64,000 nucleotides of DNA from positions 3,151-67,150 of the forward strand of contig CALGUK010000049.1 of NCBI GenBank assembly GCA_937920235.1, given 5' to 3'. Source of the stretch: an uncultured Clostridia bacterium (GTDB lineage: Bacteria > Bacillota > Clostridia > Oscillospirales > Acutalibacteraceae). Both the position numbers and the translations under genes were made by a program. The notes under the pieces are model-generated. The model was given only the letters and a program-made list of their open reading frames with translations. It did not search any database and was not told where the DNA came from. Below are positions 1 to 64,000 of this stretch, piece by piece (the stretch's first letter is position 1; every line of letters begins with the position of its first letter).

Positions 1-1
1 T

Positions 2-316
2 CTTGTGCTCTGTTCGGAAAAGATTGAGCCCATGGCACTTGTCCGTTGCTATCCGATCGGTGTTATTTCAATGATTGACGGCGGCCATGCGGATGATAAA
101 ATAATCGCAATACCCTTTGGCGATCCGACATATAACGAATACAAGGACATCAGTCAGCTTCCTAAGCATATATTTGACGAAATGATTCACTTTTTCAAGG
201 TCTATAAGATGCTTGAAAATAAGGATACAGCGATTGATGAGGCACAGGGTGTTCTTGCGGCTGTTGACATAATTGAAGACGCTATTGAAGGCTATAAAAA
301 AACATTTATAAAATAA
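2..316 (+). CDS. ppa: inorganic pyrophosphatase, C-terminal fragment (5' end outside window)
   Basis: Translation (DGGHADDKIIAIPFGDPTYNEYKDISQLPKHIFDEMIHFFKVYK) matches the C-terminal half of family I soluble pyrophosphatases. The frame is open to the window edge. Confidence 0.8.
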   Translation, partial: LVLCSEKIEPMALVRCYPIGVISMIDGGHADDKIIAIPFGDPTYNEYKDISQLPKHIFDEMIHFFKVYKMLENKDTAIDEAQGVLAAVDIIEDAIEGYKKTFIK

Positions 317-332
317 TTAAACATCGTAATCT

Positions 333-372
333 GCACTTCGTTTGAACAAAACGAGGTGCTTTTTTATTTTTT
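333..372 (+). terminator. rho-independent terminator after ppa
   Basis: Hairpin gcacttcg / cgaggtgc (one G-U pair) followed by a T-run directly after the stop codon. Confidence 0.7.
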
Positions 373-447
373 AATCTTTGTATATAGTCAACAAAAAGAA
401 AATAAAAATTTTGTAGAAAAATGCACAAATTTATTTTTGAGTTTCGG

Positions 448-476
448 TTGATTTTTTTATTTTCTTATTGTATAAT
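448..476 (+). promoter_or_regulatory. sigma-A type promoter of the dcw cluster
   Basis: TTGATT, a 17-nt spacer, then TGTATAAT (extended -10), about 90 nt upstream of mraZ. Confidence 0.5.
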
Positions 477-564
477 TAGTTCGTCGGGGAGGCAAAATAC
501 ATCCTGATTTTATGTAAAAGTGGAAATAGACAAAAAATAACTAAAATATAAGGAGTGAAAAATC

Positions 565-972
565 GTGTTTGTAAGCAATTATTATCATAATCTTGACGCT
601 AAAAACCGTTTGTTCATTCCTGTTCGTTTCCGCGACCAGCTTGGCGAAAGATTTTACATCATGCCGGGCCCCGAATCATCGTTGTTTGTGTATACGGAGA
701 AGGATTTTAACGAAATTGCAGAGCAGTACAGAAGCACTCATCGTGATCTCAAACAGCAGATGGACTTCTTCAGCAGTGTGAATGAAGCCTCGGTTGATAA
801 TCAGGGCAGAGTTACCCTGGATGTGCGTCACGTAAATCACGCAGGGCTCAAAAAAGAGGTTGCGATAATCGGTAGTGGTCGCAGAGTCGTTATTATGCCG
901 CTTGATAAATTTAAGCTTCCCGAGGTTGACGATACTCCGGCTATAGATTATACAACGGATATTGATTGGTAA
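565..972 (+). CDS. mraZ: transcriptional regulator MraZ
   Basis: 135 aa. N-terminus LDAKNRLFIPVRFR and a duplicated SpoVT/AbrB-like half are typical of MraZ. First gene of the dcw cluster, with a GGAG RBS and a GTG start. Confidence 0.92.
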   Translation: MFVSNYYHNLDAKNRLFIPVRFRDQLGERFYIMPGPESSLFVYTEKDFNEIAEQYRSTHRDLKQQMDFFSSVNEASVDNQGRVTLDVRHVNHAGLKKEVAIIGSGRRVVIMPLDKFKLPEVDDTPAIDYTTDIDW

Positions 973-977
973 TTGAG

Positions 978-1892
978 ATGGAATTTTCACATATATCGGT
1001 ATTGTTTGATGAGACGATTGAATCGCTGAATATAAAAAGCGACGGCTTGTATGTCGATTGTACCTGCGGCGGTGCAGGTCATTCCCGTGCCGTTCTTGAA
1101 AGACTTTCGGGCGGCAGGCTTGTCGCAATTGACCGCGACCCCGATGCAATAAGGGTAATTACGGAAAGAATAGGCGATAATCCTCAGACTGAAATTGTGA
1201 ATGATAATTTCAGTAATATAAAAAACATACTCAACGGCAGGCTGGCTGACGGAATTCTTGCTGATCTTGGTGTAAGTTCATTCCAGCTTGACAATCCCGA
1301 AAGGGGCTTTTCGTTTCATCACGATGCACCTCTCGATATGCGAATGAGTAAATCGGGGAAAAGTGCTTTTGATGTAGTTAACGGATACAGCGAATATGAT
1401 CTTGCAAATATAATCAGTCATTACGGTGAGGAAAAATTTGCAAGAAACATATCTAAAAACATTGTAAAATCGAGAAATCAAAAAAATATAGAAACCACAT
1501 TGGAACTTGCGGAAATAATAAAAAATTCGGTACCTGCAAAATATCGCCGTGACGGTCATCCGGCAAGAAAAACCTTTCAGGCGATAAGAATTGAAGTCAA
1601 CGATGAGCTTTCAATTCTTGCACAGGCTGTTGACGACATGTTTCACAGCCTTAAAGTCGGCGGAAGACTTTCCGTAATAACCTTCCATTCTCTTGAGGAT
1701 AGAACGGTTAAAGAAAAGTTCCGTGAATTTACGCAGGGATGTACCTGCCCCAAGGATTTTCCGATATGTGTCTGCGGAAAGACACCGGAGGGAAAAATAA
1801 TAAATAAGGGGTTATCAGCCGGAAAAAGTGAGCTTGATATGAATAACAGAAGCAGAAGTGCAAAGCTCAGAACTATTGAAAGGCTGAAATAA
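978..1892 (+). CDS. rsmH: 16S rRNA (cytosine1402-N4)-methyltransferase RsmH
   Basis: Contains the VDCTCGGAGHS and DLGVSSFQLD motifs of MraW/RsmH. The ATG at 978 is preferred over the TTG at 966, which overlaps the mraZ stop. Confidence 0.93.
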   Translation: MEFSHISVLFDETIESLNIKSDGLYVDCTCGGAGHSRAVLERLSGGRLVAIDRDPDAIRVITERIGDNPQTEIVNDNFSNIKNILNGRLADGILADLGVSSFQLDNPERGFSFHHDAPLDMRMSKSGKSAFDVVNGYSEYDLANIISHYGEEKFARNISKNIVKSRNQKNIETTLELAEIIKNSVPAKYRRDGHPARKTFQAIRIEVNDELSILAQAVDDMFHSLKVGGRLSVITFHSLEDRTVKEKFREFTQGCTCPKDFPICVCGKTPEGKIINKGLSAGKSELDMNNRSRSAKLRTIERLK

Positions 1893-1914
1893 ATCAAAGA
1901 AAAGGAAGAGAAAA

Positions 1915-2430
1915 TTGGCGCAACAGAACAGAAACACTCGTGCATATAATTACAATACCAATATAAGACCGGTTTCGTATAACGGTTCTGCTGCACCGAA
2001 GACAAAACCTGCACCGCAGAAAAGACCTCAGCTTGAGCTTGTAAAAAAGACGGCAAAAACCGCCGCTCAGGTGCGTCAGCAAACTGCGGCAGATACAAAA
2101 CGTGCAATAAAGGTCATGGTTATTGCCGTAGCGATTTTAATGTTTATGGCTATGGCAATTTACAGCAGAGTTCAGCTTGATGAAATTAACCGTGAAATCA
2201 GCGAGGTTGAGAATAAAATTGAGTTAGCTCAGAGCGACACCATAAAACTTAACAATGAGCTCAACTCTATAGTCTCCATAAACAATGTTGAAAATTATGC
2301 CATAAACGAGTTGGGAATGGTTAAGGTTCAGGATTATCAGGTTGTTTATATCGACCTGTCGGCAAATGATTATGTTGCAAAAGCAAACGGTAAGGAAACA
2401 GGTCTCTCATCGGTAATAAAAGAGGATTGA
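1915..2430 (+). CDS. ftsL: cell division protein FtsL-like (septum formation initiator)
   Basis: 171 aa with a basic disordered N-tail, a single TM helix (IKVMVIAVAILMFMAMAIY) and then a coiled coil. It occupies the canonical slot between rsmH and the class B PBP. TTG start with a GGAAGAG RBS. Confidence 0.75.
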   Translation: MAQQNRNTRAYNYNTNIRPVSYNGSAAPKTKPAPQKRPQLELVKKTAKTAAQVRQQTAADTKRAIKVMVIAVAILMFMAMAIYSRVQLDEINREISEVENKIELAQSDTIKLNNELNSIVSINNVENYAINELGMVKVQDYQVVYIDLSANDYVAKANGKETGLSSVIKED

Positions 2431-2535
2431 GAGTAATATATTCATATAGTAAACAAAGGAGAGTTGAGGCGGAATGTCATTAACTCTCGTTGTTTTATTA
2501 AAAAGCAAAATCAGTTTAAGGGATGTGACCGGGAA

Positions 2536-4758
2536 ATGAATAAAAAACCTACAAAAAAAATGGAAAGCCGATCAATGCAGGCATTTATCATTTTCTGCGC
2601 CGCATTGCTCTTGATAATAGGCAATCTGTTCTGGATCCAGATTGTCAAGGGTGAAGAATACAGACTCAAAGCAGAACGTAATCAGCTCAGTGATACGGTT
2701 ATCGCCGCAAACAGAGGAACGGTTTACGATTCAAATATGAAAGTGCTTGCACAGAGTGCTTCAGCATGGCTTGTTTATATTAATCCTTCAAAAATAAAGA
2801 CCGATGAGCAAAAACAGTTGCTTATTGACGGATTTGTAAAGCTTTTTGAGCTTGATGAAGAAACGGTTACCAAAAAGGTCAATCGCAGTGAAAGCGGTTA
2901 TGAAAAAATAATAGGACAAATCGATAACAGCCAGAAGGAAGAGCTTCAGAACTACATAAAGTCACACAGAGACCAGAAGCTTAATACAATTGTCGGAATA
3001 GACCCCGATACCAAACGCTATTATCCGCTCGGTTCTTTTGCCTCGACCGTAATAGGCTTTACGGGATCTGAGGATATAGGCAGATCGGGACTTGAATTGA
3101 AATATAACGATGCTCTGACGGGTGAGGCAGGCAGAAGAATTACGGCACAGAACGCACTCGCAGGCGATATGCCGAATGACTATGAGACAACTTATGATGC
3201 AGAGCAAGGATACAGCCTTGTGCTGACAATCGACGAGGTAATTCAGTATTATCTTGAACAACAGCTTGCGCAGGCTCTCAATGAAACTCAATCAAAATAT
3301 GCATACGGTATTGTTATGGATGTGAAAACAGGTGCTATTCTCGGTATGTCAACGATGCCCGATTACAACCTTAATGAGCCGTATAAAATCCATTCAGATT
3401 CTGTCATTGAAGAAATTGAGGCCATGGAGGATAAAACCGAAAAAGCACAGGCAGAGACCAATGCACTGTATTCACAGTGGAGGAACAGAACTATTTCCGA
3501 CTCCTATGAGCCCGGATCTGTTTTCAAGCTTTTTGTTGCGGCAGCTGCACTTGAAGAGGGTGCTATCACTCCGGAATCAACATATAATTGCACAAGCTCA
3601 ATTAAGGTTGCCAACTATACACAGCATTGCTTCAATCACAAGGCTCACGGAGTTCAGACAGTTGCAGAAGCATTGCCAAATTCCTGCAATACCTTCTTTA
3701 TTACCGTGGGACAGCGTATGGGCAAGGAAACCTTCTTCAAATACTTTGAAGCATTCGGATTTACCGAGACAACGGGAATTGATCTTCCGTCAGAAGCCGC
3801 ACCTGTTGCAGGCAAAACTTATTATAATATTGATAAAATGGGAATTGCGGAATTGTCCTCTGCCTCTTTCGGCCAGACATTCCAGGCAACACCCATTCAG
3901 ATGATAACAGCCGTAGCATCTCTCGGCAATGGCGGAAAACTTATGAAACCGTATGTTGTAGCCAAGGTTCTCGACGGTAAGGGCAATATAGTGTCAGAGA
4001 CGGAGCCGGTGGTTAAACGACAGGTAATCTCGAAGAAAACGGCAGAAATTATGACAGACCTTATGGAAGAAGTCGTAGTCTGGGGTACCGCAAAGAATGC
4101 TTATGTTGCAGGATATCATATAGCAGGAAAAACAGGTACGAGTGAAAAAATCGGTGCAAATGCGGCAGATCAGAGCATCGCATCCTTTGCAGGCTTTGCG
4201 CCGGCAGATGATCCGCAGATAGCCGTGTTTATAGCGGTTGACGAGCCTCAGTACTATGCAACGGGCGGTTCGGGTGCCGCACCTGTCGCAGGCAGAATAT
4301 TTGAAAATATTCTTGCTTATCTCAATGTTGATCCTCAGTACAGTGATGAAGAGCTTGCACAGGCAACTGTCACTGCACCGAATCTTATCGGTGAAAGTTT
4401 AGATAACGCAAGAGTGAAGGCAAGCGGATTTACCGTAAGGGTTGTCGGTGAGGGCGAAACAGTAGTATCACAAATGCCGTCGTCAAGTCAGTCAATGCCA
4501 AAGGGCGGTGTTATCGTTGTTTACACAGATGAAACCAGCGACAAGCAGACCGCAACAGTACCCGATCTTACTGGACTGACGCTGACTGAAGCCAACAGAG
4601 CGGCCGTCAATTCGGGATTTAATATAAAAATTGCAGGAACAACACAGGGCGCAGGGCAGGTACTCTCCTATAAACAGAGTATCGAAAAGGAAACTGTCGC
4701 CGAGGTCGGTTCGGTAATAACCGTATATTTCCGTTCAAGCGAAAATGTTACGGACTAA
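2536..4758 (+). CDS. class B penicillin-binding protein (FtsI/PBP2B/SpoVD family) with two PASTA domains
   Basis: Transpeptidase motifs SVFK, SCN and KTGT. Two C-terminal PASTA-like repeats (APNLIGESLDNA..., VPDLTGLTLTEA...). N-terminal TM anchor. ATG 2536 chosen; the ORF opens at 2464. Confidence 0.93.
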   Translation: MNKKPTKKMESRSMQAFIIFCAALLLIIGNLFWIQIVKGEEYRLKAERNQLSDTVIAANRGTVYDSNMKVLAQSASAWLVYINPSKIKTDEQKQLLIDGFVKLFELDEETVTKKVNRSESGYEKIIGQIDNSQKEELQNYIKSHRDQKLNTIVGIDPDTKRYYPLGSFASTVIGFTGSEDIGRSGLELKYNDALTGEAGRRITAQNALAGDMPNDYETTYDAEQGYSLVLTIDEVIQYYLEQQLAQALNETQSKYAYGIVMDVKTGAILGMSTMPDYNLNEPYKIHSDSVIEEIEAMEDKTEKAQAETNALYSQWRNRTISDSYEPGSVFKLFVAAAALEEGAITPESTYNCTSSIKVANYTQHCFNHKAHGVQTVAEALPNSCNTFFITVGQRMGKETFFKYFEAFGFTETTGIDLPSEAAPVAGKTYYNIDKMGIAELSSASFGQTFQATPIQMITAVASLGNGGKLMKPYVVAKVLDGKGNIVSETEPVVKRQVISKKTAEIMTDLMEEVVVWGTAKNAYVAGYHIAGKTGTSEKIGANAADQSIASFAGFAPADDPQIAVFIAVDEPQYYATGGSGAAPVAGRIFENILAYLNVDPQYSDEELAQATVTAPNLIGESLDNARVKASGFTVRVVGEGETVVSQMPSSSQSMPKGGVIVVYTDETSDKQTATVPDLTGLTLTEANRAAVNSGFNIKIAGTTQGAGQVLSYKQSIEKETVAEVGSVITVYFRSSENVTD

Positions 4759-4776
4759 ATAACAGAGGTAATCACA

Positions 4777-6204
4777 ATGAAACTTTCTTCTCTTCTCAGA
4801 GGTGTGGAAACACAGGATGTGTATGAGGAAAGGGAAGTTGAAAGAGTAACGGACAAGGACAGCGAAAATTTAAACAAGGCACTTTTTGTATGCGTTAACG
4901 GTAACAGATGTGACGGACACACACTTGCGCGTAAGGCGGTAGAAAACGGAGCGATTGCCGTTGTGACAGACAGAGACATCGGTCTTGAACAACAAATTGT
5001 TGTGAAAGACACAAGAGCTGCGTTTGCGCGTATTGCGGCAAACTTTTACGGCAATCCCGAGAAAAAAATAAAGGTTATAGGTATTACGGGAACAAACGGA
5101 AAAACCTCTACATGCCATATAATAAAGGGAGTGCTTGATTATCTCGGGCACAGCTGCGGACTGATCGGCACTGTGAAAAATGTGATGGGAACGGTTGAAT
5201 CTGAGTCGGTGCTGACCACTCCCGAACCGATGGAGCTGTATTCAATGCTATCCTCAATGGCGGAGTCCGGCTGTGAATATTGTGTAATGGAGGTTTCGTC
5301 GCAAGCGCTTGATCAAAAGCGAGTTGATGCGTTAAGGTTTTGCGCAGCCGCTGTTACAAATATTACTCCGGAACATCTTGATTACCATTTATCTATGGAA
5401 AATTACACTGATGCAAAGCTGAAAATTCAACATCTGTCAGATTATATATGTTATAATTCGGATGATGCGGTGCTTTCATCATCAAAGGACAAAATTGTCT
5501 GTAAAAATTATACATATTCAACCGTTTCGGACCGTGCCGATTTCACGGCGAAAAATATAGTATGCAACGAGAACGGTATAAGATACGAGTTTGTCGGTAC
5601 GGATTGCATAAGCAGAATTTCATCATCTCTGCCGGGAAGATTTTCGGTATATAATACTCTTTGTGCTGCATCGGTTCTGAAAATTCTCGGCTTTTCCGCG
5701 GATGAAATTTCAGACGGGATAAAGGAACAAGGCTCGGTTACGGGCAGAGCAGAAATTATTCCCGTACCGAAAAATATACTTGTAATGAGGGATTATGCCC
5801 ATACTCCCGACGGACTTGAGAATATTCTGAATGCCGCACGCGAGTTGACAAAAGGCAAACTCTTTGTTGTTTTCGGATGCGGAGGAGACCGGGATAAATC
5901 AAAGAGGGCAGAAATGGGCAGAATTGCCGGAGAGCTCTCCGATTATGCGGTTGTGACAAGCGATAATCCGAGGACGGAAAATCCTCTGCTTATAATAAAT
6001 GACATATTGTGCGGAATGGAAAAATCACGTTCTGCAATTGCCGTTATCGAAAATCGGCGACAGGCAATAGAATTTGCACTTAAAAAAGCAAGAAGAGGAG
6101 ATACAGTACTTCTTGCAGGCAAAGGCCACGAAACATATCAGATAATAGGGAATAAAAAAATTCCGTTTGACGAGAAGAAGATAACGGAAGAATTTTTTGG
6201 ATAG
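4777..6204 (+). CDS. murE: UDP-N-acetylmuramoyl-L-alanyl-D-glutamate--2,6-diaminopimelate ligase
   Basis: Mur ligase P-loop GITGTNGKTST and the DNPR motif typical of meso-DAP-adding MurE. Confidence 0.93.
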   Translation: MKLSSLLRGVETQDVYEEREVERVTDKDSENLNKALFVCVNGNRCDGHTLARKAVENGAIAVVTDRDIGLEQQIVVKDTRAAFARIAANFYGNPEKKIKVIGITGTNGKTSTCHIIKGVLDYLGHSCGLIGTVKNVMGTVESESVLTTPEPMELYSMLSSMAESGCEYCVMEVSSQALDQKRVDALRFCAAAVTNITPEHLDYHLSMENYTDAKLKIQHLSDYICYNSDDAVLSSSKDKIVCKNYTYSTVSDRADFTAKNIVCNENGIRYEFVGTDCISRISSSLPGRFSVYNTLCAASVLKILGFSADEISDGIKEQGSVTGRAEIIPVPKNILVMRDYAHTPDGLENILNAARELTKGKLFVVFGCGGDRDKSKRAEMGRIAGELSDYAVVTSDNPRTENPLLIINDILCGMEKSRSAIAVIENRRQAIEFALKKARRGDTVLLAGKGHETYQIIGNKKIPFDEKKITEEFFG

Positions 6205-6218
6205 ACCGGGAGATACAG

Positions 6219-7577
6219 ATGGATATTAAAGCATCGGAGATTGCAAAAGCGTTAGGAACAATTTGTGATTCGGAAAATATAATAAACCGTGTATCAATTG
6301 ACAGCAGAGATGTCGATGATAAAACGATATTTTTTGCTATCAAGGGAGAACGATTTGACGGACATGATTTTATACCGTCTGTTGTACAAAACGGTGTCGG
6401 TGTGATTGTCAGCCATAAAAAAACAGACTGTAATGTGCCCGTTATCTATGTGAAGGATACGAAAAAGGCACTTCTGGATTTTGCAAATTATTACCGAATG
6501 TCAATAGAAGGTCTTACGGTGGTGGGACTCACCGGAAGCGTCGGCAAAACCACAACAAAGGAAATGGTTGCCTGTGTCCTTGCACAAAACGGTGAAACGA
6601 TAAAAACAGAAGGTAATCTCAACAATGAAATCGGAGTGCCGAAAACACTTTTCCGACTTGAAAAATCAACAAAAAATGCCGTAGTGGAGATGGGTATGGA
6701 CGGTCCAGGGCAAATAACGGTTCTCTCGGAGTGTGCAAGACCAGATTGTGCGATTATAACTAATGTAGGTGTTTCGCATATTGAAAATCTCGGTTCAAGA
6801 GAGGGAATACTTCAGGCAAAGCTTGAAATTCTAAAGGGACTAAAAAAAGGGTCAACAATTTTCCTGAACGGCGATAACGATATGCTCAGTACGGTGAAAT
6901 CCGATGATTTCAGAATCGTATTTTTCGGAATTGAAAATAAAAATTGTCATATTCTGGCGAAGAATATAACAGAAATCGGCTTTTCTACAACTTTTACCGC
7001 TGTTTGCGGTGATGTAAGACAAAAAATTACAATTCCCACCGTCGGTATTCATAATGTTTACGATGCCCTTGCCGCCTTTGCTGTCGGTATGGAGTATAAA
7101 ATATCTCCGGAAAGAATTGCGACAGGACTTGCGGAATACACACCATCGGGTATGCGGCAGAATATAAAAGAAGCAGGCGCGATTACCGTAATTGAGGATT
7201 GCTATAACGCAAGCCCGGATTCACAAAAAGCAGGACTCAATTCTCTGTGTAAAATAGCTAAGGGCAGAAAAATTGCGGTTCTCGGTGATATGCTTGAATT
7301 GGGTAACTACAGCGAAACTGCTCACAGAAATGTGGGAGAATATGCGGCAGAATGTGATGTCGATGTGCTTTATACCTACGGCGAACAGTCACGGTATATG
7401 GCTGACAGTGCAAAAAAATCCGGTCTCTTGTCTGTAGAATCGTTCTGTGATAAAATTGAACTTATAAACACTCTTCTATGCGAGATAAAACCCGGTGATA
7501 CCGTTCTTTTTAAGGCGAGCCGCGGTATGAAGCTTGAAGAGGTTATTGAAAAGATATATGAAAAATGGGATGTATAA
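6219..7577 (+). CDS. murF: UDP-N-acetylmuramoyl-tripeptide--D-alanyl-D-alanine ligase
   Basis: Mur ligase P-loop GLTGSVGKTTTKEM, MurF-like length, and position after murE. Confidence 0.92.
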   Translation: MDIKASEIAKALGTICDSENIINRVSIDSRDVDDKTIFFAIKGERFDGHDFIPSVVQNGVGVIVSHKKTDCNVPVIYVKDTKKALLDFANYYRMSIEGLTVVGLTGSVGKTTTKEMVACVLAQNGETIKTEGNLNNEIGVPKTLFRLEKSTKNAVVEMGMDGPGQITVLSECARPDCAIITNVGVSHIENLGSREGILQAKLEILKGLKKGSTIFLNGDNDMLSTVKSDDFRIVFFGIENKNCHILAKNITEIGFSTTFTAVCGDVRQKITIPTVGIHNVYDALAAFAVGMEYKISPERIATGLAEYTPSGMRQNIKEAGAITVIEDCYNASPDSQKAGLNSLCKIAKGRKIAVLGDMLELGNYSETAHRNVGEYAAECDVDVLYTYGEQSRYMADSAKKSGLLSVESFCDKIELINTLLCEIKPGDTVLFKASRGMKLEEVIEKIYEKWDV

Positions 7578-7592
7578 TAAGGAGATGAAGTA

Positions 7593-8624
7593 ATGAATAT
7601 CTATGTGGCTCTCGGTGCAGTAGCAGTTTTAAGCTTTTTGATTTCATTTTTATCGGGATTTGTCCTTATTCCGTGGCTTCGCAAGTTGAAATTCGGGCAG
7701 ACTATTCTTGATATCGGCCCTGCCTGGCATAAGTCTAAGCAGGGAACTCCGATTATGGGCGGAATTATGTTTATTGTCAGCACCATCGTTTCAGTCGTTT
7801 GCGTGCTTGTTACAGATCACCTTATGGGCGGAAATCTTTTCGGCAGTGAGCATATTTTCCCCGAACAGCTCAAGGTTAAGCTTGTTGCAGGTATACTTCT
7901 CGCTGTTGGACTCGGACTTGTCGGATTTACGGACGATTATATCAAGGTGGTAAAAAAGAGAAATCTCGGACTTACTGAAATACAGAAAACCGCTTTACAG
8001 ATGATTATTATAATCGGATATCTTATAGCGCTGTATGCTAACGGACTTACCTATATGAAAATTCCTTTTGTAGGTGCAGTTGACCTTAAATGGTTTTTCT
8101 GGCTGTTCGGCATATGCGTGATTTACGGTGCCGTAAACGCTGTAAACTTTACTGACGGTGTTGACGGACTTTGTGCAGGTGTAACCTCCGTTACGGCAAT
8201 AGCATTCTGTATAGCGGCACTCATGACAAAATTTTTCGGTATAAGTATTCTTGCGGCAGCTCTCGCCGGCGGATGTATAGGTTATCTTATATGGAACTAC
8301 TATCCGTCAAAGGTTATGATGGGTGATACAGGCTCAATGTTCCTCGGCGGTATGGTCGTAGCTCTTGCTTATGCAATAGATTGTCCGATAATTCTTGTCC
8401 TTTTCGGAATAATATATGTTATTGAGGCTCTTTCAGATGTTATTCAGATAGGATATTTCAAGTTAACTCACGGAAAGCGTATATTTAAAATGGCTCCGAT
8501 TCATCATCACTTTGAGATGTGCGGGTGGAAAGAGCGTAAAATAGTTACAATATTTACTCTTGTAAATGCATTAGGCTGTGCAATAGGACTTGCACTTTAC
8601 TGGTATGGCGTAATCAACAGATAA
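7593..8624 (+). CDS. mraY: phospho-N-acetylmuramoyl-pentapeptide transferase
   Basis: Polytopic membrane protein with the MraY motifs NAVNFTDGVDGL and GDTGSMFLGG. Confidence 0.95.
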   Translation: MNIYVALGAVAVLSFLISFLSGFVLIPWLRKLKFGQTILDIGPAWHKSKQGTPIMGGIMFIVSTIVSVVCVLVTDHLMGGNLFGSEHIFPEQLKVKLVAGILLAVGLGLVGFTDDYIKVVKKRNLGLTEIQKTALQMIIIIGYLIALYANGLTYMKIPFVGAVDLKWFFWLFGICVIYGAVNAVNFTDGVDGLCAGVTSVTAIAFCIAALMTKFFGISILAAALAGGCIGYLIWNYYPSKVMMGDTGSMFLGGMVVALAYAIDCPIILVLFGIIYVIEALSDVIQIGYFKLTHGKRIFKMAPIHHHFEMCGWKERKIVTIFTLVNALGCAIGLALYWYGVINR

Positions 8625-8655
8625 CCATACAGAATTTTTTTCAGGCGGTGAGAAA

Positions 8656-9888
8656 ATGGCAACAAATAAAAATGTGAAAAAGAAGAATTCCGTGTTCAAC
8701 ACCTTTTTTGCAAGAGGCTCTATGGATATTCCTTTTTTCATAATACTGATGACCATCGTAACAGTAGGTCTTGTTATGCTGTTTTCCGCCAGCTATACTT
8801 ACAGCTATTACAACAGAAGCAGCAGTACGGAAATTTTTACAAGACAGATAATATATGCGGTAATCGGAATCGTTGTAATGCTTCTGGTTTCAAAGGTAAG
8901 ATATGAGTATTTCAGACTTGTAGCCATAATAGGTGTGGGAGTTTCATTGCTGCTTCTTGTCGTTGTTCTTTTTCTGCCTGATTCGGTTCAGCCGGATTTC
9001 TACCGTTGGATCGACCTGGGATTTATAACGTTTCAGCCGTCTGAAATTGCTAAAATAGGACTTATTCTTTTCCTTGCCTACAGACTTGAAGCGAATTATA
9101 AGGGCGTTACGGGAAGAGAGCCGAGTCAGATGACGGTTCTGAAAAAGCTTGACGAGAATACAAACGGAAGAATAGTCGTATATAAATCCTTCACAAGCGT
9201 AATATGCTACGGACTTTTGATTGTCCTGTTTGCAGGTCTTGTATATCTCGAAAATCATCTTTCCGGTGCAATACTTATGCTGGCTCTCGGAGTTGTAATG
9301 CTGTGGCTCGGAGAGGTTAAGGGCAGATGGTTTGCAGTCGGTTCGGTGGTCGTGGTAATTGCGGCAGTTGTTCTCATCTCCAATCCCGAAATCCTTAAAG
9401 AGTATGCAGGCGAAAGAATAACAGCATGGCTTGATAAGGAATACGACCCTCTCGGTGCACGTTGGCAGACCAACAACTCTCTCTATGCAATCGGCTCAGG
9501 AGGACTTCTCGGTGCCGGTCTCGGTCAGTCAAAGCAAAAGCATCTTTACGTTTCTGAACCGCAGAATGACTTTATTTTCTCAATCGTTTGTGAAGAATTA
9601 GGCTTTGTGGGAGCTGTTGTGATAATTCTTCTTTTCGTCCTTCTCGTATATCGCGGAATAAAAATTGCGATGAACGCAAAAGATCGCTTTGGTGCTCTTG
9701 TCGTTATGGGAATAGTTTTTCAGATAGGTATTCAGGTTGCTCTGAATATAGCGGTTGTCAGTGATTTACTGCCGAATACGGGCATCTCATTACCGTTTTT
9801 CTCAGCAGGAGGTACTTCCCTCGTAATTCTTCTTGCTGAAATGGGAATCGTTCTTTCCGTTTCAAGAAGCTCGAGAAAAAAGGAGTAA
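8656..9888 (+). CDS. ftsW: SEDS peptidoglycan polymerase FtsW/SpoVE
   Basis: About 10 TM helices, with FQPSEIAKI and SLPFFSAGGTS motifs of the FtsW/RodA/SpoVE family. Confidence 0.93.
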   Translation: MATNKNVKKKNSVFNTFFARGSMDIPFFIILMTIVTVGLVMLFSASYTYSYYNRSSSTEIFTRQIIYAVIGIVVMLLVSKVRYEYFRLVAIIGVGVSLLLLVVVLFLPDSVQPDFYRWIDLGFITFQPSEIAKIGLILFLAYRLEANYKGVTGREPSQMTVLKKLDENTNGRIVVYKSFTSVICYGLLIVLFAGLVYLENHLSGAILMLALGVVMLWLGEVKGRWFAVGSVVVVIAAVVLISNPEILKEYAGERITAWLDKEYDPLGARWQTNNSLYAIGSGGLLGAGLGQSKQKHLYVSEPQNDFIFSIVCEELGFVGAVVIILLFVLLVYRGIKIAMNAKDRFGALVVMGIVFQIGIQVALNIAVVSDLLPNTGISLPFFSAGGTSLVILLAEMGIVLSVSRSSRKKE

Positions 9889-9894
9889 CAGGAT

Positions 9895-11007
9895 ATGAGG
9901 TTTATATTTGCAGCAGGCGGTACGGGAGGTCATATAAATCCTGCCGTTGCAGTTGCCGGTGAAATAAAAAGACTTGATCCGACTTGTGAAATCCTGTTTA
10001 TCGGAACAGAGGGCAGGATGGAAACGCAAATTGTTCCTAAAGCCGGATTTCCGATAAAAACATTAAAAATGAACGGACTTTCACGCAAACTGTCGATTTC
10101 AGGTATAATCGAAAACATAAAAACAGTTATGCTGACCCTGAAGGCTTCATCAGATGCTGAAAAAATTTTAAGAGAATTTTCTCCCGATGCCGTAATCGGA
10201 TTTGGAGGTTATGTGACAGGCCCCGTGCTCAGTGCCGCTGTGAAGCTCGGAATAAAAACGGCAATTCACGAGCAGAATGCTTTTCCGGGCATTGCAAATA
10301 AAGCGCTTGCAGGAAAAGTGGATAAGGTTATGCTCACTTCTCCCGAGGCCGAAAAGCATATGAAATGTAAATATCCCCCGGTTGTTACGGGGCTTCCCGT
10401 AAGGAGAGAAATTCTGAAAGCCGATCGTGATTTTTCCAGAGCGACTCTCGGATTGAGCAAGGACGATATGCTTGTACTTTCAATGGGAGGCTCTCTCGGA
10501 GCGGATGCCATCAATAATGCAGTAGTTGATATGCTCGGTATACTTCAGTATGAAAAGAATATCTGCTTCCTGCATTCAACGGGAAGATATGGGAAATGGG
10601 TCGGTGACAGACTTAAAGAAAAGGGCATAGCATACGGTAAGGGTACTAATATTGAAATCAGAGAATATATCGATAATATGGATATATGCCTTTCTGCATG
10701 CGATATCGTGATAAGCCGTGCCGGTGCGAGCTCTATATCGGAGATTTCCGCACTTTCAAAGCCGTCAATTCTCATTCCGTCGCCCAATGTTGCAGAAAAT
10801 CACCAGTATCACAATGCGATGACTCTTGCAGGTGACGGCGGAGCGGTGCTTATCGAGGAAAAAGACCTTGACGGTGCTTATCTTGCTCAGAAAATCAAAG
10901 AGATGAAAAACGATAGAACAATTCTCAGAGTTATCTCTGAAAATGCAGGGAAAAAAGCAAAAATCAATGCGCTGACGGAAATCTGCAGAATAATAACATC
11001 CTTGTAA
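9895..11007 (+). CDS. murG: undecaprenyldiphospho-muramoylpentapeptide beta-N-acetylglucosaminyltransferase
   Basis: N-terminal GGTGGHINPAVAVA G-loop and GT28 architecture. Confidence 0.95.
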   Translation: MRFIFAAGGTGGHINPAVAVAGEIKRLDPTCEILFIGTEGRMETQIVPKAGFPIKTLKMNGLSRKLSISGIIENIKTVMLTLKASSDAEKILREFSPDAVIGFGGYVTGPVLSAAVKLGIKTAIHEQNAFPGIANKALAGKVDKVMLTSPEAEKHMKCKYPPVVTGLPVRREILKADRDFSRATLGLSKDDMLVLSMGGSLGADAINNAVVDMLGILQYEKNICFLHSTGRYGKWVGDRLKEKGIAYGKGTNIEIREYIDNMDICLSACDIVISRAGASSISEISALSKPSILIPSPNVAENHQYHNAMTLAGDGGAVLIEEKDLDGAYLAQKIKEMKNDRTILRVISENAGKKAKINALTEICRIITSL

Positions 11008-11069
11008 AATAACAAATTCACCGCCTTCGGCATAGTATGTGACGCGAAGTATTTTGTACTCGGAAGGGC

Positions 11070-12392
11070 GTGTGGAAATTGGAAAAAATCATTGTAAACG
11101 GCGGAAAACGCCTTAAAGGTGAAATCTCGGTTCAGGGCGCGAAAAACAGTGTACTGCCCATTCTTGCGGCAACATTGCTTGTGAACGGTGTCTGTGTTAT
11201 ACATAACTGTCCGATGATTTCAGATGTTGAAGCAACAATAAAAATTCTTACATACCTCGGATGTCGTGTGAACGTTGAGGAGCATACCGTTACGGTGGAT
11301 TCAACCGCTGTCAACAAGAGCGAGGTTCCCGATGAACTTATGAGAGAAATGCGCTCCTCGGTGGTGTTCCTCGGGGGTATTATAGGCAGAACGGGCAGAG
11401 CGGTTCTTTCAACCCCCGGAGGATGTGAAATAGGACTCCGTCCCATAGATCTGCACCTCTCCTCGATAGAAAAACTTGGTGCTGAGGTAAGAAATGAAAA
11501 CGGAAAAATTGTATGCTCCGCTGAGAAAAACGGCCTAAAGGGAACGAGAATAGTGTTGTCGTTTCCGAGTGTGGGAGCAACAGAAAATATTATACTTGCA
11601 TCGGTTCTGGCAAAGGGAACGACTGTCATAACCAATGCGGCAAGGGAACCGGAAATATCAGATCTGGCATCATTTCTTAACAGATGTGGTGCAAAAATAT
11701 ACGGTGCGGGAGACAGCACGGTAAGAATAGAGGGGGTTTCCTCACTTTTCTCCTGTGAACACACGATAATTCCCGACAGAATTGTAGCTTCAACATATAT
11801 TATTGCGGCGGCAATAACAGGGGGCTATGTGCGGATAAACGGCATTGTACCGTCGCATATCGGGCCAATAATTGAACCATTGAGAGAAACGGGCTGTATG
11901 GTCGAAGTCACAGCAGGAAATGTCACAGTCAGAGCACCGTCGCATCTTAAAAGAATAAGAATGATACGCACAATGCCGCATCCCGGGTTTCCCACAGATG
12001 CACAGGCACAGATGATGACGTTGACCACTGTTGCGGAGGGTACCAGCGTATTTGTAGAAAATATATTTGAAAGCCGCTTTAAGCACGTCGGAGAGCTGCT
12101 TCGGTTCGGGGCAAAAATAAGCGTCGAGGGAAGAATGGCTGTTGTTGAGGGCGTGAACCGACTTAACAGCGCAGATGTAAAAGCCACTGATTTGCGCGGC
12201 GGGTCTGCAATGATTCTTGCAGGACTGTGTGCGGAGGGTGTTACCGAGATTTCAAGGATACACCATATAGACAGAGGATATGAAAAACCCGAGAAAGTTT
12301 TAAGTCTTCTCGGTGCAGATATAAAAAGGGTGAAAAGTGATGAAAAATACTCAAAATTCAAGGAAGAATCAGCAGTCGGGAATGTCCAATAA
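11070..12392 (+). CDS. murA: UDP-N-acetylglucosamine 1-carboxyvinyltransferase
   Basis: KNSVLPILAATLL N-terminus. The active-site loop GGCEIGLRPIDLH retains the catalytic Cys. GTG start. Confidence 0.93.
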   Translation: MWKLEKIIVNGGKRLKGEISVQGAKNSVLPILAATLLVNGVCVIHNCPMISDVEATIKILTYLGCRVNVEEHTVTVDSTAVNKSEVPDELMREMRSSVVFLGGIIGRTGRAVLSTPGGCEIGLRPIDLHLSSIEKLGAEVRNENGKIVCSAEKNGLKGTRIVLSFPSVGATENIILASVLAKGTTVITNAAREPEISDLASFLNRCGAKIYGAGDSTVRIEGVSSLFSCEHTIIPDRIVASTYIIAAAITGGYVRINGIVPSHIGPIIEPLRETGCMVEVTAGNVTVRAPSHLKRIRMIRTMPHPGFPTDAQAQMMTLTTVAEGTSVFVENIFESRFKHVGELLRFGAKISVEGRMAVVEGVNRLNSADVKATDLRGGSAMILAGLCAEGVTEISRIHHIDRGYEKPEKVLSLLGADIKRVKSDEKYSKFKEESAVGNVQ

Positions 12393-13266
12393 TGAGCGAA
12401 TAATTCAAAGGACAAATCAGCGCAAAAAAAAGAATAAAAGGAAAAAAATAGTTTTCCGTCTGGTCATCGGATGTCTTTTTCTCTGCATAGGTGTTGTGTC
12501 GGCACTTGCATTGTTCTTCAATATAAATCAGATCACCGTAACGGGTGATGTGGTATATTCGGAAAGTGAAATAATCAAGGCTTCAGGCATTGAAAAAGGA
12601 GACAATCTCATTTTCCTTTCTTCTGAAATACTTAATAAGAAAATTTCCGAAAAGCTTCCGTATGTGAACAGTATCAGAATAAAACGACGTCTTCCGTCAA
12701 CACTTGAAATAGTTGTTGAAAAAACAGAACCGTTTATGGCTGTTGAATCTGACGGATATTATATTCTTCTTAATGCGGACGGTAAGGTGCTTGAGAAAAA
12801 TCTTGAAACCGTCGGTGAGGGCATCGTGCTGGCTAATCTTGGTGAGTTTGATTCGGCAGAGATCGGTGAAATTATCGGTGTTGCTGATGAAAAAGCTCTT
12901 ACAAAAATCGACACGTTAAAGGAATCCTGTGAGGAGATAGGCTTTGAGGGAATTTCATTACTGGATGTTTCTGATCTTTATAACATAAAAATGGTTTATC
13001 AGGACAGAATAACTCTTGTATTAGGTGAAACACGCAGAACCACTCTGAGCTCAAGACTTGCTTTTGCAAAAGCTGCAATTGAAACGCAAAACGAAGAAAA
13101 CGATATGTACAGGGGAACGCTGAATCTTATCGTTGACGGCAAGGCATATTGGTCTGAAGAAGTTCCGACAACGGCAGTGCCCGAAGAAGAATTCATCGAA
13201 GAGGAGATTCCCTCCGAAACACAGGAAAATGTCGAAAAAGAGGAGGAACCCTCTTCGGCGGGATAA
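12340..13266 (+). CDS. ftsQ: cell division protein FtsQ/DivIB
   Basis: Basic N-tail, one TM helix, a POTRA-like segment (NINQITVTGDVVYSESEII) and an acidic C-tail. Overlaps the murA 3' end. Confidence 0.85.
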   Translation: MKNTQNSRKNQQSGMSNNERIIQRTNQRKKKNKRKKIVFRLVIGCLFLCIGVVSALALFFNINQITVTGDVVYSESEIIKASGIEKGDNLIFLSSEILNKKISEKLPYVNSIRIKRRLPSTLEIVVEKTEPFMAVESDGYYILLNADGKVLEKNLETVGEGIVLANLGEFDSAEIGEIIGVADEKALTKIDTLKESCEEIGFEGISLLDVSDLYNIKMVYQDRITLVLGETRRTTLSSRLAFAKAAIETQNEENDMYRGTLNLIVDGKAYWSEEVPTTAVPEEEFIEEEIPSETQENVEKEEEPSSAG

Positions 13267-13334
13267 GACAACCGAAAAAGTGTTAAATTTCTGTAAAAAT
13301 TATAAAAAATAAGAAAAAATATATACAATATATA

Positions 13335-13363
13335 TTGCAATAATTTTTAATTAGTGATAAAAT
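13335..13363 (+). promoter_or_regulatory. candidate sigma-A promoter upstream of ftsZ
   Basis: TTGCAA, a 17-nt spacer, then TGATAAAAT (extended -10) in the AT-rich ftsQ-ftsZ spacer. Confidence 0.4.
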
Positions 13364-13419
13364 AAAAACACTAAAATGCATAATTAGGTGTGAAAATATA
13401 CATAGGAGGATGTTTAAAA

Positions 13420-14502
13420 ATGGCATTCGAAATTGATAATCAGTATCAGGACATCGCAAACATTAAAGTTATCGGCGTTGGTGGCGGCGGCGGAAACGCA
13501 GTTGACCGTATGGCTAAAGCAGGTATTTCCGGTGTTGAACTCATCGCAATCAATACTGACCAGCAGGCTCTTGCACGTTCACTCGCTAACTCAACTCTTC
13601 AGATCGGTCAGAAGGTTACTTCAGGCCGCGGCGCAGGTGCAAAACCCGAAATCGGTCAGAAATCTGCTGAAGAGAGCCGTGACGCAATCGTTGAAAAGCT
13701 TGACGGTGCTCAGATGGTATTCGTTACTGCCGGTATGGGCGGCGGCACAGGTACAGGTGCTGCTCCTATAATTGCTGAAATCGCAAAGGACAGAGGAATT
13801 CTTACTGTCGGTATCGTTACAAAGCCTTTTGCTTTTGAAGGCAACCACAGAATGAAGCAGGCTGAAGCAGGTATCGCTGAACTTGCACAGCATGTAGACT
13901 CTCTTATTGTAATCCCTAATGAAAGACTTAAATATGTTTCAGAGCAGAAAATCACTTTTGCAAACGCTTTCAGCATTGCTGATGACGTTCTTCGCCAGGG
14001 TGTTAACTCAGTAACAGACCTTATAACAATGCCCGCTTTCATTAACCTGGACTTCGCTGACGTTACTTCGGTTATGAAGGATGCTGGTCACGCTCATATG
14101 GGTATCGGCCACGCAAGCGGTAAGGATAAGGCTGAGCAGGCTGCAAATTCTGCTATCTCCAGTCCTCTTCTTGAGACAACAATCACAGGTGCTAAGGGTG
14201 TTATCATCAGTATCACTGCTTCTCCCGACATCACTCTTGAGGATGTTGATACAGCAGCAGGCATCGTTCGTGCTCAGGCTGATGAAGATGCAAACATCAT
14301 CTTCGGTGTTGCTTTTGACGAAAAGCTTGACGATGAAATGTTCGTTACAGTTATTGCTACAGGCTTCGGTCTCGACTCAAACGGTGTAGCAAAGAAACCT
14401 TATTATAACGGCGCAATGGATGATGTCAGCTCAAACAGCGGCAACTTTGGTGCGGATGATGATATGGGCGATATCCTTGATCTTTTCAAGAGCAGAAAAT
14501 AA
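13420..14502 (+). CDS. ftsZ: cell division protein FtsZ
   Basis: GGGGGNAV and GMGGGTGTGAAP tubulin signature motifs. ATG 13420 follows an AGGAGGA RBS. Conserved C-terminal peptide DILDLFK. Confidence 0.97.
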   Translation: MAFEIDNQYQDIANIKVIGVGGGGGNAVDRMAKAGISGVELIAINTDQQALARSLANSTLQIGQKVTSGRGAGAKPEIGQKSAEESRDAIVEKLDGAQMVFVTAGMGGGTGTGAAPIIAEIAKDRGILTVGIVTKPFAFEGNHRMKQAEAGIAELAQHVDSLIVIPNERLKYVSEQKITFANAFSIADDVLRQGVNSVTDLITMPAFINLDFADVTSVMKDAGHAHMGIGHASGKDKAEQAANSAISSPLLETTITGAKGVIISITASPDITLEDVDTAAGIVRAQADEDANIIFGVAFDEKLDDEMFVTVIATGFGLDSNGVAKKPYYNGAMDDVSSNSGNFGADDDMGDILDLFKSRK

Positions 14503-14519
14503 TCTGATATAAATAACAG

Positions 14520-14551
14520 CAAGACGGAGGAAATCTCCGTCTTGTTTTTTT
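14520..14551 (+). terminator. rho-independent terminator after ftsZ
   Basis: Perfect hairpin caagacggag / ctccgtcttg followed by TTTTTTT. Confidence 0.85.
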
Positions 14552-14567
14552 CTGTCAGTATATTCCA

Positions 14568-14596
14568 TTGACTTTTACTGTGAAATATTGTATATT
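14568..14596 (+). promoter_or_regulatory. candidate sigma-A promoter of the cohesin/dockerin gene
   Basis: TTGACT, a 17-nt spacer, then TATATT. Confidence 0.4.
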
Positions 14597-14614
14597 TTTG
14601 TTGGGTGAATAATT

Positions 14615-15262
14615 ATGAAAACTATGAAGTATACGGCAGCAGTTCTGTCGTTTGTATTGCTTTTATCCTGCATTTTCTCATTTAGCGTCAGTGCGGCTGA
14701 TGTGACTTATTCGGCTACAAACGTGTCGGGAAAACAAGGAAACACGGTAATTGTAACAGTTAAAATATCCTCCGATAAAAAAATATGGGGTGCAAATGTC
14801 TCTTTGGGGTATAATTCGTCAGAATTGCAGTATGTGAGCAGTGAAATGGGAGATAGTGCCTCACAAGGCAGCTTGTTCAATACGGGATCTGCAGTCAATT
14901 TCTCGGGTACCTTCTCCAATACATCCGGAACGGTTTTTACAGTAACCTTTAAGGTTCTCAAATCGTCAGGAACATCTTCGGTAACCTTAAAAAGCACAGA
15001 AAATATTGATTATAACGGAGCATCATATTCATGTTCATCGGTAAACGGCTCGGTAACCGTTCTCCCGGCTTCAACTGTTATGGGTGATGCTGACGGAAAC
15101 GGAAATGTTGATGCCTTGGATGTGCGTTATGCACTACAGCATGCCGCAAGGTTTAGGACACTCACAGGTGTTAAGTTTTCCTGCTCGGATATGAACGGTG
15201 ACGGTGAGATTACCGCGACTGATGTACGATACATTCTTCAGAAAGCGGCAGGCTTAATATGA
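14615..15262 (+). CDS. secreted protein with cohesin-like domain plus C-terminal dockerin
   Basis: Signal peptide ending in SVSA-AD. Cohesin-like beta-sandwich sequence (GNTVIVTVKISSDKKIWGANVSLGYNSSELQYV...FTVTFKVLK). Two dockerin Ca-loops (DADGNGNVDALDVRY and DMNGDGEITATDVRY). Confidence 0.8.
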   Translation: MKTMKYTAAVLSFVLLLSCIFSFSVSAADVTYSATNVSGKQGNTVIVTVKISSDKKIWGANVSLGYNSSELQYVSSEMGDSASQGSLFNTGSAVNFSGTFSNTSGTVFTVTFKVLKSSGTSSVTLKSTENIDYNGASYSCSSVNGSVTVLPASTVMGDADGNGNVDALDVRYALQHAARFRTLTGVKFSCSDMNGDGEITATDVRYILQKAAGLI

Positions 15263-15270
15263 AAATATCA

Positions 15271-15305
15271 AAAGCGGAGTTTTTATTTGAACTCCGCTTT
15301 TTCTT
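15271..15305. terminator. bidirectional terminator between convergent genes
   Basis: Perfect 10-bp hairpin aaagcggagt / actccgcttt, with T-runs on both strands. Confidence 0.8.
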
Positions 15306-15308
15306 TCG

Positions 15309-15551
15309 TTATTCATTTTCGTCAATTGAGAGAGAAAAATCGTTTTCGCTGAATTTGTCAAGCGGTTTTGCTCTTCTCGGCTGTCTTTTAAGCGGGTCAT
15401 AACGGAATTTTCTGCAGGTAAAATTCACGTCAACAACACCTGTTTTTCTGCACAGCACGGTTTCGCCGTCAGATGAAATCTTGCCGTGCTCACAATACGC
15501 ACAAACGGGTGTGACATTGTTTTTATCAAAAATTTTTTTCAAATATATCAC
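15309..15551 (-). CDS. small Cys4 (zinc-ribbon-like) hypothetical protein
   Basis: 80-aa ORF with a CxxC...C...C pattern. It lies 23 nt downstream of ylbJ on the same strand. GTG start with a weak RBS. Confidence 0.45.
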   Translation of the reverse strand: MIYLKKIFDKNNVTPVCAYCEHGKISSDGETVLCRKTGVVDVNFTCRKFRYDPLKRQPRRAKPLDKFSENDFSLSIDENE

Positions 15552-15574
15552 CTTAATTCTTTTGTTTTATTATA

Positions 15575-16642
15575 TCATATTATCTTCTTTCTATCAATAT
15601 CAAAAATCATAATAACACACATTGTCAGGAAAATAAAAAGCGACGGCAGAGATACGGAAAAAACAAAAGGAGAATTTCCGACGGCTTGCGACGAAACTTC
15701 CGTGGCAGATGGAAAAACAATAAGAAGACAATGACAAATCAAGGCTGATAAAAGGCCACAGATTATTCTGCCGACAAGAAAATAAACGTACTTCAATCCG
15801 ATTTTTTTAAGAAAATTCATAACCTGAAAATGAACACATATTCCGCCGAAGCCTATTATTCCTGCTATTATCGGTACAGAGGTTTTTCCTGCGAGAAGTG
15901 TGCAGCCCTTTGTCACCTCGAGGAGGGATATTACGGTGTTATATGCAATGTCGGGTAAATTAAGCGTCCGTATGCAGCTTGCTACCGAGCTGAACAGAAT
16001 AATCCAGGCACATATATTCATAAGGCTTTGTATCGCTTCTCCGACTGCGTCAGACAGCGAGTAATTACGGTTCATCTCCGAGAATTCGGATGCAGATGAG
16101 CTTTTTCCTTTTTTTGAAAAAAATGATGACATAATTCCGAGCAGAACAGAAGAAATACAAAGCGATATATAGATTATGATACCTGATTTTACGTTTCCGA
16201 GCATAAGTGCTCCTACACCGCTGATTACAAAAGCAGGACCTGCATTTATGCAAAAAAATCCCAGCCTCTGAGCCTGATTCTGAGTGATCAAGCCTTCATC
16301 ATAAAGATCACTTGCACCCTTTAACCCCAGGGGAAAGCCTCCTGTCATAGAAATCAGAATTACCGGAATTGTGCAGGCAGGCTGATGAAAAATAACCCTT
16401 GCCAAAACTGTGAGGATTTTAGCAGAAAAGCGAAATTTATCCGATTTTACAATATAAGAGGATAAAACTGCAAAAGGAAAAAGAGACGGAATAACGGTGT
16501 TGAAACATATCTTTATACCTTGAGTTATACCGTCCTTTACGGTCAGCGGAAAGCGGAACATAAAGTAAAAACATAAAATTATTATTAAAGTTGTGAAAAA
16601 CTCTTTTCTTATTTTTATAACAGCCATAAACTCACATCCCAT
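15575..16642 (-). CDS. ylbJ: sporulation integral membrane protein YlbJ (nucleoside-recognition/Gate domains)
   Basis: Polytopic membrane protein with YlbJ-like length and sequence. The start could instead be the ATG at 16627. Confidence 0.8.
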   Translation of the reverse strand: MGCEFMAVIKIRKEFFTTLIIILCFYFMFRFPLTVKDGITQGIKICFNTVIPSLFPFAVLSSYIVKSDKFRFSAKILTVLARVIFHQPACTIPVILISMTGGFPLGLKGASDLYDEGLITQNQAQRLGFFCINAGPAFVISGVGALMLGNVKSGIIIYISLCISSVLLGIMSSFFSKKGKSSSASEFSEMNRNYSLSDAVGEAIQSLMNICAWIILFSSVASCIRTLNLPDIAYNTVISLLEVTKGCTLLAGKTSVPIIAGIIGFGGICVHFQVMNFLKKIGLKYVYFLVGRIICGLLSALICHCLLIVFPSATEVSSQAVGNSPFVFSVSLPSLFIFLTMCVIMIFDIDRKKII

Positions 16643-16728
16643 AAAATATATTAAAATTTACTTTGCGAAATGAATTATTTTACTGCCGAATCATATAATT
16701 CTATGAACAGAATATGTGAGGTGTCGGA

Positions 16729-16998
16729 ATGTCACAAAAAAGAAAAGAGAAAAAATCCGTTAAGGACAGTTTTTTGTCGGAATTTTTTGCCGACGAGCCT
16801 AAAATTGAAATGCTCGGTAATAGGGAACTTATAATTGACGGCTGTAAAGGGATTGTTGAGTACGGAGAAAATCTTATAAAATTAAGTCTCGGTGAGTCGG
16901 CTGTTTCAATCTGCGGAAACAATCTTGTTATTACCTCGTTTGACAGAAGAGTAGCAATTATAAACGGTAAAATCGGTGAAATATCCTTTATATCATAG
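16729..16998 (+). CDS. yqfC: sporulation protein YqfC (YabP family)
   Basis: 89 aa. LGNRELIIDGCKGIVEYGENLIKL... is typical of YabP/YqfC. Directly followed by yqfD. Confidence 0.88.
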   Translation: MSQKRKEKKSVKDSFLSEFFADEPKIEMLGNRELIIDGCKGIVEYGENLIKLSLGESAVSICGNNLVITSFDRRVAIINGKIGEISFIS

Positions 16999-18186
16999 GT
17001 GATTATATTGATTATCAGATTTTTAAGATTCTTTTTCGGGTATATAAATTTCAGAGCATACGGCGGATTTTCGGACAGATTTTTAAATCTGTGCACAAGA
17101 GATGCGATTCCTTTATGGAATATAAAAAATGTCAAGGGAAATATATCAGCATCAACTACTATTGAGGGTTATCTGTCAATTCGTAAGCCTGCACGGAAAT
17201 CAGGTATGAAGGTGATATGCCTTGAAAAGAAAGGTCTTATATTTTTTATGAAGAAAAATAAAGTCCGCGTCGGACTCCTTGCGGGTCTTATATTTTGCGC
17301 CGGTGTGACCTTTTTGCTTTCGCAGTTCGTGTGGAGCGTTTCTTTGGTTGGCAATATATCGCTTGAAGAGGATTATATTCTCGAAAGCTTTGCACGTCAC
17401 GGCATAAAGGTGGGTGTCCCGATTTCATCACTGGATGAAACAGATGCGGTGTCGTTGGTGCAGAGCGAAATTGACGAATTATCGTGGGCAGCAGTTAACA
17501 GAAAGGGTACAACGGTTGTGATTGAGGTCAGAGAGCGTACTGCAGAGCCCGAAATGTATGACAGCGAAACACCTACAAATCTTATTGCCTCAGAAGACGG
17601 TGTGATTGTCAGCATAGATGCTCTCTACGGAAACGAGGAAGTCAAACCCGGCTCGGCAGTAACAAAGGGTGATTTGCTTATAAGCGGGATAATAACTCTT
17701 GCGGACGGAACGGAAAATACAATTCATGCAGACGGCTACGTAAAAGCACTTGTAAAGAGAGAAAAAGCATTTACGGGTAATGAATACGAGATTTTTGCAC
17801 AAACTAAAGAAAAAACGAGAAAAAGCCTGTTTTTTTTCGGTGTTACAATCCCTTTGGGCAGAGCTGTGCCGCAAACCTTTTTTACAGAGCACAAATCCTT
17901 TGTCGAAAGCAGAAATACCCTTTTGCCTGTGGGATATGTAACAGAATACGGTGCGGAATATGCTGATCAGATTGAACAGCCGGATGCATGTGTGCAGGAG
18001 AAAATTGCACTTTGGCAGAACGCATGTTATGTCAGGGAGCTTCTCGGATTTAGTGAGATTAGAAACTCCTCGGTGAAAAGAAATGAGACCGGAGGAAAAA
18101 CAAAATTTGTATTTTCCGGTGAATGCATGCAGGAAATAGGTGTTTTACAGGAAATTTATGTAGAAAAAAGTGATGACAATACATAA
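16999..18186 (+). CDS. yqfD: sporulation protein YqfD
   Basis: 395 aa. N-terminus FFGYINFRAYGGFSDRFLNLC plus a mid TM helix matches the YqfD family. GTG start abuts the yqfC stop. Confidence 0.88.
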   Translation: MIILIIRFLRFFFGYINFRAYGGFSDRFLNLCTRDAIPLWNIKNVKGNISASTTIEGYLSIRKPARKSGMKVICLEKKGLIFFMKKNKVRVGLLAGLIFCAGVTFLLSQFVWSVSLVGNISLEEDYILESFARHGIKVGVPISSLDETDAVSLVQSEIDELSWAAVNRKGTTVVIEVRERTAEPEMYDSETPTNLIASEDGVIVSIDALYGNEEVKPGSAVTKGDLLISGIITLADGTENTIHADGYVKALVKREKAFTGNEYEIFAQTKEKTRKSLFFFGVTIPLGRAVPQTFFTEHKSFVESRNTLLPVGYVTEYGAEYADQIEQPDACVQEKIALWQNACYVRELLGFSEIRNSSVKRNETGGKTKFVFSGECMQEIGVLQEIYVEKSDDNT

Positions 18187-18239
18187 AAAGTGTGCTAAAA
18201 TATAATGAAAATATACTAATTTAAGTTGTGAGCAGGTGA

Positions 18240-19208
18240 GTGAATTTGTTTGAACAGATAATCAATGTTGACAGAATGGAGCAAACAGTCAGCCTTTTTG
18301 GCAGCTTTGATGAAAATATCAGACTTATTGAGGCTCAGTACGGAGTAAAAGTTGTCAGCAGAGGCTCTGAAATAAAAGTCAGTGGAGATGCCGAAAATGT
18401 TTCTAAAGCAGTCAGAGCGATAAACGGCTTGCTGACGCTTATAAATCGTGGCGAAGCACTTTCAGAGCAGAATGTGAGATATGTGCTCTCCCTTGTGAAC
18501 GAGGGAAATGAGGACAAGCTATGCGAAATGACGGGAGACTGCATCTGTATTACAGCAAAAGGAAAACCGATAAAGCCGAAAACTCTCGGACAGAAAAAAT
18601 ATCTCGATTGCATTAAAAATAATACTATTACTCTCGGGGCAGGACCTGCAGGAACCGGAAAAACGTATCTTGCGGTTGCAATGGCGGTCAATGCTTTCCG
18701 TGCAAAAGAGGTCAACAGAATAATTCTTACCCGCCCGGCTGTTGAGGCAGGCGAAAAATTGGGATTTCTTCCGGGCGATCTGCAACAGAAGGTTGACCCG
18801 TATTTAAGGCCGTTATATGATGCACTTTTTGATATGCTCGGAGCAGAAAGCTTTCAGCGATATCAGGAGAGAGGCAGTATTGAGGTTGCACCCCTGGCAT
18901 ATATGCGCGGACGAACTCTCGACGACAGCTTTATCATTCTCGACGAGGCACAGAATACGACCCGGGAGCAGATGAAAATGTTCCTTACGCGTTTAGGCTT
19001 TAATTCCAAAATTGTTGTTACGGGTGATATAACTCAGATTGATCTGCCCGACGGTAAGAAGTCAGGACTTGTGGAAGCTATGAAAATTCTGAAAGGAATT
19101 GACGATATTGCAATAAATATATTTACGGAAAAAGATGTGGTCAGACATCGTCTTGTTCAGGATATTATCAAGGCATATGAAAGACAGGAAATGAGGAAAA
19201 ATAAATGA
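18240..19208 (+). CDS. phoH: PhoH-like ATPase (YbeZ)
   Basis: Walker A GPAGTGKTYLAV and the conserved LTRPAVEAGEKLGFLPGD segment. The start may be the TTG at 18246, downstream of an AGGTGA RBS. Confidence 0.92.
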   Translation: MNLFEQIINVDRMEQTVSLFGSFDENIRLIEAQYGVKVVSRGSEIKVSGDAENVSKAVRAINGLLTLINRGEALSEQNVRYVLSLVNEGNEDKLCEMTGDCICITAKGKPIKPKTLGQKKYLDCIKNNTITLGAGPAGTGKTYLAVAMAVNAFRAKEVNRIILTRPAVEAGEKLGFLPGDLQQKVDPYLRPLYDALFDMLGAESFQRYQERGSIEVAPLAYMRGRTLDDSFIILDEAQNTTREQMKMFLTRLGFNSKIVVTGDITQIDLPDGKKSGLVEAMKILKGIDDIAINIFTEKDVVRHRLVQDIIKAYERQEMRKNK

Positions 19209-19711
19209 ACGAGAAACTAAAGGTAATAATTGACAATAAACAGAATATAATGAAAATTCCAACGGGTGTGAGAATGCTCGTGAGACGATGCTGTAAAGCG
19301 GTTCTTATTCACGAAAATTTTACTGATCTTGCCGAAATCAGTGTTTCCTTTGTGGATGATGATACGATTCACGAGCTTAATCTTAAGCATCGCGGAATCG
19401 ACAGAAGTACAGATGTCCTGAGTTTTCCTATGGGAGAAAACGGAGAGTATGATATAAATCACGACACAGGCGCAAAAATTCTCGGTGACATTATAATTTC
19501 TATAGAACACGCATATGACCAGTCAGAAAAATACGGCCATACGCTTCAGCGTGAAATAGGCTTTCTCACAGTTCACTCCCTTCTTCATCTTTTGGGCTAT
19601 GACCACGAAAACGGCGGACTTGAGGCTGTTCAGATGAGAGAAAAAGAGGAAGCCGTGCTGACTAAAATCGGACTTAAAAGAAACGGCAGTTATTATTTTG
19701 ACGGAGAATAA
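19205..19711 (+). CDS. ybeY: rRNA maturation endoribonuclease YbeY
   Basis: Zn motif HSLLHLLGYDH. ATGA overlap with the phoH stop. Confidence 0.93.
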   Translation: MNEKLKVIIDNKQNIMKIPTGVRMLVRRCCKAVLIHENFTDLAEISVSFVDDDTIHELNLKHRGIDRSTDVLSFPMGENGEYDINHDTGAKILGDIIISIEHAYDQSEKYGHTLQREIGFLTVHSLLHLLGYDHENGGLEAVQMREKEEAVLTKIGLKRNGSYYFDGE

Positions 19712-19713
19712 TT

Positions 19714-20193
19714 ATGAAGGATTTGCTCAAGGGCTTCGGATATGCTTTTAACGGCATTTATCTTGCAATAGCAAAAGAGAGAAATATGCGAATACATATC
19801 GTCTGCATGATATATATGTTTTTCTTTCTTTTTGCATTTGAATTTTTTGAGATTACCAAAACTCAAACGGCAATTTTGCTTTTGGCCTGTGGCCTTGTAA
19901 TCGGTGCCGAGCTTATAAATACGGCTGTTGAGGCGGCTGTCGATCTTCACGGAAAGCAACATACAGCTCTCGGCAAAACGGCAAAGGATTGTGCTGCGGG
20001 AGCGGTTCTTGTTTTTGCAATATTTGCTGTTCTGTGCGGTGTCGCTATCATGTATCAGCCTACGGCATTTGCCGAAATGTTTGCTTATTTTGCAGAAAAA
20101 CCTGTGGCAATAGCGCTTTTTGCAGTATCCGTCATAATTTTTACAATATTTATTTTTAAGGGCTTGCCCTTTACATCCAAGGAGAATAAATGA
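19714..20193 (+). CDS. dgkA: diacylglycerol/undecaprenol kinase family protein
   Basis: Small 3-TM protein with a DgkA-like ELINTAVEAAVD motif, in the canonical position between ybeY and era. Confidence 0.85.
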   Translation: MKDLLKGFGYAFNGIYLAIAKERNMRIHIVCMIYMFFFLFAFEFFEITKTQTAILLLACGLVIGAELINTAVEAAVDLHGKQHTALGKTAKDCAAGAVLVFAIFAVLCGVAIMYQPTAFAEMFAYFAEKPVAIALFAVSVIIFTIFIFKGLPFTSKENK

Positions 20194-21083
20194 ATACACC
20201 AAAAACAGCTTTTATAGCAATAGTCGGAAAGGCCAATGTGGGCAAATCCTCAATTCTTAATAAGCTTCTGGGAACTAAAATTGCAATAGTTTCCTCAAAG
20301 CCGCAAACGACAAGAACACGTATTATGGGCGTTCTCACAACCGACGATAACATACAGCTTGTCTTTACTGATACACCCGGATTTCATAAGCCGAGGACAA
20401 AGCTCGGTGAGAAAATGGTTAAAGCAGTCAGCGACAGCATTGACGGTGTGGATGCCTGTCTTATGGTTGTTGAGCCGGAGGGAGAACTGAATCCTGCAGA
20501 GCTCGAGCTTCTCGAAAAAATAAAAAAAGGTAAGAATCCCACAATACTTGCAATAAATAAAATTGATACGGTTAAAGAAAAAGAAAATCTTATCTCTCGT
20601 ATTGCAGAGATGACGGAACATTATGATTTCGATGCTGTTGTTCCCGTTTCCGCACAGACGGGAAACGGAATTGATGCTCTTCTTGAAGAGTTGAAAAAGC
20701 TTTCATTTGAGTCCGAGCACTTTTTCCCAGATGATACTTTGACGGATCAACCGGAAAGAGTTCTTGCAGGAGAAATCATCCGAGAAAAAATGTTGAGATT
20801 GTTGGATAAGGAAATTCCTCACGGAACTGCTGTCAGTATTGAAAAAATGCGTGAGCGCAGTGACGGAATAATGGATGTTGAGGCAACAATTTATTGTGAG
20901 CGCGACAGTCACAAGGGAATTATAATCGGAAAAGGCGGAGCAATGCTTAAAAAGATCTCCACCTATGCAAGACAGGATATGGAAAATTTTTTTGACTGTA
21001 AAATCAACCTTCAGTGTTGGGTAAAGGTTAAAGAGGGCTGGAGAAACCGCGAAGGACTTATTCATAATTTCGGCTTGGATTGA
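20190..21083 (+). CDS. era: GTPase Era
   Basis: G1 GKANVGKSS, G3 DTPG, G4 NKID and a C-terminal KH domain. Confidence 0.96.
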   Translation: MNTPKTAFIAIVGKANVGKSSILNKLLGTKIAIVSSKPQTTRTRIMGVLTTDDNIQLVFTDTPGFHKPRTKLGEKMVKAVSDSIDGVDACLMVVEPEGELNPAELELLEKIKKGKNPTILAINKIDTVKEKENLISRIAEMTEHYDFDAVVPVSAQTGNGIDALLEELKKLSFESEHFFPDDTLTDQPERVLAGEIIREKMLRLLDKEIPHGTAVSIEKMRERSDGIMDVEATIYCERDSHKGIIIGKGGAMLKKISTYARQDMENFFDCKINLQCWVKVKEGWRNREGLIHNFGLD

Positions 21084-21276
21084 TTTGTCAATTATAATTG
21101 AATTTTCCATTTATAATCACATACCAAAATGCCAAATTATTAACGGTAGGTGATTAAAACGGACAGTATTTCAATATGGAGCAGATTTACACAAAGTGGC
21201 AGAGTTGAGGATTATCTTATGTATAAGAAATCTCTCGAGGAAAAAAAGAAACCTCTATTTGACGGAGAACAGGACT

Positions 21277-22017
21277 ATGAGGATGAATACGGACGGTCTG
21301 ATACTCAAGGAACAGAATATTGGTGAAAAAGACAAGCTCGTTACGGTGCTGACACGCCACAACGGGCTTGTGCGTGCTTTTGTCCGAGGTGCAAAATCCG
21401 TAAATAACCGAAAAAACAGTTCCACGGGAATGTTTTGCTATTCTGCTCTGTCTCTTTATAAATCCAAGGACAGTTACATAATCGATGAGGCAGAACCGAT
21501 TGAGGTTTTTTTTGAATTGAGAACTGATTTGGAAAAGCTTGCTCTTGCTCAGTATTTTGCTGAGCTCGTGATATCTCTTGTCCAGGAGGATGAACCGGCT
21601 GAAGAATACCTGAGACTTATACTCAATTCTCTGAATTTTCTTTGTAACGGGAAACTGCCGCCGTCACAGATAAAAGCGATTATTGAAATGCGTATTATGT
21701 GTATTGCAGGCTTTATGCCGAATATCATAGCCTGTGACAGATGCGGAGAATATGAAACAGAGACTATGTATTTTGATATAGACAACGGAATTATATACTG
21801 TGAAAACTGCGGCTCGGGGCAGGTACTGTTGCCTCTTGATATAGGTCTTGTAAAGGCGATAAGACATATTGCTTTTTCCGAGTTTGATAAAATATATTCC
21901 TTCAGAATGGAGGATTATGCTTTGCCTGACCTTACTTATATTACGGAAAAATATCTGCTTTCCCGATTGCAACGGAATTTCAAGACATTAGATTTTTATA
22001 AGGAAATAACAAAATGA
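21277..22017 (+). CDS. recO: DNA repair protein RecO
   Basis: RecO OB-fold N-terminus (TDGLILKEQNIGEKDKLVTVLT) and a CxxC...CxxC zinc module. ATG 21277 chosen; the ORF opens at 21196. Confidence 0.9.
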   Translation: MRMNTDGLILKEQNIGEKDKLVTVLTRHNGLVRAFVRGAKSVNNRKNSSTGMFCYSALSLYKSKDSYIIDEAEPIEVFFELRTDLEKLALAQYFAELVISLVQEDEPAEEYLRLILNSLNFLCNGKLPPSQIKAIIEMRIMCIAGFMPNIIACDRCGEYETETMYFDIDNGIIYCENCGSGQVLLPLDIGLVKAIRHIAFSEFDKIYSFRMEDYALPDLTYITEKYLLSRLQRNFKTLDFYKEITK

Positions 22018-24395
22018 ATAAGCATTATACTTCACTTGAACTTGATAAAATACTTAAAATGCTGAGTGATACGGCTTCCTGTGCGGATGCCAAGGAAATC
22101 GCTCTGAGCATTAAGCCTGCCACGGACTATTTTGAGGTTCTCGGGTTGCTTGATAAAACGGAGTCGGCATATATCCTGATTGCAAAATTCGGAGCGCCGT
22201 CCTTCAGCGGACTGATAAATGTCAATAATGCATTAAGCCGTGCAAATGCGGGAGGCTCGCTGTCTGCAGGAGAATTGCTCAAAATTGCCGCCACGCTTAA
22301 AGCTGTGCGCGGAATCACTGTGTGGTATGAAAAATGCTCAGGTATGGAAACGGCACTTGACGACCTTTTCAGCTCACTTTATCCCAATAAATATCTTGAG
22401 GAAAAGATCACAAATGCCATTCTTTCCGAAACTGAAATAAGCGATAATGCTTCGCCGGAGCTTAAGGAAATCCGTCGCAAAAAACGGCATTATGAAAATA
22501 AAATCCGCGAACAGCTTGATTCAATGATTCATTCGAGCCACTATTCAAAGGTTCTTCGAGACGGAATTATAACTCAGCGAAACGGACGCTTTGTTGTGCC
22601 CGTAAAGGCTGAAAACAGAAGTGATGTTGCAGGCATGGTTCACGATACCTCCGGCAGCGGTGCGACAGTGTTTATAGAGCCTGCTGCGGTTGTCGAGGCA
22701 AACAATGAGATCAAGGTGCTTGAAAGTCGCGAACAGGACGAAATCGAAAGAATTCTTGCAGAACTCTCTCAATCAGCGGGAGAGTTTGAGGATACAATAA
22801 AAATCAGCTTTGATTCTGCTGTTATGCTTGACTTGATTTTTGCCAAAGCACATCTTGCTTACAAAATGAAGGCAAGCAGACCGATCCTCAATAATGACGG
22901 AGAGATTTTGCTGAAAAAAGCAAGACACCCTCTGATTGATCCGAAAACGGTTGTTCCCGTAGATATATCCCTCGGAATTGATTTCGATTCATTGGTAATA
23001 ACGGGAGCTAACACGGGCGGTAAAACCGTATCCATAAAAACCATCGGTTTGCTGGCTCTTATGGCAGAATGCGGCCTTATGCTTCCCGTAACAGACAACA
23101 GTCGCATCTCGGTTTTTGATAATGTACTTGCAGATATCGGTGACGAGCAGAGCATTGAGCAGTCCCTTTCAACCTTCTCTGCACATATGGCAAATGTAGT
23201 TGAAATACTGAAAAATGCCGATGATAGAAGTCTCGTGCTCATCGATGAGCTCGGCGCGGGAACCGACCCTGTTGAGGGAGCTGCGCTCGCTGTTGCCGTT
23301 CTTGAGGAATTGAGACAAAAGGGTGCAAAAATTGCCGCCACAACTCATTATTCCGAGCTTAAGGAATATGCTTTGAAAACCCCACGGGTTGAAAACGGAT
23401 GCTGTGAATTTGACGTTGCCTCGTTGAAGCCTACATACCGTCTTATTACGGGTATGCCGGGTCGTTCAAACGCTCTTGCCATTGCAGGACGTTTAGGTGT
23501 TGATGAAAAGATAATAGAATTTGCCAGAGCACTTATTTCAGAGGAGGATACACGGTTTGAGGATGCTGTAGATACGCTCGAGTCGGCACGCAAGGCATTA
23601 GAGGACGACAAAAAGAGACTCGAGGAAGAGAAAATGTCACTTATACGACGTAAGGAAGAGTCGGATAAGGCTCTGGAAAAAGCAAAGGCTTTGAGCGAAA
23701 AGGAAATTTCAAGAGCAAGACAAGAAGCGGAAAGAATCGTCGATAATGCCCGCCGTGCAGGAAATTCTCTGCTTCTTGAAATAGAACAGCTTAAAAAAGA
23801 GCAGGCTAAGGAAAATAATCTCAGAGAAATTGCAAGAAAAGCAAAAGCCGCTATGGGCAGACAGCTTGATAAAATGGAGGAGATTGAGAGAGGCCTTGAT
23901 ACTGATGATGCTGATTATGTTCTTCCCAGACCGTTGAAGGCAGGGGACAGAGTTTTTGTCAGAACTCTCGGAGGTGAAGCGCAGGTTCTCTCGGTTGACG
24001 AAAAGAAAAAAATTGCTCAGGTTCAATCCGGTATGATAAAAATGAAGGTCGATCTATCCGATATACGTCTGATAGGCGGTCAGAAACAGCCGAAAAAACA
24101 GCACGGCGGCAACCGTACTGTTCATACGGGAAGTTCAAAAGCAACCGCATCGTCAAATTCATCCATTGACCTCCGCGGAACCACCGTTGAGGAGGCAATG
24201 CTAGACCTTGATAAGTTTATAGACGGAGTGCTCCGTACCGGACTTAATGAGATTACCATTATTCACGGAAAAGGAACAGGTGCGCTCCGCAAGGGGATTC
24301 ACGTATATCTCCGTAAGCATCCGAATATCAGAACCTTCCGAGTAGGCACTTTCGGTGAGGGTGAAGAGGGTGTTACAATAGCTGAACTGAAATAA
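22014..24395 (+). CDS. mutS2: endonuclease MutS2
   Basis: Walker A GANTGGKT, a long coiled coil and a C-terminal Smr domain (IDLRGTTVEEA...IIHGKGTGALR). Confidence 0.96.
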   Translation: MNKHYTSLELDKILKMLSDTASCADAKEIALSIKPATDYFEVLGLLDKTESAYILIAKFGAPSFSGLINVNNALSRANAGGSLSAGELLKIAATLKAVRGITVWYEKCSGMETALDDLFSSLYPNKYLEEKITNAILSETEISDNASPELKEIRRKKRHYENKIREQLDSMIHSSHYSKVLRDGIITQRNGRFVVPVKAENRSDVAGMVHDTSGSGATVFIEPAAVVEANNEIKVLESREQDEIERILAELSQSAGEFEDTIKISFDSAVMLDLIFAKAHLAYKMKASRPILNNDGEILLKKARHPLIDPKTVVPVDISLGIDFDSLVITGANTGGKTVSIKTIGLLALMAECGLMLPVTDNSRISVFDNVLADIGDEQSIEQSLSTFSAHMANVVEILKNADDRSLVLIDELGAGTDPVEGAALAVAVLEELRQKGAKIAATTHYSELKEYALKTPRVENGCCEFDVASLKPTYRLITGMPGRSNALAIAGRLGVDEKIIEFARALISEEDTRFEDAVDTLESARKALEDDKKRLEEEKMSLIRRKEESDKALEKAKALSEKEISRARQEAERIVDNARRAGNSLLLEIEQLKKEQAKENNLREIARKAKAAMGRQLDKMEEIERGLDTDDADYVLPRPLKAGDRVFVRTLGGEAQVLSVDEKKKIAQVQSGMIKMKVDLSDIRLIGGQKQPKKQHGGNRTVHTGSSKATASSNSSIDLRGTTVEEAMLDLDKFIDGVLRTGLNEITIIHGKGTGALRKGIHVYLRKHPNIRTFRVGTFGEGEEGVTIAELK

Positions 24396-24464
24396 ATGTT
24401 GCAAAATTTGCTTTGTTATGTTAATATAAATTTATAACAAAACATCAAAAAGGAGTTTTTCAGA

Positions 24465-24803
24465 ATGACTAAAAAAGTAATTGCGGTTGTATTGGCACTT
24501 CTTTCGGTTACTCTTCTTTTTGCTTCATGCACCGACAAGTATGAAGAGTCCCAGAGAGTGAAGAATGCAAACGGGGAAGAAATTATTATATACAAAAATG
24601 AAGACGGCGAGGAGTTTGTTAAGAATAAAGAGGGCGATATGGTGCCGATTTCTCCTGATGAAGACGGCTTCTATTCCGATCTTGACAGCCTTATCGAAAA
24701 TCCCAAGACGGAGGAGGGTAAGGATGCCGAGGGAATTACTCTCGGTGACAATACCGGTAATGAGGTTTCAATCAGATATGAGGATATAGCTCAGGTTTCA
24801 TAA
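24465..24803 (+). CDS. small lipoprotein, unknown function
   Basis: Signal peptide with a lipobox (LLFASC), followed by an acidic low-complexity mature part. Confidence 0.6.
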   Translation: MTKKVIAVVLALLSVTLLFASCTDKYEESQRVKNANGEEIIIYKNEDGEEFVKNKEGDMVPISPDEDGFYSDLDSLIENPKTEEGKDAEGITLGDNTGNEVSIRYEDIAQVS

Positions 24804-24822
24804 AAAAATATTGAAATATTTC

Positions 24823-24851
24823 TTGACAAATATAATATTATTTAGTATAAT
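24823..24851 (+). promoter_or_regulatory. consensus sigma-A promoter of ylxM-ffh
   Basis: Perfect TTGACA, a 17-nt spacer, then a perfect TATAAT. Confidence 0.6.
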
Positions 24852-24909
24852 ACCACTCTGTAAAGTCAATGTGCTTTACAGAGTTATTTTTTCGGAAGGA
24901 GTGAATTTC

Positions 24910-25272
24910 GTGGCTAATAATGTTGAGATATCAATACTTTTTGACCTTTACGGTGAGGCATTGACTGTGAAACAGCGCGATTATCTTAATTATTACTACA
25001 ACGACGATCTTTCTCTTTCTGAAATTGCCGAGAATGAGGGAATAACCCGTCAGGGTGTGCGTGATGCAATTAAAAGAGCTGAGGCACTTCTTTATGATAT
25101 GGAGTCCAAGCTGAAATTCTCTCAGAGACTCGAAAAAATGCAGGGCGGACTTGAAACTATTATGAAATGTGCTGAGGATATTAACGAATATAACCTTTCA
25201 CACGGTCTTTCCCGCGAAATAAACGATTTAACAGTTAAGATAAAGTCAACTGCACTTTCCTTGACAGAATAG
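24910..25272 (+). CDS. ylxM: putative DNA-binding protein YlxM (UPF0122)
   Basis: The LFDLYGEALTVKQRDYLNYYYNDDLSLSEIAE sigma-70 region 4-like HTH is typical of YlxM, upstream of ffh. GTG 24910 follows a GGAAGGA RBS. Confidence 0.88.
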   Translation: MANNVEISILFDLYGEALTVKQRDYLNYYYNDDLSLSEIAENEGITRQGVRDAIKRAEALLYDMESKLKFSQRLEKMQGGLETIMKCAEDINEYNLSHGLSREINDLTVKIKSTALSLTE

Positions 25273-25280
25273 GAGGAATT

Positions 25281-26642
25281 ATGGCATTTGAAGGTTTATC
25301 CGACAGACTTGAAGCCGCCTTTCAAAGACTGAAAAGCAAAGGCAGTCTTAATGAAAAGGATGTCAGAGAAGCAATGCGTGAGGTTCGCCTTGCTCTCCTT
25401 GAGGCTGATGTCAACTATAAGGTTGCCAAGGACTTTACCGCAAAAGTAACCGAGCGTGCAATAGGAGCTCAGGTTATGGAGAGTCTCACACCTGCACAGA
25501 TGGTTATTAAAATCGTTAATGAAGAGCTTACAGAGCTTATGGGCGGAACCCAGACAAGACTTGCTTATGCCAGTCATCCGCCTACGGTCATTATGATGTG
25601 CGGCCTTCAGGGTTCAGGTAAAACAACTCACTGTGCAAAAATTGCAAGAAAGCTTAAAAATGAAAATCACAGACCGTTGCTCGTTGCCTGCGATATTTAC
25701 CGTCCTGCCGCTATTAAACAGCTTCAGGTGGTGGGTGAACAGGTGGGTGTCCCTGTTTTTGAAATGGGACAAACCAATCCGGTCACAATTGCTAAAGAAG
25801 CAATAAAGCTTGCAAAAGATAAAGGATATGATTATGTTTTTATCGATACAGCAGGTCGTCTGCATATTGATACCGAGCTTATGAATGAGCTTAAAAACAT
25901 AAAGAGTGAGGTTCGTCCTCACGAAATCCTGCTTGTTATTGACGCAATGCTCGGTCAGGATGCCGTTACCGTAGCAAGTACGTTCAATGATGAACTCGGA
26001 ATTGACGGACTTGTGCTTACAAAAATGGACGGTGATACCCGAGGCGGTGCTGCACTCTCAGCAAGAGCTGTTACAGGAAAACCGATTAAATTTGTCGGTA
26101 TGGGTGAAAAGCTCGACGAACTCGATTATTTCTATCCGGACCGTATGGCATCGAGAATTCTCGGAATGGGTGATGTGCTTTCTCTTATAGAAAAGGCTGA
26201 AACGGCACTCGATGAGAAAAAAGCACTTGAGCTTGAGGAAAAGCTCCGCAAAAACAAATTTGACCTGAACGACCTGCTTGATCAGATTGAACAGGTTAAA
26301 AAGATGGGCAGTATGAAGGACATTCTCTCCATGCTTCCCGGAATAAACAAAAAAGTCAAGGATGTTGAGATTGATGACAGACAGTTTGATCGAATGGGAG
26401 CTATCATCAAATCAATGACACCCAAAGAACGCAGAAATCCCGACATTATAAATCCGTCGAGAAAACGCAGAATTGCTGCAGGCTGCGGAATGCAGGTTGA
26501 AGATGTTAACAGACTTCTTAATCAGCACCGACAGATGCAGAAAATGTTCAAGCAGATGAATTCGGGTAAAATGAAGCGTCAGCTCAAGCGTATGGGATTT
26601 TCCAATGGCGGAATGAACGGAATGGGCGGCTTCCCGATGTAA
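25281..26642 (+). CDS. ffh: signal recognition particle protein Ffh
   Basis: GLQGSGKTT and DTAGR motifs, plus a Met-rich M domain. Confidence 0.97.
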   Translation: MAFEGLSDRLEAAFQRLKSKGSLNEKDVREAMREVRLALLEADVNYKVAKDFTAKVTERAIGAQVMESLTPAQMVIKIVNEELTELMGGTQTRLAYASHPPTVIMMCGLQGSGKTTHCAKIARKLKNENHRPLLVACDIYRPAAIKQLQVVGEQVGVPVFEMGQTNPVTIAKEAIKLAKDKGYDYVFIDTAGRLHIDTELMNELKNIKSEVRPHEILLVIDAMLGQDAVTVASTFNDELGIDGLVLTKMDGDTRGGAALSARAVTGKPIKFVGMGEKLDELDYFYPDRMASRILGMGDVLSLIEKAETALDEKKALELEEKLRKNKFDLNDLLDQIEQVKKMGSMKDILSMLPGINKKVKDVEIDDRQFDRMGAIIKSMTPKERRNPDIINPSRKRRIAAGCGMQVEDVNRLLNQHRQMQKMFKQMNSGKMKRQLKRMGFSNGGMNGMGGFPM

Positions 26643-26706
26643 GCAAGGCAAACACCCTTTAAAAGTGTTTTAAATATTAAATTTTATATATTTGGAGGAA
26701 ACAAAA

Positions 26707-26952
26707 ATGGCAGTTAAAATCAGACTTCGCAGAATGGGCGCAAAAAGAGCTCCTTTCTACAGAGTAGTAGTTGCAGATTCTCGTTATCCGAGAGACGGCA
26801 GATTCATCGAGGAAATCGGTACTTACAATCCGATGACAGATCCTGCTGAAATCAAGATTGACAACGAAAAGGCAGCTCAGTGGATTAAGAACGGTGCTCA
26901 GCCTACTGACACAGTTAAGGTTATTCTTAAAAAGAGCGGCGCTATTAAATAA
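26707..26952 (+). CDS. rpsP: 30S ribosomal protein S16
   Basis: [26 protein letters not shown] is the canonical S16 N-terminus. Confidence 0.97.
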
Positions 26953-26969
26953 GAAAGGTTTTTGAAAAA

Positions 26970-27203
26970 ATGCAGGAACTTCTTATTACAATAGTAAAAG
27001 GACTTGTTGAAAATCCTGACGCGGTTACCGTTACTGTTGACGAACCGGATGAGCGCGGCATAGTTGTTTATCATCTTCACGTTGCTGAGGACGATATGGG
27101 CAGAGTTATCGGTAAGCAGGGCAGAATTGCCAAGGCTATCAGAACAGTTGTTAAAGCCGGCGCAACACGCACAGGAGAAAGAGTTCAGGTCGATATCGAC
27201 TGA
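26970..27203 (+). CDS. KH domain RNA-binding protein (YlqC family)
   Basis: 77 aa with a GRVIGKQGRIAKAIRTV KH motif, in the canonical slot after rpsP. Confidence 0.9.
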   Translation: MQELLITIVKGLVENPDAVTVTVDEPDERGIVVYHLHVAEDDMGRVIGKQGRIAKAIRTVVKAGATRTGERVQVDID

Positions 27204-27214
27204 TGACTACATTG

Positions 27215-27243
27215 GGCAGACAGTTTTATTGTCTGCCTTTTTG
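27215..27243 (+). terminator. intra-operon terminator/attenuator hairpin between the KH gene and rimM
   Basis: Hairpin ggcagac / gtctgcc followed by TTTTT. Confidence 0.55.
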
Positions 27244-27286
27244 TAACTTATGGGATTGGATTGCAATCCCGGAAAGGCACGAATTT

Positions 27287-27805
27287 ATGATCAAGGATTT
27301 TCTTGAATTGGGACAGATCGTATCAACTCACGGAGTCAAGGGTGAATTGCGGTTTAATCCCTGGTGTGATTCGCCTGAGTTTGTGAAAAAATTCAAGACA
27401 CTGTATTTTGACAGCAAAGGCGAAAAAAGTATAAATGTAAAGGCTGCACGTCCTCACGGCAATATTGTCATTCTCATGCTTGAGGGCATTGATGATGTTG
27501 ATAAGGCAAAAGCATTGAAGAATACGGTTCTGTATATGAAACGAAGTGATGCAAGGCTTCCCGAGGGAACGTGGTTTATGCAGGAATTGTTTGACTGTAC
27601 TGCCGTTGACGACAATTCGGGTAAAATTCTCGGAAAAATTGCGGATGTAAGCGAAACAGGAGCCAATGATGTATGGCACATCAAAACTCCTGCCGGAAAG
27701 GAAGTGCTGATTCCGGCTGTGAAGCAGGTTGTTATCAGCGTTGATGTGGAAGAGGGAATTGTGAGGCTCAATCCCATAAAAGGACTTTTTGAAGATGAAA
27801 ATTAA
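27287..27805 (+). CDS. rimM: 16S rRNA processing protein RimM
   Basis: The LELGQIVSTHGVKGELRF N-terminus and a PRC barrel are typical of RimM. ATG 27287 chosen; the ORF opens at 27203. Confidence 0.92.
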   Translation: MIKDFLELGQIVSTHGVKGELRFNPWCDSPEFVKKFKTLYFDSKGEKSINVKAARPHGNIVILMLEGIDDVDKAKALKNTVLYMKRSDARLPEGTWFMQELFDCTAVDDNSGKILGKIADVSETGANDVWHIKTPAGKEVLIPAVKQVVISVDVEEGIVRLNPIKGLFEDEN

Positions 27806-28526
27806 CATTATGACACTTTTTCCCGAAATGTGCGAAGCGGTACTTTCCGAAAGTATCATTGGCAGAGCAAGAGAAAACGGGTATGTGGAAATAAATTGCA
27901 TAAATATAAGAGATTACACGCATGATAAGCATCGCCGTGTGGATGACGCTCCGTACGGTGGCGGTATGGGGATGCTGATGCAGATTCAACCGATCGCAGA
28001 TTGCTATAAGGATATATGTCAAAAAAGCGAAAATAAAAATCATCTGATTTATATGTCACCCTGCGGTCGTGTCCTGACACAGCAGAGAGTGAGAGAATTG
28101 GCTGAATTGCCCGAAATAACAATTTTGTGCGGTCATTATGAGGGCGTGGATCAGAGAGTTATTGAAACTCTTGTTAATGAACAGATTTCAGTCGGCGATT
28201 ATGTTCTTACGGGTGGCGAATTGCCGGCAATGATTCTCGCTGATTCGATCTCAAGAATGCTTCCGGGTGTCCTTCCTAATGACGAGGCGAAGGAGCTAGA
28301 AAGTCACTATAACGGACTATTGGAATATCCGCAATATACAAGACCTTATGAGTGGAACGGCATGAAGGTTCCGGATGTTCTTATCTCAGGACATCACGCG
28401 AATATTGAAAAATGGCGTCGCGAACAGTCGTTGATAATGACAAAAAAATGTCGCCCCGATATGTTGGAAAAAGCAGAACTTTCAGATAAAGACAGGGAAT
28501 TTCTTGAAAAAGAAAAAAATATGTAA
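27789..28526 (+). CDS. trmD: tRNA (guanine37-N1)-methyltransferase TrmD
   Basis: LFPEM..., DDAPYGGGMGM and GHYEGVDQRV motifs. The start could be the ATG at 27795. Confidence 0.95.
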   Translation: MKMKINIMTLFPEMCEAVLSESIIGRARENGYVEINCINIRDYTHDKHRRVDDAPYGGGMGMLMQIQPIADCYKDICQKSENKNHLIYMSPCGRVLTQQRVRELAELPEITILCGHYEGVDQRVIETLVNEQISVGDYVLTGGELPAMILADSISRMLPGVLPNDEAKELESHYNGLLEYPQYTRPYEWNGMKVPDVLISGHHANIEKWRREQSLIMTKKCRPDMLEKAELSDKDREFLEKEKNM

Positions 28527-28595
28527 TATATACTTGATTATTTGATTTTATGAGTATAAAATATATGTGTATAATTTTCACAAGGGTGAACCACA

Positions 28596-29603
28596 TTGAA
28601 AATCAAGTTTATTACAAAAGAGGAAATTTTTAAATATTTATCAATAATTTTAGCATCAATTCTTGTTATAACTACGGTACTTTCGATCGTTTTTGGTGTA
28701 AAAAATCATAATAAAGGGAAATTGGTAGAGGAACTCAGCGGTCAGCTTGCATCGGAAGAAGCTAAATTAAATGAAAAAGTTTCTGAATATGACGTTTTAA
28801 AATCACAGCAAAGCAGTGAGGCTCAATCGTATGAGGATGAAATCCATTCTCAGAAAAATGATATAAAAGAGCTTAAAGATAAAATTGAAGATCTGAAAAG
28901 TCAGTTGGCAACAAAAAACAACAGTGAGACCGAAAAAGATGACGGAGAAGTAAGACCCGTCTCACCCGAACCGATCCCCTCAAAGGGCAAAACAGTTTAT
29001 CTGACCTTTGATGACGGTCCGTCGCCATATACATCGGAAATTCTCGATATTCTCGATAAGTACGGTGTTAAGGCGACATTTTTTGTGGTAAACGGTAAAT
29101 ATAACAGCACGATGAAGGATATTGTGAAGCGCGGTCATTCTATTGGACTGCATACATATACACATAATTATTCAAAAATATATGCTTCGGACAGCGCATA
29201 TTTTGATGATCTGCAGAAAATATCAGATGTCGTCAAAAAAGAGACAGGAACAGAAACCAGACTTATGCGTTTCCCGGGCGGAAGCAGCAATACAATCAGC
29301 AAAAAATATTCTGAGGGTATTATGACGAGACTGACAAAATCTGTTCTTGAAAAGGGATATGTTTATTTTGACTGGAACTGTTCAAACGGTGATGCCGACG
29401 GAGCCGATACCGTAGCAAAACAGCTCTCATTTTGCAGTAAATTTCCGAAAAATGCAAAAAATATAGTTTTACTTATGCACGATACAAAAAAGGTCACCAT
29501 GGAAGCTTTACCGCATATAATAGAGTATTATAAAAGCTGTGGAATGGAGTTTGCCGCATTGACACCGTCAACAGAGATTGTAAATCATCCTGTTTTCAAT
29601 TAA
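28596..29603 (+). CDS. membrane-anchored polysaccharide deacetylase (NodB homology domain)
   Basis: TM helix, a coiled coil and then the NodB motifs TFDDGP and HTYTH. TTG start. Confidence 0.85.
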   Translation: MKIKFITKEEIFKYLSIILASILVITTVLSIVFGVKNHNKGKLVEELSGQLASEEAKLNEKVSEYDVLKSQQSSEAQSYEDEIHSQKNDIKELKDKIEDLKSQLATKNNSETEKDDGEVRPVSPEPIPSKGKTVYLTFDDGPSPYTSEILDILDKYGVKATFFVVNGKYNSTMKDIVKRGHSIGLHTYTHNYSKIYASDSAYFDDLQKISDVVKKETGTETRLMRFPGGSSNTISKKYSEGIMTRLTKSVLEKGYVYFDWNCSNGDADGADTVAKQLSFCSKFPKNAKNIVLLMHDTKKVTMEALPHIIEYYKSCGMEFAALTPSTEIVNHPVFN

Positions 29604-29732
29604 AAATATTTATTTTATACAAAAACTGCTTTTAAATGTAGCAAATTTGCACAAAGTTAAATCTCACAAAAATATTCTTTTTGGTTTTATGACTGAATTA
29701 TTTGTTTTGGGTCAAAAGTCGGCGGATTTTCG

Positions 29733-29760
29733 TTGACGAAGAAAAGTTTTGTGGTATAAT
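29733..29760 (+). promoter_or_regulatory. sigma-A promoter of ptsH
   Basis: TTGACG, a 16-nt spacer, then TGGTATAAT (extended -10). Confidence 0.55.
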
Positions 29761-29822
29761 ATATTAGTAACAAAGGTGTATCTATCTGTTATATAAATAT
29801 TTTCATTTGGGAGAATGAGTTT

Positions 29823-30086
29823 ATGTATACTAAAGACGTAGAAGTAAAAAATCAAGTTGGTTTGCACGCACGTCCAGCAACCTTCTTTATCCAGAAAGCC
29901 AATGAATTCAAATCATCAATTTGGGTTGAGAAGGAAGACAGAAGAGTAAACGCTAAGAGCCTTCTCGGCGTTCTTTCTCTCGGTATTATGGGCGGCACAA
30001 CAATCCGTATCCTTGCAGGCGGTCCTGATGAGGAACAGGCTGTTGAAGAACTTGTTAAGCTTGTTGAATCAGGCTTCGCAGAATAA
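29823..30086 (+). CDS. ptsH: phosphocarrier protein HPr
   Basis: His15 motif GLHARPA and Ser46 motif NAKSLLGV. Confidence 0.95.
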   Translation: MYTKDVEVKNQVGLHARPATFFIQKANEFKSSIWVEKEDRRVNAKSLLGVLSLGIMGGTTIRILAGGPDEEQAVEELVKLVESGFAE

Positions 30087-30101
30087 TCTGAACTCAACTT
30101 G

Positions 30102-30134
30102 AGCACATCGTTCTTGCGGTGTGCTTTATTTTTT
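30102..30134 (+). terminator. rho-independent terminator after ptsH
   Basis: Hairpin agcacatcg / cggtgtgct followed by TTATTTTTT. Confidence 0.75.
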
Positions 30135-30249
30135 GTATTTATATGTTATAATATTTTCCGTAAAGGTCGGCATTCCGGACAAGCCACACACTGTAACGGC
30201 TGTGCTGCCCGGTCAGTCCATGCAAATTAACCTGTAAACTATTTGAACG

Positions 30250-32100
30250 GTGGTGAAATATGTGAACGAAAAACTGCATATTCTTCGAGAAAAAGCAATG
30301 AAATTACCTCTTACTCCCGGTGTTTATATTATGAAAAATAAGCAGGGCAAAATAATTTACATCGGTAAGGCAAAAAAACTTAAAAACCGTGTCAGCCAGT
30401 ATTTCGGTTCACAGAATAAGCATCCCGTTAAAGTGCGTAAAATGGTTGAAAATGTGGATGATTTTGACTATATTCTCACTGATAGCGAATTTGAGGCGCT
30501 TGTGCTTGAGGCAAGTCTTATCAAACAAAATCAGCCAAAATACAATATTCTTTTAAAAGACGATAAGGGATATAGCTATATCAGGATTACAAATGAACCA
30601 TACAGGAAAATCTCCGCCGTGTTGCAGAAGGATGATGAAACTGCCGAATATATAGGTCCGTTCACCAGTTCATATTCGGTAAAGCAGTCGGTTGACGAGG
30701 CAAATAAAATTTTCAGACTTCCGCAGTGTAACAAGTCATTTCCAAGGGATTTCAGGAAGGGAAGACCGTGTCTGAATTATCATATAAATCGCTGTATGGG
30801 AGTTTGTACCGGAAAAATATCAAAAGAAGAATATGATGAGGCTGTAAATGATGCTCTTGATTTTCTGAATGGGGATATATCGAAAATCATAAAGGAATTA
30901 AAGAAAAAAATGATAGCCTGTTCAGAAAATCTCGATTTTGAAAATGCAGGCAAGTTCCGTGACCGGATACGCGCGATTGAGAATATGCAGACAAAACAGA
31001 AGGTTGTAACCGAATCGGGAAATTCAATGGATGTTTTTGCCGTTACGGTAAATGAAACGGATATTTGTATCGCCGTTTTGCGATATGATAAGGGCAGACT
31101 TTGCGACAGTGAACACTTCTTCTTTGATTCGGAAAAAATGGTGGAGAATGTCCGCTGCAATTTCCTTATACAGTATTACGGCATGAACCGTTCAGTACCC
31201 GAAAAGATTTATGTTGATGAGGAGTTTGAGGATATGGAGCTTCTCAGACAGCATCTGACTTTGTTGAGAGGAAAAAAATGTACAATATCCGTTCCTCAGA
31301 GGGGTGACGGTCTCAAGCTTGTAAACATGTGCCGCGAAAATGCATACGAACAGCTTGCTCAAAAAAAAGGCAGGCAGGCGGTTGAGATAAAGGTTCTTGA
31401 GGAGTTGAAAAATATTCTCGGACTTGACAAAACTCCCGAGTATATTGAATCCTACGATATTTCCCATACGGGCGGAGAGGATAATGTGGCAGGAATGGTT
31501 GTTTTTAAAAACGGCAGACCGCTGAAAAGAGCCTACCGTACTTTCAACATAAAGTCATTTACAGGACAGGATGACTACGGCTCAATGCGGGAAGTTCTTT
31601 CCAGAAGATTTGACGAGTATTTCAAATTCAGGGAAATCAACTCCGAAGAGGGCTTCGGAAAACTGCCGGATCTTATTCTTCTTGACGGCGGCAAAGGACA
31701 GGTTAATGCCGTAAAAGAGGTTTTTGCAGAAAAAAATATAAATGTTCCGCTTTTCGGTATGGTCAAGGATTCAAAGCACAAAACCAGAGCGATAACAGGC
31801 GACGGCGGTGAAATCTCAATCAATTCCGCAAGAAGTGTTTTCACGCTTGTATCGGAAATTCAGGAGGAGGTTCACAGATTTTCTGTCAGCTTCCACCATA
31901 AAAAACATACGGCAAGAGGTCTTGAACTATCTCTGACCAAAATTGACGGGATAGGAGAGAAAAAAGCCGCAGAACTTTTCAGAAAATTCAGAACAGTAAA
32001 AAATATCAAAAATGCAAGCATTGAAGAGCTGGAGCAGGTCAGAGGAATAAACAGACAGCTTGCAGAAAAAATTTATGATTTTTATAATTCAGAGGAATAA
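30250..32100 (+). CDS. uvrC: excinuclease ABC subunit C
   Basis: GIY-YIG motif (GVYIMKNKQGKIIYIGKAKKLKNRV), a UVR domain, the endonuclease domain and a C-terminal (HhH)2. GTG start; alternatives at 30253 and 30262. Confidence 0.95.
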   Translation: MVKYVNEKLHILREKAMKLPLTPGVYIMKNKQGKIIYIGKAKKLKNRVSQYFGSQNKHPVKVRKMVENVDDFDYILTDSEFEALVLEASLIKQNQPKYNILLKDDKGYSYIRITNEPYRKISAVLQKDDETAEYIGPFTSSYSVKQSVDEANKIFRLPQCNKSFPRDFRKGRPCLNYHINRCMGVCTGKISKEEYDEAVNDALDFLNGDISKIIKELKKKMIACSENLDFENAGKFRDRIRAIENMQTKQKVVTESGNSMDVFAVTVNETDICIAVLRYDKGRLCDSEHFFFDSEKMVENVRCNFLIQYYGMNRSVPEKIYVDEEFEDMELLRQHLTLLRGKKCTISVPQRGDGLKLVNMCRENAYEQLAQKKGRQAVEIKVLEELKNILGLDKTPEYIESYDISHTGGEDNVAGMVVFKNGRPLKRAYRTFNIKSFTGQDDYGSMREVLSRRFDEYFKFREINSEEGFGKLPDLILLDGGKGQVNAVKEVFAEKNINVPLFGMVKDSKHKTRAITGDGGEISINSARSVFTLVSEIQEEVHRFSVSFHHKKHTARGLELSLTKIDGIGEKKAAELFRKFRTVKNIKNASIEELEQVRGINRQLAEKIYDFYNSEE

Positions 32101-32101
32101 T

Positions 32102-32764
32102 ATGATTGATACAATAATTTTTGATTTGGACGGAACTCTTCTCAATACTCTTGAGGATCTTCGTGACAGCGTGAATTATGCACTTAAAGAACAGTCTCTT
32201 CCGCACAGAACACTTGGTGAAATACGTTCGTTTGTGGGTAACGGAATAAAGTTGCTTGTAGAAAGAGCTGTTCCCGATGAGTTCAGGGGTACGGATGTTG
32301 AGAAAAAATGTTTTGATACCTTCTGTGTATATTATAAAGCACATATGGAAGATAAAACAGCTCCTTACGACGGGATAAACGAGATGCTGTCCACGGTTAA
32401 AAAAGCAGGATATAAAACGGCTATAGTAACGAATAAAGCGGATTTTGCAGCACAGGATTTGTGCAGAAGAATGTTCGGCGACAATATAGACCTTATTGTA
32501 GGAAGCACCGATGACAGACCAAATAAGCCTGCTCCCGACGGAGTTTTTTATGCCCTTGATAAGATGAACAGCAGTGTTGAGCATACGGTTTTTGTCGGCG
32601 ACGCCGACACGGACATTCTCACGGCAAAAAATGCAGGACTTGTCTCAATCGGAGTTCTTTGGGGGTTCCGTGACAGAGAAATAATTGAAAATGAGGGTGC
32701 GGAATACATTGTTGAGACGGTAAAAGAGCTTGAAAACCTGCTTATACGACTGAAAAACGCGTAA
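32102..32764 (+). CDS. HAD-IA family hydrolase (phosphoglycolate phosphatase-like)
   Basis: Motif I IIFDLDGTLLNT, motif II TNK and motif IV VGDADTDI. Confidence 0.85.
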   Translation: MIDTIIFDLDGTLLNTLEDLRDSVNYALKEQSLPHRTLGEIRSFVGNGIKLLVERAVPDEFRGTDVEKKCFDTFCVYYKAHMEDKTAPYDGINEMLSTVKKAGYKTAIVTNKADFAAQDLCRRMFGDNIDLIVGSTDDRPNKPAPDGVFYALDKMNSSVEHTVFVGDADTDILTAKNAGLVSIGVLWGFRDREIIENEGAEYIVETVKELENLLIRLKNA

Positions 32765-32847
32765 TTTTTCTATATTTTTCATAAAAAATTTGACAAACAG
32801 ATATAAAAATGCGATAATAATATGTATTGAAAAAACGGAGTGAATTT

Positions 32848-33387
32848 ATGAGAGTAATAACAGGCGAGGCGAGGGGAAGAAAACTTGTCACCCTTGAGGG
32901 CGATGATGTTCGCCCGACAACCGACAGAGTCAAGGAAAGTATTTTTAATATTATTCAGTTTGATGTCGAGGGTGCATATGTGCTTGACTTGTTTGCCGGT
33001 TCCGGACAGCTTGGCATAGAGGCTCTCAGCCGTGGTGCAAAGCACTGCACTTTTGTTGATTCTTCAGCGCGTTCAATTGAGGTTGTCAAGCAGAATTTGA
33101 AAACCGTCGGCTTTGAAAAGAGAGCATCCGTTTTTTGCGGTGACGGTAAAATGTATATAACGCTGAGCCGTGACAGGTTTGACATTGCTTTGCTTGATCC
33201 GCCGTACAATAAAAAAATAATTGACAGTGTTATTGAGGCGGTCTCAGAAAAAATGACCGATAACGGTATCATACTTTGCGAAAGTGAACTGAAAGAAATG
33301 CTACCCGAGTCGGCAGGAGAGTTTACAGTATATCGTGAGTATAAGTACGGTAAAATTAAAATTACCGCATACAGAAAGAATAAGTGA
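32848..33387 (+). CDS. rsmD: 16S rRNA (guanine966-N2)-methyltransferase RsmD
   Basis: MRVITGEARGRKL N-terminus, the SAM site LDLFAGSGQLGIEALSRGA and a DPPY motif. Confidence 0.92.
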   Translation: MRVITGEARGRKLVTLEGDDVRPTTDRVKESIFNIIQFDVEGAYVLDLFAGSGQLGIEALSRGAKHCTFVDSSARSIEVVKQNLKTVGFEKRASVFCGDGKMYITLSRDRFDIALLDPPYNKKIIDSVIEAVSEKMTDNGIILCESELKEMLPESAGEFTVYREYKYGKIKITAYRKNK

Positions 33388-33391
33388 AAAT

Positions 33392-33883
33392 ATGAAAACT
33401 GTAATATGCCCGGGTAGTTTTGACCCGGTTACGAACGGACATCTCGATATTATCAGCCGAAGCTCAGCACTTTTTGATAAGGTTATCGTTGTTGTAATGA
33501 AAAATCCGTCAAAAACAAATTTTTGCTTTTCTCCTGAGGAGCGTGCAGAGCTTATCCGCAGATGTACCAAGGATTTTTCCAATGTTGAGGTTGATACCTA
33601 TGAAGGCTTGTTGGCCGAATATGCACGGCTGAAGGGTGCGGTCGCCATTGTGAAGGGACTGCGTGCCGTGTCGGATTTTGAATATGAATTTCAGCAGGCG
33701 CAGATGAATAAAAAACTCAACAGTGAGCTTGAGACCATATTTATCAATACAAGAGTTGAAAATTTGTATCTGAGCTCAAGTGCGGTCAAACAGATTTGCG
33801 AATTAGGAGGGGACATAAGCCATTTTGTGCCCGAAATAATTTGTGAAGATATAGTAAAAAGAATTAAAATGAGGTGCGAGTAA
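33392..33883 (+). CDS. coaD: phosphopantetheine adenylyltransferase
   Basis: CPGSFDPVTNGHLDII (HxGH-type) motif. Confidence 0.95.
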   Translation: MKTVICPGSFDPVTNGHLDIISRSSALFDKVIVVVMKNPSKTNFCFSPEERAELIRRCTKDFSNVEVDTYEGLLAEYARLKGAVAIVKGLRAVSDFEYEFQQAQMNKKLNSELETIFINTRVENLYLSSSAVKQICELGGDISHFVPEIICEDIVKRIKMRCE

Positions 33884-34417
33884 ATGACAATAGAAAACTT
33901 ACTTGAAGAGATCGAAACAATACTTGAGGAAGGCAAAACAGTACCATTTACATCAAATCTTCTTGTTGATGCTCAGGCTATCAAAACTGCTATTGAGGAC
34001 ATCAGACTCAATATGCCCGAGGAGCTTATGCAGGCAAGAAAAATTGCTTCAGAGAGAAAAGAAATACTCACGGGTGCGCAGGATAATGCTGATAAGATTA
34101 TCGAGCAGGCACATCTGAGAGCAAAAGAAATCATCTCGGAGGATGAAATCACAAGAGGTGCTGAGATGCAGGCTGAAGAAATTGTTCAGCAGGCCCGTCA
34201 GAAAGCAAACGAAATTATTGAACAGGCAAGAGCTTCCGCAACCGAGCTTACCGAGCAGGCAAGAAACTGGTCAAAGGATATGCGACAGAGCGCAAGCGAA
34301 TATGTTGAAAGCATCGTAGCCGTTGCCGATGAAACTCTGACAAATTCCGTTAACGAAATCCGTCGCGCACGTCAGCATCTTAAAGCAGCTTCTCAGTCAA
34401 AAAGAGTAGACGAATAA
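33884..34417 (+). CDS. coiled-coil protein with ATP-synthase b/E-like heptads, unknown function
   Basis: 177-aa ORF abutting the coaD stop. It carries repeated EIIEQA/QQARQKANEIIEQAR helical repeats. Confidence 0.6.
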   Translation: MTIENLLEEIETILEEGKTVPFTSNLLVDAQAIKTAIEDIRLNMPEELMQARKIASERKEILTGAQDNADKIIEQAHLRAKEIISEDEITRGAEMQAEEIVQQARQKANEIIEQARASATELTEQARNWSKDMRQSASEYVESIVAVADETLTNSVNEIRRARQHLKAASQSKRVDE

Positions 34418-34484
34418 TTTAATATTATAAATTTTCACCTCGGCGCATATTTATTTATATAAAATGTGTTCGAGGTGTTAGTAT

Positions 34485-34955
34485 ATGTTCGTGTATTCGG
34501 TAAAGTCGGGCCATATCAAAACCGTCTTTCTTGTAATGTTTGCGGTGATAACCGTCATTTCTCTGGCGGTACTGTCAAAAGAAAGCAGCAGTACATCGGC
34601 GGACGGTGAGCAGGTTTTTACTGCTGCTGATAATACTCAAAGACTTTCATTCATTTCAAATTACGGATGGGAGGTCGATGAGGAGGCTGTTGAGGTGAAA
34701 GAGGTTGTTATACCTGAGGAGCTTGATGATACATATACGGCATATAATGAAATTCAGAAGTCACAGGGGTTTGATCTGACGCTTTATGCTGGAAGAAGAG
34801 TTAAACGCTGGACTTATATAATAAATAATTATGAGGGATACGAGAACCGTGACTGTATCCGTATAAACATCCTTGTCTGTGACGATATCATTATCGGCGG
34901 AGATGTTTGTTCGGTTGAACTTGACGGATTTATGCACGGGTTTTCTCCGTCGTGA
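34485..34955 (+). CDS. membrane-anchored hypothetical protein (resembles DUF4830 family from memory)
   Basis: N-terminal TM helix followed by YGWEVDEEAVEVKEVVIPEELDDTYTAYNEIQKSQGFDL. The family assignment is from recall, not from a search. Confidence 0.6.
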   Translation: MFVYSVKSGHIKTVFLVMFAVITVISLAVLSKESSSTSADGEQVFTAADNTQRLSFISNYGWEVDEEAVEVKEVVIPEELDDTYTAYNEIQKSQGFDLTLYAGRRVKRWTYIINNYEGYENRDCIRINILVCDDIIIGGDVCSVELDGFMHGFSPS

Positions 34956-34963
34956 CAATTAAT

Positions 34964-35671
34964 ATGGAAAGACTTGACAAATTACTTGCATCCCAGGGCT
35001 CGTTATCCCGCCGAGATGTAAAGGAAATGATTAAAAATGGCAGAATATCACTTAACGGTACGGTTGTTAAAGACAGTGCCATCAAAATCGACGAAAACAA
35101 CGACACCTTGATGATGGACGGTGTTGAGATTGTATTAAAAAAGCATATTTATATAATGATGAATAAGCCTCAGGGTGTGGTTTCAGCAAGTGAGGGCGAA
35201 AAGGAAAAAACAGTGGTTGATCTTGTCCCCGAAAATCTGTATCGCAAGGGACTTTTTCCTGCCGGCAGGCTTGATAAGGACACAACGGGGTTTGTACTGC
35301 TGACAGATGACGGTGATTTTGCCCACAGGATTTTGTCGCCCAAAAAGCATATATTCAAAACCTATATAGCAACTCTCGAGCACCCGCTTACAGACGAGGC
35401 GGAGACTATGCTCGAAAACGGCATAACCCTTGCAGACGGGACACAGCTTAAAGAGGCACGTGTTGAAATCATCGGCGCGGACAAGTCTGTTGTAAAGATA
35501 ATGATATGCGAGGGTAAATACCATCAGGTGAAAAGAATGTTTGCCGCAACAGGTAATAAGGTGATGTCATTGCACAGGTCAAGGATGGGCGGACTTTCCC
35601 TTGATGAGACTCTTTCGCCCGGGGAGTGTCGCGAAATCACGGCAGAAGAGCTGAAAAAAATCGTCGGTTAA
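34964..35671 (+). CDS. rRNA pseudouridine synthase (RsuA/RluB family)
   Basis: S4 domain (MERLDKLLASQGSLSRRDVKEMI) and the catalytic GRLDKDTTGFVLLTDDG motif. Confidence 0.92.
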   Translation: MERLDKLLASQGSLSRRDVKEMIKNGRISLNGTVVKDSAIKIDENNDTLMMDGVEIVLKKHIYIMMNKPQGVVSASEGEKEKTVVDLVPENLYRKGLFPAGRLDKDTTGFVLLTDDGDFAHRILSPKKHIFKTYIATLEHPLTDEAETMLENGITLADGTQLKEARVEIIGADKSVVKIMICEGKYHQVKRMFAATGNKVMSLHRSRMGGLSLDETLSPGECREITAEELKKIVG

Positions 35672-35799
35672 AATATATTAGTCATTTTTAACAAAGAAAA
35701 ATCAAGTTAAAAAACGTCTAAAATGCGTGTATTTACCAAAAAATTTTTGTTTTTTTGTGTAAAATGTTTGAAAAAAAGCAAAAAATATCAAAATTTTAC

Positions 35800-35828
35800 T
35801 TGCCAAAATCTCTTTTATTGTGTAAAAT
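35800..35828 (+). promoter_or_regulatory. candidate sigma-A promoter of the PucR-family gene
   Basis: TTGCCA, a 17-nt spacer, then TAAAAT. Confidence 0.4.
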
Positions 35829-35873
35829 ACATAGTGTTGCAATAGTGAATTTGTATAAAGGGTGGTTATAACA

Positions 35874-36959
35874 ATGTCAAACAGATTGTTTCAAGGCATC
35901 GTTCATCAGATGACGGAGGTTATTGAACGCGCATTTGGTGTAATTGATGAGACCGGCACTGTTATTTCGTGCAGCGAGTTGGGACGCATCGGCGAGGTGC
36001 AGTCAAACGCTGTGTCTGAAGTTCTTTTATCTTCTGAAAATAAAGTGGTGGACGGATATACTTACAAAGCCTTCGGCGGACATATGCATCCTGAATATGC
36101 GGTGTTTGTTGAAGGAGAGGATGAGATTGCTGACAGATATGTGGGTGTACTTTCTGTTTCTCTTTCCACAATCAAACAATATTATGACGAAAAATACGAC
36201 CGCGGTAATTTTATAAAGAATGTTATTCTTGACAATATCCTTCCGGGCGATATTTATATTAAAGCGAGAGAGCTTCATTTCAGTAATGATGTTACGAGAG
36301 TAGTTCTTCTTATAAGAATTACGGATAAAAACGATGTTTCTGTTTTTGATGTTATTCAGGATCTTTTCCCGGATAAGTCAAAAGATTTTGTTATCAATAT
36401 CAATGAAACCGATATTGCACTTGTCAAGGAAGTTAAGAGCAATATTGAAACAAAAGATCTTGAAAAGCTTGCCCGTTCAATTGCAGACTCACTCGGAACA
36501 GAGTACTATACTCATGTTCTTGTCGGTATCGGTACGGCGATTGACAGCATAAAAGATCTTGCACGCTCATTCCGTGAGGCCCAGGTTTCACTTGAGGTTG
36601 GTAAGGTGTTTGATACCGAGAAAACAATTGTAAGCTATGATAATCTCGGCATTGCAAGACTCATTTATCAGCTTCCCACAACTCTTTGCGAAATGTTTCT
36701 CCGCGAAATCTTTAAGCGAGGTTCAATCGAAAGCCTTGATCATGAGACTCTTTTCACTATACAGAAATTCTTTGAAAACAACCTTAATGTATCTGAGACA
36801 TCAAGAAAACTCTTCGTTCACAGAAACACGCTTGTCTACCGACTTGAAAAAATCAAGAAGCTTACAGGACTTGATCTTCGTGAATTTGATGATGCAATCG
36901 TCTTTAAAGTCGCTCTTATGGTTAAGAAGTATCTTGATGCAAATCCGATCAAATACTAA
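35874..36959 (+). CDS. PucR/CdaR family transcriptional regulator
   Basis: C-terminal PucR HTH (NLNVSETSRKLFVHRNTLVYRLEKIKKLTGLDL). Confidence 0.85.
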   Translation: MSNRLFQGIVHQMTEVIERAFGVIDETGTVISCSELGRIGEVQSNAVSEVLLSSENKVVDGYTYKAFGGHMHPEYAVFVEGEDEIADRYVGVLSVSLSTIKQYYDEKYDRGNFIKNVILDNILPGDIYIKARELHFSNDVTRVVLLIRITDKNDVSVFDVIQDLFPDKSKDFVININETDIALVKEVKSNIETKDLEKLARSIADSLGTEYYTHVLVGIGTAIDSIKDLARSFREAQVSLEVGKVFDTEKTIVSYDNLGIARLIYQLPTTLCEMFLREIFKRGSIESLDHETLFTIQKFFENNLNVSETSRKLFVHRNTLVYRLEKIKKLTGLDLREFDDAIVFKVALMVKKYLDANPIKY

Positions 36960-36975
36960 AGGATATTCACAATTT

Positions 36976-37008
36976 ATAGCGGGGCAGCACCTCGCTATAT
37001 TTTTTGTT
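36976..37008 (+). terminator. rho-independent terminator after the PucR-family gene
   Basis: Hairpin atagcgggg / cctcgctat (one G-U pair) followed by ATTTTTTGTTT. Confidence 0.7.
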
Positions 37009-37077
37009 TAAATATAATAATATCAGCGTATAATTTTGTGCAAAGTGACGATAAATGTAAACATTTATTAAAACCCC

Positions 37078-37105
37078 TTACAAACACAACATTTTGTGGT
37101 ATAAT
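37078..37105 (+). promoter_or_regulatory. sigma-A promoter of the ftsE operon
   Basis: TTACAA, a 16-nt spacer, then TGGTATAAT (extended -10). Confidence 0.5.
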
Positions 37106-37182
37106 AGAAACCAACAATGACTATTATGTGTTATTGTTTCTAATTTTCGGCAAATTTCGTCAACTATTACATAAAGGATAAG

Positions 37183-38166
37183 GTGCATATTGTGATTGAA
37201 TTCAAACATGTTTCAAAAACATATGAAAACGGTACGAATGCTCTGCGTGATGTTTCAATAAAAATTGAAGATGGTGAATTTGTATTTATCGTCGGCTCAT
37301 CGGGTGCGGGCAAAAGTACCTTTTTGAAAATTATAATGCGTGAACAGGTCGCAAACAGCGGCTCTGTAATTATTAACAACTATAATCTTAACAAATTAAA
37401 GAAAAAGGATATTCCGAAATTCCGCAGAACAATGGGAATTGTTTTTCAGGATTTCCGTCTTATTCCCAATATGACAGTATATGATAACGTGGCATTTGCT
37501 ATGCGTGTTATCGGTGCAAAGGAAAAGGATATCCGCAAGAGAGTTCCTTATGTCCTCAGTCTTGTGGGCCTTACCTCAAAGGCAAGACAGCTTCCGACAC
37601 AGCTTTCCGGCGGTGAGCAGCAAAGAGTTGCTCTTGCACGTGCTCTCGTCAATAATGCAGGAATTATTATTGCGGATGAGCCGACGGGTAATATCGACCC
37701 TGAAATGTCATACGAGATTGTTGACTTGCTTAATCATATCAATGCTAACGGAACAACGGTTGTTATGGTAACACATGAGCACGAGCTTGTGCGACGCTTT
37801 AATCACCGAGTTATAACTATAAATCAGGGTGAGGTTGTTTCGGATACGGGTGCAAAACCCGCTGTTGCCGAAGCTATTGCCGCAAATGAAGAAACTATAT
37901 ATTATGAAACACAGGCCGAGCTTAAAGAGGCTGTGGAGCAGGAACTTCAGGAAACTGTTGACCATATGCGTGAAGAAGTAATCAGTTCGCTTCTTGAGCT
38001 TGATGAAGAGGATAACACCTCTCCGTCATTCTACGCACAGCCCAACAGCGATGAAGAGCTTGAGGATTTTATGAAAACTTACGGTGTGGATAATTCTGAC
38101 ATTACATCGCAGGAAGTCGATTACTCCGCATATCTTGATGATAAGAACGGAGGTGACGCTCAGTGA
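37183..38166 (+). CDS. ftsE: cell division ATP-binding protein FtsE with ~100-aa acidic C-terminal extension
   Basis: Walker A GSSGAGKST, ABC signature LSGGEQQRV and Walker B IIIADEP. The ABC domain ends near aa 225, and an acidic tail follows. Confidence 0.93.
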   Translation: MHIVIEFKHVSKTYENGTNALRDVSIKIEDGEFVFIVGSSGAGKSTFLKIIMREQVANSGSVIINNYNLNKLKKKDIPKFRRTMGIVFQDFRLIPNMTVYDNVAFAMRVIGAKEKDIRKRVPYVLSLVGLTSKARQLPTQLSGGEQQRVALARALVNNAGIIIADEPTGNIDPEMSYEIVDLLNHINANGTTVVMVTHEHELVRRFNHRVITINQGEVVSDTGAKPAVAEAIAANEETIYYETQAELKEAVEQELQETVDHMREEVISSLLELDEEDNTSPSFYAQPNSDEELEDFMKTYGVDNSDITSQEVDYSAYLDDKNGGDAQ

Positions 38167-39068
38167 AAGGTGCAAGCTTAGGTTATCTTACAAAAGAAGG
38201 ATTTCGTAATGTCTGGGTTAACAGACTGATGTCATTGGCGTCAATTACCGTGCTTATGGCCTGTCTTGTCATCATCGGTCTCGGTTCAATGCTTTTCTTC
38301 AATATCAATGCTCTCCTTGATAAAATCGAAAGTCAGAACGTCATAATGGTTTATATTGAAGACGGAACAACGGACGCGGAAATCGAAAAGATGAGTCAGG
38401 AAATATACTCGCTCGGAAACATTCAGGATTGTATCTTTGTTTCAAAGGAAGAAGCCTTTGAAAACAGCAAGGAAGAAATGGGTGCCGATGCTGCTCTGCT
38501 CGAGGGAATGGAAAACCCGATGCCCGACGGATATAAAGTTGTTGTTGAGGATATGACCCTTTTCAAGCAGACGGTTTCCGGTCTGAACGGACTCGATAAT
38601 ATCGAATTAGTCCGTGAGAACAGCGATATAGCGGATAAACTTATTGATATACGCCACGCAGTTACGGTTGTAATTGCAGGTATGGTTATACTCCTCTTTG
38701 TCGTTTCTCTGTTTATAATTGCGAATACAATCAGAATCACAATGTTCTCAAGAAAACTTGAAATAAGTATTATGAAAGCGGTCGGAGCTACCAACTGGTT
38801 CATACGCTGGCCGTTTATGGTCGAGGGCGTGATAATCGGTGTTATTTCAAGCATCGTATCATTCGGAGTGCTCGCAGGACTTTATCAGGGTGTCTCATAT
38901 GTGTTCAGCGATTTGATGATGTTGTTTGAACCCGTTGCATTCGGTCAGTATGCAGGGTACATTCTTCTTATCTTTGCGGTAATCGGTATTTTCACCGGTT
39001 CTGTCGGAAGCCTTATTTCTATGGGCAGATATCTTAAGGAACAGGGGAGTGTTGTAAGTGAAGATTAG
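38163..39068 (+). CDS. ftsX: cell division permease FtsX
   Basis: TM1, an extracellular domain, then 3 TM helices. GTGA overlap with the ftsE stop. Confidence 0.92.
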   Translation: MKGASLGYLTKEGFRNVWVNRLMSLASITVLMACLVIIGLGSMLFFNINALLDKIESQNVIMVYIEDGTTDAEIEKMSQEIYSLGNIQDCIFVSKEEAFENSKEEMGADAALLEGMENPMPDGYKVVVEDMTLFKQTVSGLNGLDNIELVRENSDIADKLIDIRHAVTVVIAGMVILLFVVSLFIIANTIRITMFSRKLEISIMKAVGATNWFIRWPFMVEGVIIGVISSIVSFGVLAGLYQGVSYVFSDLMMLFEPVAFGQYAGYILLIFAVIGIFTGSVGSLISMGRYLKEQGSVVSED

Positions 39069-40416
39069 TTTTAAAATACTCTCAACAGTTCTCGCTTTTG
39101 TTCTTATTTTCAGCGCAACCGTGATGCCCTCGTCGGCAAAAACTCTTGCTGAAATTGAAGCTGAAATAGAACAATATGAAAAAGAACTTGCCGATATCAA
39201 TCAAAGCCAGGCTAATGCAGAGAAAAAACTTGAACAGCTTCAGGAACAGAGCCGTGCAATAGACGAAAAAATCCTGCTTCTTGAAAAAGAAATGGCTCCG
39301 ATTCAGAAAAAGATTGATGAGCTCACAAAAGAGATAAATGAGTTTGAAAAACGTATCGGTGTTCTTGAAGATGAGATTGATGATGTCAATGCTCAGATGG
39401 ATGAGCAGAACAAAGAGATTGACGATACTCAGGAGCTTCTTAAAAAGCGATTGAGAGCTACATACATGGCAGGCGAAACCTCCGAGCTTGAAATCTTTCT
39501 CAGCGCAACCGATTTTTCCGATTTCCTTGCAAGATCGGAATTTCTCCGTCAGGTCGCAAAACACGATACATCAATAATCACCAGTCTGGAAGAGCAGATT
39601 GAAGAGCTCAATCGTATGCTATCCGACCTTAACGCAAAAAAGGCGGAAATTGATGAAAAGAAGGTTGCTGTCGTTGAAAAACGTTCCGAGCATGAGGCGG
39701 AAATGGCTATTCTTGATGTTAAAATGGATGAGCTTGAATCGTCTCTTGCCAAGAACGAATCAAATATCAGAAAACAGAACGAGATTATCGGTTCATATAA
39801 CGAAGACAGTGCGTATTATAAGAAATTGATGGCACAGGCAGAAAAGGAATATGCCGATTTTGCAAATTCTATGGACAAGGAAATTGCAAACAACGGCTCA
39901 ACCGGTAACGGTGTTGTTGACAACGGCAATGTTAACCATAAGTTCAGAGTTTCATCAAAGGGTGTAATCTCTCCGTTGCAGGAATCAACAACATATTATT
40001 CCTGCGGATATGCCGAACACTCTTCAAGAGGTACAGCTTCGGTTGACCTTTGTGCTCCGGCAAACCGTGTTATCAACGGCAAAACATATTATACAACCAA
40101 GGGTGCAAAGGTTTATGCAATTGCATCAGGTACTGTTACAAAATCATCCTATCTTGCTTCAAGCTCCGGAAACTATATCAATATTGACCACGGTAACGGT
40201 TTGAGCTCACTTTATGCTCATCTTGATTCGAGATATGTAAGCGTAGGAAATTCGGTTGTTCAGGGACAGGTAATCGGACTTGCAGGCAATACGGGTAACT
40301 GCTGGCCGCGTCCTACTGCGGCAAACCCCGTCGCCGGTTCGCATCTTCACTTCGAGATGCGACTTAACGGTAACCGTGTGAATCCGGAAAACTATCTTCC
40401 TTATCCACTTGTGTAA
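39058..40416 (+). CDS. secreted coiled-coil M23 (LytM-type) peptidase, FtsEX-associated
   Basis: Signal peptide, about 230 aa of coiled coil, then an M23 domain with intact HxxxD (IDHGNG) and HxH (HLHFE) motifs. Its start overlaps the ftsX 3' end by 11 nt. Confidence 0.9.
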   Translation: MKISFKILSTVLAFVLIFSATVMPSSAKTLAEIEAEIEQYEKELADINQSQANAEKKLEQLQEQSRAIDEKILLLEKEMAPIQKKIDELTKEINEFEKRIGVLEDEIDDVNAQMDEQNKEIDDTQELLKKRLRATYMAGETSELEIFLSATDFSDFLARSEFLRQVAKHDTSIITSLEEQIEELNRMLSDLNAKKAEIDEKKVAVVEKRSEHEAEMAILDVKMDELESSLAKNESNIRKQNEIIGSYNEDSAYYKKLMAQAEKEYADFANSMDKEIANNGSTGNGVVDNGNVNHKFRVSSKGVISPLQESTTYYSCGYAEHSSRGTASVDLCAPANRVINGKTYYTTKGAKVYAIASGTVTKSSYLASSSGNYINIDHGNGLSSLYAHLDSRYVSVGNSVVQGQVIGLAGNTGNCWPRPTAANPVAGSHLHFEMRLNGNRVNPENYLPYPLV

Positions 40417-40439
40417 ATTACAGTAAAGGTTGATGCAGG

Positions 40440-41639
40440 ATGAATAAAAAAATTTCATTGGGCCTTGCAATTTCGCTTGTTTTCCTTGCTGTAGCATTAG
40501 CTGTGACCGTAACGATGATGGTGTCGATGAAGGTTTATAACGGTATTGTTAAGGACGTTGCCGAGCGTTCGGGAATTCATTCCACCGTTTCCGATATAGA
40601 TGACCTTGTACGTCAGCATTATTTCGGAGAGCTTAACGAAAATTTGCTCAAAACAATGATTTCGGACGGATACATTGAAGGAATCGGTGACAGATACAGC
40701 TATTATATGACATCGGCTCAATATGCTGAGTATAAGGAAGAGGAAAAAGGCAATAAAAGTGGTATCGGTGTAATTGCGGTTTATGATAGCCAAAATAACA
40801 ATATCTACATTTCGGAAGTCTCCGAGGGTTCTCCCGCACAGCTCCAGGGTATCGCAAAGGGTGACGTGATTACCGCAGTGGATTCTGTCAGGGTAACCGC
40901 TTCAAATTACGAAGAACTGCTTGCTAAACTTGACGGCGAAAAGCTGACAAACGTTCAGGTTGATTTCATTCATGACGGTGTCAGCAACACAGTCTCCGTT
41001 GCTCGCGGATATGAGGCTCAGACGGTGTACTACAGTATAAATAATAATGTGGGCTATATAAAGATCACTGCATTTTACAGCACAACGGCACAACAGTTGA
41101 CTGAAGCACTGGATTATATGAGCGATAAAGGTGTCGCTTCGGTAATATTTGATGTGCGAAATAACGACACGGGTCTTATTTCAAATGTCGTAGAATGTAT
41201 TGATATTCTCGTTCCGATAGCGGCAGAGGGAACAACTGCTCTTGCAACTGCTGTCGATAAAGACGGAAAGGTTATAGAAACCTTCACATCTGATTCCGAC
41301 AGCTCGAGTTTTGCGATGTCCGTTCTCGTTAACGGAAAAACATCCGGAGCGGCAGAACTTTTTGCCTGTGATCTTCGCGATTTCGGTATGGCTCAGTTGG
41401 TTGGCGATAAGACCGCAGGAAACGGCACGATGCAAAAGGTTTTTGAGCTTGATGACGGCAGCGCCATCGCTCTGACTGTGGCAAAAATCATCCCCTATAA
41501 GAGCGAAAGCTTTAACAGTACGGGACTTGAGCCCGACTATCCTGTTGAATTGACTGCGGAACAGTATTCTCGTCTTGAAATGCTCTCATTTGAAGAAGAC
41601 GCACAATATAAAAAAGCACTTTCTCTTATGGGCAGTTGA
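40440..41639 (+). CDS. ctpA: S41 carboxy-terminal processing protease
   Basis: N-terminal TM helix, a PDZ domain (GDVITAVDSVRV) and an S41 core (VLVNGKTSGAAELFA). Confidence 0.9.
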   Translation: MNKKISLGLAISLVFLAVALAVTVTMMVSMKVYNGIVKDVAERSGIHSTVSDIDDLVRQHYFGELNENLLKTMISDGYIEGIGDRYSYYMTSAQYAEYKEEEKGNKSGIGVIAVYDSQNNNIYISEVSEGSPAQLQGIAKGDVITAVDSVRVTASNYEELLAKLDGEKLTNVQVDFIHDGVSNTVSVARGYEAQTVYYSINNNVGYIKITAFYSTTAQQLTEALDYMSDKGVASVIFDVRNNDTGLISNVVECIDILVPIAAEGTTALATAVDKDGKVIETFTSDSDSSSFAMSVLVNGKTSGAAELFACDLRDFGMAQLVGDKTAGNGTMQKVFELDDGSAIALTVAKIIPYKSESFNSTGLEPDYPVELTAEQYSRLEMLSFEEDAQYKKALSLMGS

Positions 41640-41687
41640 TAAATAATTGATAATCCCTTCGCATAATATAGTGTGGAGGGATTTTTT

Positions 41688-42452
41688 ATGTTCTGTGCAT
41701 TGCGTATATACGAGAAAAATAAAACCATTGCCGATAAACTTTTCGGCTTTATGCTTAAGAATGAATATAAGGTTACAACTGTTCCTGTTTATAAGGCTGC
41801 ACCCTTCTTTCTGCTTGATGTAACTGTGCATAAGAAATACCCGGATGCGGAGAACATTATTTCCCGAGTCGGAAAATGTGCATTGCGTCTGGTCACGTCT
41901 TCTCGCGACAGATTACAGGGTACGGACGGGATAGGATTTTTTGAAAGCAACTTACTGTATGACAAGGTTATAAAAAATACATTTATAAAAATTCTTGAAA
42001 ATAATTTTGCAATGTTACCGACGGATTTATGTGTGATTGACACCGAGGGAAAAAATAAAGACTTTGTTATATCAGTCTGTAAATTTGCCGCCACATTATC
42101 GGTGGTGACCGAAAATAAAACCGATTATTTATCTGTTTGCGATGAAATCACGGAGCTTACCGGTATTTGTCCTGTGCTGAAAAACAAAGTGGAGAACGAG
42201 AATGTCTGTATAAATACAGATGAAAATAAAATAACTGTCATAAATCAGGATGACCGAACGGATATTCTGAAGGGAGATAAAATTATAATGCCTGATATTT
42301 ATGCCAAAATCATTCCGGAAGGAGTTCCCGAGCTTGAATTTTATTCTGCTTTGTATGAACTCTGCGGAGTGTTCGCATTGGGCGATTGCGTTTTTGAATA
42401 TATTACTGTCAATAATGAAAAAAAGCGTGTTGCGGATGTTCATTTTACTTGA
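41688..42452 (+). CDS. hypothetical protein
   Basis: 254-aa ORF with a GGAGGG RBS. I recognise no motif. Confidence 0.55.
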   Translation: MFCALRIYEKNKTIADKLFGFMLKNEYKVTTVPVYKAAPFFLLDVTVHKKYPDAENIISRVGKCALRLVTSSRDRLQGTDGIGFFESNLLYDKVIKNTFIKILENNFAMLPTDLCVIDTEGKNKDFVISVCKFAATLSVVTENKTDYLSVCDEITELTGICPVLKNKVENENVCINTDENKITVINQDDRTDILKGDKIIMPDIYAKIIPEGVPELEFYSALYELCGVFALGDCVFEYITVNNEKKRVADVHFT

Positions 42453-42549
42453 CACAGAGCTTTTTATCTAATATAATATACTTTAATTGGGGCAGTGCGG
42501 ACTGCTTGTTTCGTTGTGTCCAAATCCGAATATAAAGGAGTTTTTTAAA

Positions 42550-43017
42550 ATGGCAGAAACATTACTTACAATAGAAGGTCTCAGAGAGCTTGAAGCTGAA
42601 CTTGACGAGTTAAAGGTCAACGGCAGAAAAGAAGCTGCAGAGAAAATCAAAATCGCAAAATCATACGGTGACTTGTCAGAAAACAGTGAATATGACGAGG
42701 CGATGAACGATCAGGCAAAGCTCGAAGCACGTATCAGTGAGATTGAGCATATTCTTAAAACTGCAAAGGTTCTTGATGTTGAATCACTCAGCAATGAAAA
42801 CGTTCACATCGGATCAACGGTTAAACTTACAGATAAAAAGAAAAAGACCTACACATATACAATTGTAGGTTTCGCCCAGGCTGATCCTGCTGTCGGAAAG
42901 ATTTCTGACGAATCACCTGTAGGTAAAGCGCTTATCGGCCATAAAAAAGGCGACAAGGTGACAGTCGAAGTGCCGAGCGGTACTCTTGAATTTAAAATTA
43001 CTGAAATCTCAAGATAA
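42550..43017 (+). CDS. greA: transcription elongation factor GreA
   Basis: The sequence [17 protein letters not shown]...[13 protein letters not shown] is canonical GreA. Confidence 0.96.
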
Positions 43018-43027
43018 GGTGAATAAA

Positions 43028-44521
43028 ATGGCAGATAACATTAAGCAGACTCAGCCCGAGGTTGATATGGGCGAACAGCAAAAAATCCGTCTTGAAAAGC
43101 TCAGAGCCTTGCAGGATGAGGGCAAAGATCCTTTTGTGATTACGAAATATGATCAGACACACCACAGTGCAGATATTAAGGATGACTATGACAACCTTGA
43201 GGGTATAACGGTACGTGTCGCAGGCCGTATGATGTCAAAGAGAGTTATGGGTAAGGCATCGTTCTGCAATATTCAGGACCTTAAAGGCAACATACAGTCT
43301 TATGTTGCACGAGACAGCATCGGTGAAGAAGAATATAAGGGCTTTAAAAAGCTTGATATCGGAGATATTATCGGTATTGAAGGCTATGTTTTCAAGACAA
43401 AGACCGGTGAAATATCAATTCATGCAACAGCGGTTACGCTTCTTTCAAAGAGTCTTCAGATTCTTCCCGAAAAATTTCACGGTCTTACAAATACCGATAT
43501 GAGATATCGTCAGCGCTATATTGACCTTATTATGAATCAGGAGTCCAAGCAGACGCTTATCAATCGTTCAAAAATTATCAGCGCAATCCGTAAGTATCTT
43601 GACGGTGAGGGCTTTATGGAAGTTGAAACTCCTATGCTTGTTTACAATGCGGGAGGAGCCGCGGCAAGACCATTTGAGACACACTTCAATGCTCTTGATA
43701 CCGATATTAAGCTTCGCATATCGCTTGAACTTTACTTAAAGCGTCTTATCGTTGGCGGTATGGAAAAGGTGTATGAAATCGGCAGAGTTTTCCGAAACGA
43801 AGGACTTGATACGCGTCATAATCCGGAATTTACTCTTATGGAGCTTTACCAGGCTTATACAGATTATCACGGTATGATGGATCTTACCGAAAATCTTTAC
43901 CGTTTTGTTGCTCAGGAGGTTCTCGGAACAACAAAAATTACATTCAATGGTATTGAAATGGATCTCGGCAAGCCGTTTGAAAGAATTACAATGCTTGATG
44001 CGGTTAAGAAGTATTCCGGCGTTGATTTTAATGAAATTCATTCAACTGAAGAGGCTCATGCAGTTGCGAAAGAGTATCATGTAGAGTTCGAAAAACATCA
44101 TAAAAAGGGTGACATTCTCAATCTTTTCTTTGAAGAATTTGTTGAAGAACATCTTGTTCAGCCGACCTTTGTTATGGATCATCCGATTGAGATTTCACCG
44201 CTTACAAAGAAAAAGCCTGAAGACCCCGATTATGTTGAACGTTTTGAATTCTTTATGAATGGTTGGGAGATGGCCAACGCATATTCCGAGCTTAACGACC
44301 CCATTGACCAGAGAGAGCGCTTCAAGGCTCAGGAGGAGCTTCTCGCTCTCGGAGATGAGGAGGCTAACACAACAGATGAGGACTTCCTCTATGCACTTGA
44401 ACTCGGTATGCCGCCAACGGGAGGCATCGGATTTGGTATCGACCGTATGACAATGCTGCTTACCGACAGCCAGGCAATCCGTGATGTAATCCTCTTCCCC
44501 ACAATGAAGCCCATCGATTAA
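43028..44521 (+). CDS. lysS: lysine--tRNA ligase (class II)
   Basis: OB anticodon-binding domain plus class II motifs (FRNEG..., [14 protein letters not shown]). Confidence 0.97.
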
Positions 44522-44618
44522 GAAAAATTACTATTTGCAAGGGATTCGCGGTGTGCTCAATTGAATTTACCCACGATTTACCCGTTATGACAAATTAAAG
44601 AAAGGCTATACATTTTAA

Positions 44619-44661
44619 ACCCCGTTTTTGCAATTTGCAGAGACGGGGTGTTTGCTTTTTT
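44619..44661 (+). terminator. rho-independent terminator after lysS
   Basis: Hairpin accccgt / acggggt with a long loop, followed by TTTGCTTTTTT. Confidence 0.6.
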
Positions 44662-44680
44662 ATAGCCATATTTTGTTTTC

Positions 44681-44749
44681 TTGCAAAAACGCAGGGAAAA
44701 TCTGCAATTTTGCTATTTACTTGCTATTGAAAACGGGTTATGATAAAAT
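44681..44749 (+). promoter_or_regulatory. activator-type promoter with phased TGCAA repeats upstream of the LytTR operon
   Basis: TGCAA cores at 44682 and 44703 (21-bp phase). CTGCAATTTTGC at 44702-44713 and TATTGAAAACG at 44725-44735. Extended -10 TGATAAAAT at 44741-44749. No good -35 element. Confidence 0.5.
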
Positions 44750-44793
44750 TAAAATAAGATATATTTCTTTTTTAGGCGAATAGGAGCTGTGTT

Positions 44794-45492
44794 ATGAAAA
44801 TACTTATCTGTGATGACGAAGTCAGATATATAAATGACCTGCGCAGGTATATTGAGGAATATATGAAAAACCACGGTATCGCCTGTGAGATTGATACAAC
44901 TACCGTGCCCAATGAAATAACAGATAATAATGTCGTTTATGATTTAGTGTTTCTTGATATAAGAATGCCGAATTTTGACGGAATTGACCTCGCCTATGAG
45001 CTGAAAGAACGAAACAGCAAGGTTGTTATATTTTTTGTTACTGCGTTCAATGAATATCAGGATGCAGCAATGGATTTACAGGTTTTCCGATTCTTTGAGA
45101 AGCCCTTTGATGCAAAACGATTATTTTCCAGTCTTGACAAAGCTATGGAATATATTGACGGCTCATATGTTGAAGTGTTTGTATATAACAATAAGGAACA
45201 CAAGAGAATTCTTGTCGATGATATAGTTTATATTGAAAACAGAAGCAGAAAAACGCATATCTACACACAGAAAAGTGAAATGATTGTCCGTGATTCTATT
45301 GACGAGTGGACAGAAAAATTGCCTACAACCTTCTTTTTCCGTGTTCATAAATCCTTTCTCGTTAACCTTCATTATGTTACAAAGTACAGTTATGAGGAGC
45401 TTTATCTTAACGAAAATATAAGAATCCCTGTTGCCACAAGAAAGCAGGCGGATTTTCATAAGGCCTGGTTCAGATATCTGAAAAGGAGATAG
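44794..45492 (+). CDS. LytTR-family response regulator
   Basis: Receiver domain (LICDDE..., phospho-acceptor context LVFLDIRMP) plus a LytTR DNA-binding domain (FFRVHKSFLVNLHYV). Confidence 0.93.
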   Translation: MKILICDDEVRYINDLRRYIEEYMKNHGIACEIDTTTVPNEITDNNVVYDLVFLDIRMPNFDGIDLAYELKERNSKVVIFFVTAFNEYQDAAMDLQVFRFFEKPFDAKRLFSSLDKAMEYIDGSYVEVFVYNNKEHKRILVDDIVYIENRSRKTHIYTQKSEMIVRDSIDEWTEKLPTTFFFRVHKSFLVNLHYVTKYSYEELYLNENIRIPVATRKQADFHKAWFRYLKRR

Positions 45493-45495
45493 AGA

Positions 45496-46776
45496 ATGTT
45501 TTTAGCTTTTTCATTTGCTTATTTAACAGAGTTTATATCAGCACATATTTTGTTTTCTTCAGCTGCAGAAAAGAAATATAAATCAGGAAAATGCTTTTTA
45601 ATAGGAGCAATTTTATTCGGAATAAGCATAATTATATGTTTTGTTGTCAGAAAGTTTACCTGGATTAATTTGATTATATACCTTATAATTGATATTTTAT
45701 ATGCTTATCTATGCTTTGATATGGGGATAAAAAAATCCATATTATACGGAACAATAGTTACACTTATAGGTGTAATATGGGAGGTGTTTGTTGAAATAAC
45801 GCTGTTATCAGTAACAGGTGCTGATTCCGAAGAATTACTGACAAGTGTGCTCGCTGTATCGATATGTTCTTATATAAGTAAAATGCTTTTGTTTATATCA
45901 GTATTGATTTTGTCAAGATTTGTCGCAAAAAATGATGCAGTAAAACTACCGGTGTCTGTCACTATCTATCCGATTGTGCTGATTATTGTCCTTTTAGCCT
46001 TTTGGGAGGTGTGTGAGAAATGTCAAGTGAACTCAACAGGGCAGCTTGCACTGGCAATTACCGCTGCAGGTCTTATTATTCCGACGGTGCTTTTCTTTTT
46101 GATTTACCAAAGAAATATTGAAAGAGAAAACGAATTGTTCTGTTTGAAAAAAGAAATGGATAAAATTGAAACGGAAAAGAGTTATTACGATATTCTCGAT
46201 AAGCAAAATCAGAACTTAAGAATATATGTCCATGATACTAAAAAACATCTTGCCGCAATAAAAAGTCTGAATACGGATCCGCAAATTGAGAAATATCTCA
46301 ATAAAATAACTGAAAATCTTGCTACATACAGCAAAGTCAGTCGCAGCGGTAATCACTCGTTTGATGTTATCATCAACAGATATGTTACGGAATGTGCAAT
46401 CAAAAAGCTTAACTTTACGTTTGATACAAGACTTAAAAATCTGGAATATATTGAGAATTATGACCTTGTGACCATACTCGGAAATCTGCTTGATAATGCC
46501 CTGGAATCTGCGGAGCAGTCACAAAACCGAGAAATTACTCTTTCAACGGATTGCAGAAACGGTTATGATGTTTTGATTATTACAAACAGTTGTGATATTG
46601 AACCAAAATCTCTGAATAATAAGCTGATTACAACAAAAGCTGACAAAAAGCTCCACGGTATCGGACTTAAAAGTGTTGCAAAAACATTATTAAAGTATAA
46701 CGGAGATTTCGACTGGGATTATGATGAGCAAAATAAAATTTTTACGGCAACCGTTATGATGTCGGAGGTAAAATAA
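45496..46776 (+). CDS. multi-pass sensor histidine kinase (HPK10/AgrC-like, GHKL ATPase)
   Basis: About 6 TM helices, a coiled coil, an H-box YVHDTKKHL, an N-box LGNLLDNALES and a G-box HGIGLKSV. Confidence 0.9.
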   Translation: MFLAFSFAYLTEFISAHILFSSAAEKKYKSGKCFLIGAILFGISIIICFVVRKFTWINLIIYLIIDILYAYLCFDMGIKKSILYGTIVTLIGVIWEVFVEITLLSVTGADSEELLTSVLAVSICSYISKMLLFISVLILSRFVAKNDAVKLPVSVTIYPIVLIIVLLAFWEVCEKCQVNSTGQLALAITAAGLIIPTVLFFLIYQRNIERENELFCLKKEMDKIETEKSYYDILDKQNQNLRIYVHDTKKHLAAIKSLNTDPQIEKYLNKITENLATYSKVSRSGNHSFDVIINRYVTECAIKKLNFTFDTRLKNLEYIENYDLVTILGNLLDNALESAEQSQNREITLSTDCRNGYDVLIITNSCDIEPKSLNNKLITTKADKKLHGIGLKSVAKTLLKYNGDFDWDYDEQNKIFTATVMMSEVK

Positions 46777-46777
46777 T

Positions 46778-47626
46778 ATGATTTATATTGTCGGTTTAGC
46801 AACTTCATATTTTGTTGAAGCTCTGTCGTCCTATATATTATTTTCACACGTCGGTGAAAAAAGGTTTAAATCCGTATATTGCTTTCTGATTGGCACAGGT
46901 CTGCATTCCCTCGGCATGTTTATCAATTTGTTGGGCAAGAATAAGATATGGATAAATTTAATTGCCTTTTTGATCATTACCGTTATATTCGGTATGCTTG
47001 CATTTAAAATCAATTTTAATATGGTTTGCTTATACTCTGTATTTATTGTTGCTATTTGTACATTCTGCGAAATGTATATGGAAATGCTCATTACCTCTGT
47101 TACGGATATGCAAATGCAAAGCTATCTGACGAGCGATATGGTAATGGTTGCGTTAGTTATATTCGGTAAAGGGTTTTATTTAATCAGCATACTGCTGATG
47201 TCAAGACTCATAAAACGGGAAAACCGTGTTAAATTACCCTTGGTTATGTTTCTTTACCCCATTTCTGCTTTTTTATCCTTTGCAGTCATCTGGTATGTGT
47301 GCAGATATTGCAATGTCAATTCTTACGGCAAGCTTGTTCTGTCAACAGTTATGATGCTGCTTTTTGCTGTGGTTGTATTTCTGCTTTTTTCTTACCAGAA
47401 AGGTATTGAGAGAGAAAGCAAACTGCTTGAACTCAAAACACAAATTGAAAAATCAGAAACGGAAAAAACATATTACAGCATCATTGAAAAGCAAAATGAT
47501 AATCTTATTTCTTATGCAGACGATACGCAAAAGCATCTTAAAGCAATAAAAATGCTTAATTCCGATCCGCAGATTGATGAATACATCAATAAGATGCTTG
47601 CAAGTCTGGATGAATACGGTAAATAA
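46778..47626 (+). CDS. truncated paralog of the upstream kinase (sensor TM domain + dimerisation helix; no ATPase domain, His replaced by Asp)
   Basis: Collinear similarity to kinase residues 1-~280. The aligned H-box reads YADDTQKHL. The ORF ends right before the position of the N-box and is followed by a terminator. ATG lies 1 nt after the kinase stop. Confidence 0.75.
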   Translation: MIYIVGLATSYFVEALSSYILFSHVGEKRFKSVYCFLIGTGLHSLGMFINLLGKNKIWINLIAFLIITVIFGMLAFKINFNMVCLYSVFIVAICTFCEMYMEMLITSVTDMQMQSYLTSDMVMVALVIFGKGFYLISILLMSRLIKRENRVKLPLVMFLYPISAFLSFAVIWYVCRYCNVNSYGKLVLSTVMMLLFAVVVFLLFSYQKGIERESKLLELKTQIEKSETEKTYYSIIEKQNDNLISYADDTQKHLKAIKMLNSDPQIDEYINKMLASLDEYGK

Positions 47627-47631
47627 AAATC

Positions 47632-47667
47632 ACCCTCGTTTCCTTATGGCGACGAGGGTTTTGCTTT
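47632..47667. terminator. bidirectional terminator between the kinase paralog and the XRE gene
   Basis: Hairpin accctcgt / acgagggt, with T-rich runs on both strands. Confidence 0.75.
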
Positions 47668-47863
47668 ATTCAATTATAAATAAATCGCCGGGCAAACAGT
47701 CAAAAATTTTGCACAGCTTTTCTATGGTTTCAAGCTGTAAGCCGGTTAATGTGTTATCGCAGAGCTTGTTGACGGTTTTATATGTCGTCTGCATTTCCTT
47801 TACCAGCCAATATCTTGTTTTACCTTTTTTATCAAGTAAATTCTGAATATTCATTTTAATCAT
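47666..47863 (-). CDS. XRE/Cro-type helix-turn-helix transcriptional regulator
   Basis: 65 aa. The segment KTRYWLVKEMQTTYKTVNKLCDN...LETIEKLCKIFDCLPGDLF is typical of short HTH_26/XRE proteins. AGGTGA RBS. Confidence 0.85.
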   Translation of the reverse strand: MIKMNIQNLLDKKGKTRYWLVKEMQTTYKTVNKLCDNTLTGLQLETIEKLCKIFDCLPGDLFIIE

Positions 47864-47910
47864 AATATATCACCTAATAAATTGTAACATTAGTATATCT
47901 GAAATATAAT

Positions 47911-47939
47911 CAACCAAACGGTAGTGTACCAAGTGGTTG
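47911..47939. promoter_or_regulatory. 29-bp imperfect palindrome (candidate XRE operator)
   Basis: CAACCA-nnn-GGTA-nnn-TACC-nnn-TGGTTG. The right arm overlaps the -35 element of the + strand promoter. Confidence 0.4.
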
Positions 47940-47965
47940 ACTATTTTGCTTTTCTGTGATAATAT
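47937..47965 (+). promoter_or_regulatory. near-consensus sigma-A promoter facing the S8/LRR genes
   Basis: TTGACT, a 17-nt spacer, then TGATAATAT (extended -10). Confidence 0.5.
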
Positions 47966-48050
47966 GTCTTTAGAGGTAAAAGATGCACTTTTTTAAGGAT
48001 TGTCCGGCCGAAAAGTGAGGTGAACTCGTTAAGGAAAAATTTTTATTGTT

Positions 48051-48123
48051 TTCCTGCAATTTTACTTATTTTTTCTGCAGTTTTGCAGGGGATATTTTAT
48101 TGAAAACGATAATTTGATATAAT
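48051..48123 (+). promoter_or_regulatory. activator-type promoter with 21-bp phased CTGCA(A/G)TTTT direct repeats (candidate LytTR site)
   Basis: CTGCAATTTT at 48054-48063 and CTGCAGTTTT at 48075-48084. TATTGAAAACG at 48098-48108. Extended -10 TGATATAAT at 48115-48123. The layout matches 44681-44749. Confidence 0.5.
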
Positions 48124-48166
48124 CGATTCAAAGAGAAATCAGATTATATATGAGGAGGAAATTATT

Positions 48167-51100
48167 ATGAAGAACAAAGTAAAAAGTCTGATAAGCATCT
48201 TACTTTCTTTGACTATTCTTATGGTTTCTGTTCCTGCTGTTTCACTTTTCTCCTTTGCGGAGGAAATCGAGGCAGGTGACGACCTGGAAGAATTTTCCGA
48301 GGATGTAACAAATCTTATCAGAGATGCCGGGTTAACAACTGATGAAAATGACTTGTATGTGTCCGCGGCTTCCGATACCGATGAAGCCGATACAAGTTAT
48401 GAGTATCAGACGGCAAGACTTATTGTTAAGTCAAAAAAGAAAATCGACAAGCTCAATGCCGTTGCCGTTGCAGACGGCTATGAGGATCTTCACATTTTGC
48501 AGTTTGCAACACCCGAGGATGCTCAGAAGGCTTGCGAATACTATCTTACATTGGATTATGTCGAATACGCTCAGCCCGACGGGATAGTTGAAGCTGCCGA
48601 TTATGAGGTAGTGAATGAAACACAGTCTATTGAAGATATCATTGCAGAGAAACCCGATCTTGAAAAGCCTGCAATTCAGGTAGGTATCAAAGCTCTTAAA
48701 GAATTTCTTGTGTCATCTGGCATTACGTTTACGAGAAAAATTGAGGTCGCCGTTGTTGATACGGGTGTGGAATCCACTCACAGTCTTCTGAAAGATCGTG
48801 TTGAACCTACAGGAAAGAATTTTTCTTCAAACGGAGCTGCAAATTCTTCTGAGGACAATAACGGTCACGGAACTCACGTTGCCGGTATTGTTGCGGTGAA
48901 CTCTCTTTCAAATGTAAAAATCAGACCGTATAAGGTTCTTGACGGTGCAGGAAGAGGAACGGATATTCAGATAGTCCTCGGCGTTGAGGCGGCAATATCC
49001 GACGGCGTTGAGGTTATAAATATGAGCCTCGGAAGAAGAGGAACAAACAGAGCCTTGCACGACTCCGTAAAAAAAGCAGTTGCAAAAAACATTGCCGTTG
49101 TTGTTTCGTCGGGTAATGATTTTGCAAATCTGGACAACATCAAATATTCACCTGCAAGCTTTCCGGAATGTATCACGGTTATCGCTCACGGTGCAAACTG
49201 CACGGGAAATACTTTTTCAAACTACGGTGCAGTATGCGATATAGCGGCACCCGGTGTGAATATTTACAGCTCTTATCTCAGAAATACATACAGAAATATG
49301 ACGGGTACATCAATGGCAGCACCTCTCGTAGCCGCCGCGGTAACTTACGTTATACTCAGCTATCCCGGTATTACTCCGGATGAAATCAGCGAAACCTTAA
49401 AAATGCATGCTATTCCCGAGGCTAATGCCTCATATTCAACCGCAATGTGTCTGTATATGGAGTTCATTACTCGCAGTGTGGATAAATTGTCTGCTCCCAT
49501 ATTCAGCATAGAGAGCAAAGAGTTTGACATTCCGTTCATGCTGACTCTTTCATCGTCCGATGAAAATGTAACGATATACTATACAAGGTCTGAATTCAGT
49601 GAAGGGTATTACGAGAAATATACAGAGCCTATTCCCATCAGAAACAGTACAACTGTCAAGGCTTATGCATATCGAAAGGGTGCAGTGATGAGTGAATTTG
49701 TTTCACATACATATTCCAAGCTGTTCCCCAACGAAGACTCCAAATACGCCATAGATGAAAACGGAACAATTATCGAATATGTAGGACAGGATACCGAACT
49801 TTTTGTTCCCGAGGTAATTCAGGGAATACAGGTAAAGGCTATCGGTGAAGAAGCATTCCGTCAGAATAAAACAGTTGAGTTTATCGTATTACCCGAATCT
49901 GTTAAGATTATCGGTGAAAAGGCCTTTGCCGAGTCCGAAAAGCTCAGACAGGTTCGTGCAACGGGTGTGGAGACGATTGACACATCGGCATTTATGCTTT
50001 GTGAATCACTTGAAAGCATTGAAGGAAATAACATTAAAAACATAGGCTCTTATGCTTTTTACGGCTGTCCAGTACTCAAATATATTGATTTCTCCAAAGC
50101 GGAAAAAATCGAAAGCTGTGCTTTTGAAAGTGCGTTGAGCATTACAAGCGTTGTTTCAGATACATTGAGTGATGTCAGCGGTACGGCATTCAGAGAGTCG
50201 GGAATAAGAATCGTGGATGTTCCGAATATGAAGAAAATTGACGTGTCAACATTTTACGGATGTGAGCTGCTTGAAAAGGTAAATGCTCCTCTTGTTACAG
50301 CAATAAACAACGACGCGTTCAACGGATGCTCGGCTCTTATTGAAATCAACGCGGAAAATCTCGAAAGCGTTGGTCGCTACAGCTTCCTGAATTGCAGTTC
50401 ACTTGAAGAAATCAATTTCCCGAAGCTTAAAGATTTCGGCGGTTTAGGACTTGAAACAAGCGATTGGGGATGCTTCAAAAACTGTGAAAGTCTTAAAAAG
50501 GTCAATTTACCGTCAGCAACCGTTCTCACGGGCTCGACATTTGACGGCTGTTCATCTCTCGAAGAAATTTCCTTGCCTAAGGCTACGGTAATACCGATAA
50601 GTCTTTTCAGAAACTGTACCGCCCTCAAAAAAGCGGATCTGCCGTCGGCTACCGAAATTTATTCACGTGCATTCGACGGTTGCACCAGTTTAAAGGAAAT
50701 CGAATTGCCGTCTGTTAAAACTGTCAGAACAAGTGCATTTTATGGCAATAATATTGAAAGACTTATTCTTCCCGTTGTTGAAACTGTTGCCGATTTGCCA
50801 TCTGGGGCTATGGTTGCAATCGGCTCCAAGGCTCGCACTATAGACAATCCGAATGCTTTCAGCAGCGGCTCGGATATAACAATTTACGGCACTGTTAATA
50901 CAAAGGCTTACGAGTGGGCAGAAACATATAAAATTCCCTTTAAAGAGATAAATCAGAATAATGCGATTCATATGAATCTCCCCCATGAGTTTGATCAGGA
51001 CAGAGAAACAGCACTTGAAGTCGGTGTTATGGGATTTAACCGTACTTATCAGTGGTACGGAAACAGTCGTGCAGACAACACGACGGGTACTGAGATTGAG

Positions 51101-51922
51101 GGCGCTGTTGATAAAACCTTTAATCCCGTAAAATATGACGAGTACCCGTACTATTATTGTGTTGTGACAAGCAAGGATAATTCATATCCTGCCGTTGAAA
51201 TACGAACCGGTGTAGCTAAGAATATACATACACATATAAAGGTGGAAATTCCACGTGTTGAACCGACTTGTGTAACGACCGGTCTCACTGCCGGAACAGA
51301 GTGTTCGCAATGCGGCAGAATTATCACACCGCAGGAAGAAATACAGACAATTCCCCATGAGTACAACGGTGTTGTAACAGCTCCGACCTGTACGGAAGAG
51401 GGTTATACCACATATACATGTAATTGCGGCAGAAACTATATCGACGATTACGTTTCCGCAAAGGGACATACGGTAAGAGAATACGGGAAAGTTCTGGAAG
51501 CCCCGAATTGTACGGAGGAGGGCAGCAAGGACAGTATTGATTATTGTGTTGCCTGTAACTGTGTCCTTGAACGAAAGGTTATAACAATGCCGGCTCTCGG
51601 ACATACTCCCGGTAAAGCAGTTGAAGAGAACCTTGTGACACCCACCTGTGAGGAAACGGGCTCAAAGGATATCGTCATCTGTTGTTCACACTGCAAGGAG
51701 GAAATCAGTCGTGAAACAGTAACTCTGGAAATGCTTGGCCACAGCGATGATGACGGTGACGGCTATTGCGACGGATGCGATAAGCTCCTCGATGTAACGG
51801 TTGAATGTGACCATAGCTGTCACAAGGGCGGTATTTCAGGATTTTTCTGGAAAATCACGCTTTTCTTCAGCAAGCTTTTCGGCACTAACAGAGTTTGCGA
51901 ATGCGGAGTGGCGCATTATTGA
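48167..51922 (+). CDS. secreted S8 subtilisin-like protease fused to BspA-type leucine-rich repeats and a Cys/His-rich C-terminal module
   Basis: Signal peptide and an I9-like propeptide. Catalytic residues D (VAVVDTGV), H (HGTHVAG) and S (GTSMAAP). One chitobiase/Fn3-associated-like domain (VTIYYTRSE...TVKAYAYRKG) and about 18 LRR_5-type repeats. Four CxxC-type mini-repeats and the terminal CHKGGISGFFWKITLFFSKLFG motif. Confidence 0.9.
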   Translation: MKNKVKSLISILLSLTILMVSVPAVSLFSFAEEIEAGDDLEEFSEDVTNLIRDAGLTTDENDLYVSAASDTDEADTSYEYQTARLIVKSKKKIDKLNAVAVADGYEDLHILQFATPEDAQKACEYYLTLDYVEYAQPDGIVEAADYEVVNETQSIEDIIAEKPDLEKPAIQVGIKALKEFLVSSGITFTRKIEVAVVDTGVESTHSLLKDRVEPTGKNFSSNGAANSSEDNNGHGTHVAGIVAVNSLSNVKIRPYKVLDGAGRGTDIQIVLGVEAAISDGVEVINMSLGRRGTNRALHDSVKKAVAKNIAVVVSSGNDFANLDNIKYSPASFPECITVIAHGANCTGNTFSNYGAVCDIAAPGVNIYSSYLRNTYRNMTGTSMAAPLVAAAVTYVILSYPGITPDEISETLKMHAIPEANASYSTAMCLYMEFITRSVDKLSAPIFSIESKEFDIPFMLTLSSSDENVTIYYTRSEFSEGYYEKYTEPIPIRNSTTVKAYAYRKGAVMSEFVSHTYSKLFPNEDSKYAIDENGTIIEYVGQDTELFVPEVIQGIQVKAIGEEAFRQNKTVEFIVLPESVKIIGEKAFAESEKLRQVRATGVETIDTSAFMLCESLESIEGNNIKNIGSYAFYGCPVLKYIDFSKAEKIESCAFESALSITSVVSDTLSDVSGTAFRESGIRIVDVPNMKKIDVSTFYGCELLEKVNAPLVTAINNDAFNGCSALIEINAENLESVGRYSFLNCSSLEEINFPKLKDFGGLGLETSDWGCFKNCESLKKVNLPSATVLTGSTFDGCSSLEEISLPKATVIPISLFRNCTALKKADLPSATEIYSRAFDGCTSLKEIELPSVKTVRTSAFYGNNIERLILPVVETVADLPSGAMVAIGSKARTIDNPNAFSSGSDITIYGTVNTKAYEWAETYKIPFKEINQNNAIHMNLPHEFDQDRETALEVGVMGFNRTYQWYGNSRADNTTGTEIEGAVDKTFNPVKYDEYPYYYCVVTSKDNSYPAVEIRTGVAKNIHTHIKVEIPRVEPTCVTTGLTAGTECSQCGRIITPQEEIQTIPHEYNGVVTAPTCTEEGYTTYTCNCGRNYIDDYVSAKGHTVREYGKVLEAPNCTEEGSKDSIDYCVACNCVLERKVITMPALGHTPGKAVEENLVTPTCEETGSKDIVICCSHCKEEISRETVTLEMLGHSDDDGDGYCDGCDKLLDVTVECDHSCHKGGISGFFWKITLFFSKLFGTNRVCECGVAHY
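51602..51922 (+). repeat. 321-nt 3'-terminal module, paralogous copy 1
   Basis: Gap-free alignment with 57291-57611. 78 of 106 residues are identical by my hand count, and 31 of the last 36. Confidence 0.85.
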
Positions 51923-51971
51923 TACTGCCGAAATAAAAAGTGCGTTATTATTAGAATTGGAGATGAGATTT

Positions 51972-54900
51972 ATGCGGAAAATTCATAAATTTTTATCAGT
52001 TATTCTGACAATTGTGATGACATTATCCGTTACTCCTGTTACTGCAAGTGCTGCAGGAGGTGCTTGCGGAGCGAATTTGAAGTGGAATTATAATACTTCT
52101 ACATATATTCTTACAATCACAGGTACGGGCGACATGGCTAATTACAGCTATACAAATCGTCCTTGGGAAACCTATGAGGATAAAATTAAAGAGGTTGTTA
52201 TTGCAGACGGGGTAACGTCAATAGGTGCATATGCATTTTACAGCTTCGGCAAGGTGACGAGCATTACAATACCTGACAGTGTTACAAAAATCGGTGCTAC
52301 GGCATTTAATGCCTGTAAAGCTCTTGTTAATATAGACCTTCCCGATGGTATTACGGAAATTCCGAACCGTGCATTCACAAATTGCACTGCTCTTGAGAAT
52401 ATTACAATCCCTTCAAATGTTAAAACGATCGGAGCTTCGGCTTTTGAAGGCTGTTCCGCTCTGACCTCGGTTACGATTCCCGACGGTGTAACAACAATTG
52501 AGGCAAAAGCGTTTGCATCCTGTAAGGGACTTACGGGAATTATGATTCCGGCGAGTGTTACATCGATAGATTGTTCGGCTTTTGAAAACTGTGTCGGCTT
52601 TTCCGGTGTGGTTATAGATGAAAAGAACCCGAACTATTCAAGCGACGCTTTCGGTGTGCTTTTCAACAAGGATAAATCAGAGCTTATTGCATATCCTACA
52701 GGAAATACATCAACAAGCTACACGGTTCCCGACAGCGTCAGAACAATAGGAGCAAGTGCTTTTAAGGGACAGATATATCTTACCGATGTTACGGTTGGGG
52801 AACATGTGATAACCATTGAGGATTACGCTTTTTACGGCTGTTCGGCGCTTAAAAATGTGTCGTTTGAGGGCGAGAAAAATGCCCTTGAGGATATCGGTCA
52901 ATATGCGTTTTCCGAATGTGACAGCCTTTCTGCCGTAACACTTCCGAAAAATGTCAGAACGATCCGTACAAATGCGTTTGCAAACAGCGACAACCTTGCA
53001 CAGATTTCACTTCCTGCAGGCTTGAAGGTGCTTGAAAGCGATGCATTTATCGGAACGGCTTTATACAGCGATGAAGAAAACTGGAAAAATGATATACTGT
53101 ATATTGATGGTTGCGTAATAACAGCGAAAACCGAGCTGTCTGATACCGTTCAGTTCGAGGACGGCACAAAACTGATTGCGGATAATGCATTTAACGGCTG
53201 TGTGGGAATTACAAGTGTAATTCTTCCTGAGGGAATAACATCAATCGGAAACAACGCTTTTTCGGGTTGCTCAGGACTGACGGATATAACAATGGCCGTA
53301 ACAATAAACTCCATCGGTGACAGCGCCTTTTCGGGATGTTCATCATTAAAGGAGGTTTACTATTCGGGAACGGCTAAACAGTGGTTTGAGATTTCTATAG
53401 GAGTTCAGAATCAGCCGTTGACATCTGCAGCCTTTCTCACGGGTCCCGGCGGAGAGGCAATTGTTGTTACCGGCGGATATATGGGAGATATCAAATGGTT
53501 CTTTGATGAAGAAAACAATGTCCTGACGCTTTCCGGCAAGGGAAAAACAGACGAGTTTATTTTCGGCGAGCGTCCCTGGGAGATATATGCAGATTTGATT
53601 CAGACAGTTGTTGTCGGAAGCGGCATAACCAATGTCGGCAAAAATGCTTTCAGAAATCTTCCCAAGCTTTCAAATGTAATTCTTCCATATGGTATGATGT
53701 CAATTGAAGAGAATGCTTTTGCAAATTGCAATTTGTTAAACGATATTCTTCTCCCAAAATCCCTGAGATATATCGGAAACAGCTCTTTTTCAAACTGCTC
53801 GTCTCTCGAGGCCATAAACCTTGAACTTATCACCGAGGTAGGTATGATGGCCTTCTCGGGATGCACCTCGCTGAAAGAAGCAAACTTCGGTCCGATTACA
53901 ACACTCGGAAATTCGGCATTTTACGGATGTACAAGCCTGACCGGTGTAACTTTCGGTAAATACCTGGGCTCAATCAAGTATTCAATGTTTGAAGGCTGTG
54001 ACAAGCTTGAGAAAATTACGGTTGACAGTGAAAACGAAACCTATATGAGTGACGAACACGGTGTGTTGTTCAGTAAGGACGGAACAGAGCTTGTTCTGTA
54101 TCCTATGGGCAATGCTGAAAAGACATATTCATTACCTGACAGCGTAATCAGAATCAAGAAGGATTCATTTGACGGAACGAAAAATCTTCTCACATTAAAT
54201 TTTAATAAGAATTTACAAAAAATCGAAGAGAGTGCCTTTGATGCGTGCAGTATTACCGAATTCTGTTATCCCGGTACAATTGAACAATGGGAAGAGAAGG
54301 TAACTGTCGGTACAAATAACAGCAATCTCAGCGGCGAGACTCTTACACTCATGCCATCTGACCTGGAGGCACTTACGGGTAAATGCGGAGATGATGTTTT
54401 CTGGACACTTAATGCATACACGGGTGATATGGTTATCTCGGGTACGGGACCGATGTATGATTATGCTTCAGACGAAGCGCGTCCTTGGGAAAGATACTTA
54501 ACTGCTATAACAAATATCGTGATCGGTGATGGTGTAACATCTGTCGGTACGGATGCATTTTCATACGGTAACAGAATTGAGAGCGTTACAATCGGTAATG
54601 ATGTGAGTGTAATCGGTGATTATGCTTTCTATGAGTGTTCGGCTCTTAAAAAGGTGACATTCGGAGAGAGCGTAACATCAATCGGAAGACATGCATTTTA
54701 TTCTTGTGCAGAGCTTAAAAGTCTCAATCTTCCGGACAGCTTAACAACTATCGGAATTTCCGCTTTCTTTCTCTGTGAGGGTGTTACGGAAATTGCAATA
54801 GGTAAGGGACTTGTCTCTTTCGCGGCAAATACGTTTGCACGGTGCACAAGCCTAGAAAAGATAACGGTTGACAGTGAAAACCCGAATTTTTCAAGCGACA

Positions 54901-57611
54901 GCTTCGGTGTATTGTTTAACAGGGAAAAAACAACTCTTATTAAATATCCTGAGGCAAATTCCTTAACTGTTTATACAATTCCCGATTCCGTAACGACAAT
55001 TGATGCAAACAGCTTCTTATGTGCGGCAAAGCTTACGGAGATTATAATTCCTGACGGAGTTACAACCATCGAAGAGAGTGCTTTCAAGGAGTGCTTCAAC
55101 CTTAAAACCGTTGAAATACCAGCATCTGTAACAACAATTAAGAACCAGGTGTTCAATAATTGCGTTATGCTTGAAAAAATCGTAATTCCGGATGGTATTA
55201 CAACAATCGGTACACAGATGTTTTACTATTGCGGTCAGCTCAAGGAAATTATTATTCCCGAAAGTGTAACATCTGTAGGCAAACAGGCATTTACATCCTG
55301 CTCATCTCTTAAGGATGTTTATTTCAAGGGAACACAGCAGCAATGGTCGGCTATATCCGTAGCAAATAACAATCAACCTCTCATTGATGCAATAAAGCAT
55401 TTTAATTACGGAGACGGTGATTTTTCGTATGTTGTTATTTCCGAAGAGGAAAAAACCGCTAAAATCATAGGCTATAATGTTTCAGGACCGTCGTTGAACG
55501 TTATAATACCGAAAACCATTGATGGCTATACAGTCATAGAGTTTGACGAAACCATATTTAAAAATCTCGATTCGCTTACAAGCGTCAAAATTCCTGACAC
55601 CGTGGTGAAAATAGGAGACGGTGCATTTTATAATTGCGGTAATCTTGCCGATATCAGTATTCCCGAAAGCATCGTATCAATAGGTGAAAATGCCTTTGCT
55701 TTCTGCGACAAGCTCACAACGGTGATGATGGGTAAAGGTGTAGAAACGATCGCGACAGGAGCATTCAACGGATGTAATGCGTTGGCAAATGTTTATTATA
55801 CGGGAACTCAGGAGCAATGGAATTCCATATCCGTTGGTCAGAACAATCAGCCGCTTTTAAATGCCACAGTACATTTTGAATACGGCGAGCTCGACTCTGT
55901 TTCGGGTACCTGGGGTGATAATATCACCTGGACACTTGATTTTTATTCCGGTGTATTAACTTTTTACGGCGACGGAAAAATGAAGCTGAATTCGGGCTCA
56001 TACAACTTCCCGTGGCACAGCTATAAGGGATCGGTAAAAGAGGTTGTTATATCTGACGGAATAACATATATCGCTCCGGGCACATTCTACTATTTTACAA
56101 ATCTTGAGACCGCTACCATTGCGGGAAGTGTCAAAACAATTGAAGGACATACATTTGAATACTGCAACCGGCTTGAAAAGGTAACGCTTTCCGACGGTCT
56201 GGAAAAAATCGGTTTATATGCATTCAGAAACTGTTCAAAACTTGAAAAAATAGTTATTCCGAACAGCGTAACCGTAATCGGAGATTCAGCTTTTGAGAAT
56301 TGCAAGGAGCTTACAAGTGTTAAACTCAGCGAAAACATTACGGAAATAGGCTCATGTGTGTTTTATGAATGTAATAAGCTTAAAGAGATAAACATTCCGG
56401 AGGGTGTAACAATAATCGGTGAAGCAGCATTTTATAGTTGTGCATCTCTGACGGAACTGACAATTCCCGAAAGTGTTACGTCAATTCAAAAGGATGCGTT
56501 TGCATATTGCAAGGGAATTGAAACCGTGACGATGGGCGCAGGAGTAAAGGAAATTCTCAGCAGTGCATTTTATTACTGCATCAGCATAAAGGATGTTTAT
56601 TATTCAGGCTCACAAGCTCAATGGAAAATGATCAGTATAGGTACAAGAAATGAAGACCTCACAGATGCGACTCTTCATTGTCTCGGAGCTGAACATCCGC
56701 ACGAATTTGCAGTTGTTGTAACAGAACCCACTTGTCTTAAACAGGGATATACAACATACATCTGCGAATGCGGATATGAGTATGTTGACGATTATGTTGA
56801 GGCATTGGGACACGATTATATTGAGGTTGTAACAAAGCCTACCTGCACAAAAGAAGGATACACAACATACACTTGTTCAAGATGTGCTGACAGTTATGTT
56901 TCCACCAAACCCATTAACCCGACGGGACATACCTTTGTGTCTGAAATCGTAACAGCTCCGACTCATCTTGCTGAGGGTGTTGAAAAGCTTGTGTGCAGTG
57001 AATGCGGTTATTCCAATACAAAACCCATTGAAAAATTACCCGAGCACACTTATGAAGCAACGGTTACGGTACCGACCTGCACCGAGCAGGGCTATACGAC
57101 ATTTACCTGTGCCTGCGGAGATACCTATGTCGGTGACTATGTTCCTATGAACGGACACACGGTTGAAAAATTCGAGAGCATAATTTCGGAACCCGGCTGT
57201 ACGGACGACGGAATCAAAGAGATTGTGTCCGTATGTACCGTTTGTAACATGGGATTGGGTACGGAAATTATCGTAACTCAGGCACACGGTCATACTGCCG
57301 CGGATGCGGTTGAAGAAAACTGTGTTGCACCTACCTGCGAATGTGCAGGCAGCAAGGATGTTGTAGTATATTGCAGTCTTTGTGACAGTGAGATAAGCCG
57401 TGAGACAGTTACTATTGAAGCAACGGGCCACGCAGATAACGACGGTGACGGATACTGCGATATGTGTAATGAACTTCTTGACCCGACGGTTGAATGTAAC
57501 CACGGCTGTCATAAGGGCGGCATATCGGGATTTTTCTGGAAAATCACACTTTTCTTCAGTAAACTTTTCGGAACAAACAAAGTATGCGATTGCGGTGCTC
57601 TGCATTATTGA
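51972..57611 (+). CDS. giant secreted BspA-type leucine-rich repeat protein with the same Cys/His-rich C-terminal module
   Basis: ATG 51972 lies 9 nt after a GGAG RBS. The ORF opens at 51801, but that part overlaps the upstream gene. Signal peptide VTPVTASA-AG, five LRR super-repeats, six Cys-rich mini-repeats and the terminal motif. Confidence 0.88.
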   Translation: MRKIHKFLSVILTIVMTLSVTPVTASAAGGACGANLKWNYNTSTYILTITGTGDMANYSYTNRPWETYEDKIKEVVIADGVTSIGAYAFYSFGKVTSITIPDSVTKIGATAFNACKALVNIDLPDGITEIPNRAFTNCTALENITIPSNVKTIGASAFEGCSALTSVTIPDGVTTIEAKAFASCKGLTGIMIPASVTSIDCSAFENCVGFSGVVIDEKNPNYSSDAFGVLFNKDKSELIAYPTGNTSTSYTVPDSVRTIGASAFKGQIYLTDVTVGEHVITIEDYAFYGCSALKNVSFEGEKNALEDIGQYAFSECDSLSAVTLPKNVRTIRTNAFANSDNLAQISLPAGLKVLESDAFIGTALYSDEENWKNDILYIDGCVITAKTELSDTVQFEDGTKLIADNAFNGCVGITSVILPEGITSIGNNAFSGCSGLTDITMAVTINSIGDSAFSGCSSLKEVYYSGTAKQWFEISIGVQNQPLTSAAFLTGPGGEAIVVTGGYMGDIKWFFDEENNVLTLSGKGKTDEFIFGERPWEIYADLIQTVVVGSGITNVGKNAFRNLPKLSNVILPYGMMSIEENAFANCNLLNDILLPKSLRYIGNSSFSNCSSLEAINLELITEVGMMAFSGCTSLKEANFGPITTLGNSAFYGCTSLTGVTFGKYLGSIKYSMFEGCDKLEKITVDSENETYMSDEHGVLFSKDGTELVLYPMGNAEKTYSLPDSVIRIKKDSFDGTKNLLTLNFNKNLQKIEESAFDACSITEFCYPGTIEQWEEKVTVGTNNSNLSGETLTLMPSDLEALTGKCGDDVFWTLNAYTGDMVISGTGPMYDYASDEARPWERYLTAITNIVIGDGVTSVGTDAFSYGNRIESVTIGNDVSVIGDYAFYECSALKKVTFGESVTSIGRHAFYSCAELKSLNLPDSLTTIGISAFFLCEGVTEIAIGKGLVSFAANTFARCTSLEKITVDSENPNFSSDSFGVLFNREKTTLIKYPEANSLTVYTIPDSVTTIDANSFLCAAKLTEIIIPDGVTTIEESAFKECFNLKTVEIPASVTTIKNQVFNNCVMLEKIVIPDGITTIGTQMFYYCGQLKEIIIPESVTSVGKQAFTSCSSLKDVYFKGTQQQWSAISVANNNQPLIDAIKHFNYGDGDFSYVVISEEEKTAKIIGYNVSGPSLNVIIPKTIDGYTVIEFDETIFKNLDSLTSVKIPDTVVKIGDGAFYNCGNLADISIPESIVSIGENAFAFCDKLTTVMMGKGVETIATGAFNGCNALANVYYTGTQEQWNSISVGQNNQPLLNATVHFEYGELDSVSGTWGDNITWTLDFYSGVLTFYGDGKMKLNSGSYNFPWHSYKGSVKEVVISDGITYIAPGTFYYFTNLETATIAGSVKTIEGHTFEYCNRLEKVTLSDGLEKIGLYAFRNCSKLEKIVIPNSVTVIGDSAFENCKELTSVKLSENITEIGSCVFYECNKLKEINIPEGVTIIGEAAFYSCASLTELTIPESVTSIQKDAFAYCKGIETVTMGAGVKEILSSAFYYCISIKDVYYSGSQAQWKMISIGTRNEDLTDATLHCLGAEHPHEFAVVVTEPTCLKQGYTTYICECGYEYVDDYVEALGHDYIEVVTKPTCTKEGYTTYTCSRCADSYVSTKPINPTGHTFVSEIVTAPTHLAEGVEKLVCSECGYSNTKPIEKLPEHTYEATVTVPTCTEQGYTTFTCACGDTYVGDYVPMNGHTVEKFESIISEPGCTDDGIKEIVSVCTVCNMGLGTEIIVTQAHGHTAADAVEENCVAPTCECAGSKDVVVYCSLCDSEISRETVTIEATGHADNDGDGYCDMCNELLDPTVECNHGCHKGGISGFFWKITLFFSKLFGTNKVCDCGALHY
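57291..57611 (+). repeat. 321-nt 3'-terminal module, paralogous copy 2
   Basis: Gap-free alignment with 51602-51922. Confidence 0.85.
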
Positions 57612-57650
57612 TAACACTAATACGGAAAATATTTTACCTTAAGATGAAAA

Positions 57651-57690
57651 ACGGTGTGGTACTTCTCACGGAGTATCACACCGTTTTTTA
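57651..57690 (+). terminator. rho-independent terminator after the second LRR gene
   Basis: 12-bp hairpin acggtgtggtac / gtatcacaccgt (one G-U pair) followed by TTTTTT. Confidence 0.85.
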
Positions 57691-57714
57691 TTATCTCCCT
57701 TAATAACGAAACTA

Positions 57715-57742
57715 TTGAAAATAAATATTTATATGGTATAAT
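57715..57742 (+). promoter_or_regulatory. sigma-A promoter of the small ORF/AIM24 pair
   Basis: TTGAAA, a 16-nt spacer, then TGGTATAAT (extended -10). Confidence 0.5.
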
Positions 57743-57779
57743 TTTCCTGAGGATATTTTTAAAACAGGAGTTGTGTGTT

Positions 57780-57956
57780 GTGGGTAAAGTAAAGTTAAAC
57801 GCCTCCCGTAATTACGGTATTGATTTTGCGAGAATCAAACTTTTTGAACTGTTAAAAATCAAAGAACTTTCCGTAAAATCGGTTGATTTTATCACGCGGA
57901 TCATAAATAAGAAAAATGATAGCAAAGAAAAGGAAAATTCAGATATTCTTGTCTGA
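57780..57956 (+). CDS. small hypothetical protein (58 aa)
   Basis: GTG start 9 nt after an AGGAG RBS, downstream of the promoter at 57715. The longer 57654 ORF would include the terminator hairpin and the promoter. Confidence 0.35.
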   Translation: MGKVKLNASRNYGIDFARIKLFELLKIKELSVKSVDFITRIINKKNDSKEKENSDILV

Positions 57957-57992
57957 AAAGATATTTAATTTTAAAAAGGGGAGGCATCAATT

Positions 57993-58715
57993 ATGTTGAA
58001 TTTTAAAATTGAGGGAGGACATCTTCCGGTTGTAACCTGTTATCTTGAGCCGGGACAGACACTCTGTTCAGAAAGAGGTGCTATGAGCTGGATGAGTCCG
58101 AATATGCATATGGAAACCAGCTCAGGCGGCGGTTTTAAAAAAGCCTTCGGCAGACTTTTTACAGGCGATTCGATTTTTATGAATGAATATTCGGCTCAGG
58201 GACATACGGGAATGATAGCTTTTGCATCTTGTTTCCCGGGCTCAATTATTCCTTATGAGGTTACTCCCGGTAACGGAATAATCGTGCAGAAAAAAGGCTT
58301 TCTCGCAATGGAAAAAGAACTTGATTTATCTGTATATTTTCAGCGCAAGCTTGGCAGAGGCTTTTTCGGCGGCGAAGGATTTATTATGCAGAAAATTACG
58401 GGCAACGGAATAGTATTCCTTGAAATTGACGGACACTGTACCGAATATACTCTGGGAGCAGGTGAAAGCATTGTTGTTGATACAGGTTATCTTGCCGCAA
58501 TGAGTGAAAGTTGTACAATGGAGGTTGAAACCGTAAAAGGAGCAAAAAATGTTTTGTTCGGCGGTGAAGGCTTGTTCCACACAATTGTAACCGGTCCCGG
58601 TAAGGTATTCCTTCAGTCAATGCCGATATGGCAGACGGCTCAACAGCTTATTCCCTATCTGCCTGCGGCTTCAAGCGGCGACGGGGGAATAAAAATAAAT
58701 CTCGGCGGCGAATAA
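57993..58715 (+). CDS. AIM24/TIGR00266 (DUF124) family protein
   Basis: The sequence LEPGQTLCSERGAMSWMS...GEGFIMQKITGNG...GEGLFHTIVTGPGKVFLQS is typical of the family. Confidence 0.85.
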   Translation: MLNFKIEGGHLPVVTCYLEPGQTLCSERGAMSWMSPNMHMETSSGGGFKKAFGRLFTGDSIFMNEYSAQGHTGMIAFASCFPGSIIPYEVTPGNGIIVQKKGFLAMEKELDLSVYFQRKLGRGFFGGEGFIMQKITGNGIVFLEIDGHCTEYTLGAGESIVVDTGYLAAMSESCTMEVETVKGAKNVLFGGEGLFHTIVTGPGKVFLQSMPIWQTAQQLIPYLPAASSGDGGIKINLGGE

Positions 58716-58814
58716 AAAGCTTTTTATGCGTCCTCACTTATGTGGGGGCGTTATTTTTATAATATATTGAAAGTTATAAAAAAAGGTGGTAAAATAAAAA
58801 CATTGGAGTGTGAT

Positions 58815-59555
58815 ATGATGTATAAATTTGACGCACTTAATGTGAAAAATCAATGTGTGGAATGGATCAGAGACTTTTTTGAAAAAAACGGAAAAGACTG
58901 CAATGCCGTTGTGGGCATTTCAGGAGGAAAGGACTCGTCGATTGTTGCGGCTCTATGTGTTGAGGCATTGGGTAAGGACAGGGTAATCGGTGTGCTTATG
59001 CCTTACGGCGAGCAACACGATATTGATTGTGCAAAACAGCTTGTAGAATATCTCGGTATAAAGAATTATACCGTGAATATCAAAGAAACCGTGGACAGCC
59101 TTATGAAAAATCTCCCTGCAGATTTGGAAATTACACCTCAGACTGTGCAGAACATTCCTCCAAGAGTCAGAATGACAACTCTCTATGCCGTAAGTCAATC
59201 AGTTAACGGAAGAGTGGCAAATACCTGCAATCTCTCGGAGGATTGGGTCGGTTATTCAACCCGTTACGGCGATTCGGTAGGGGATTTCAGTCCGTGTTCC
59301 AATCTTACTGTGGCTGAAATGAAACAAATCGGTCATCTTTTGGGACTTCCCGAAAATCTTGTTGAGAAAACACCGATCGACGGCCTTTGCGGAAAGACTG
59401 ATGAAGATAATTTAGGTTTCACTTATGCCGAACTTGATAAATATATCAGAACAGGCGAAATCGACGACAAAGAAAAGCAAAAGCTTATAGATTATAAACA
59501 TAAAATCAATCAATTCAAACTCGAACTTATGCCATCATTCAAACCTAACATATAA
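58815..59555 (+). CDS. nadE: NH3-dependent NAD+ synthetase
   Basis: PP-loop GISGGKDSS with NadE-like length. ATG 58815 chosen; the ORF opens at 58740. Confidence 0.92.
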   Translation: MMYKFDALNVKNQCVEWIRDFFEKNGKDCNAVVGISGGKDSSIVAALCVEALGKDRVIGVLMPYGEQHDIDCAKQLVEYLGIKNYTVNIKETVDSLMKNLPADLEITPQTVQNIPPRVRMTTLYAVSQSVNGRVANTCNLSEDWVGYSTRYGDSVGDFSPCSNLTVAEMKQIGHLLGLPENLVEKTPIDGLCGKTDEDNLGFTYAELDKYIRTGEIDDKEKQKLIDYKHKINQFKLELMPSFKPNI

Positions 59556-59614
59556 CGCGTAGTGGCAGGCTTACATGCCTGCATAGTGTCATTCTGAGCG
59601 TAGCGAATAATCTC
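59556..59614. repeat. intergenic structured element: ACGCGTAG + GC hairpin + GTCATTCTGAGCGTAGCGAATAATCTC
   Basis: Hairpin gcaggc-ttacat-gcctgc directly after an ACGCGTAG head. The same head-plus-hairpin design recurs at 61538-61613. Confidence 0.5.
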
Positions 59615-59642
59615 AATAAATATTTATATCGGAGAAATTATT

Positions 59643-60101
59643 ATGTCAAACCAAAATCAAAAACTTACAAAAAAAGAAACAATAATTCAAATTGCAAAAT
59701 TCGTCGCATTTTCAATGGGCGCGGGAATAATTCAGATTGTGTCATATACAATTATTCACGAACTTACAGATTGTGTGCATTGGAAAGCATATCTTCCATC
59801 ACTTATTTTATCGGTTCTTTATAATTTTACAGTAAATCGTAAATTTACATTCAAATCCGCAAACAATGTACCCGTTGCAATGCTTAAGGTAGCACTTTTC
59901 TATTGCGTATTTACTCCAGTTTCTCTTTATCTCGGTCAGTTGGCAGAAAATGCAGGTGTAAATAACTATATAGTTGAAGTGGTGACGATGTCCTGCAACC
60001 TAATCACCGAATATCTGTATTGCCGGTTTGTCGTTTATCGCGGTTCAATGAACACAAACAAGCTTGCAGAAAAGGATAAAGCTAAATCTGATATCAAATA
60101 A
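59643..60101 (+). CDS. GtrA-like membrane protein
   Basis: 152 aa with 4 TM helices and the FVAFSMGAGIIQIVSY...NFTVNRKFTF pattern of the GtrA family. Confidence 0.85.
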   Translation: MSNQNQKLTKKETIIQIAKFVAFSMGAGIIQIVSYTIIHELTDCVHWKAYLPSLILSVLYNFTVNRKFTFKSANNVPVAMLKVALFYCVFTPVSLYLGQLAENAGVNNYIVEVVTMSCNLITEYLYCRFVVYRGSMNTNKLAEKDKAKSDIK

Positions 60102-60120
60102 TAAAAATGTACGGGCGATT

Positions 60121-60150
60121 TACGAATTGCCCGTGTTTTTGCAATAAGGT
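60121..60150 (+). terminator. rho-independent terminator after the gtrA-like gene
   Basis: Hairpin acgggcga / ttgcccgt followed by GTTTTT. Confidence 0.7.
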
Positions 60151-60223
60151 TTAATTTTGAAAAAACTATTGACTTCTACCCAAGGTAAAAATGTAAAATT
60201 GTTATCGTAAAGGGGGATTTACT

Positions 60224-61468
60224 GTGAAAATCAAGCAAGTTATGGCAAAAACCGGCCTTACTGACCGTGCAATAAGACTTTATATTGAAAACGAACTTGT
60301 AAAACCTGAATGTGATGAAAATTACAATGGCAGAAAAAGTATAGAGTTTTCTGAAACCGATGTTGAAAATCTTAAAAATATCGCCTTACTTCGCAAAGCA
60401 GATTTCTCAATTCAAGAAATTAAATCCTTGCAAATGGGTGGCGAAACAGCACAAAATACAATAAAAGAATACATAAACAGAACAAATGAAAAAATTCAGT
60501 TCAGTAGTGAAATAATCGAAAAAATCGGAACTCTTGCTGATGAAGAAAACATAACAATAGAAATCATATGCGAAAAACTTTCAAGTAATCTTATAAACGA
60601 ACAAGTCCCAGCAGAAGATATGGAACTCTCCCCAAAAGAACAGAAAGAGAAAACAAGATTTACAGTAATTTCAAAAATAGGAATGGTACTGGCAGGAATT
60701 ATGCAATTATTAAACTTGTACTTCATTTATGTTTTATTAGGTGCAAAATATCCTTGTTTCTTAGAACCTGAAAATAATATAGTATCTTATTTGTTACTTG
60801 AAATTCCAGTAAAATATTTTTATTCAATACAATTCTTAATATGTTTGACTATTTACCTAATATACAAGAAACATAAGAGGATAGGTAAAAAGAAAGACCG
60901 AAAAAAGATTGTAGCAACAATTCTTGTTGTTGTTTGGATACTATCTTGTTTGGTAAGTCCGGTAATTGCAATGGCAAACTTTTTCTGTTGGCAGTCAGGT
61001 ACAACAAACCCTGATAATTATTTGGATTTGGATTATACTGTTGATGTACTTAATGCAGAATCGTTATATATTTTTCCTCGAGCCATCCCATTGGATGCTG
61101 ATTCTAATTCTTCGATTATTAAAAAATATCCTAATACAACAAAATACTATTACTCCTATTTTGATGATTTATTTGGGTATGAATATGATGTGTTTGCTGA
61201 ATGGCAACTTTTTGAACATTCATATAATGAAGAAAAAGAAAGAGTTTTAGTTCTTGATGGTATTATGAGAGAAGAAACAAGAGGCGATTGGGTTTGCGTG
61301 TATTTTTGTGAGGATATAGAAGATAAATCTGAAGATTCGGATTTTTGCTATCAGTATCGATTTATGTTTTTTGCATATAATGATGAAACTTTAACAGTAA
61401 GATACATTTATAGTTCAGCGCATAAGGGGTATTTAAGTGAGGCATATTTTAATACTATTGAATGGTAA
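60224..61468 (+). CDS. membrane-anchored MerR-family protein with extracytoplasmic C-terminal domain
   Basis: N-terminal MerR HTH (IKQVMAKTGLTDRAIRLYIENELV), a linker helix, three predicted TM helices (about aa 155-260) and then a roughly 150-aa domain I do not recognise. GTG start. Confidence 0.8.
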   Translation: MKIKQVMAKTGLTDRAIRLYIENELVKPECDENYNGRKSIEFSETDVENLKNIALLRKADFSIQEIKSLQMGGETAQNTIKEYINRTNEKIQFSSEIIEKIGTLADEENITIEIICEKLSSNLINEQVPAEDMELSPKEQKEKTRFTVISKIGMVLAGIMQLLNLYFIYVLLGAKYPCFLEPENNIVSYLLLEIPVKYFYSIQFLICLTIYLIYKKHKRIGKKKDRKKIVATILVVVWILSCLVSPVIAMANFFCWQSGTTNPDNYLDLDYTVDVLNAESLYIFPRAIPLDADSNSSIIKKYPNTTKYYYSYFDDLFGYEYDVFAEWQLFEHSYNEEKERVLVLDGIMREETRGDWVCVYFCEDIEDKSEDSDFCYQYRFMFFAYNDETLTVRYIYSSAHKGYLSEAYFNTIEW

Positions 61469-61470
61469 CT

Positions 61471-61500
61471 AAGCGTGGTCTTTGACCACGCTTTTCATTT
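61471..61500 (+). terminator. rho-independent terminator after the MerR-like gene
   Basis: Hairpin aagcgtggtc / gaccacgctt followed by TTTCATTT. Confidence 0.7.
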
Positions 61501-61537
61501 GCCTTGCTTTGCAAATTTGAGTTTGTGGAATAAAACG

Positions 61538-61613
61538 CGTAGGGACAGAACTCCTGTTCTGTCCGCAATAACGAAGTAACTTCAACGGACAGACGGGGAC
61601 GTCTGTCCCTACG
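61538..61613. repeat. composite palindromic element: two inverted CGTAGGGACAGA-hairpin units
   Basis: Unit 1 is 61538-61565 (cgtagggacagaac-tcct-gttctgtccg). Unit 2 is inverted at 61586-61613 (cggacagacg-ggga-cgtctgtccctacg). Confidence 0.6.
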
Positions 61614-61712
61614 TGAACATCACGACAAACCTCGATTTGCCGAATAAATACAAAATTACTCTGCATTTTGCACTTTATTTTCAATTCCCACCAAAATTAT
61701 ATGAATTAACTC

Positions 61713-61741
61713 TTGAATTCCTACTGATTTTGTAGTATATT
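61713..61741 (+). promoter_or_regulatory. candidate sigma-A promoter of rrf2-metH
   Basis: TTGAAT, a 17-nt spacer, then TATATT. Confidence 0.4.
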
Positions 61742-61784
61742 AAATTGAAAACAAATCACAATACTCTAAAAGGGTGCAGTTATT

Positions 61785-62219
61785 ATGAAAATCTCAACAA
61801 AAGGCAGATATGCACTTCGTCTTATGACAGACCTTGCAATCCATAAAGAAGACGGCTATATCTCAATAAAATCTATTGCAACAAGACAAAACATAAGCGA
61901 AAAATATCTTGAACAGATTATCAAAATGCTTTCAAAAGAAAATCTTGTTGAAAGTACTCGCGGTGCACAGGGTGGATATAAACTTACTCGCGAGCCAATC
62001 GAATACACAGTAGGCGAAATTTTAAGAGTAACTGAGGGTAGTCTTGCTCCTGTTGCTTGTCTTGAAACCGATGACAATCCTTGCGAAAACTGTATGGACT
62101 GCGTAACTCTTGAAATCTGGCAATGCGTACTTGATGCAGTCAATAAGGTCGTTGACTCAATAACGCTTCAGTATCTTGTTGATAAACAGAAGGAAAAGGG
62201 GAACTGCGGATGTTGTTAA
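61785..62219 (+). CDS. Rrf2 family transcriptional regulator (Cys-cluster type)
   Basis: MKISTKGRYALRLMTDLA N-terminus, GGYKLTR and a C-terminal Cys cluster (CLETDDNPCENCMDC). Confidence 0.92.
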   Translation: MKISTKGRYALRLMTDLAIHKEDGYISIKSIATRQNISEKYLEQIIKMLSKENLVESTRGAQGGYKLTREPIEYTVGEILRVTEGSLAPVACLETDDNPCENCMDCVTLEIWQCVLDAVNKVVDSITLQYLVDKQKEKGNCGCC

Positions 62220-64000
62220 ACAGATTCGGTAAAGAACTACTTTTTTTTGACGGCGGAATGGGTACTCAACTTCAGAAAAAAGGTCTTAGTCCCGGGGAAT
62301 TGCCCGAAACTATGAATATAACCTGCCCTGATATCGTTAAGAGTGTTCACATGGATTATCTCAATGCAGGCTGTGATATCATAACCACCAATACATTCGG
62401 TGCAAACTCTCTTAAATTTGATAATGTGGAAGAAATTATATCCTCAGGTGTGCGCCTTGTAAAAGAGGCAATTCGTGAAAGCGGAAAAAAAGCTTATACG
62501 GCTCTGGATGTCGGTCCTACGGGGAAATTGCTCAAACCCTGCGGTACGCTGAGCTTTGATGAGGCATACAATCTGTTCAGAGAGCAGGTGACATCAGGCG
62601 AAAAAGCAGGCGCAGATCTGATTCTTATTGAGACAATGGGAGATTTGTATGAAATAAAGTCCGCTGTTCTTGCGGCAAAGGAAAATACCGGACTGCCTGT
62701 TTTTGTATCAATGATATTTGATAAAAAGGGTAAGCTGCTCACCGGTGGCGATGTCAGAACCGCCGTTGTAATGCTCGAAGGACTCGGTGTTGACGGAATC
62801 GGACTTAACTGCGGATTCGGACCCGATATAATGCAGAAATATGTAGATGAAGCGGTGAGGTGTTCCTCCACTCCGGTGTTTGCACAGCCGAATGCAGGAC
62901 TTCCGATGTCTGTTAACGGCAAGACCGTATATAACGTATCTCCCGAAGAATTTGCCAGAAAACAGCTGGATATACTGAAAAAAGGTGCTTGTGCATTGGG
63001 CGGATGCTGCGGAACAACTCCCGAACATATCAAGGCCATGGTTGATCTTTGTAAGAATGAAGAGATTATTCCCGTAACCCCAAAAAACATAACTGCCGTC
63101 TCGTCATACGGTAAGACAGTCGAGTTTTCTGAAAAGCCTGTAATTATCGGTGAGAGAATTAACCCGACGGGCAAGAAAATGCTGAAAGAAGCACTTCGAC
63201 ATAAGGATATTGAGTATATCTGCAACGAGGGTGCAAATCAATCGGATTGCGGAGCGGATATACTTGACGTAAATGTCGGACTACCCGAAATCAATGAAGC
63301 CGAAATGATGGTAAACTCGGTTAATGCACTTCAGAGTATATTGGATTTACCTTTACAGATTGATACGTCGGATGCCGGTGTAATGGAAAAGGCGCTGAGA
63401 ATATATAACGGCAAAGCAATGATAAACTCTGTCAACGGAAAGAAAGAGTCGATGGACAGTATCTTTCCTCTTGTCAGAAAATACGGGGGCGTCGTAGTCT
63501 GTCTGACCCTTGATGAGAACGGAATTCCGAATTCTTCTGAGGGCAGAATAAAAATTGCAGAAAAAATCATCAGAACTGCTGAGAGTTACGGCATATCAAA
63601 AAATGACCTGATATTCGACCCGCTGTGCATGAGCATCAGTACCGACAAGAACAATGCCGGTATTACGCTTGAGTGTGTGGAGAAGCTTACTGCTAAGGGG
63701 GTTAAAACCGTTCTCGGAGTGTCAAATATCTCATTCGGATTGCCGAACCGGGACCTTATCAACTCAACCTTTTTTGCCCTTGCACTTCAAAAAGGATTGA
63801 GTGCGGGAATAATCAATCCGAAAAGCGAAATGATGATGAATACATTGCTCTCATTTAATGCATTGAGCGGATTGGATGATAATTTTGAAAATTATATTTC
63901 AAAAACCACCGATGCACATACAGGTGCAGTAACGGAAAAAAACGATCTTAAAACTGCAGTTATAAAAGGATTGAAGGAGCAGGCAAAAAAAGAAACGGAA
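62210..64000 (+). CDS. metH: methionine synthase MetH-type (homocysteine S-methyltransferase + pterin-binding domains), 3' end outside window
   Basis: Hand translation from ATG 62210 is open to the window end and is not in the supplied ORF track. It contains LLFFDGGMGTQLQ, the Zn-ligand motifs LNCG and GGCCGTTP, and a pterin-binding region (IGERINPTGKK...NVGLP...). The start overlaps the rrf2 stop. Confidence 0.9.
   Translation, partial: MLLNRFGKELLFFDGGMGTQLQKKGLSPGELPETMNITCPDIVKSVHMDYLNAGCDIITTNTFGANSLKFDNVEEIISSGVRLVKEAIRESGKKAYTALDVGPTGKLLKPCGTLSFDEAYNLFREQVTSGEKAGADLILIETMGDLYEIKSAVLAAKENTGLPVFVSMIFDKKGKLLTGGDVRTAVVMLEGLGVDGIGLNCGFGPDIMQKYVDEAVRCSSTPVFAQPNAGLPMSVNGKTVYNVSPEEFARKQLDILKKGACALGGCCGTTPEHIKAMVDLCKNEEIIPVTPKNITAVSSYGKTVEFSEKPVIIGERINPTGKKMLKEALRHKDIEYICNEGANQSDCGADILDVNVGLPEINEAEMMVNSVNALQSILDLPLQIDTSDAGVMEKALRIYNGKAMINSVNGKKESMDSIFPLVRKYGGVVVCLTLDENGIPNSSEGRIKIAEKIIRTAESYGISKNDLIFDPLCMSISTDKNNAGITLECVEKLTAKGVKTVLGVSNISFGLPNRDLINSTFFALALQKGLSAGIINPKSEMMMNTLLSFNALSGLDDNFENYISKTTDAHTGAVTEKNDLKTAVIKGLKEQAKKETE

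Follow-up and report, generated by a model that had tools for sequence, protein, structure and literature searches.

Introduction

Escherichia coli PBP5 is held on the outer side of the inner membrane by its last 18 residues (PMC2909392). In Limousia, which belongs to the same family as the bacterium analyzed here, the scaffoldin cSca5, the equivalent of the cohesin-bearing proteins described below, ends in LPxTG (PMC12997984).

Here, we examine the C-terminal endings of two very large secreted proteins encoded by tandem genes, ORF A and then ORF B, in a 64,000-nucleotide stretch of DNA (hereafter, the window) from an uncultured member of the Acutalibacteraceae. Oscillospirales such as Ca. Fimenecus are abundant, uncultured gut bacteria that display BspA-like adhesins of very large size, along with proteases and cohesin scaffolds. 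We tentatively propose, at somewhat less than even chances, that the 38 amino acid ending of both proteins is an uncurated, autonomous C-terminal module of Acutalibacteraceae/Oscillospiraceae-type Clostridia, which mediates non-covalent surface retention via a helix placed at the membrane interface.

Materials and methods

Homologues of the tail were collected by an exhaustive HMMER profile search of 1.84 billion proteins, and the size of the family is given in representatives of clusters at 50% identity. A word-indexed search returned only proteins of about the query length, namely one fragment with the 62-aa tail and 29 short fragments with a 79-sequence profile. The genome scan used an 8-sequence alignment.

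Results

Two tandem genes with a common ending

From the N-terminus, ORF A comprises a Sec signal peptide, an S8 subtilase domain, a CHB_HEX_C/Fn3_assoc region, BspA-type LRR_5 repeats, an array of Cys/His-containing mini-repeats, an Asp-rich loop, and the tail core; in ORF B, the Sec signal peptide is followed by LRR_5 (11 matched stretches), mini-repeats, Asp loop, and tail core (Table 1). In both proteins, the array continues into the segment (S/A)D(D/N)DGDGYCD(G/M)C(D/N), an 8-residue linker, and the 38-residue core. The more likely start of ORF B, judged from its N-terminal sequence (MRKIHKFL, compare homologue P0078), is the ATG at 51972 rather than that at 51963, and not the TTG at 51801. 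Translation of 51227-51922 and 56694-57440 exactly reproduced the sequences quoted in a first-pass annotation of this DNA, which had put the proteins at 140-200 kDa, close to the computed masses, and had counted four mini-repeats in ORF A and six in ORF B, the numbers that translation and alignment of the units also gave.

Table 1. Positions in the window of ORF A, ORF B, and the parts of their C-terminal endings
Feature	Position	Strand	Sequence	Remarks
ORF A	48167-51922	+		1251 aa, 136.8 kDa
ORF A mini-repeat array	51227-51742	+		4 units, 37-46 aa each
ORF A Asp loop	51743-51781	+	SDDDGDGYCDGCD	DxDxDG type
ORF A tail core	51806-51919	+	CDHSCHKGGISGFFWKITLFFSKLFGTNRVCECGVAHY	38 aa; stop codon 51920-51922
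ORF A helix	51833-51880	+	ISGFFWKITLFFSKLF	core positions 10-25
ORF B	51963-57611	+		1882 aa, 203.7 kDa
ORF B mini-repeat array	56694-57431	+		6 units; first Cys of the third unit replaced by His
ORF B Asp loop	57432-57470	+	ADNDGDGYCDMCN	DxDxDG type
ORF B tail core	57495-57608	+	CNHGCHKGGISGFFWKITLFFSKLFGTNKVCDCGALHY	38 aa; stop codon 57609-57611
ORF B helix	57522-57569	+		inside the tail core

The closest locus, L011 (Ca. Fimenecus sp. JAZQUC010000220), is syntenic with the window at ~70% nucleotide identity. The 106-codon tails of ORF A and ORF B are themselves 70% identical at the DNA level, and all eight differences among the 16 helix codons are synonymous, which points to purifying selection on the helix and speaks against recent gene conversion between the two genes. 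Chance likeness of the two tails is excluded by the 2085 cluster representatives that match the tail profile, 760 of them at E≤1e-10.

A core conserved to the last residue

The core follows the pattern C-x-[HC]-x-CHKxG-(16-aa helix)-x5-CxCGxxH[YW], and a search of all six frames of the window matched it only at the ends of ORF A and ORF B. Of 150 homologues, 142 share a single spacing of the core. The residues C1, C5, H6, G9, C31, C33, G34, and H37 do not vary; at position 3, 82 sequences have His and 60 have Cys. Conservation of the core runs through the very last residue, with N28 and the C-terminal H-[YW] also fixed, and the match reaches the end of the protein in 147 of the 150 best-scoring tail hits. 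Positions F13, F21, and F25 are almost invariantly Phe and are not swapped for other hydrophobic residues, which suggests specific packing, in the fold or against a partner, rather than generic lipid contact.

The two Cys/His clusters highlighted in the first-pass annotation behave like metal ligands, given the His/Cys exchange at core position 3 and at the first ligand of the mini-repeat, and may bind metal. As in zinc ribbons, the mini-repeats and the core alike have four conserved ligands located on turns, where Cys and His can replace each other.

The tails of ORF A and ORF B matched nothing in Pfam-A, NCBIfam 20.0, PDB sequences, or by Foldseek against the PDB. At E≤10, neither the 231-aa nor the 62-aa tail matched anything in the NCBIfam collection, which includes the PEP-CTERM and GlyGly-CTERM sorting models, and the 38-aa core reached only pheromone VP1, below threshold (18 bits, where the cut-off is 85); the best Foldseek matches in the PDB had E-values no lower than 0.3 (106-aa model) and 7 (62-aa model). 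Sequence hits in the PDB to S100B and designed repeats were dismissed as noise. Literature searches with the motif strings retrieved only unrelated degenerate primers, those on Fimenecus only taxonomic or association studies, and keyword searches turned up no described Cys-rich stalk or anchor.

Known anchors were likewise missing from both proteins. The regular expression [LSPN]P.[TAS]G found nothing in either ORF; Pfam gave no hit for SLH (PF00395) or choline-binding repeats, and none at E≤10 for dockerin (PF00404), the single DxDxDG-type loop being no duplicated F-hand. The best 19-residue Kyte-Doolittle window scores 0.95 in the tail versus 2.0-2.3 in the signal peptides, so the segment has neither the hydrophobicity nor the length of a classical transmembrane (TM) helix. 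The first-pass annotation was thus right that the tail is not a named domain and that LPXTG, SLH, choline-binding, full dockerin, and classical TM elements are lacking, and the profile search of curated and large protein sets that it had recommended found no curated domain along with the 2085 clusters.

These results bear on whether the tail is a processed sorting signal, the substrate of a dedicated enzyme (of sortase, exosortase, rhombosortase, or another type) that would cleave or transfer it and leave the mature protein covalently attached. A strict C-terminal location, many paralogues per genome, and diverse cargo are hallmarks of such signals, but the tail has no signature motif combined with a TM helix and a basic tail, no LPXTG-like motif in either ORF, and no NCBIfam sorting-domain match even at that permissive threshold. 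Furthermore, its conservation extends to the last residue instead of centering on a cleavage motif, and no processing enzyme recurs in its neighborhoods across 79 loci. We regard this explanation as quite improbable.

Stalk and Asp loop are separable from the core

In the ORF A array, the mini-repeats follow P-x-[C/H]-x3-G-x(4-9)-C-x(1-2)-C-x(8-20)-H. The 10 aligned units of both arrays all have the Pro, the Gly, two Cys, and the closing His; as first ligand, nine units have Cys and one has His. In the AF2 model, the last ORF A unit is a three-stranded sheet (pLDDT 92-97), and the units are probably flat, three-stranded, and Zn-bound, the fold being a prediction and the metal being suggested by the ligand pattern. 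Sequence, profile, and Foldseek searches of Pfam and the PDB yielded no significant match for them.

The same stalk is followed by a dockerin in some proteins (P0009, P0011, P0020, P0023, P0025, P0038), by SLH in others (P0030, P0039), by a TM segment with a basic tail (P0004, P0014), or by the Cys/His tail (P0002, P0012). Because the mini-repeats precede dockerin, SLH, and TM anchors elsewhere, we consider them a general stalk. As a second uncurated, confidently folding unit common to dockerin-, SLH-, and TM-anchored proteins, the mini-repeat merits a family model of its own. The possibility that the core is itself a mini-repeat with an inserted helix was rejected: hhalign of the two profiles paired only the 'GH' junction, with a probability of 5%.

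The first-pass annotation had likened the Asp loop to Ca-binding DxDxDG loops, and DDDGDGYCD and DNDGDGYCD do match the consensus, with a further acidic residue, and may bind Ca. In this region, D7, C14, and D15 of the family alignment are at least 90% conserved, and Pfam TSP3_bac did not score significantly against the loop (E=4.2, 7.8 bits, cut-off 25). The loop is present in a single copy and is missing from some members of the tail family.

That annotation had also treated repeats and tail as one module, a view we had to abandon: the mini-repeats also stand in front of other anchors, the family can do without the Asp loop, and the core occurs alone directly after a cohesin, in a protein of 195 aa that has no stalk. 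Mini-repeat, Asp loop, and core are therefore three separable parts and, judging from these occurrences, the 38-aa core is the self-sufficient one.

The separability also affects the idea that the tail is a structural cap, which merely terminates and stabilizes the stalk while the proteins are released or held by other means. Many stalk arrays do close in an H-x(5-9)-C-x2-C cap irrespective of what comes next. However, the core exists without a stalk, its conservation and strict terminal position far exceed what a cap would need, and neither ORF A nor ORF B has any other retention element, which makes this the least probable of the explanations we considered.

The amphipathic helix

AF2 predicts a helix, with pLDDT of 86-90, that spans residues 78-93 in the 106-aa model and residues 33-49 in the 62-aa model (the means of the models are 86.6-88.4). 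It carries two Lys and is followed by CxCGxxHY. The hydrophobic moment (µH) and mean hydrophobicity are 0.58 and 0.47 for the family, 0.43 and 0.54 for the window, and 0.49 and 0.35 for the PBP5 anchor, against a window background µH with a mean of 0.22 and a 99th percentile of 0.56. The lower moment in the window compared with the family mean is due to a Leu in a position where most of the family has Asn. A terminal helix of high µH and moderate hydrophobicity is what characterizes an in-plane anchor, and the tail helix has these properties. The predicted helix and the family moment agree with the amphipathic helix that the first-pass annotation had read in the central segment.

In some variants that lack Cys/His clusters, the stalk or the Asp loop leads into an amphipathic helix at the C-terminus. 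L076, of 155 aa, contains FDWIVAFFKALVQWFKDIFA (µH 0.59); others are L023 (µH 0.81) and P0005. Thus, of the Cys/His-clamped helix described in the first-pass annotation, the conservation of both clusters holds, but the clamp is an accessory rather than the essence of the element.

A helix of this kind could also serve for oligomerization or clustering, its Phe-rich a/d/e face forming a helical bundle (a Phe zipper), metal bridging the chains, or both, to give multivalent adhesins with no anchoring involved. The conserved hydrophobic residues are spaced in a heptad-like manner (i, i+3, i+4, i+7, and so on), the seven ligand-type residues exceed the need of one Zn site, and there is a precedent in the G5-E stalk proteins SasG and Aap, which self-associate in a Zn-dependent manner and appeared here only as non-significant Foldseek hits. 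Against this, 16 residues are short for a stable bundle, and oligomerization accounts neither for the cohesin-tail proteins nor for the fact that dockerin, SLH, and TM anchors can take the place of the tail; we deem it improbable.

Cargo and genomic context

Members of the family number in the thousands and are secreted proteins from gut Clostridia that are uncultured. Among tail hits of at least 400 aa, 95 of 106 have a Sec-type N-terminus. LRR_5 is the cargo in 48 of a set of 64 of these, and cohesin, C-type lectin, and papain-type protease domains are among the remainder. Paralogues are numerous in genomes of Ca. Fimenecus and other Acutalibacteraceae, with at least 8-9 tail loci in single Ca. 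Fimenecus MAGs. When ORFs were clustered over 79 loci in search of a partner or processing gene, no family other than the tail proteins themselves was present in more than eight loci.

Some proteins (P0071, P0103, P0060, P0101, P0156, and ORFs in L030 and L044) consist of a signal peptide, one cohesin, and the tail, which by analogy is the layout of anchoring scaffoldins, and the 195-aa protein is of this kind; no dockerin genes were found near the L044 locus.

Discussion

The tail occupies the place that cell-surface anchors take in other proteins and so probably represents a new way to hold proteins on the cell. Retention on the cell, already suggested in the first-pass annotation, is the best reading of the terminal position, the Sec cargo, the interchange of anchors, and the single-cohesin proteins, and we consider this better-supported part of our proposal fairly probable. 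We are less sure that its target is the membrane interface.

A possible course of events is as follows. The proteins are exported by Sec, as their signal peptides show, and the mini-repeats would build a stalk of three-stranded, probably Zn-bound units, optionally capped by the DxDxDG loop as a Ca-type element. The terminal clusters C-x-[H/C]-x-C-H and C-x-C-G-x-x-H may bind metal and would frame the predicted 16-residue helix, which is cationic, Phe-rich, and amphipathic. Its hydrophobic face (I10, F13, F14, I17, F20, F21, L24, and F25) could insert into the outer-leaflet interface of the cytoplasmic membrane, with K7, K16, K23, and K29 touching anionic head groups, to give a non-covalent tether in the manner of the C-terminal helix of PBP5.

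Several observations count against such a membrane anchor. For a protein of 140-200 kDa, an in-plane helix would provide weak tethering, 34 of 105 tail proteins have no or only one mini-repeat, and in the stalk-less cohesin-tail protein, an anchor at membrane level would bury the cohesin beneath the wall. The same protein makes more sense at wall level, as envisaged by a serious rival, namely that the tail is a Zn-stabilized docking mini-domain, in which the Phe face of the helix binds a specific surface or wall protein or a wall polymer, akin to the pairing of dockerin with cohesin or of SLH with secondary wall polymer. The very high conservation over 38 residues (the near-invariant Phe, G9, N28, and H-[YW]) is what one expects of a folded recognition domain, the AF2 prediction is confident throughout the 62-aa unit, the tail swaps with dockerin and SLH behind the same stalk, and a cohesin joined to a C-terminal docking module is the layout of adaptor scaffoldins, so that the cohesin-tail proteins fit docking too. 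On the other hand, no candidate receptor or recurrent neighbor family emerged from the 79 loci, the amphipathic helix is all that the clamp-less variants keep, and its cationic amphipathic nature resembles that of lipid-binding helices. On balance, docking is possible but rather unlikely.

The most far-reaching reading, which we would put just short of an even chance, is that a 38-residue, metal-clamped amphipathic-helix domain constitutes a new class of Gram-positive surface anchors and the main display system of uncultured gut Acutalibacteraceae/Oscillospiraceae, carrying BspA-type adhesins, proteases, and cohesin scaffoldins. Such a class, with attachment perhaps switchable by Zn or Ca, would be unrelated to LPXTG, SLH, CWB2, LysM, GW, choline-binding, lipobox, and TM anchors. 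The module is short, with sharp boundaries, and comprises more than 2000 clusters at 50% identity with no entry in Pfam, NCBIfam, or the PDB. If it is a retention device, it adds to the short list of Gram-positive anchoring mechanisms, provides a simple sequence rule that predicts the surface proteome of these organisms, explains the attachment of cohesin complexes where scaffoldins have neither sortase signals nor SLH, and offers a compact tag for surface display.

Comparison with known systems

Like LPXTG/sortase signals, the tail is C-terminal, accompanies Sec cargo, occurs on many paralogues in a genome, and is found on proteins with the layout of anchoring scaffoldins (compare LPxTG on cSca5, PMC12997984), but it differs in having no LPXTG-like motif, TM helix, basic tail, or sign of cleavage. 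With type I and II dockerins and SLH it shares the place behind the same mini-repeat stalk and the character of a small C-terminal retention or docking module and, with dockerin, which depends on Ca, a putative reliance on metal; unlike these, it has no Pfam match and is predicted to form a single helix with Cys/His knuckles, not a duplicated F-hand or SLH helices.

The mini-repeats are comparable to zinc ribbons and to the G5-E repeats of SasG/Aap in their three-stranded sheet with ligands on two turns, in forming tandem arrays between functional domain and anchor, and in a probable Zn dependence. They depart in their ligands, C/H + CxC or CxxC + H instead of two CxxC knuckles, and in their extracellular setting. 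The Asp loop, D-x-[DN]-x-D-G-x-C-D with an acidic residue at +9, recalls TSP3 and other DxDxDG loops, although it is a single copy, sometimes missing, and without a significant TSP3_bac match.

The closest parallel to the helix is PBP5/DacA, where a cationic, aromatic-rich amphipathic helix likewise forms the extreme C-terminus of a Sec-exported protein and has a similar hydrophobic moment (0.49 versus 0.58). The PBP5 tail GNFFGKIIDYIKLMF and the family consensus FFWKIINFFNKLF have 6 of 13 residues in common, the resemblance lying in the local PBP5 segment FFGKIIDYIKLMF, but it is short and probably convergent. Homology is not detectable, and Cys/His clusters are absent from PBP5. The latter is a periplasmic enzyme of 40 kDa from a diderm, whereas the tail proteins are 140-200 kDa adhesins of a monoderm, and the tail is far better conserved than the PBP5 anchor, over a far wider set of cargo.

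A C-terminal module without a named counterpart

ORF A and ORF B, the two giant secreted proteins of the window, end in the same order of elements, namely, a mini-repeat array, a DxDxDG-type (Asp) loop and, after a linker of 8 residues, a core of 38 residues, and the sequences quoted in the first-pass annotation are present where it had placed them. In neither protein, as it had also stated, is there an LPXTG-like motif, a dockerin or SLH domain, a choline-binding repeat or a segment hydrophobic enough for a TM helix. The tail is a real and uncurated module. Searches of Pfam-A and NCBIfam 20.0 detected nothing significant at E<=10, nor did searches of PDB sequences with a single sequence and a profile; Foldseek comparison with the PDB gave best E values of 0.3 for the 106-aa model (mean pLDDT 88.4) and 7.6 for the 62-aa model (mean pLDDT 86.6). 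Full-text literature searches with motif strings and related keywords returned nothing relevant.

The proposal that repeats and tail form a single module has to be revised, because the mini-repeat, the Asp loop and the core are three separable modules. The Asp loop, consistent with D-x-[DN]-x-D-G-x-C-D, has no significant match in Pfam and is absent from the homologs P0204, P0205, P0209 and P0215 and from the 195-aa protein of locus L044. In this last protein, a cohesin immediately precedes the core, which is therefore self-sufficient.

In six-frame translation, the core is present exactly twice in the window. The 106-codon tails of ORF A and ORF B share only 70% DNA identity, and all 8 differences within the 16 helix codons are synonymous, so that the tail identity reflects protein-level selection and not recent gene conversion.

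Features of the window and of homologous loci and proteins
Feature	Position	Strand	Description
LytTR response regulator	44794-45492	+	upstream of ORF A and ORF B
GHKL histidine kinase	45496-46776	+	upstream of ORF A and ORF B
Polytopic membrane ORF	46778-47626	+	282 aa, without kinase domain; upstream of ORF A and ORF B
ORF A	48167-51922	+	1251 aa, 136.8 kDa
ORF B	ATG 51963 or, more likely, 51972, to 57611	+	1882 aa, 203.7 kDa
Mini-repeat subtype with His for first Cys (TAPTHxxxG...)	56928-57044		third unit of ORF B; also in P0005, P0184
Clamp-less ORF	L076:3681-4148		155 aa: signal peptide, about 2-3 mini-repeats, Asp loop, helix
Clamp-less ORF	L023:167-3871		stalk, then bare C-terminal amphipathic helix
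Clamp-less protein	P0005		stalk, Asp loop, then bare C-terminal amphipathic helix
Two tandem genes, signal peptide + cohesin + tail	L044:5596-7412, L044:8608-11706		195, 372 aa; uncultured Clostridia MAG

The two genes and their neighborhood

The two genes are adjacent. ORF A combines a Sec-type signal peptide with an S8 subtilase, CHB_HEX_C/Fn3_assoc and BspA-type LRR_5 repeats, and ORF B a signal peptide with 11 matched LRR_5 stretches. ORF B was listed with a TTG start at 51801; its true start is probably the second of the two ATG codons (MRKIHKFL...), given the 9-nt spacing from GGAG, which directly abuts the first, and the agreement with the start of the homolog P0078. The regulator, kinase and membrane protein genes immediately upstream (44794-47626) look like an Agr-like sensing unit that may regulate both surface-protein genes; housekeeping genes lie downstream. 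Antisense ORFs of 140 aa (51182-51604, -) and 193 aa (57036-57617, -) overlap the repeat and tail regions and are most likely artefacts of coding-strand composition.

Spread and cargo of the tail

An exhaustive search of 1.84 billion representatives with a 62-position tail profile yielded 2085 proteins with E<=1e-3, 760 of them with E<=1e-10. The match reaches the last residue in 147 of the 150 best matches, the exceptions being one truncation and two 9-residue extensions. The tails of P0117 and P0147 run past the usual terminal HY by EKPIFNFKR and EKPIFNFNR, respectively, and those encoded at L014:6255-10277 and L016:2566-6171 by EKPIFGKG and GKG. A Sec-type signal peptide is found at the N-terminus of 95 of the 106 matches of at least 400 aa. 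Among 64 tail proteins examined with Pfam, 48 contain LRR_5; cohesin, C-type lectin, papain-type protease, metallophosphatase and Big_3 also occur.

With each species represented by one genome, a genome scan identified 216 confirmed tail sites, the best 80 of which come from gut MAGs only, labeled Ca. Fimenecus, Acutalibacteraceae, Oscillospiraceae, Faecalibacterium, Clostridiaceae or 'Clostridia bacterium'; where the isolate name gives a host, it is goat, deer or yak. Individual MAGs account for at least 8-9 loci, and tail genes are also found in tandem. One Ca. Fimenecus sp. locus (L011:1-11523) shares synteny with the window, with a nucleotide identity of about 70%, and has three successive tail genes (at least 733, 1252 and 1765 aa), indicating that the window's gene pair belongs to a conserved tandem array.

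The mini-repeat stalk

The mini-repeats, 4 in ORF A and 6 in ORF B, have a P, a G, two C and a final H in common without exception, and AF2 models the unit as a three-stranded sheet (pLDDT 92-97). The ligand set of three Cys and one His, the replacement of the first Cys by His in one of the ten units, which is an exchange of ligand type, and the frequent free Cys in the LRR part point to a putative metal site rather than disulfides. At least one mini-repeat, usually 1-7, is present in 94 of 105 full-length tail proteins, nearly always within 450 residues of the C-terminus. In a search with the array, this type of unit precedes dockerins (P0009, P0011, P0020, P0023, P0025, P0038), SLH domains (P0030, P0039), TM-plus-basic-tail ends (P0004, P0014) and the 38-aa-core tail (P0002, P0012). 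The mini-repeat thus behaves as a generic stalk.

Probable surface retention

Judging from comparison among proteins, the tail probably serves surface retention: it is strictly terminal, its cargo is secreted and diverse, paralogs are many per genome, and dockerin, SLH and TM ends replace it after the same stalk. Retention is further suggested by proteins consisting of a signal peptide, a single cohesin and the tail (P0071, P0103, P0060, P0101, P0156 and ORFs in L030 and L044), which is the architecture of an anchoring scaffoldin; the anchoring scaffoldin of Limousia, which belongs to the same family, combines cohesin with LPxTG (PMC12997984). At L077:457-4379, a tail gene is followed at once by a mini-repeat protein ending in a dockerin-like duplicated DADGDGKVSAADARL segment, so the tail and cohesin-dockerin systems coexist in one genome. 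Phage capsid and portal genes, encoded on the other strand, adjoin the L044 cohesin-tail genes, and a prophage may therefore lie beside them.

The core helix and its likely mode of action

The core follows the pattern C-x-[H/C]-x-C-H-K-x-G-(16-residue helix)-x5-C-x-C-G-x-x-H-[Y/W], with constant spacing in 142 of 150 homologs, invariant C1, C5, H6, G9, C31, C33, G34 and H37, and His (n=82) or Cys (n=60) at position 3. The segment ISGFFWKITLFFSKLF is helical in both AF2 models (106 and 62 aa), with conserved hydrophobic residues at i, i+3, i+4, i+7, i+10, i+11, i+14 and i+15 and Lys at i+6 and i+13, opposite the hydrophobic face. The family helix has a hydrophobic moment of 0.58 (background of window proteins: mean 0.22, 99th percentile 0.56) and a mean hydrophobicity of 0.47. 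Three independent clamp-less variants (P0005, L076, L023) lack both Cys/His clusters and retain the C-terminal amphipathic helix (µH 0.54-0.81), which suggests that the clusters are accessory.

The helix is, most likely, the effector of the tail. It would insert in-plane at the membrane interface, stiffened and positioned by the Cys/His clusters, probably with bound Zn; this is our best single guess, and a tentative one. Docking to some receptor is a serious, if rather unlikely, rival, because F13, F21 and F25, which are almost always Phe, suit packing against a partner no less well than contact with lipid, and because a wall-level receptor would fit the stalk-less L044 cohesin-tail protein better than a membrane; however, no recurring partner gene was found among the ORFs of 79 loci. 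Packing within the fold accounts for these Phe residues no less well than lipid contact does. Less likely than docking are a processed sorting signal, an oligomerisation element or a mere cap.

The tail would be a new answer, in a gut lineage that is abundant although uncultured, to the known problem of C-terminal surface anchoring. For insertion at the membrane interface, a comparison is offered by the anchor helix of E. coli PBP5, which holds that protein on the inner membrane's outer face (PMC2909392). The PBP5 anchor has a hydrophobic moment of 0.49 and a mean hydrophobicity of 0.35, compared with 0.58 and 0.47 for the tail family, and the PBP5 sequence (MG1655) shows a local likeness to the tail consensus, with 6 of 13 residues identical.
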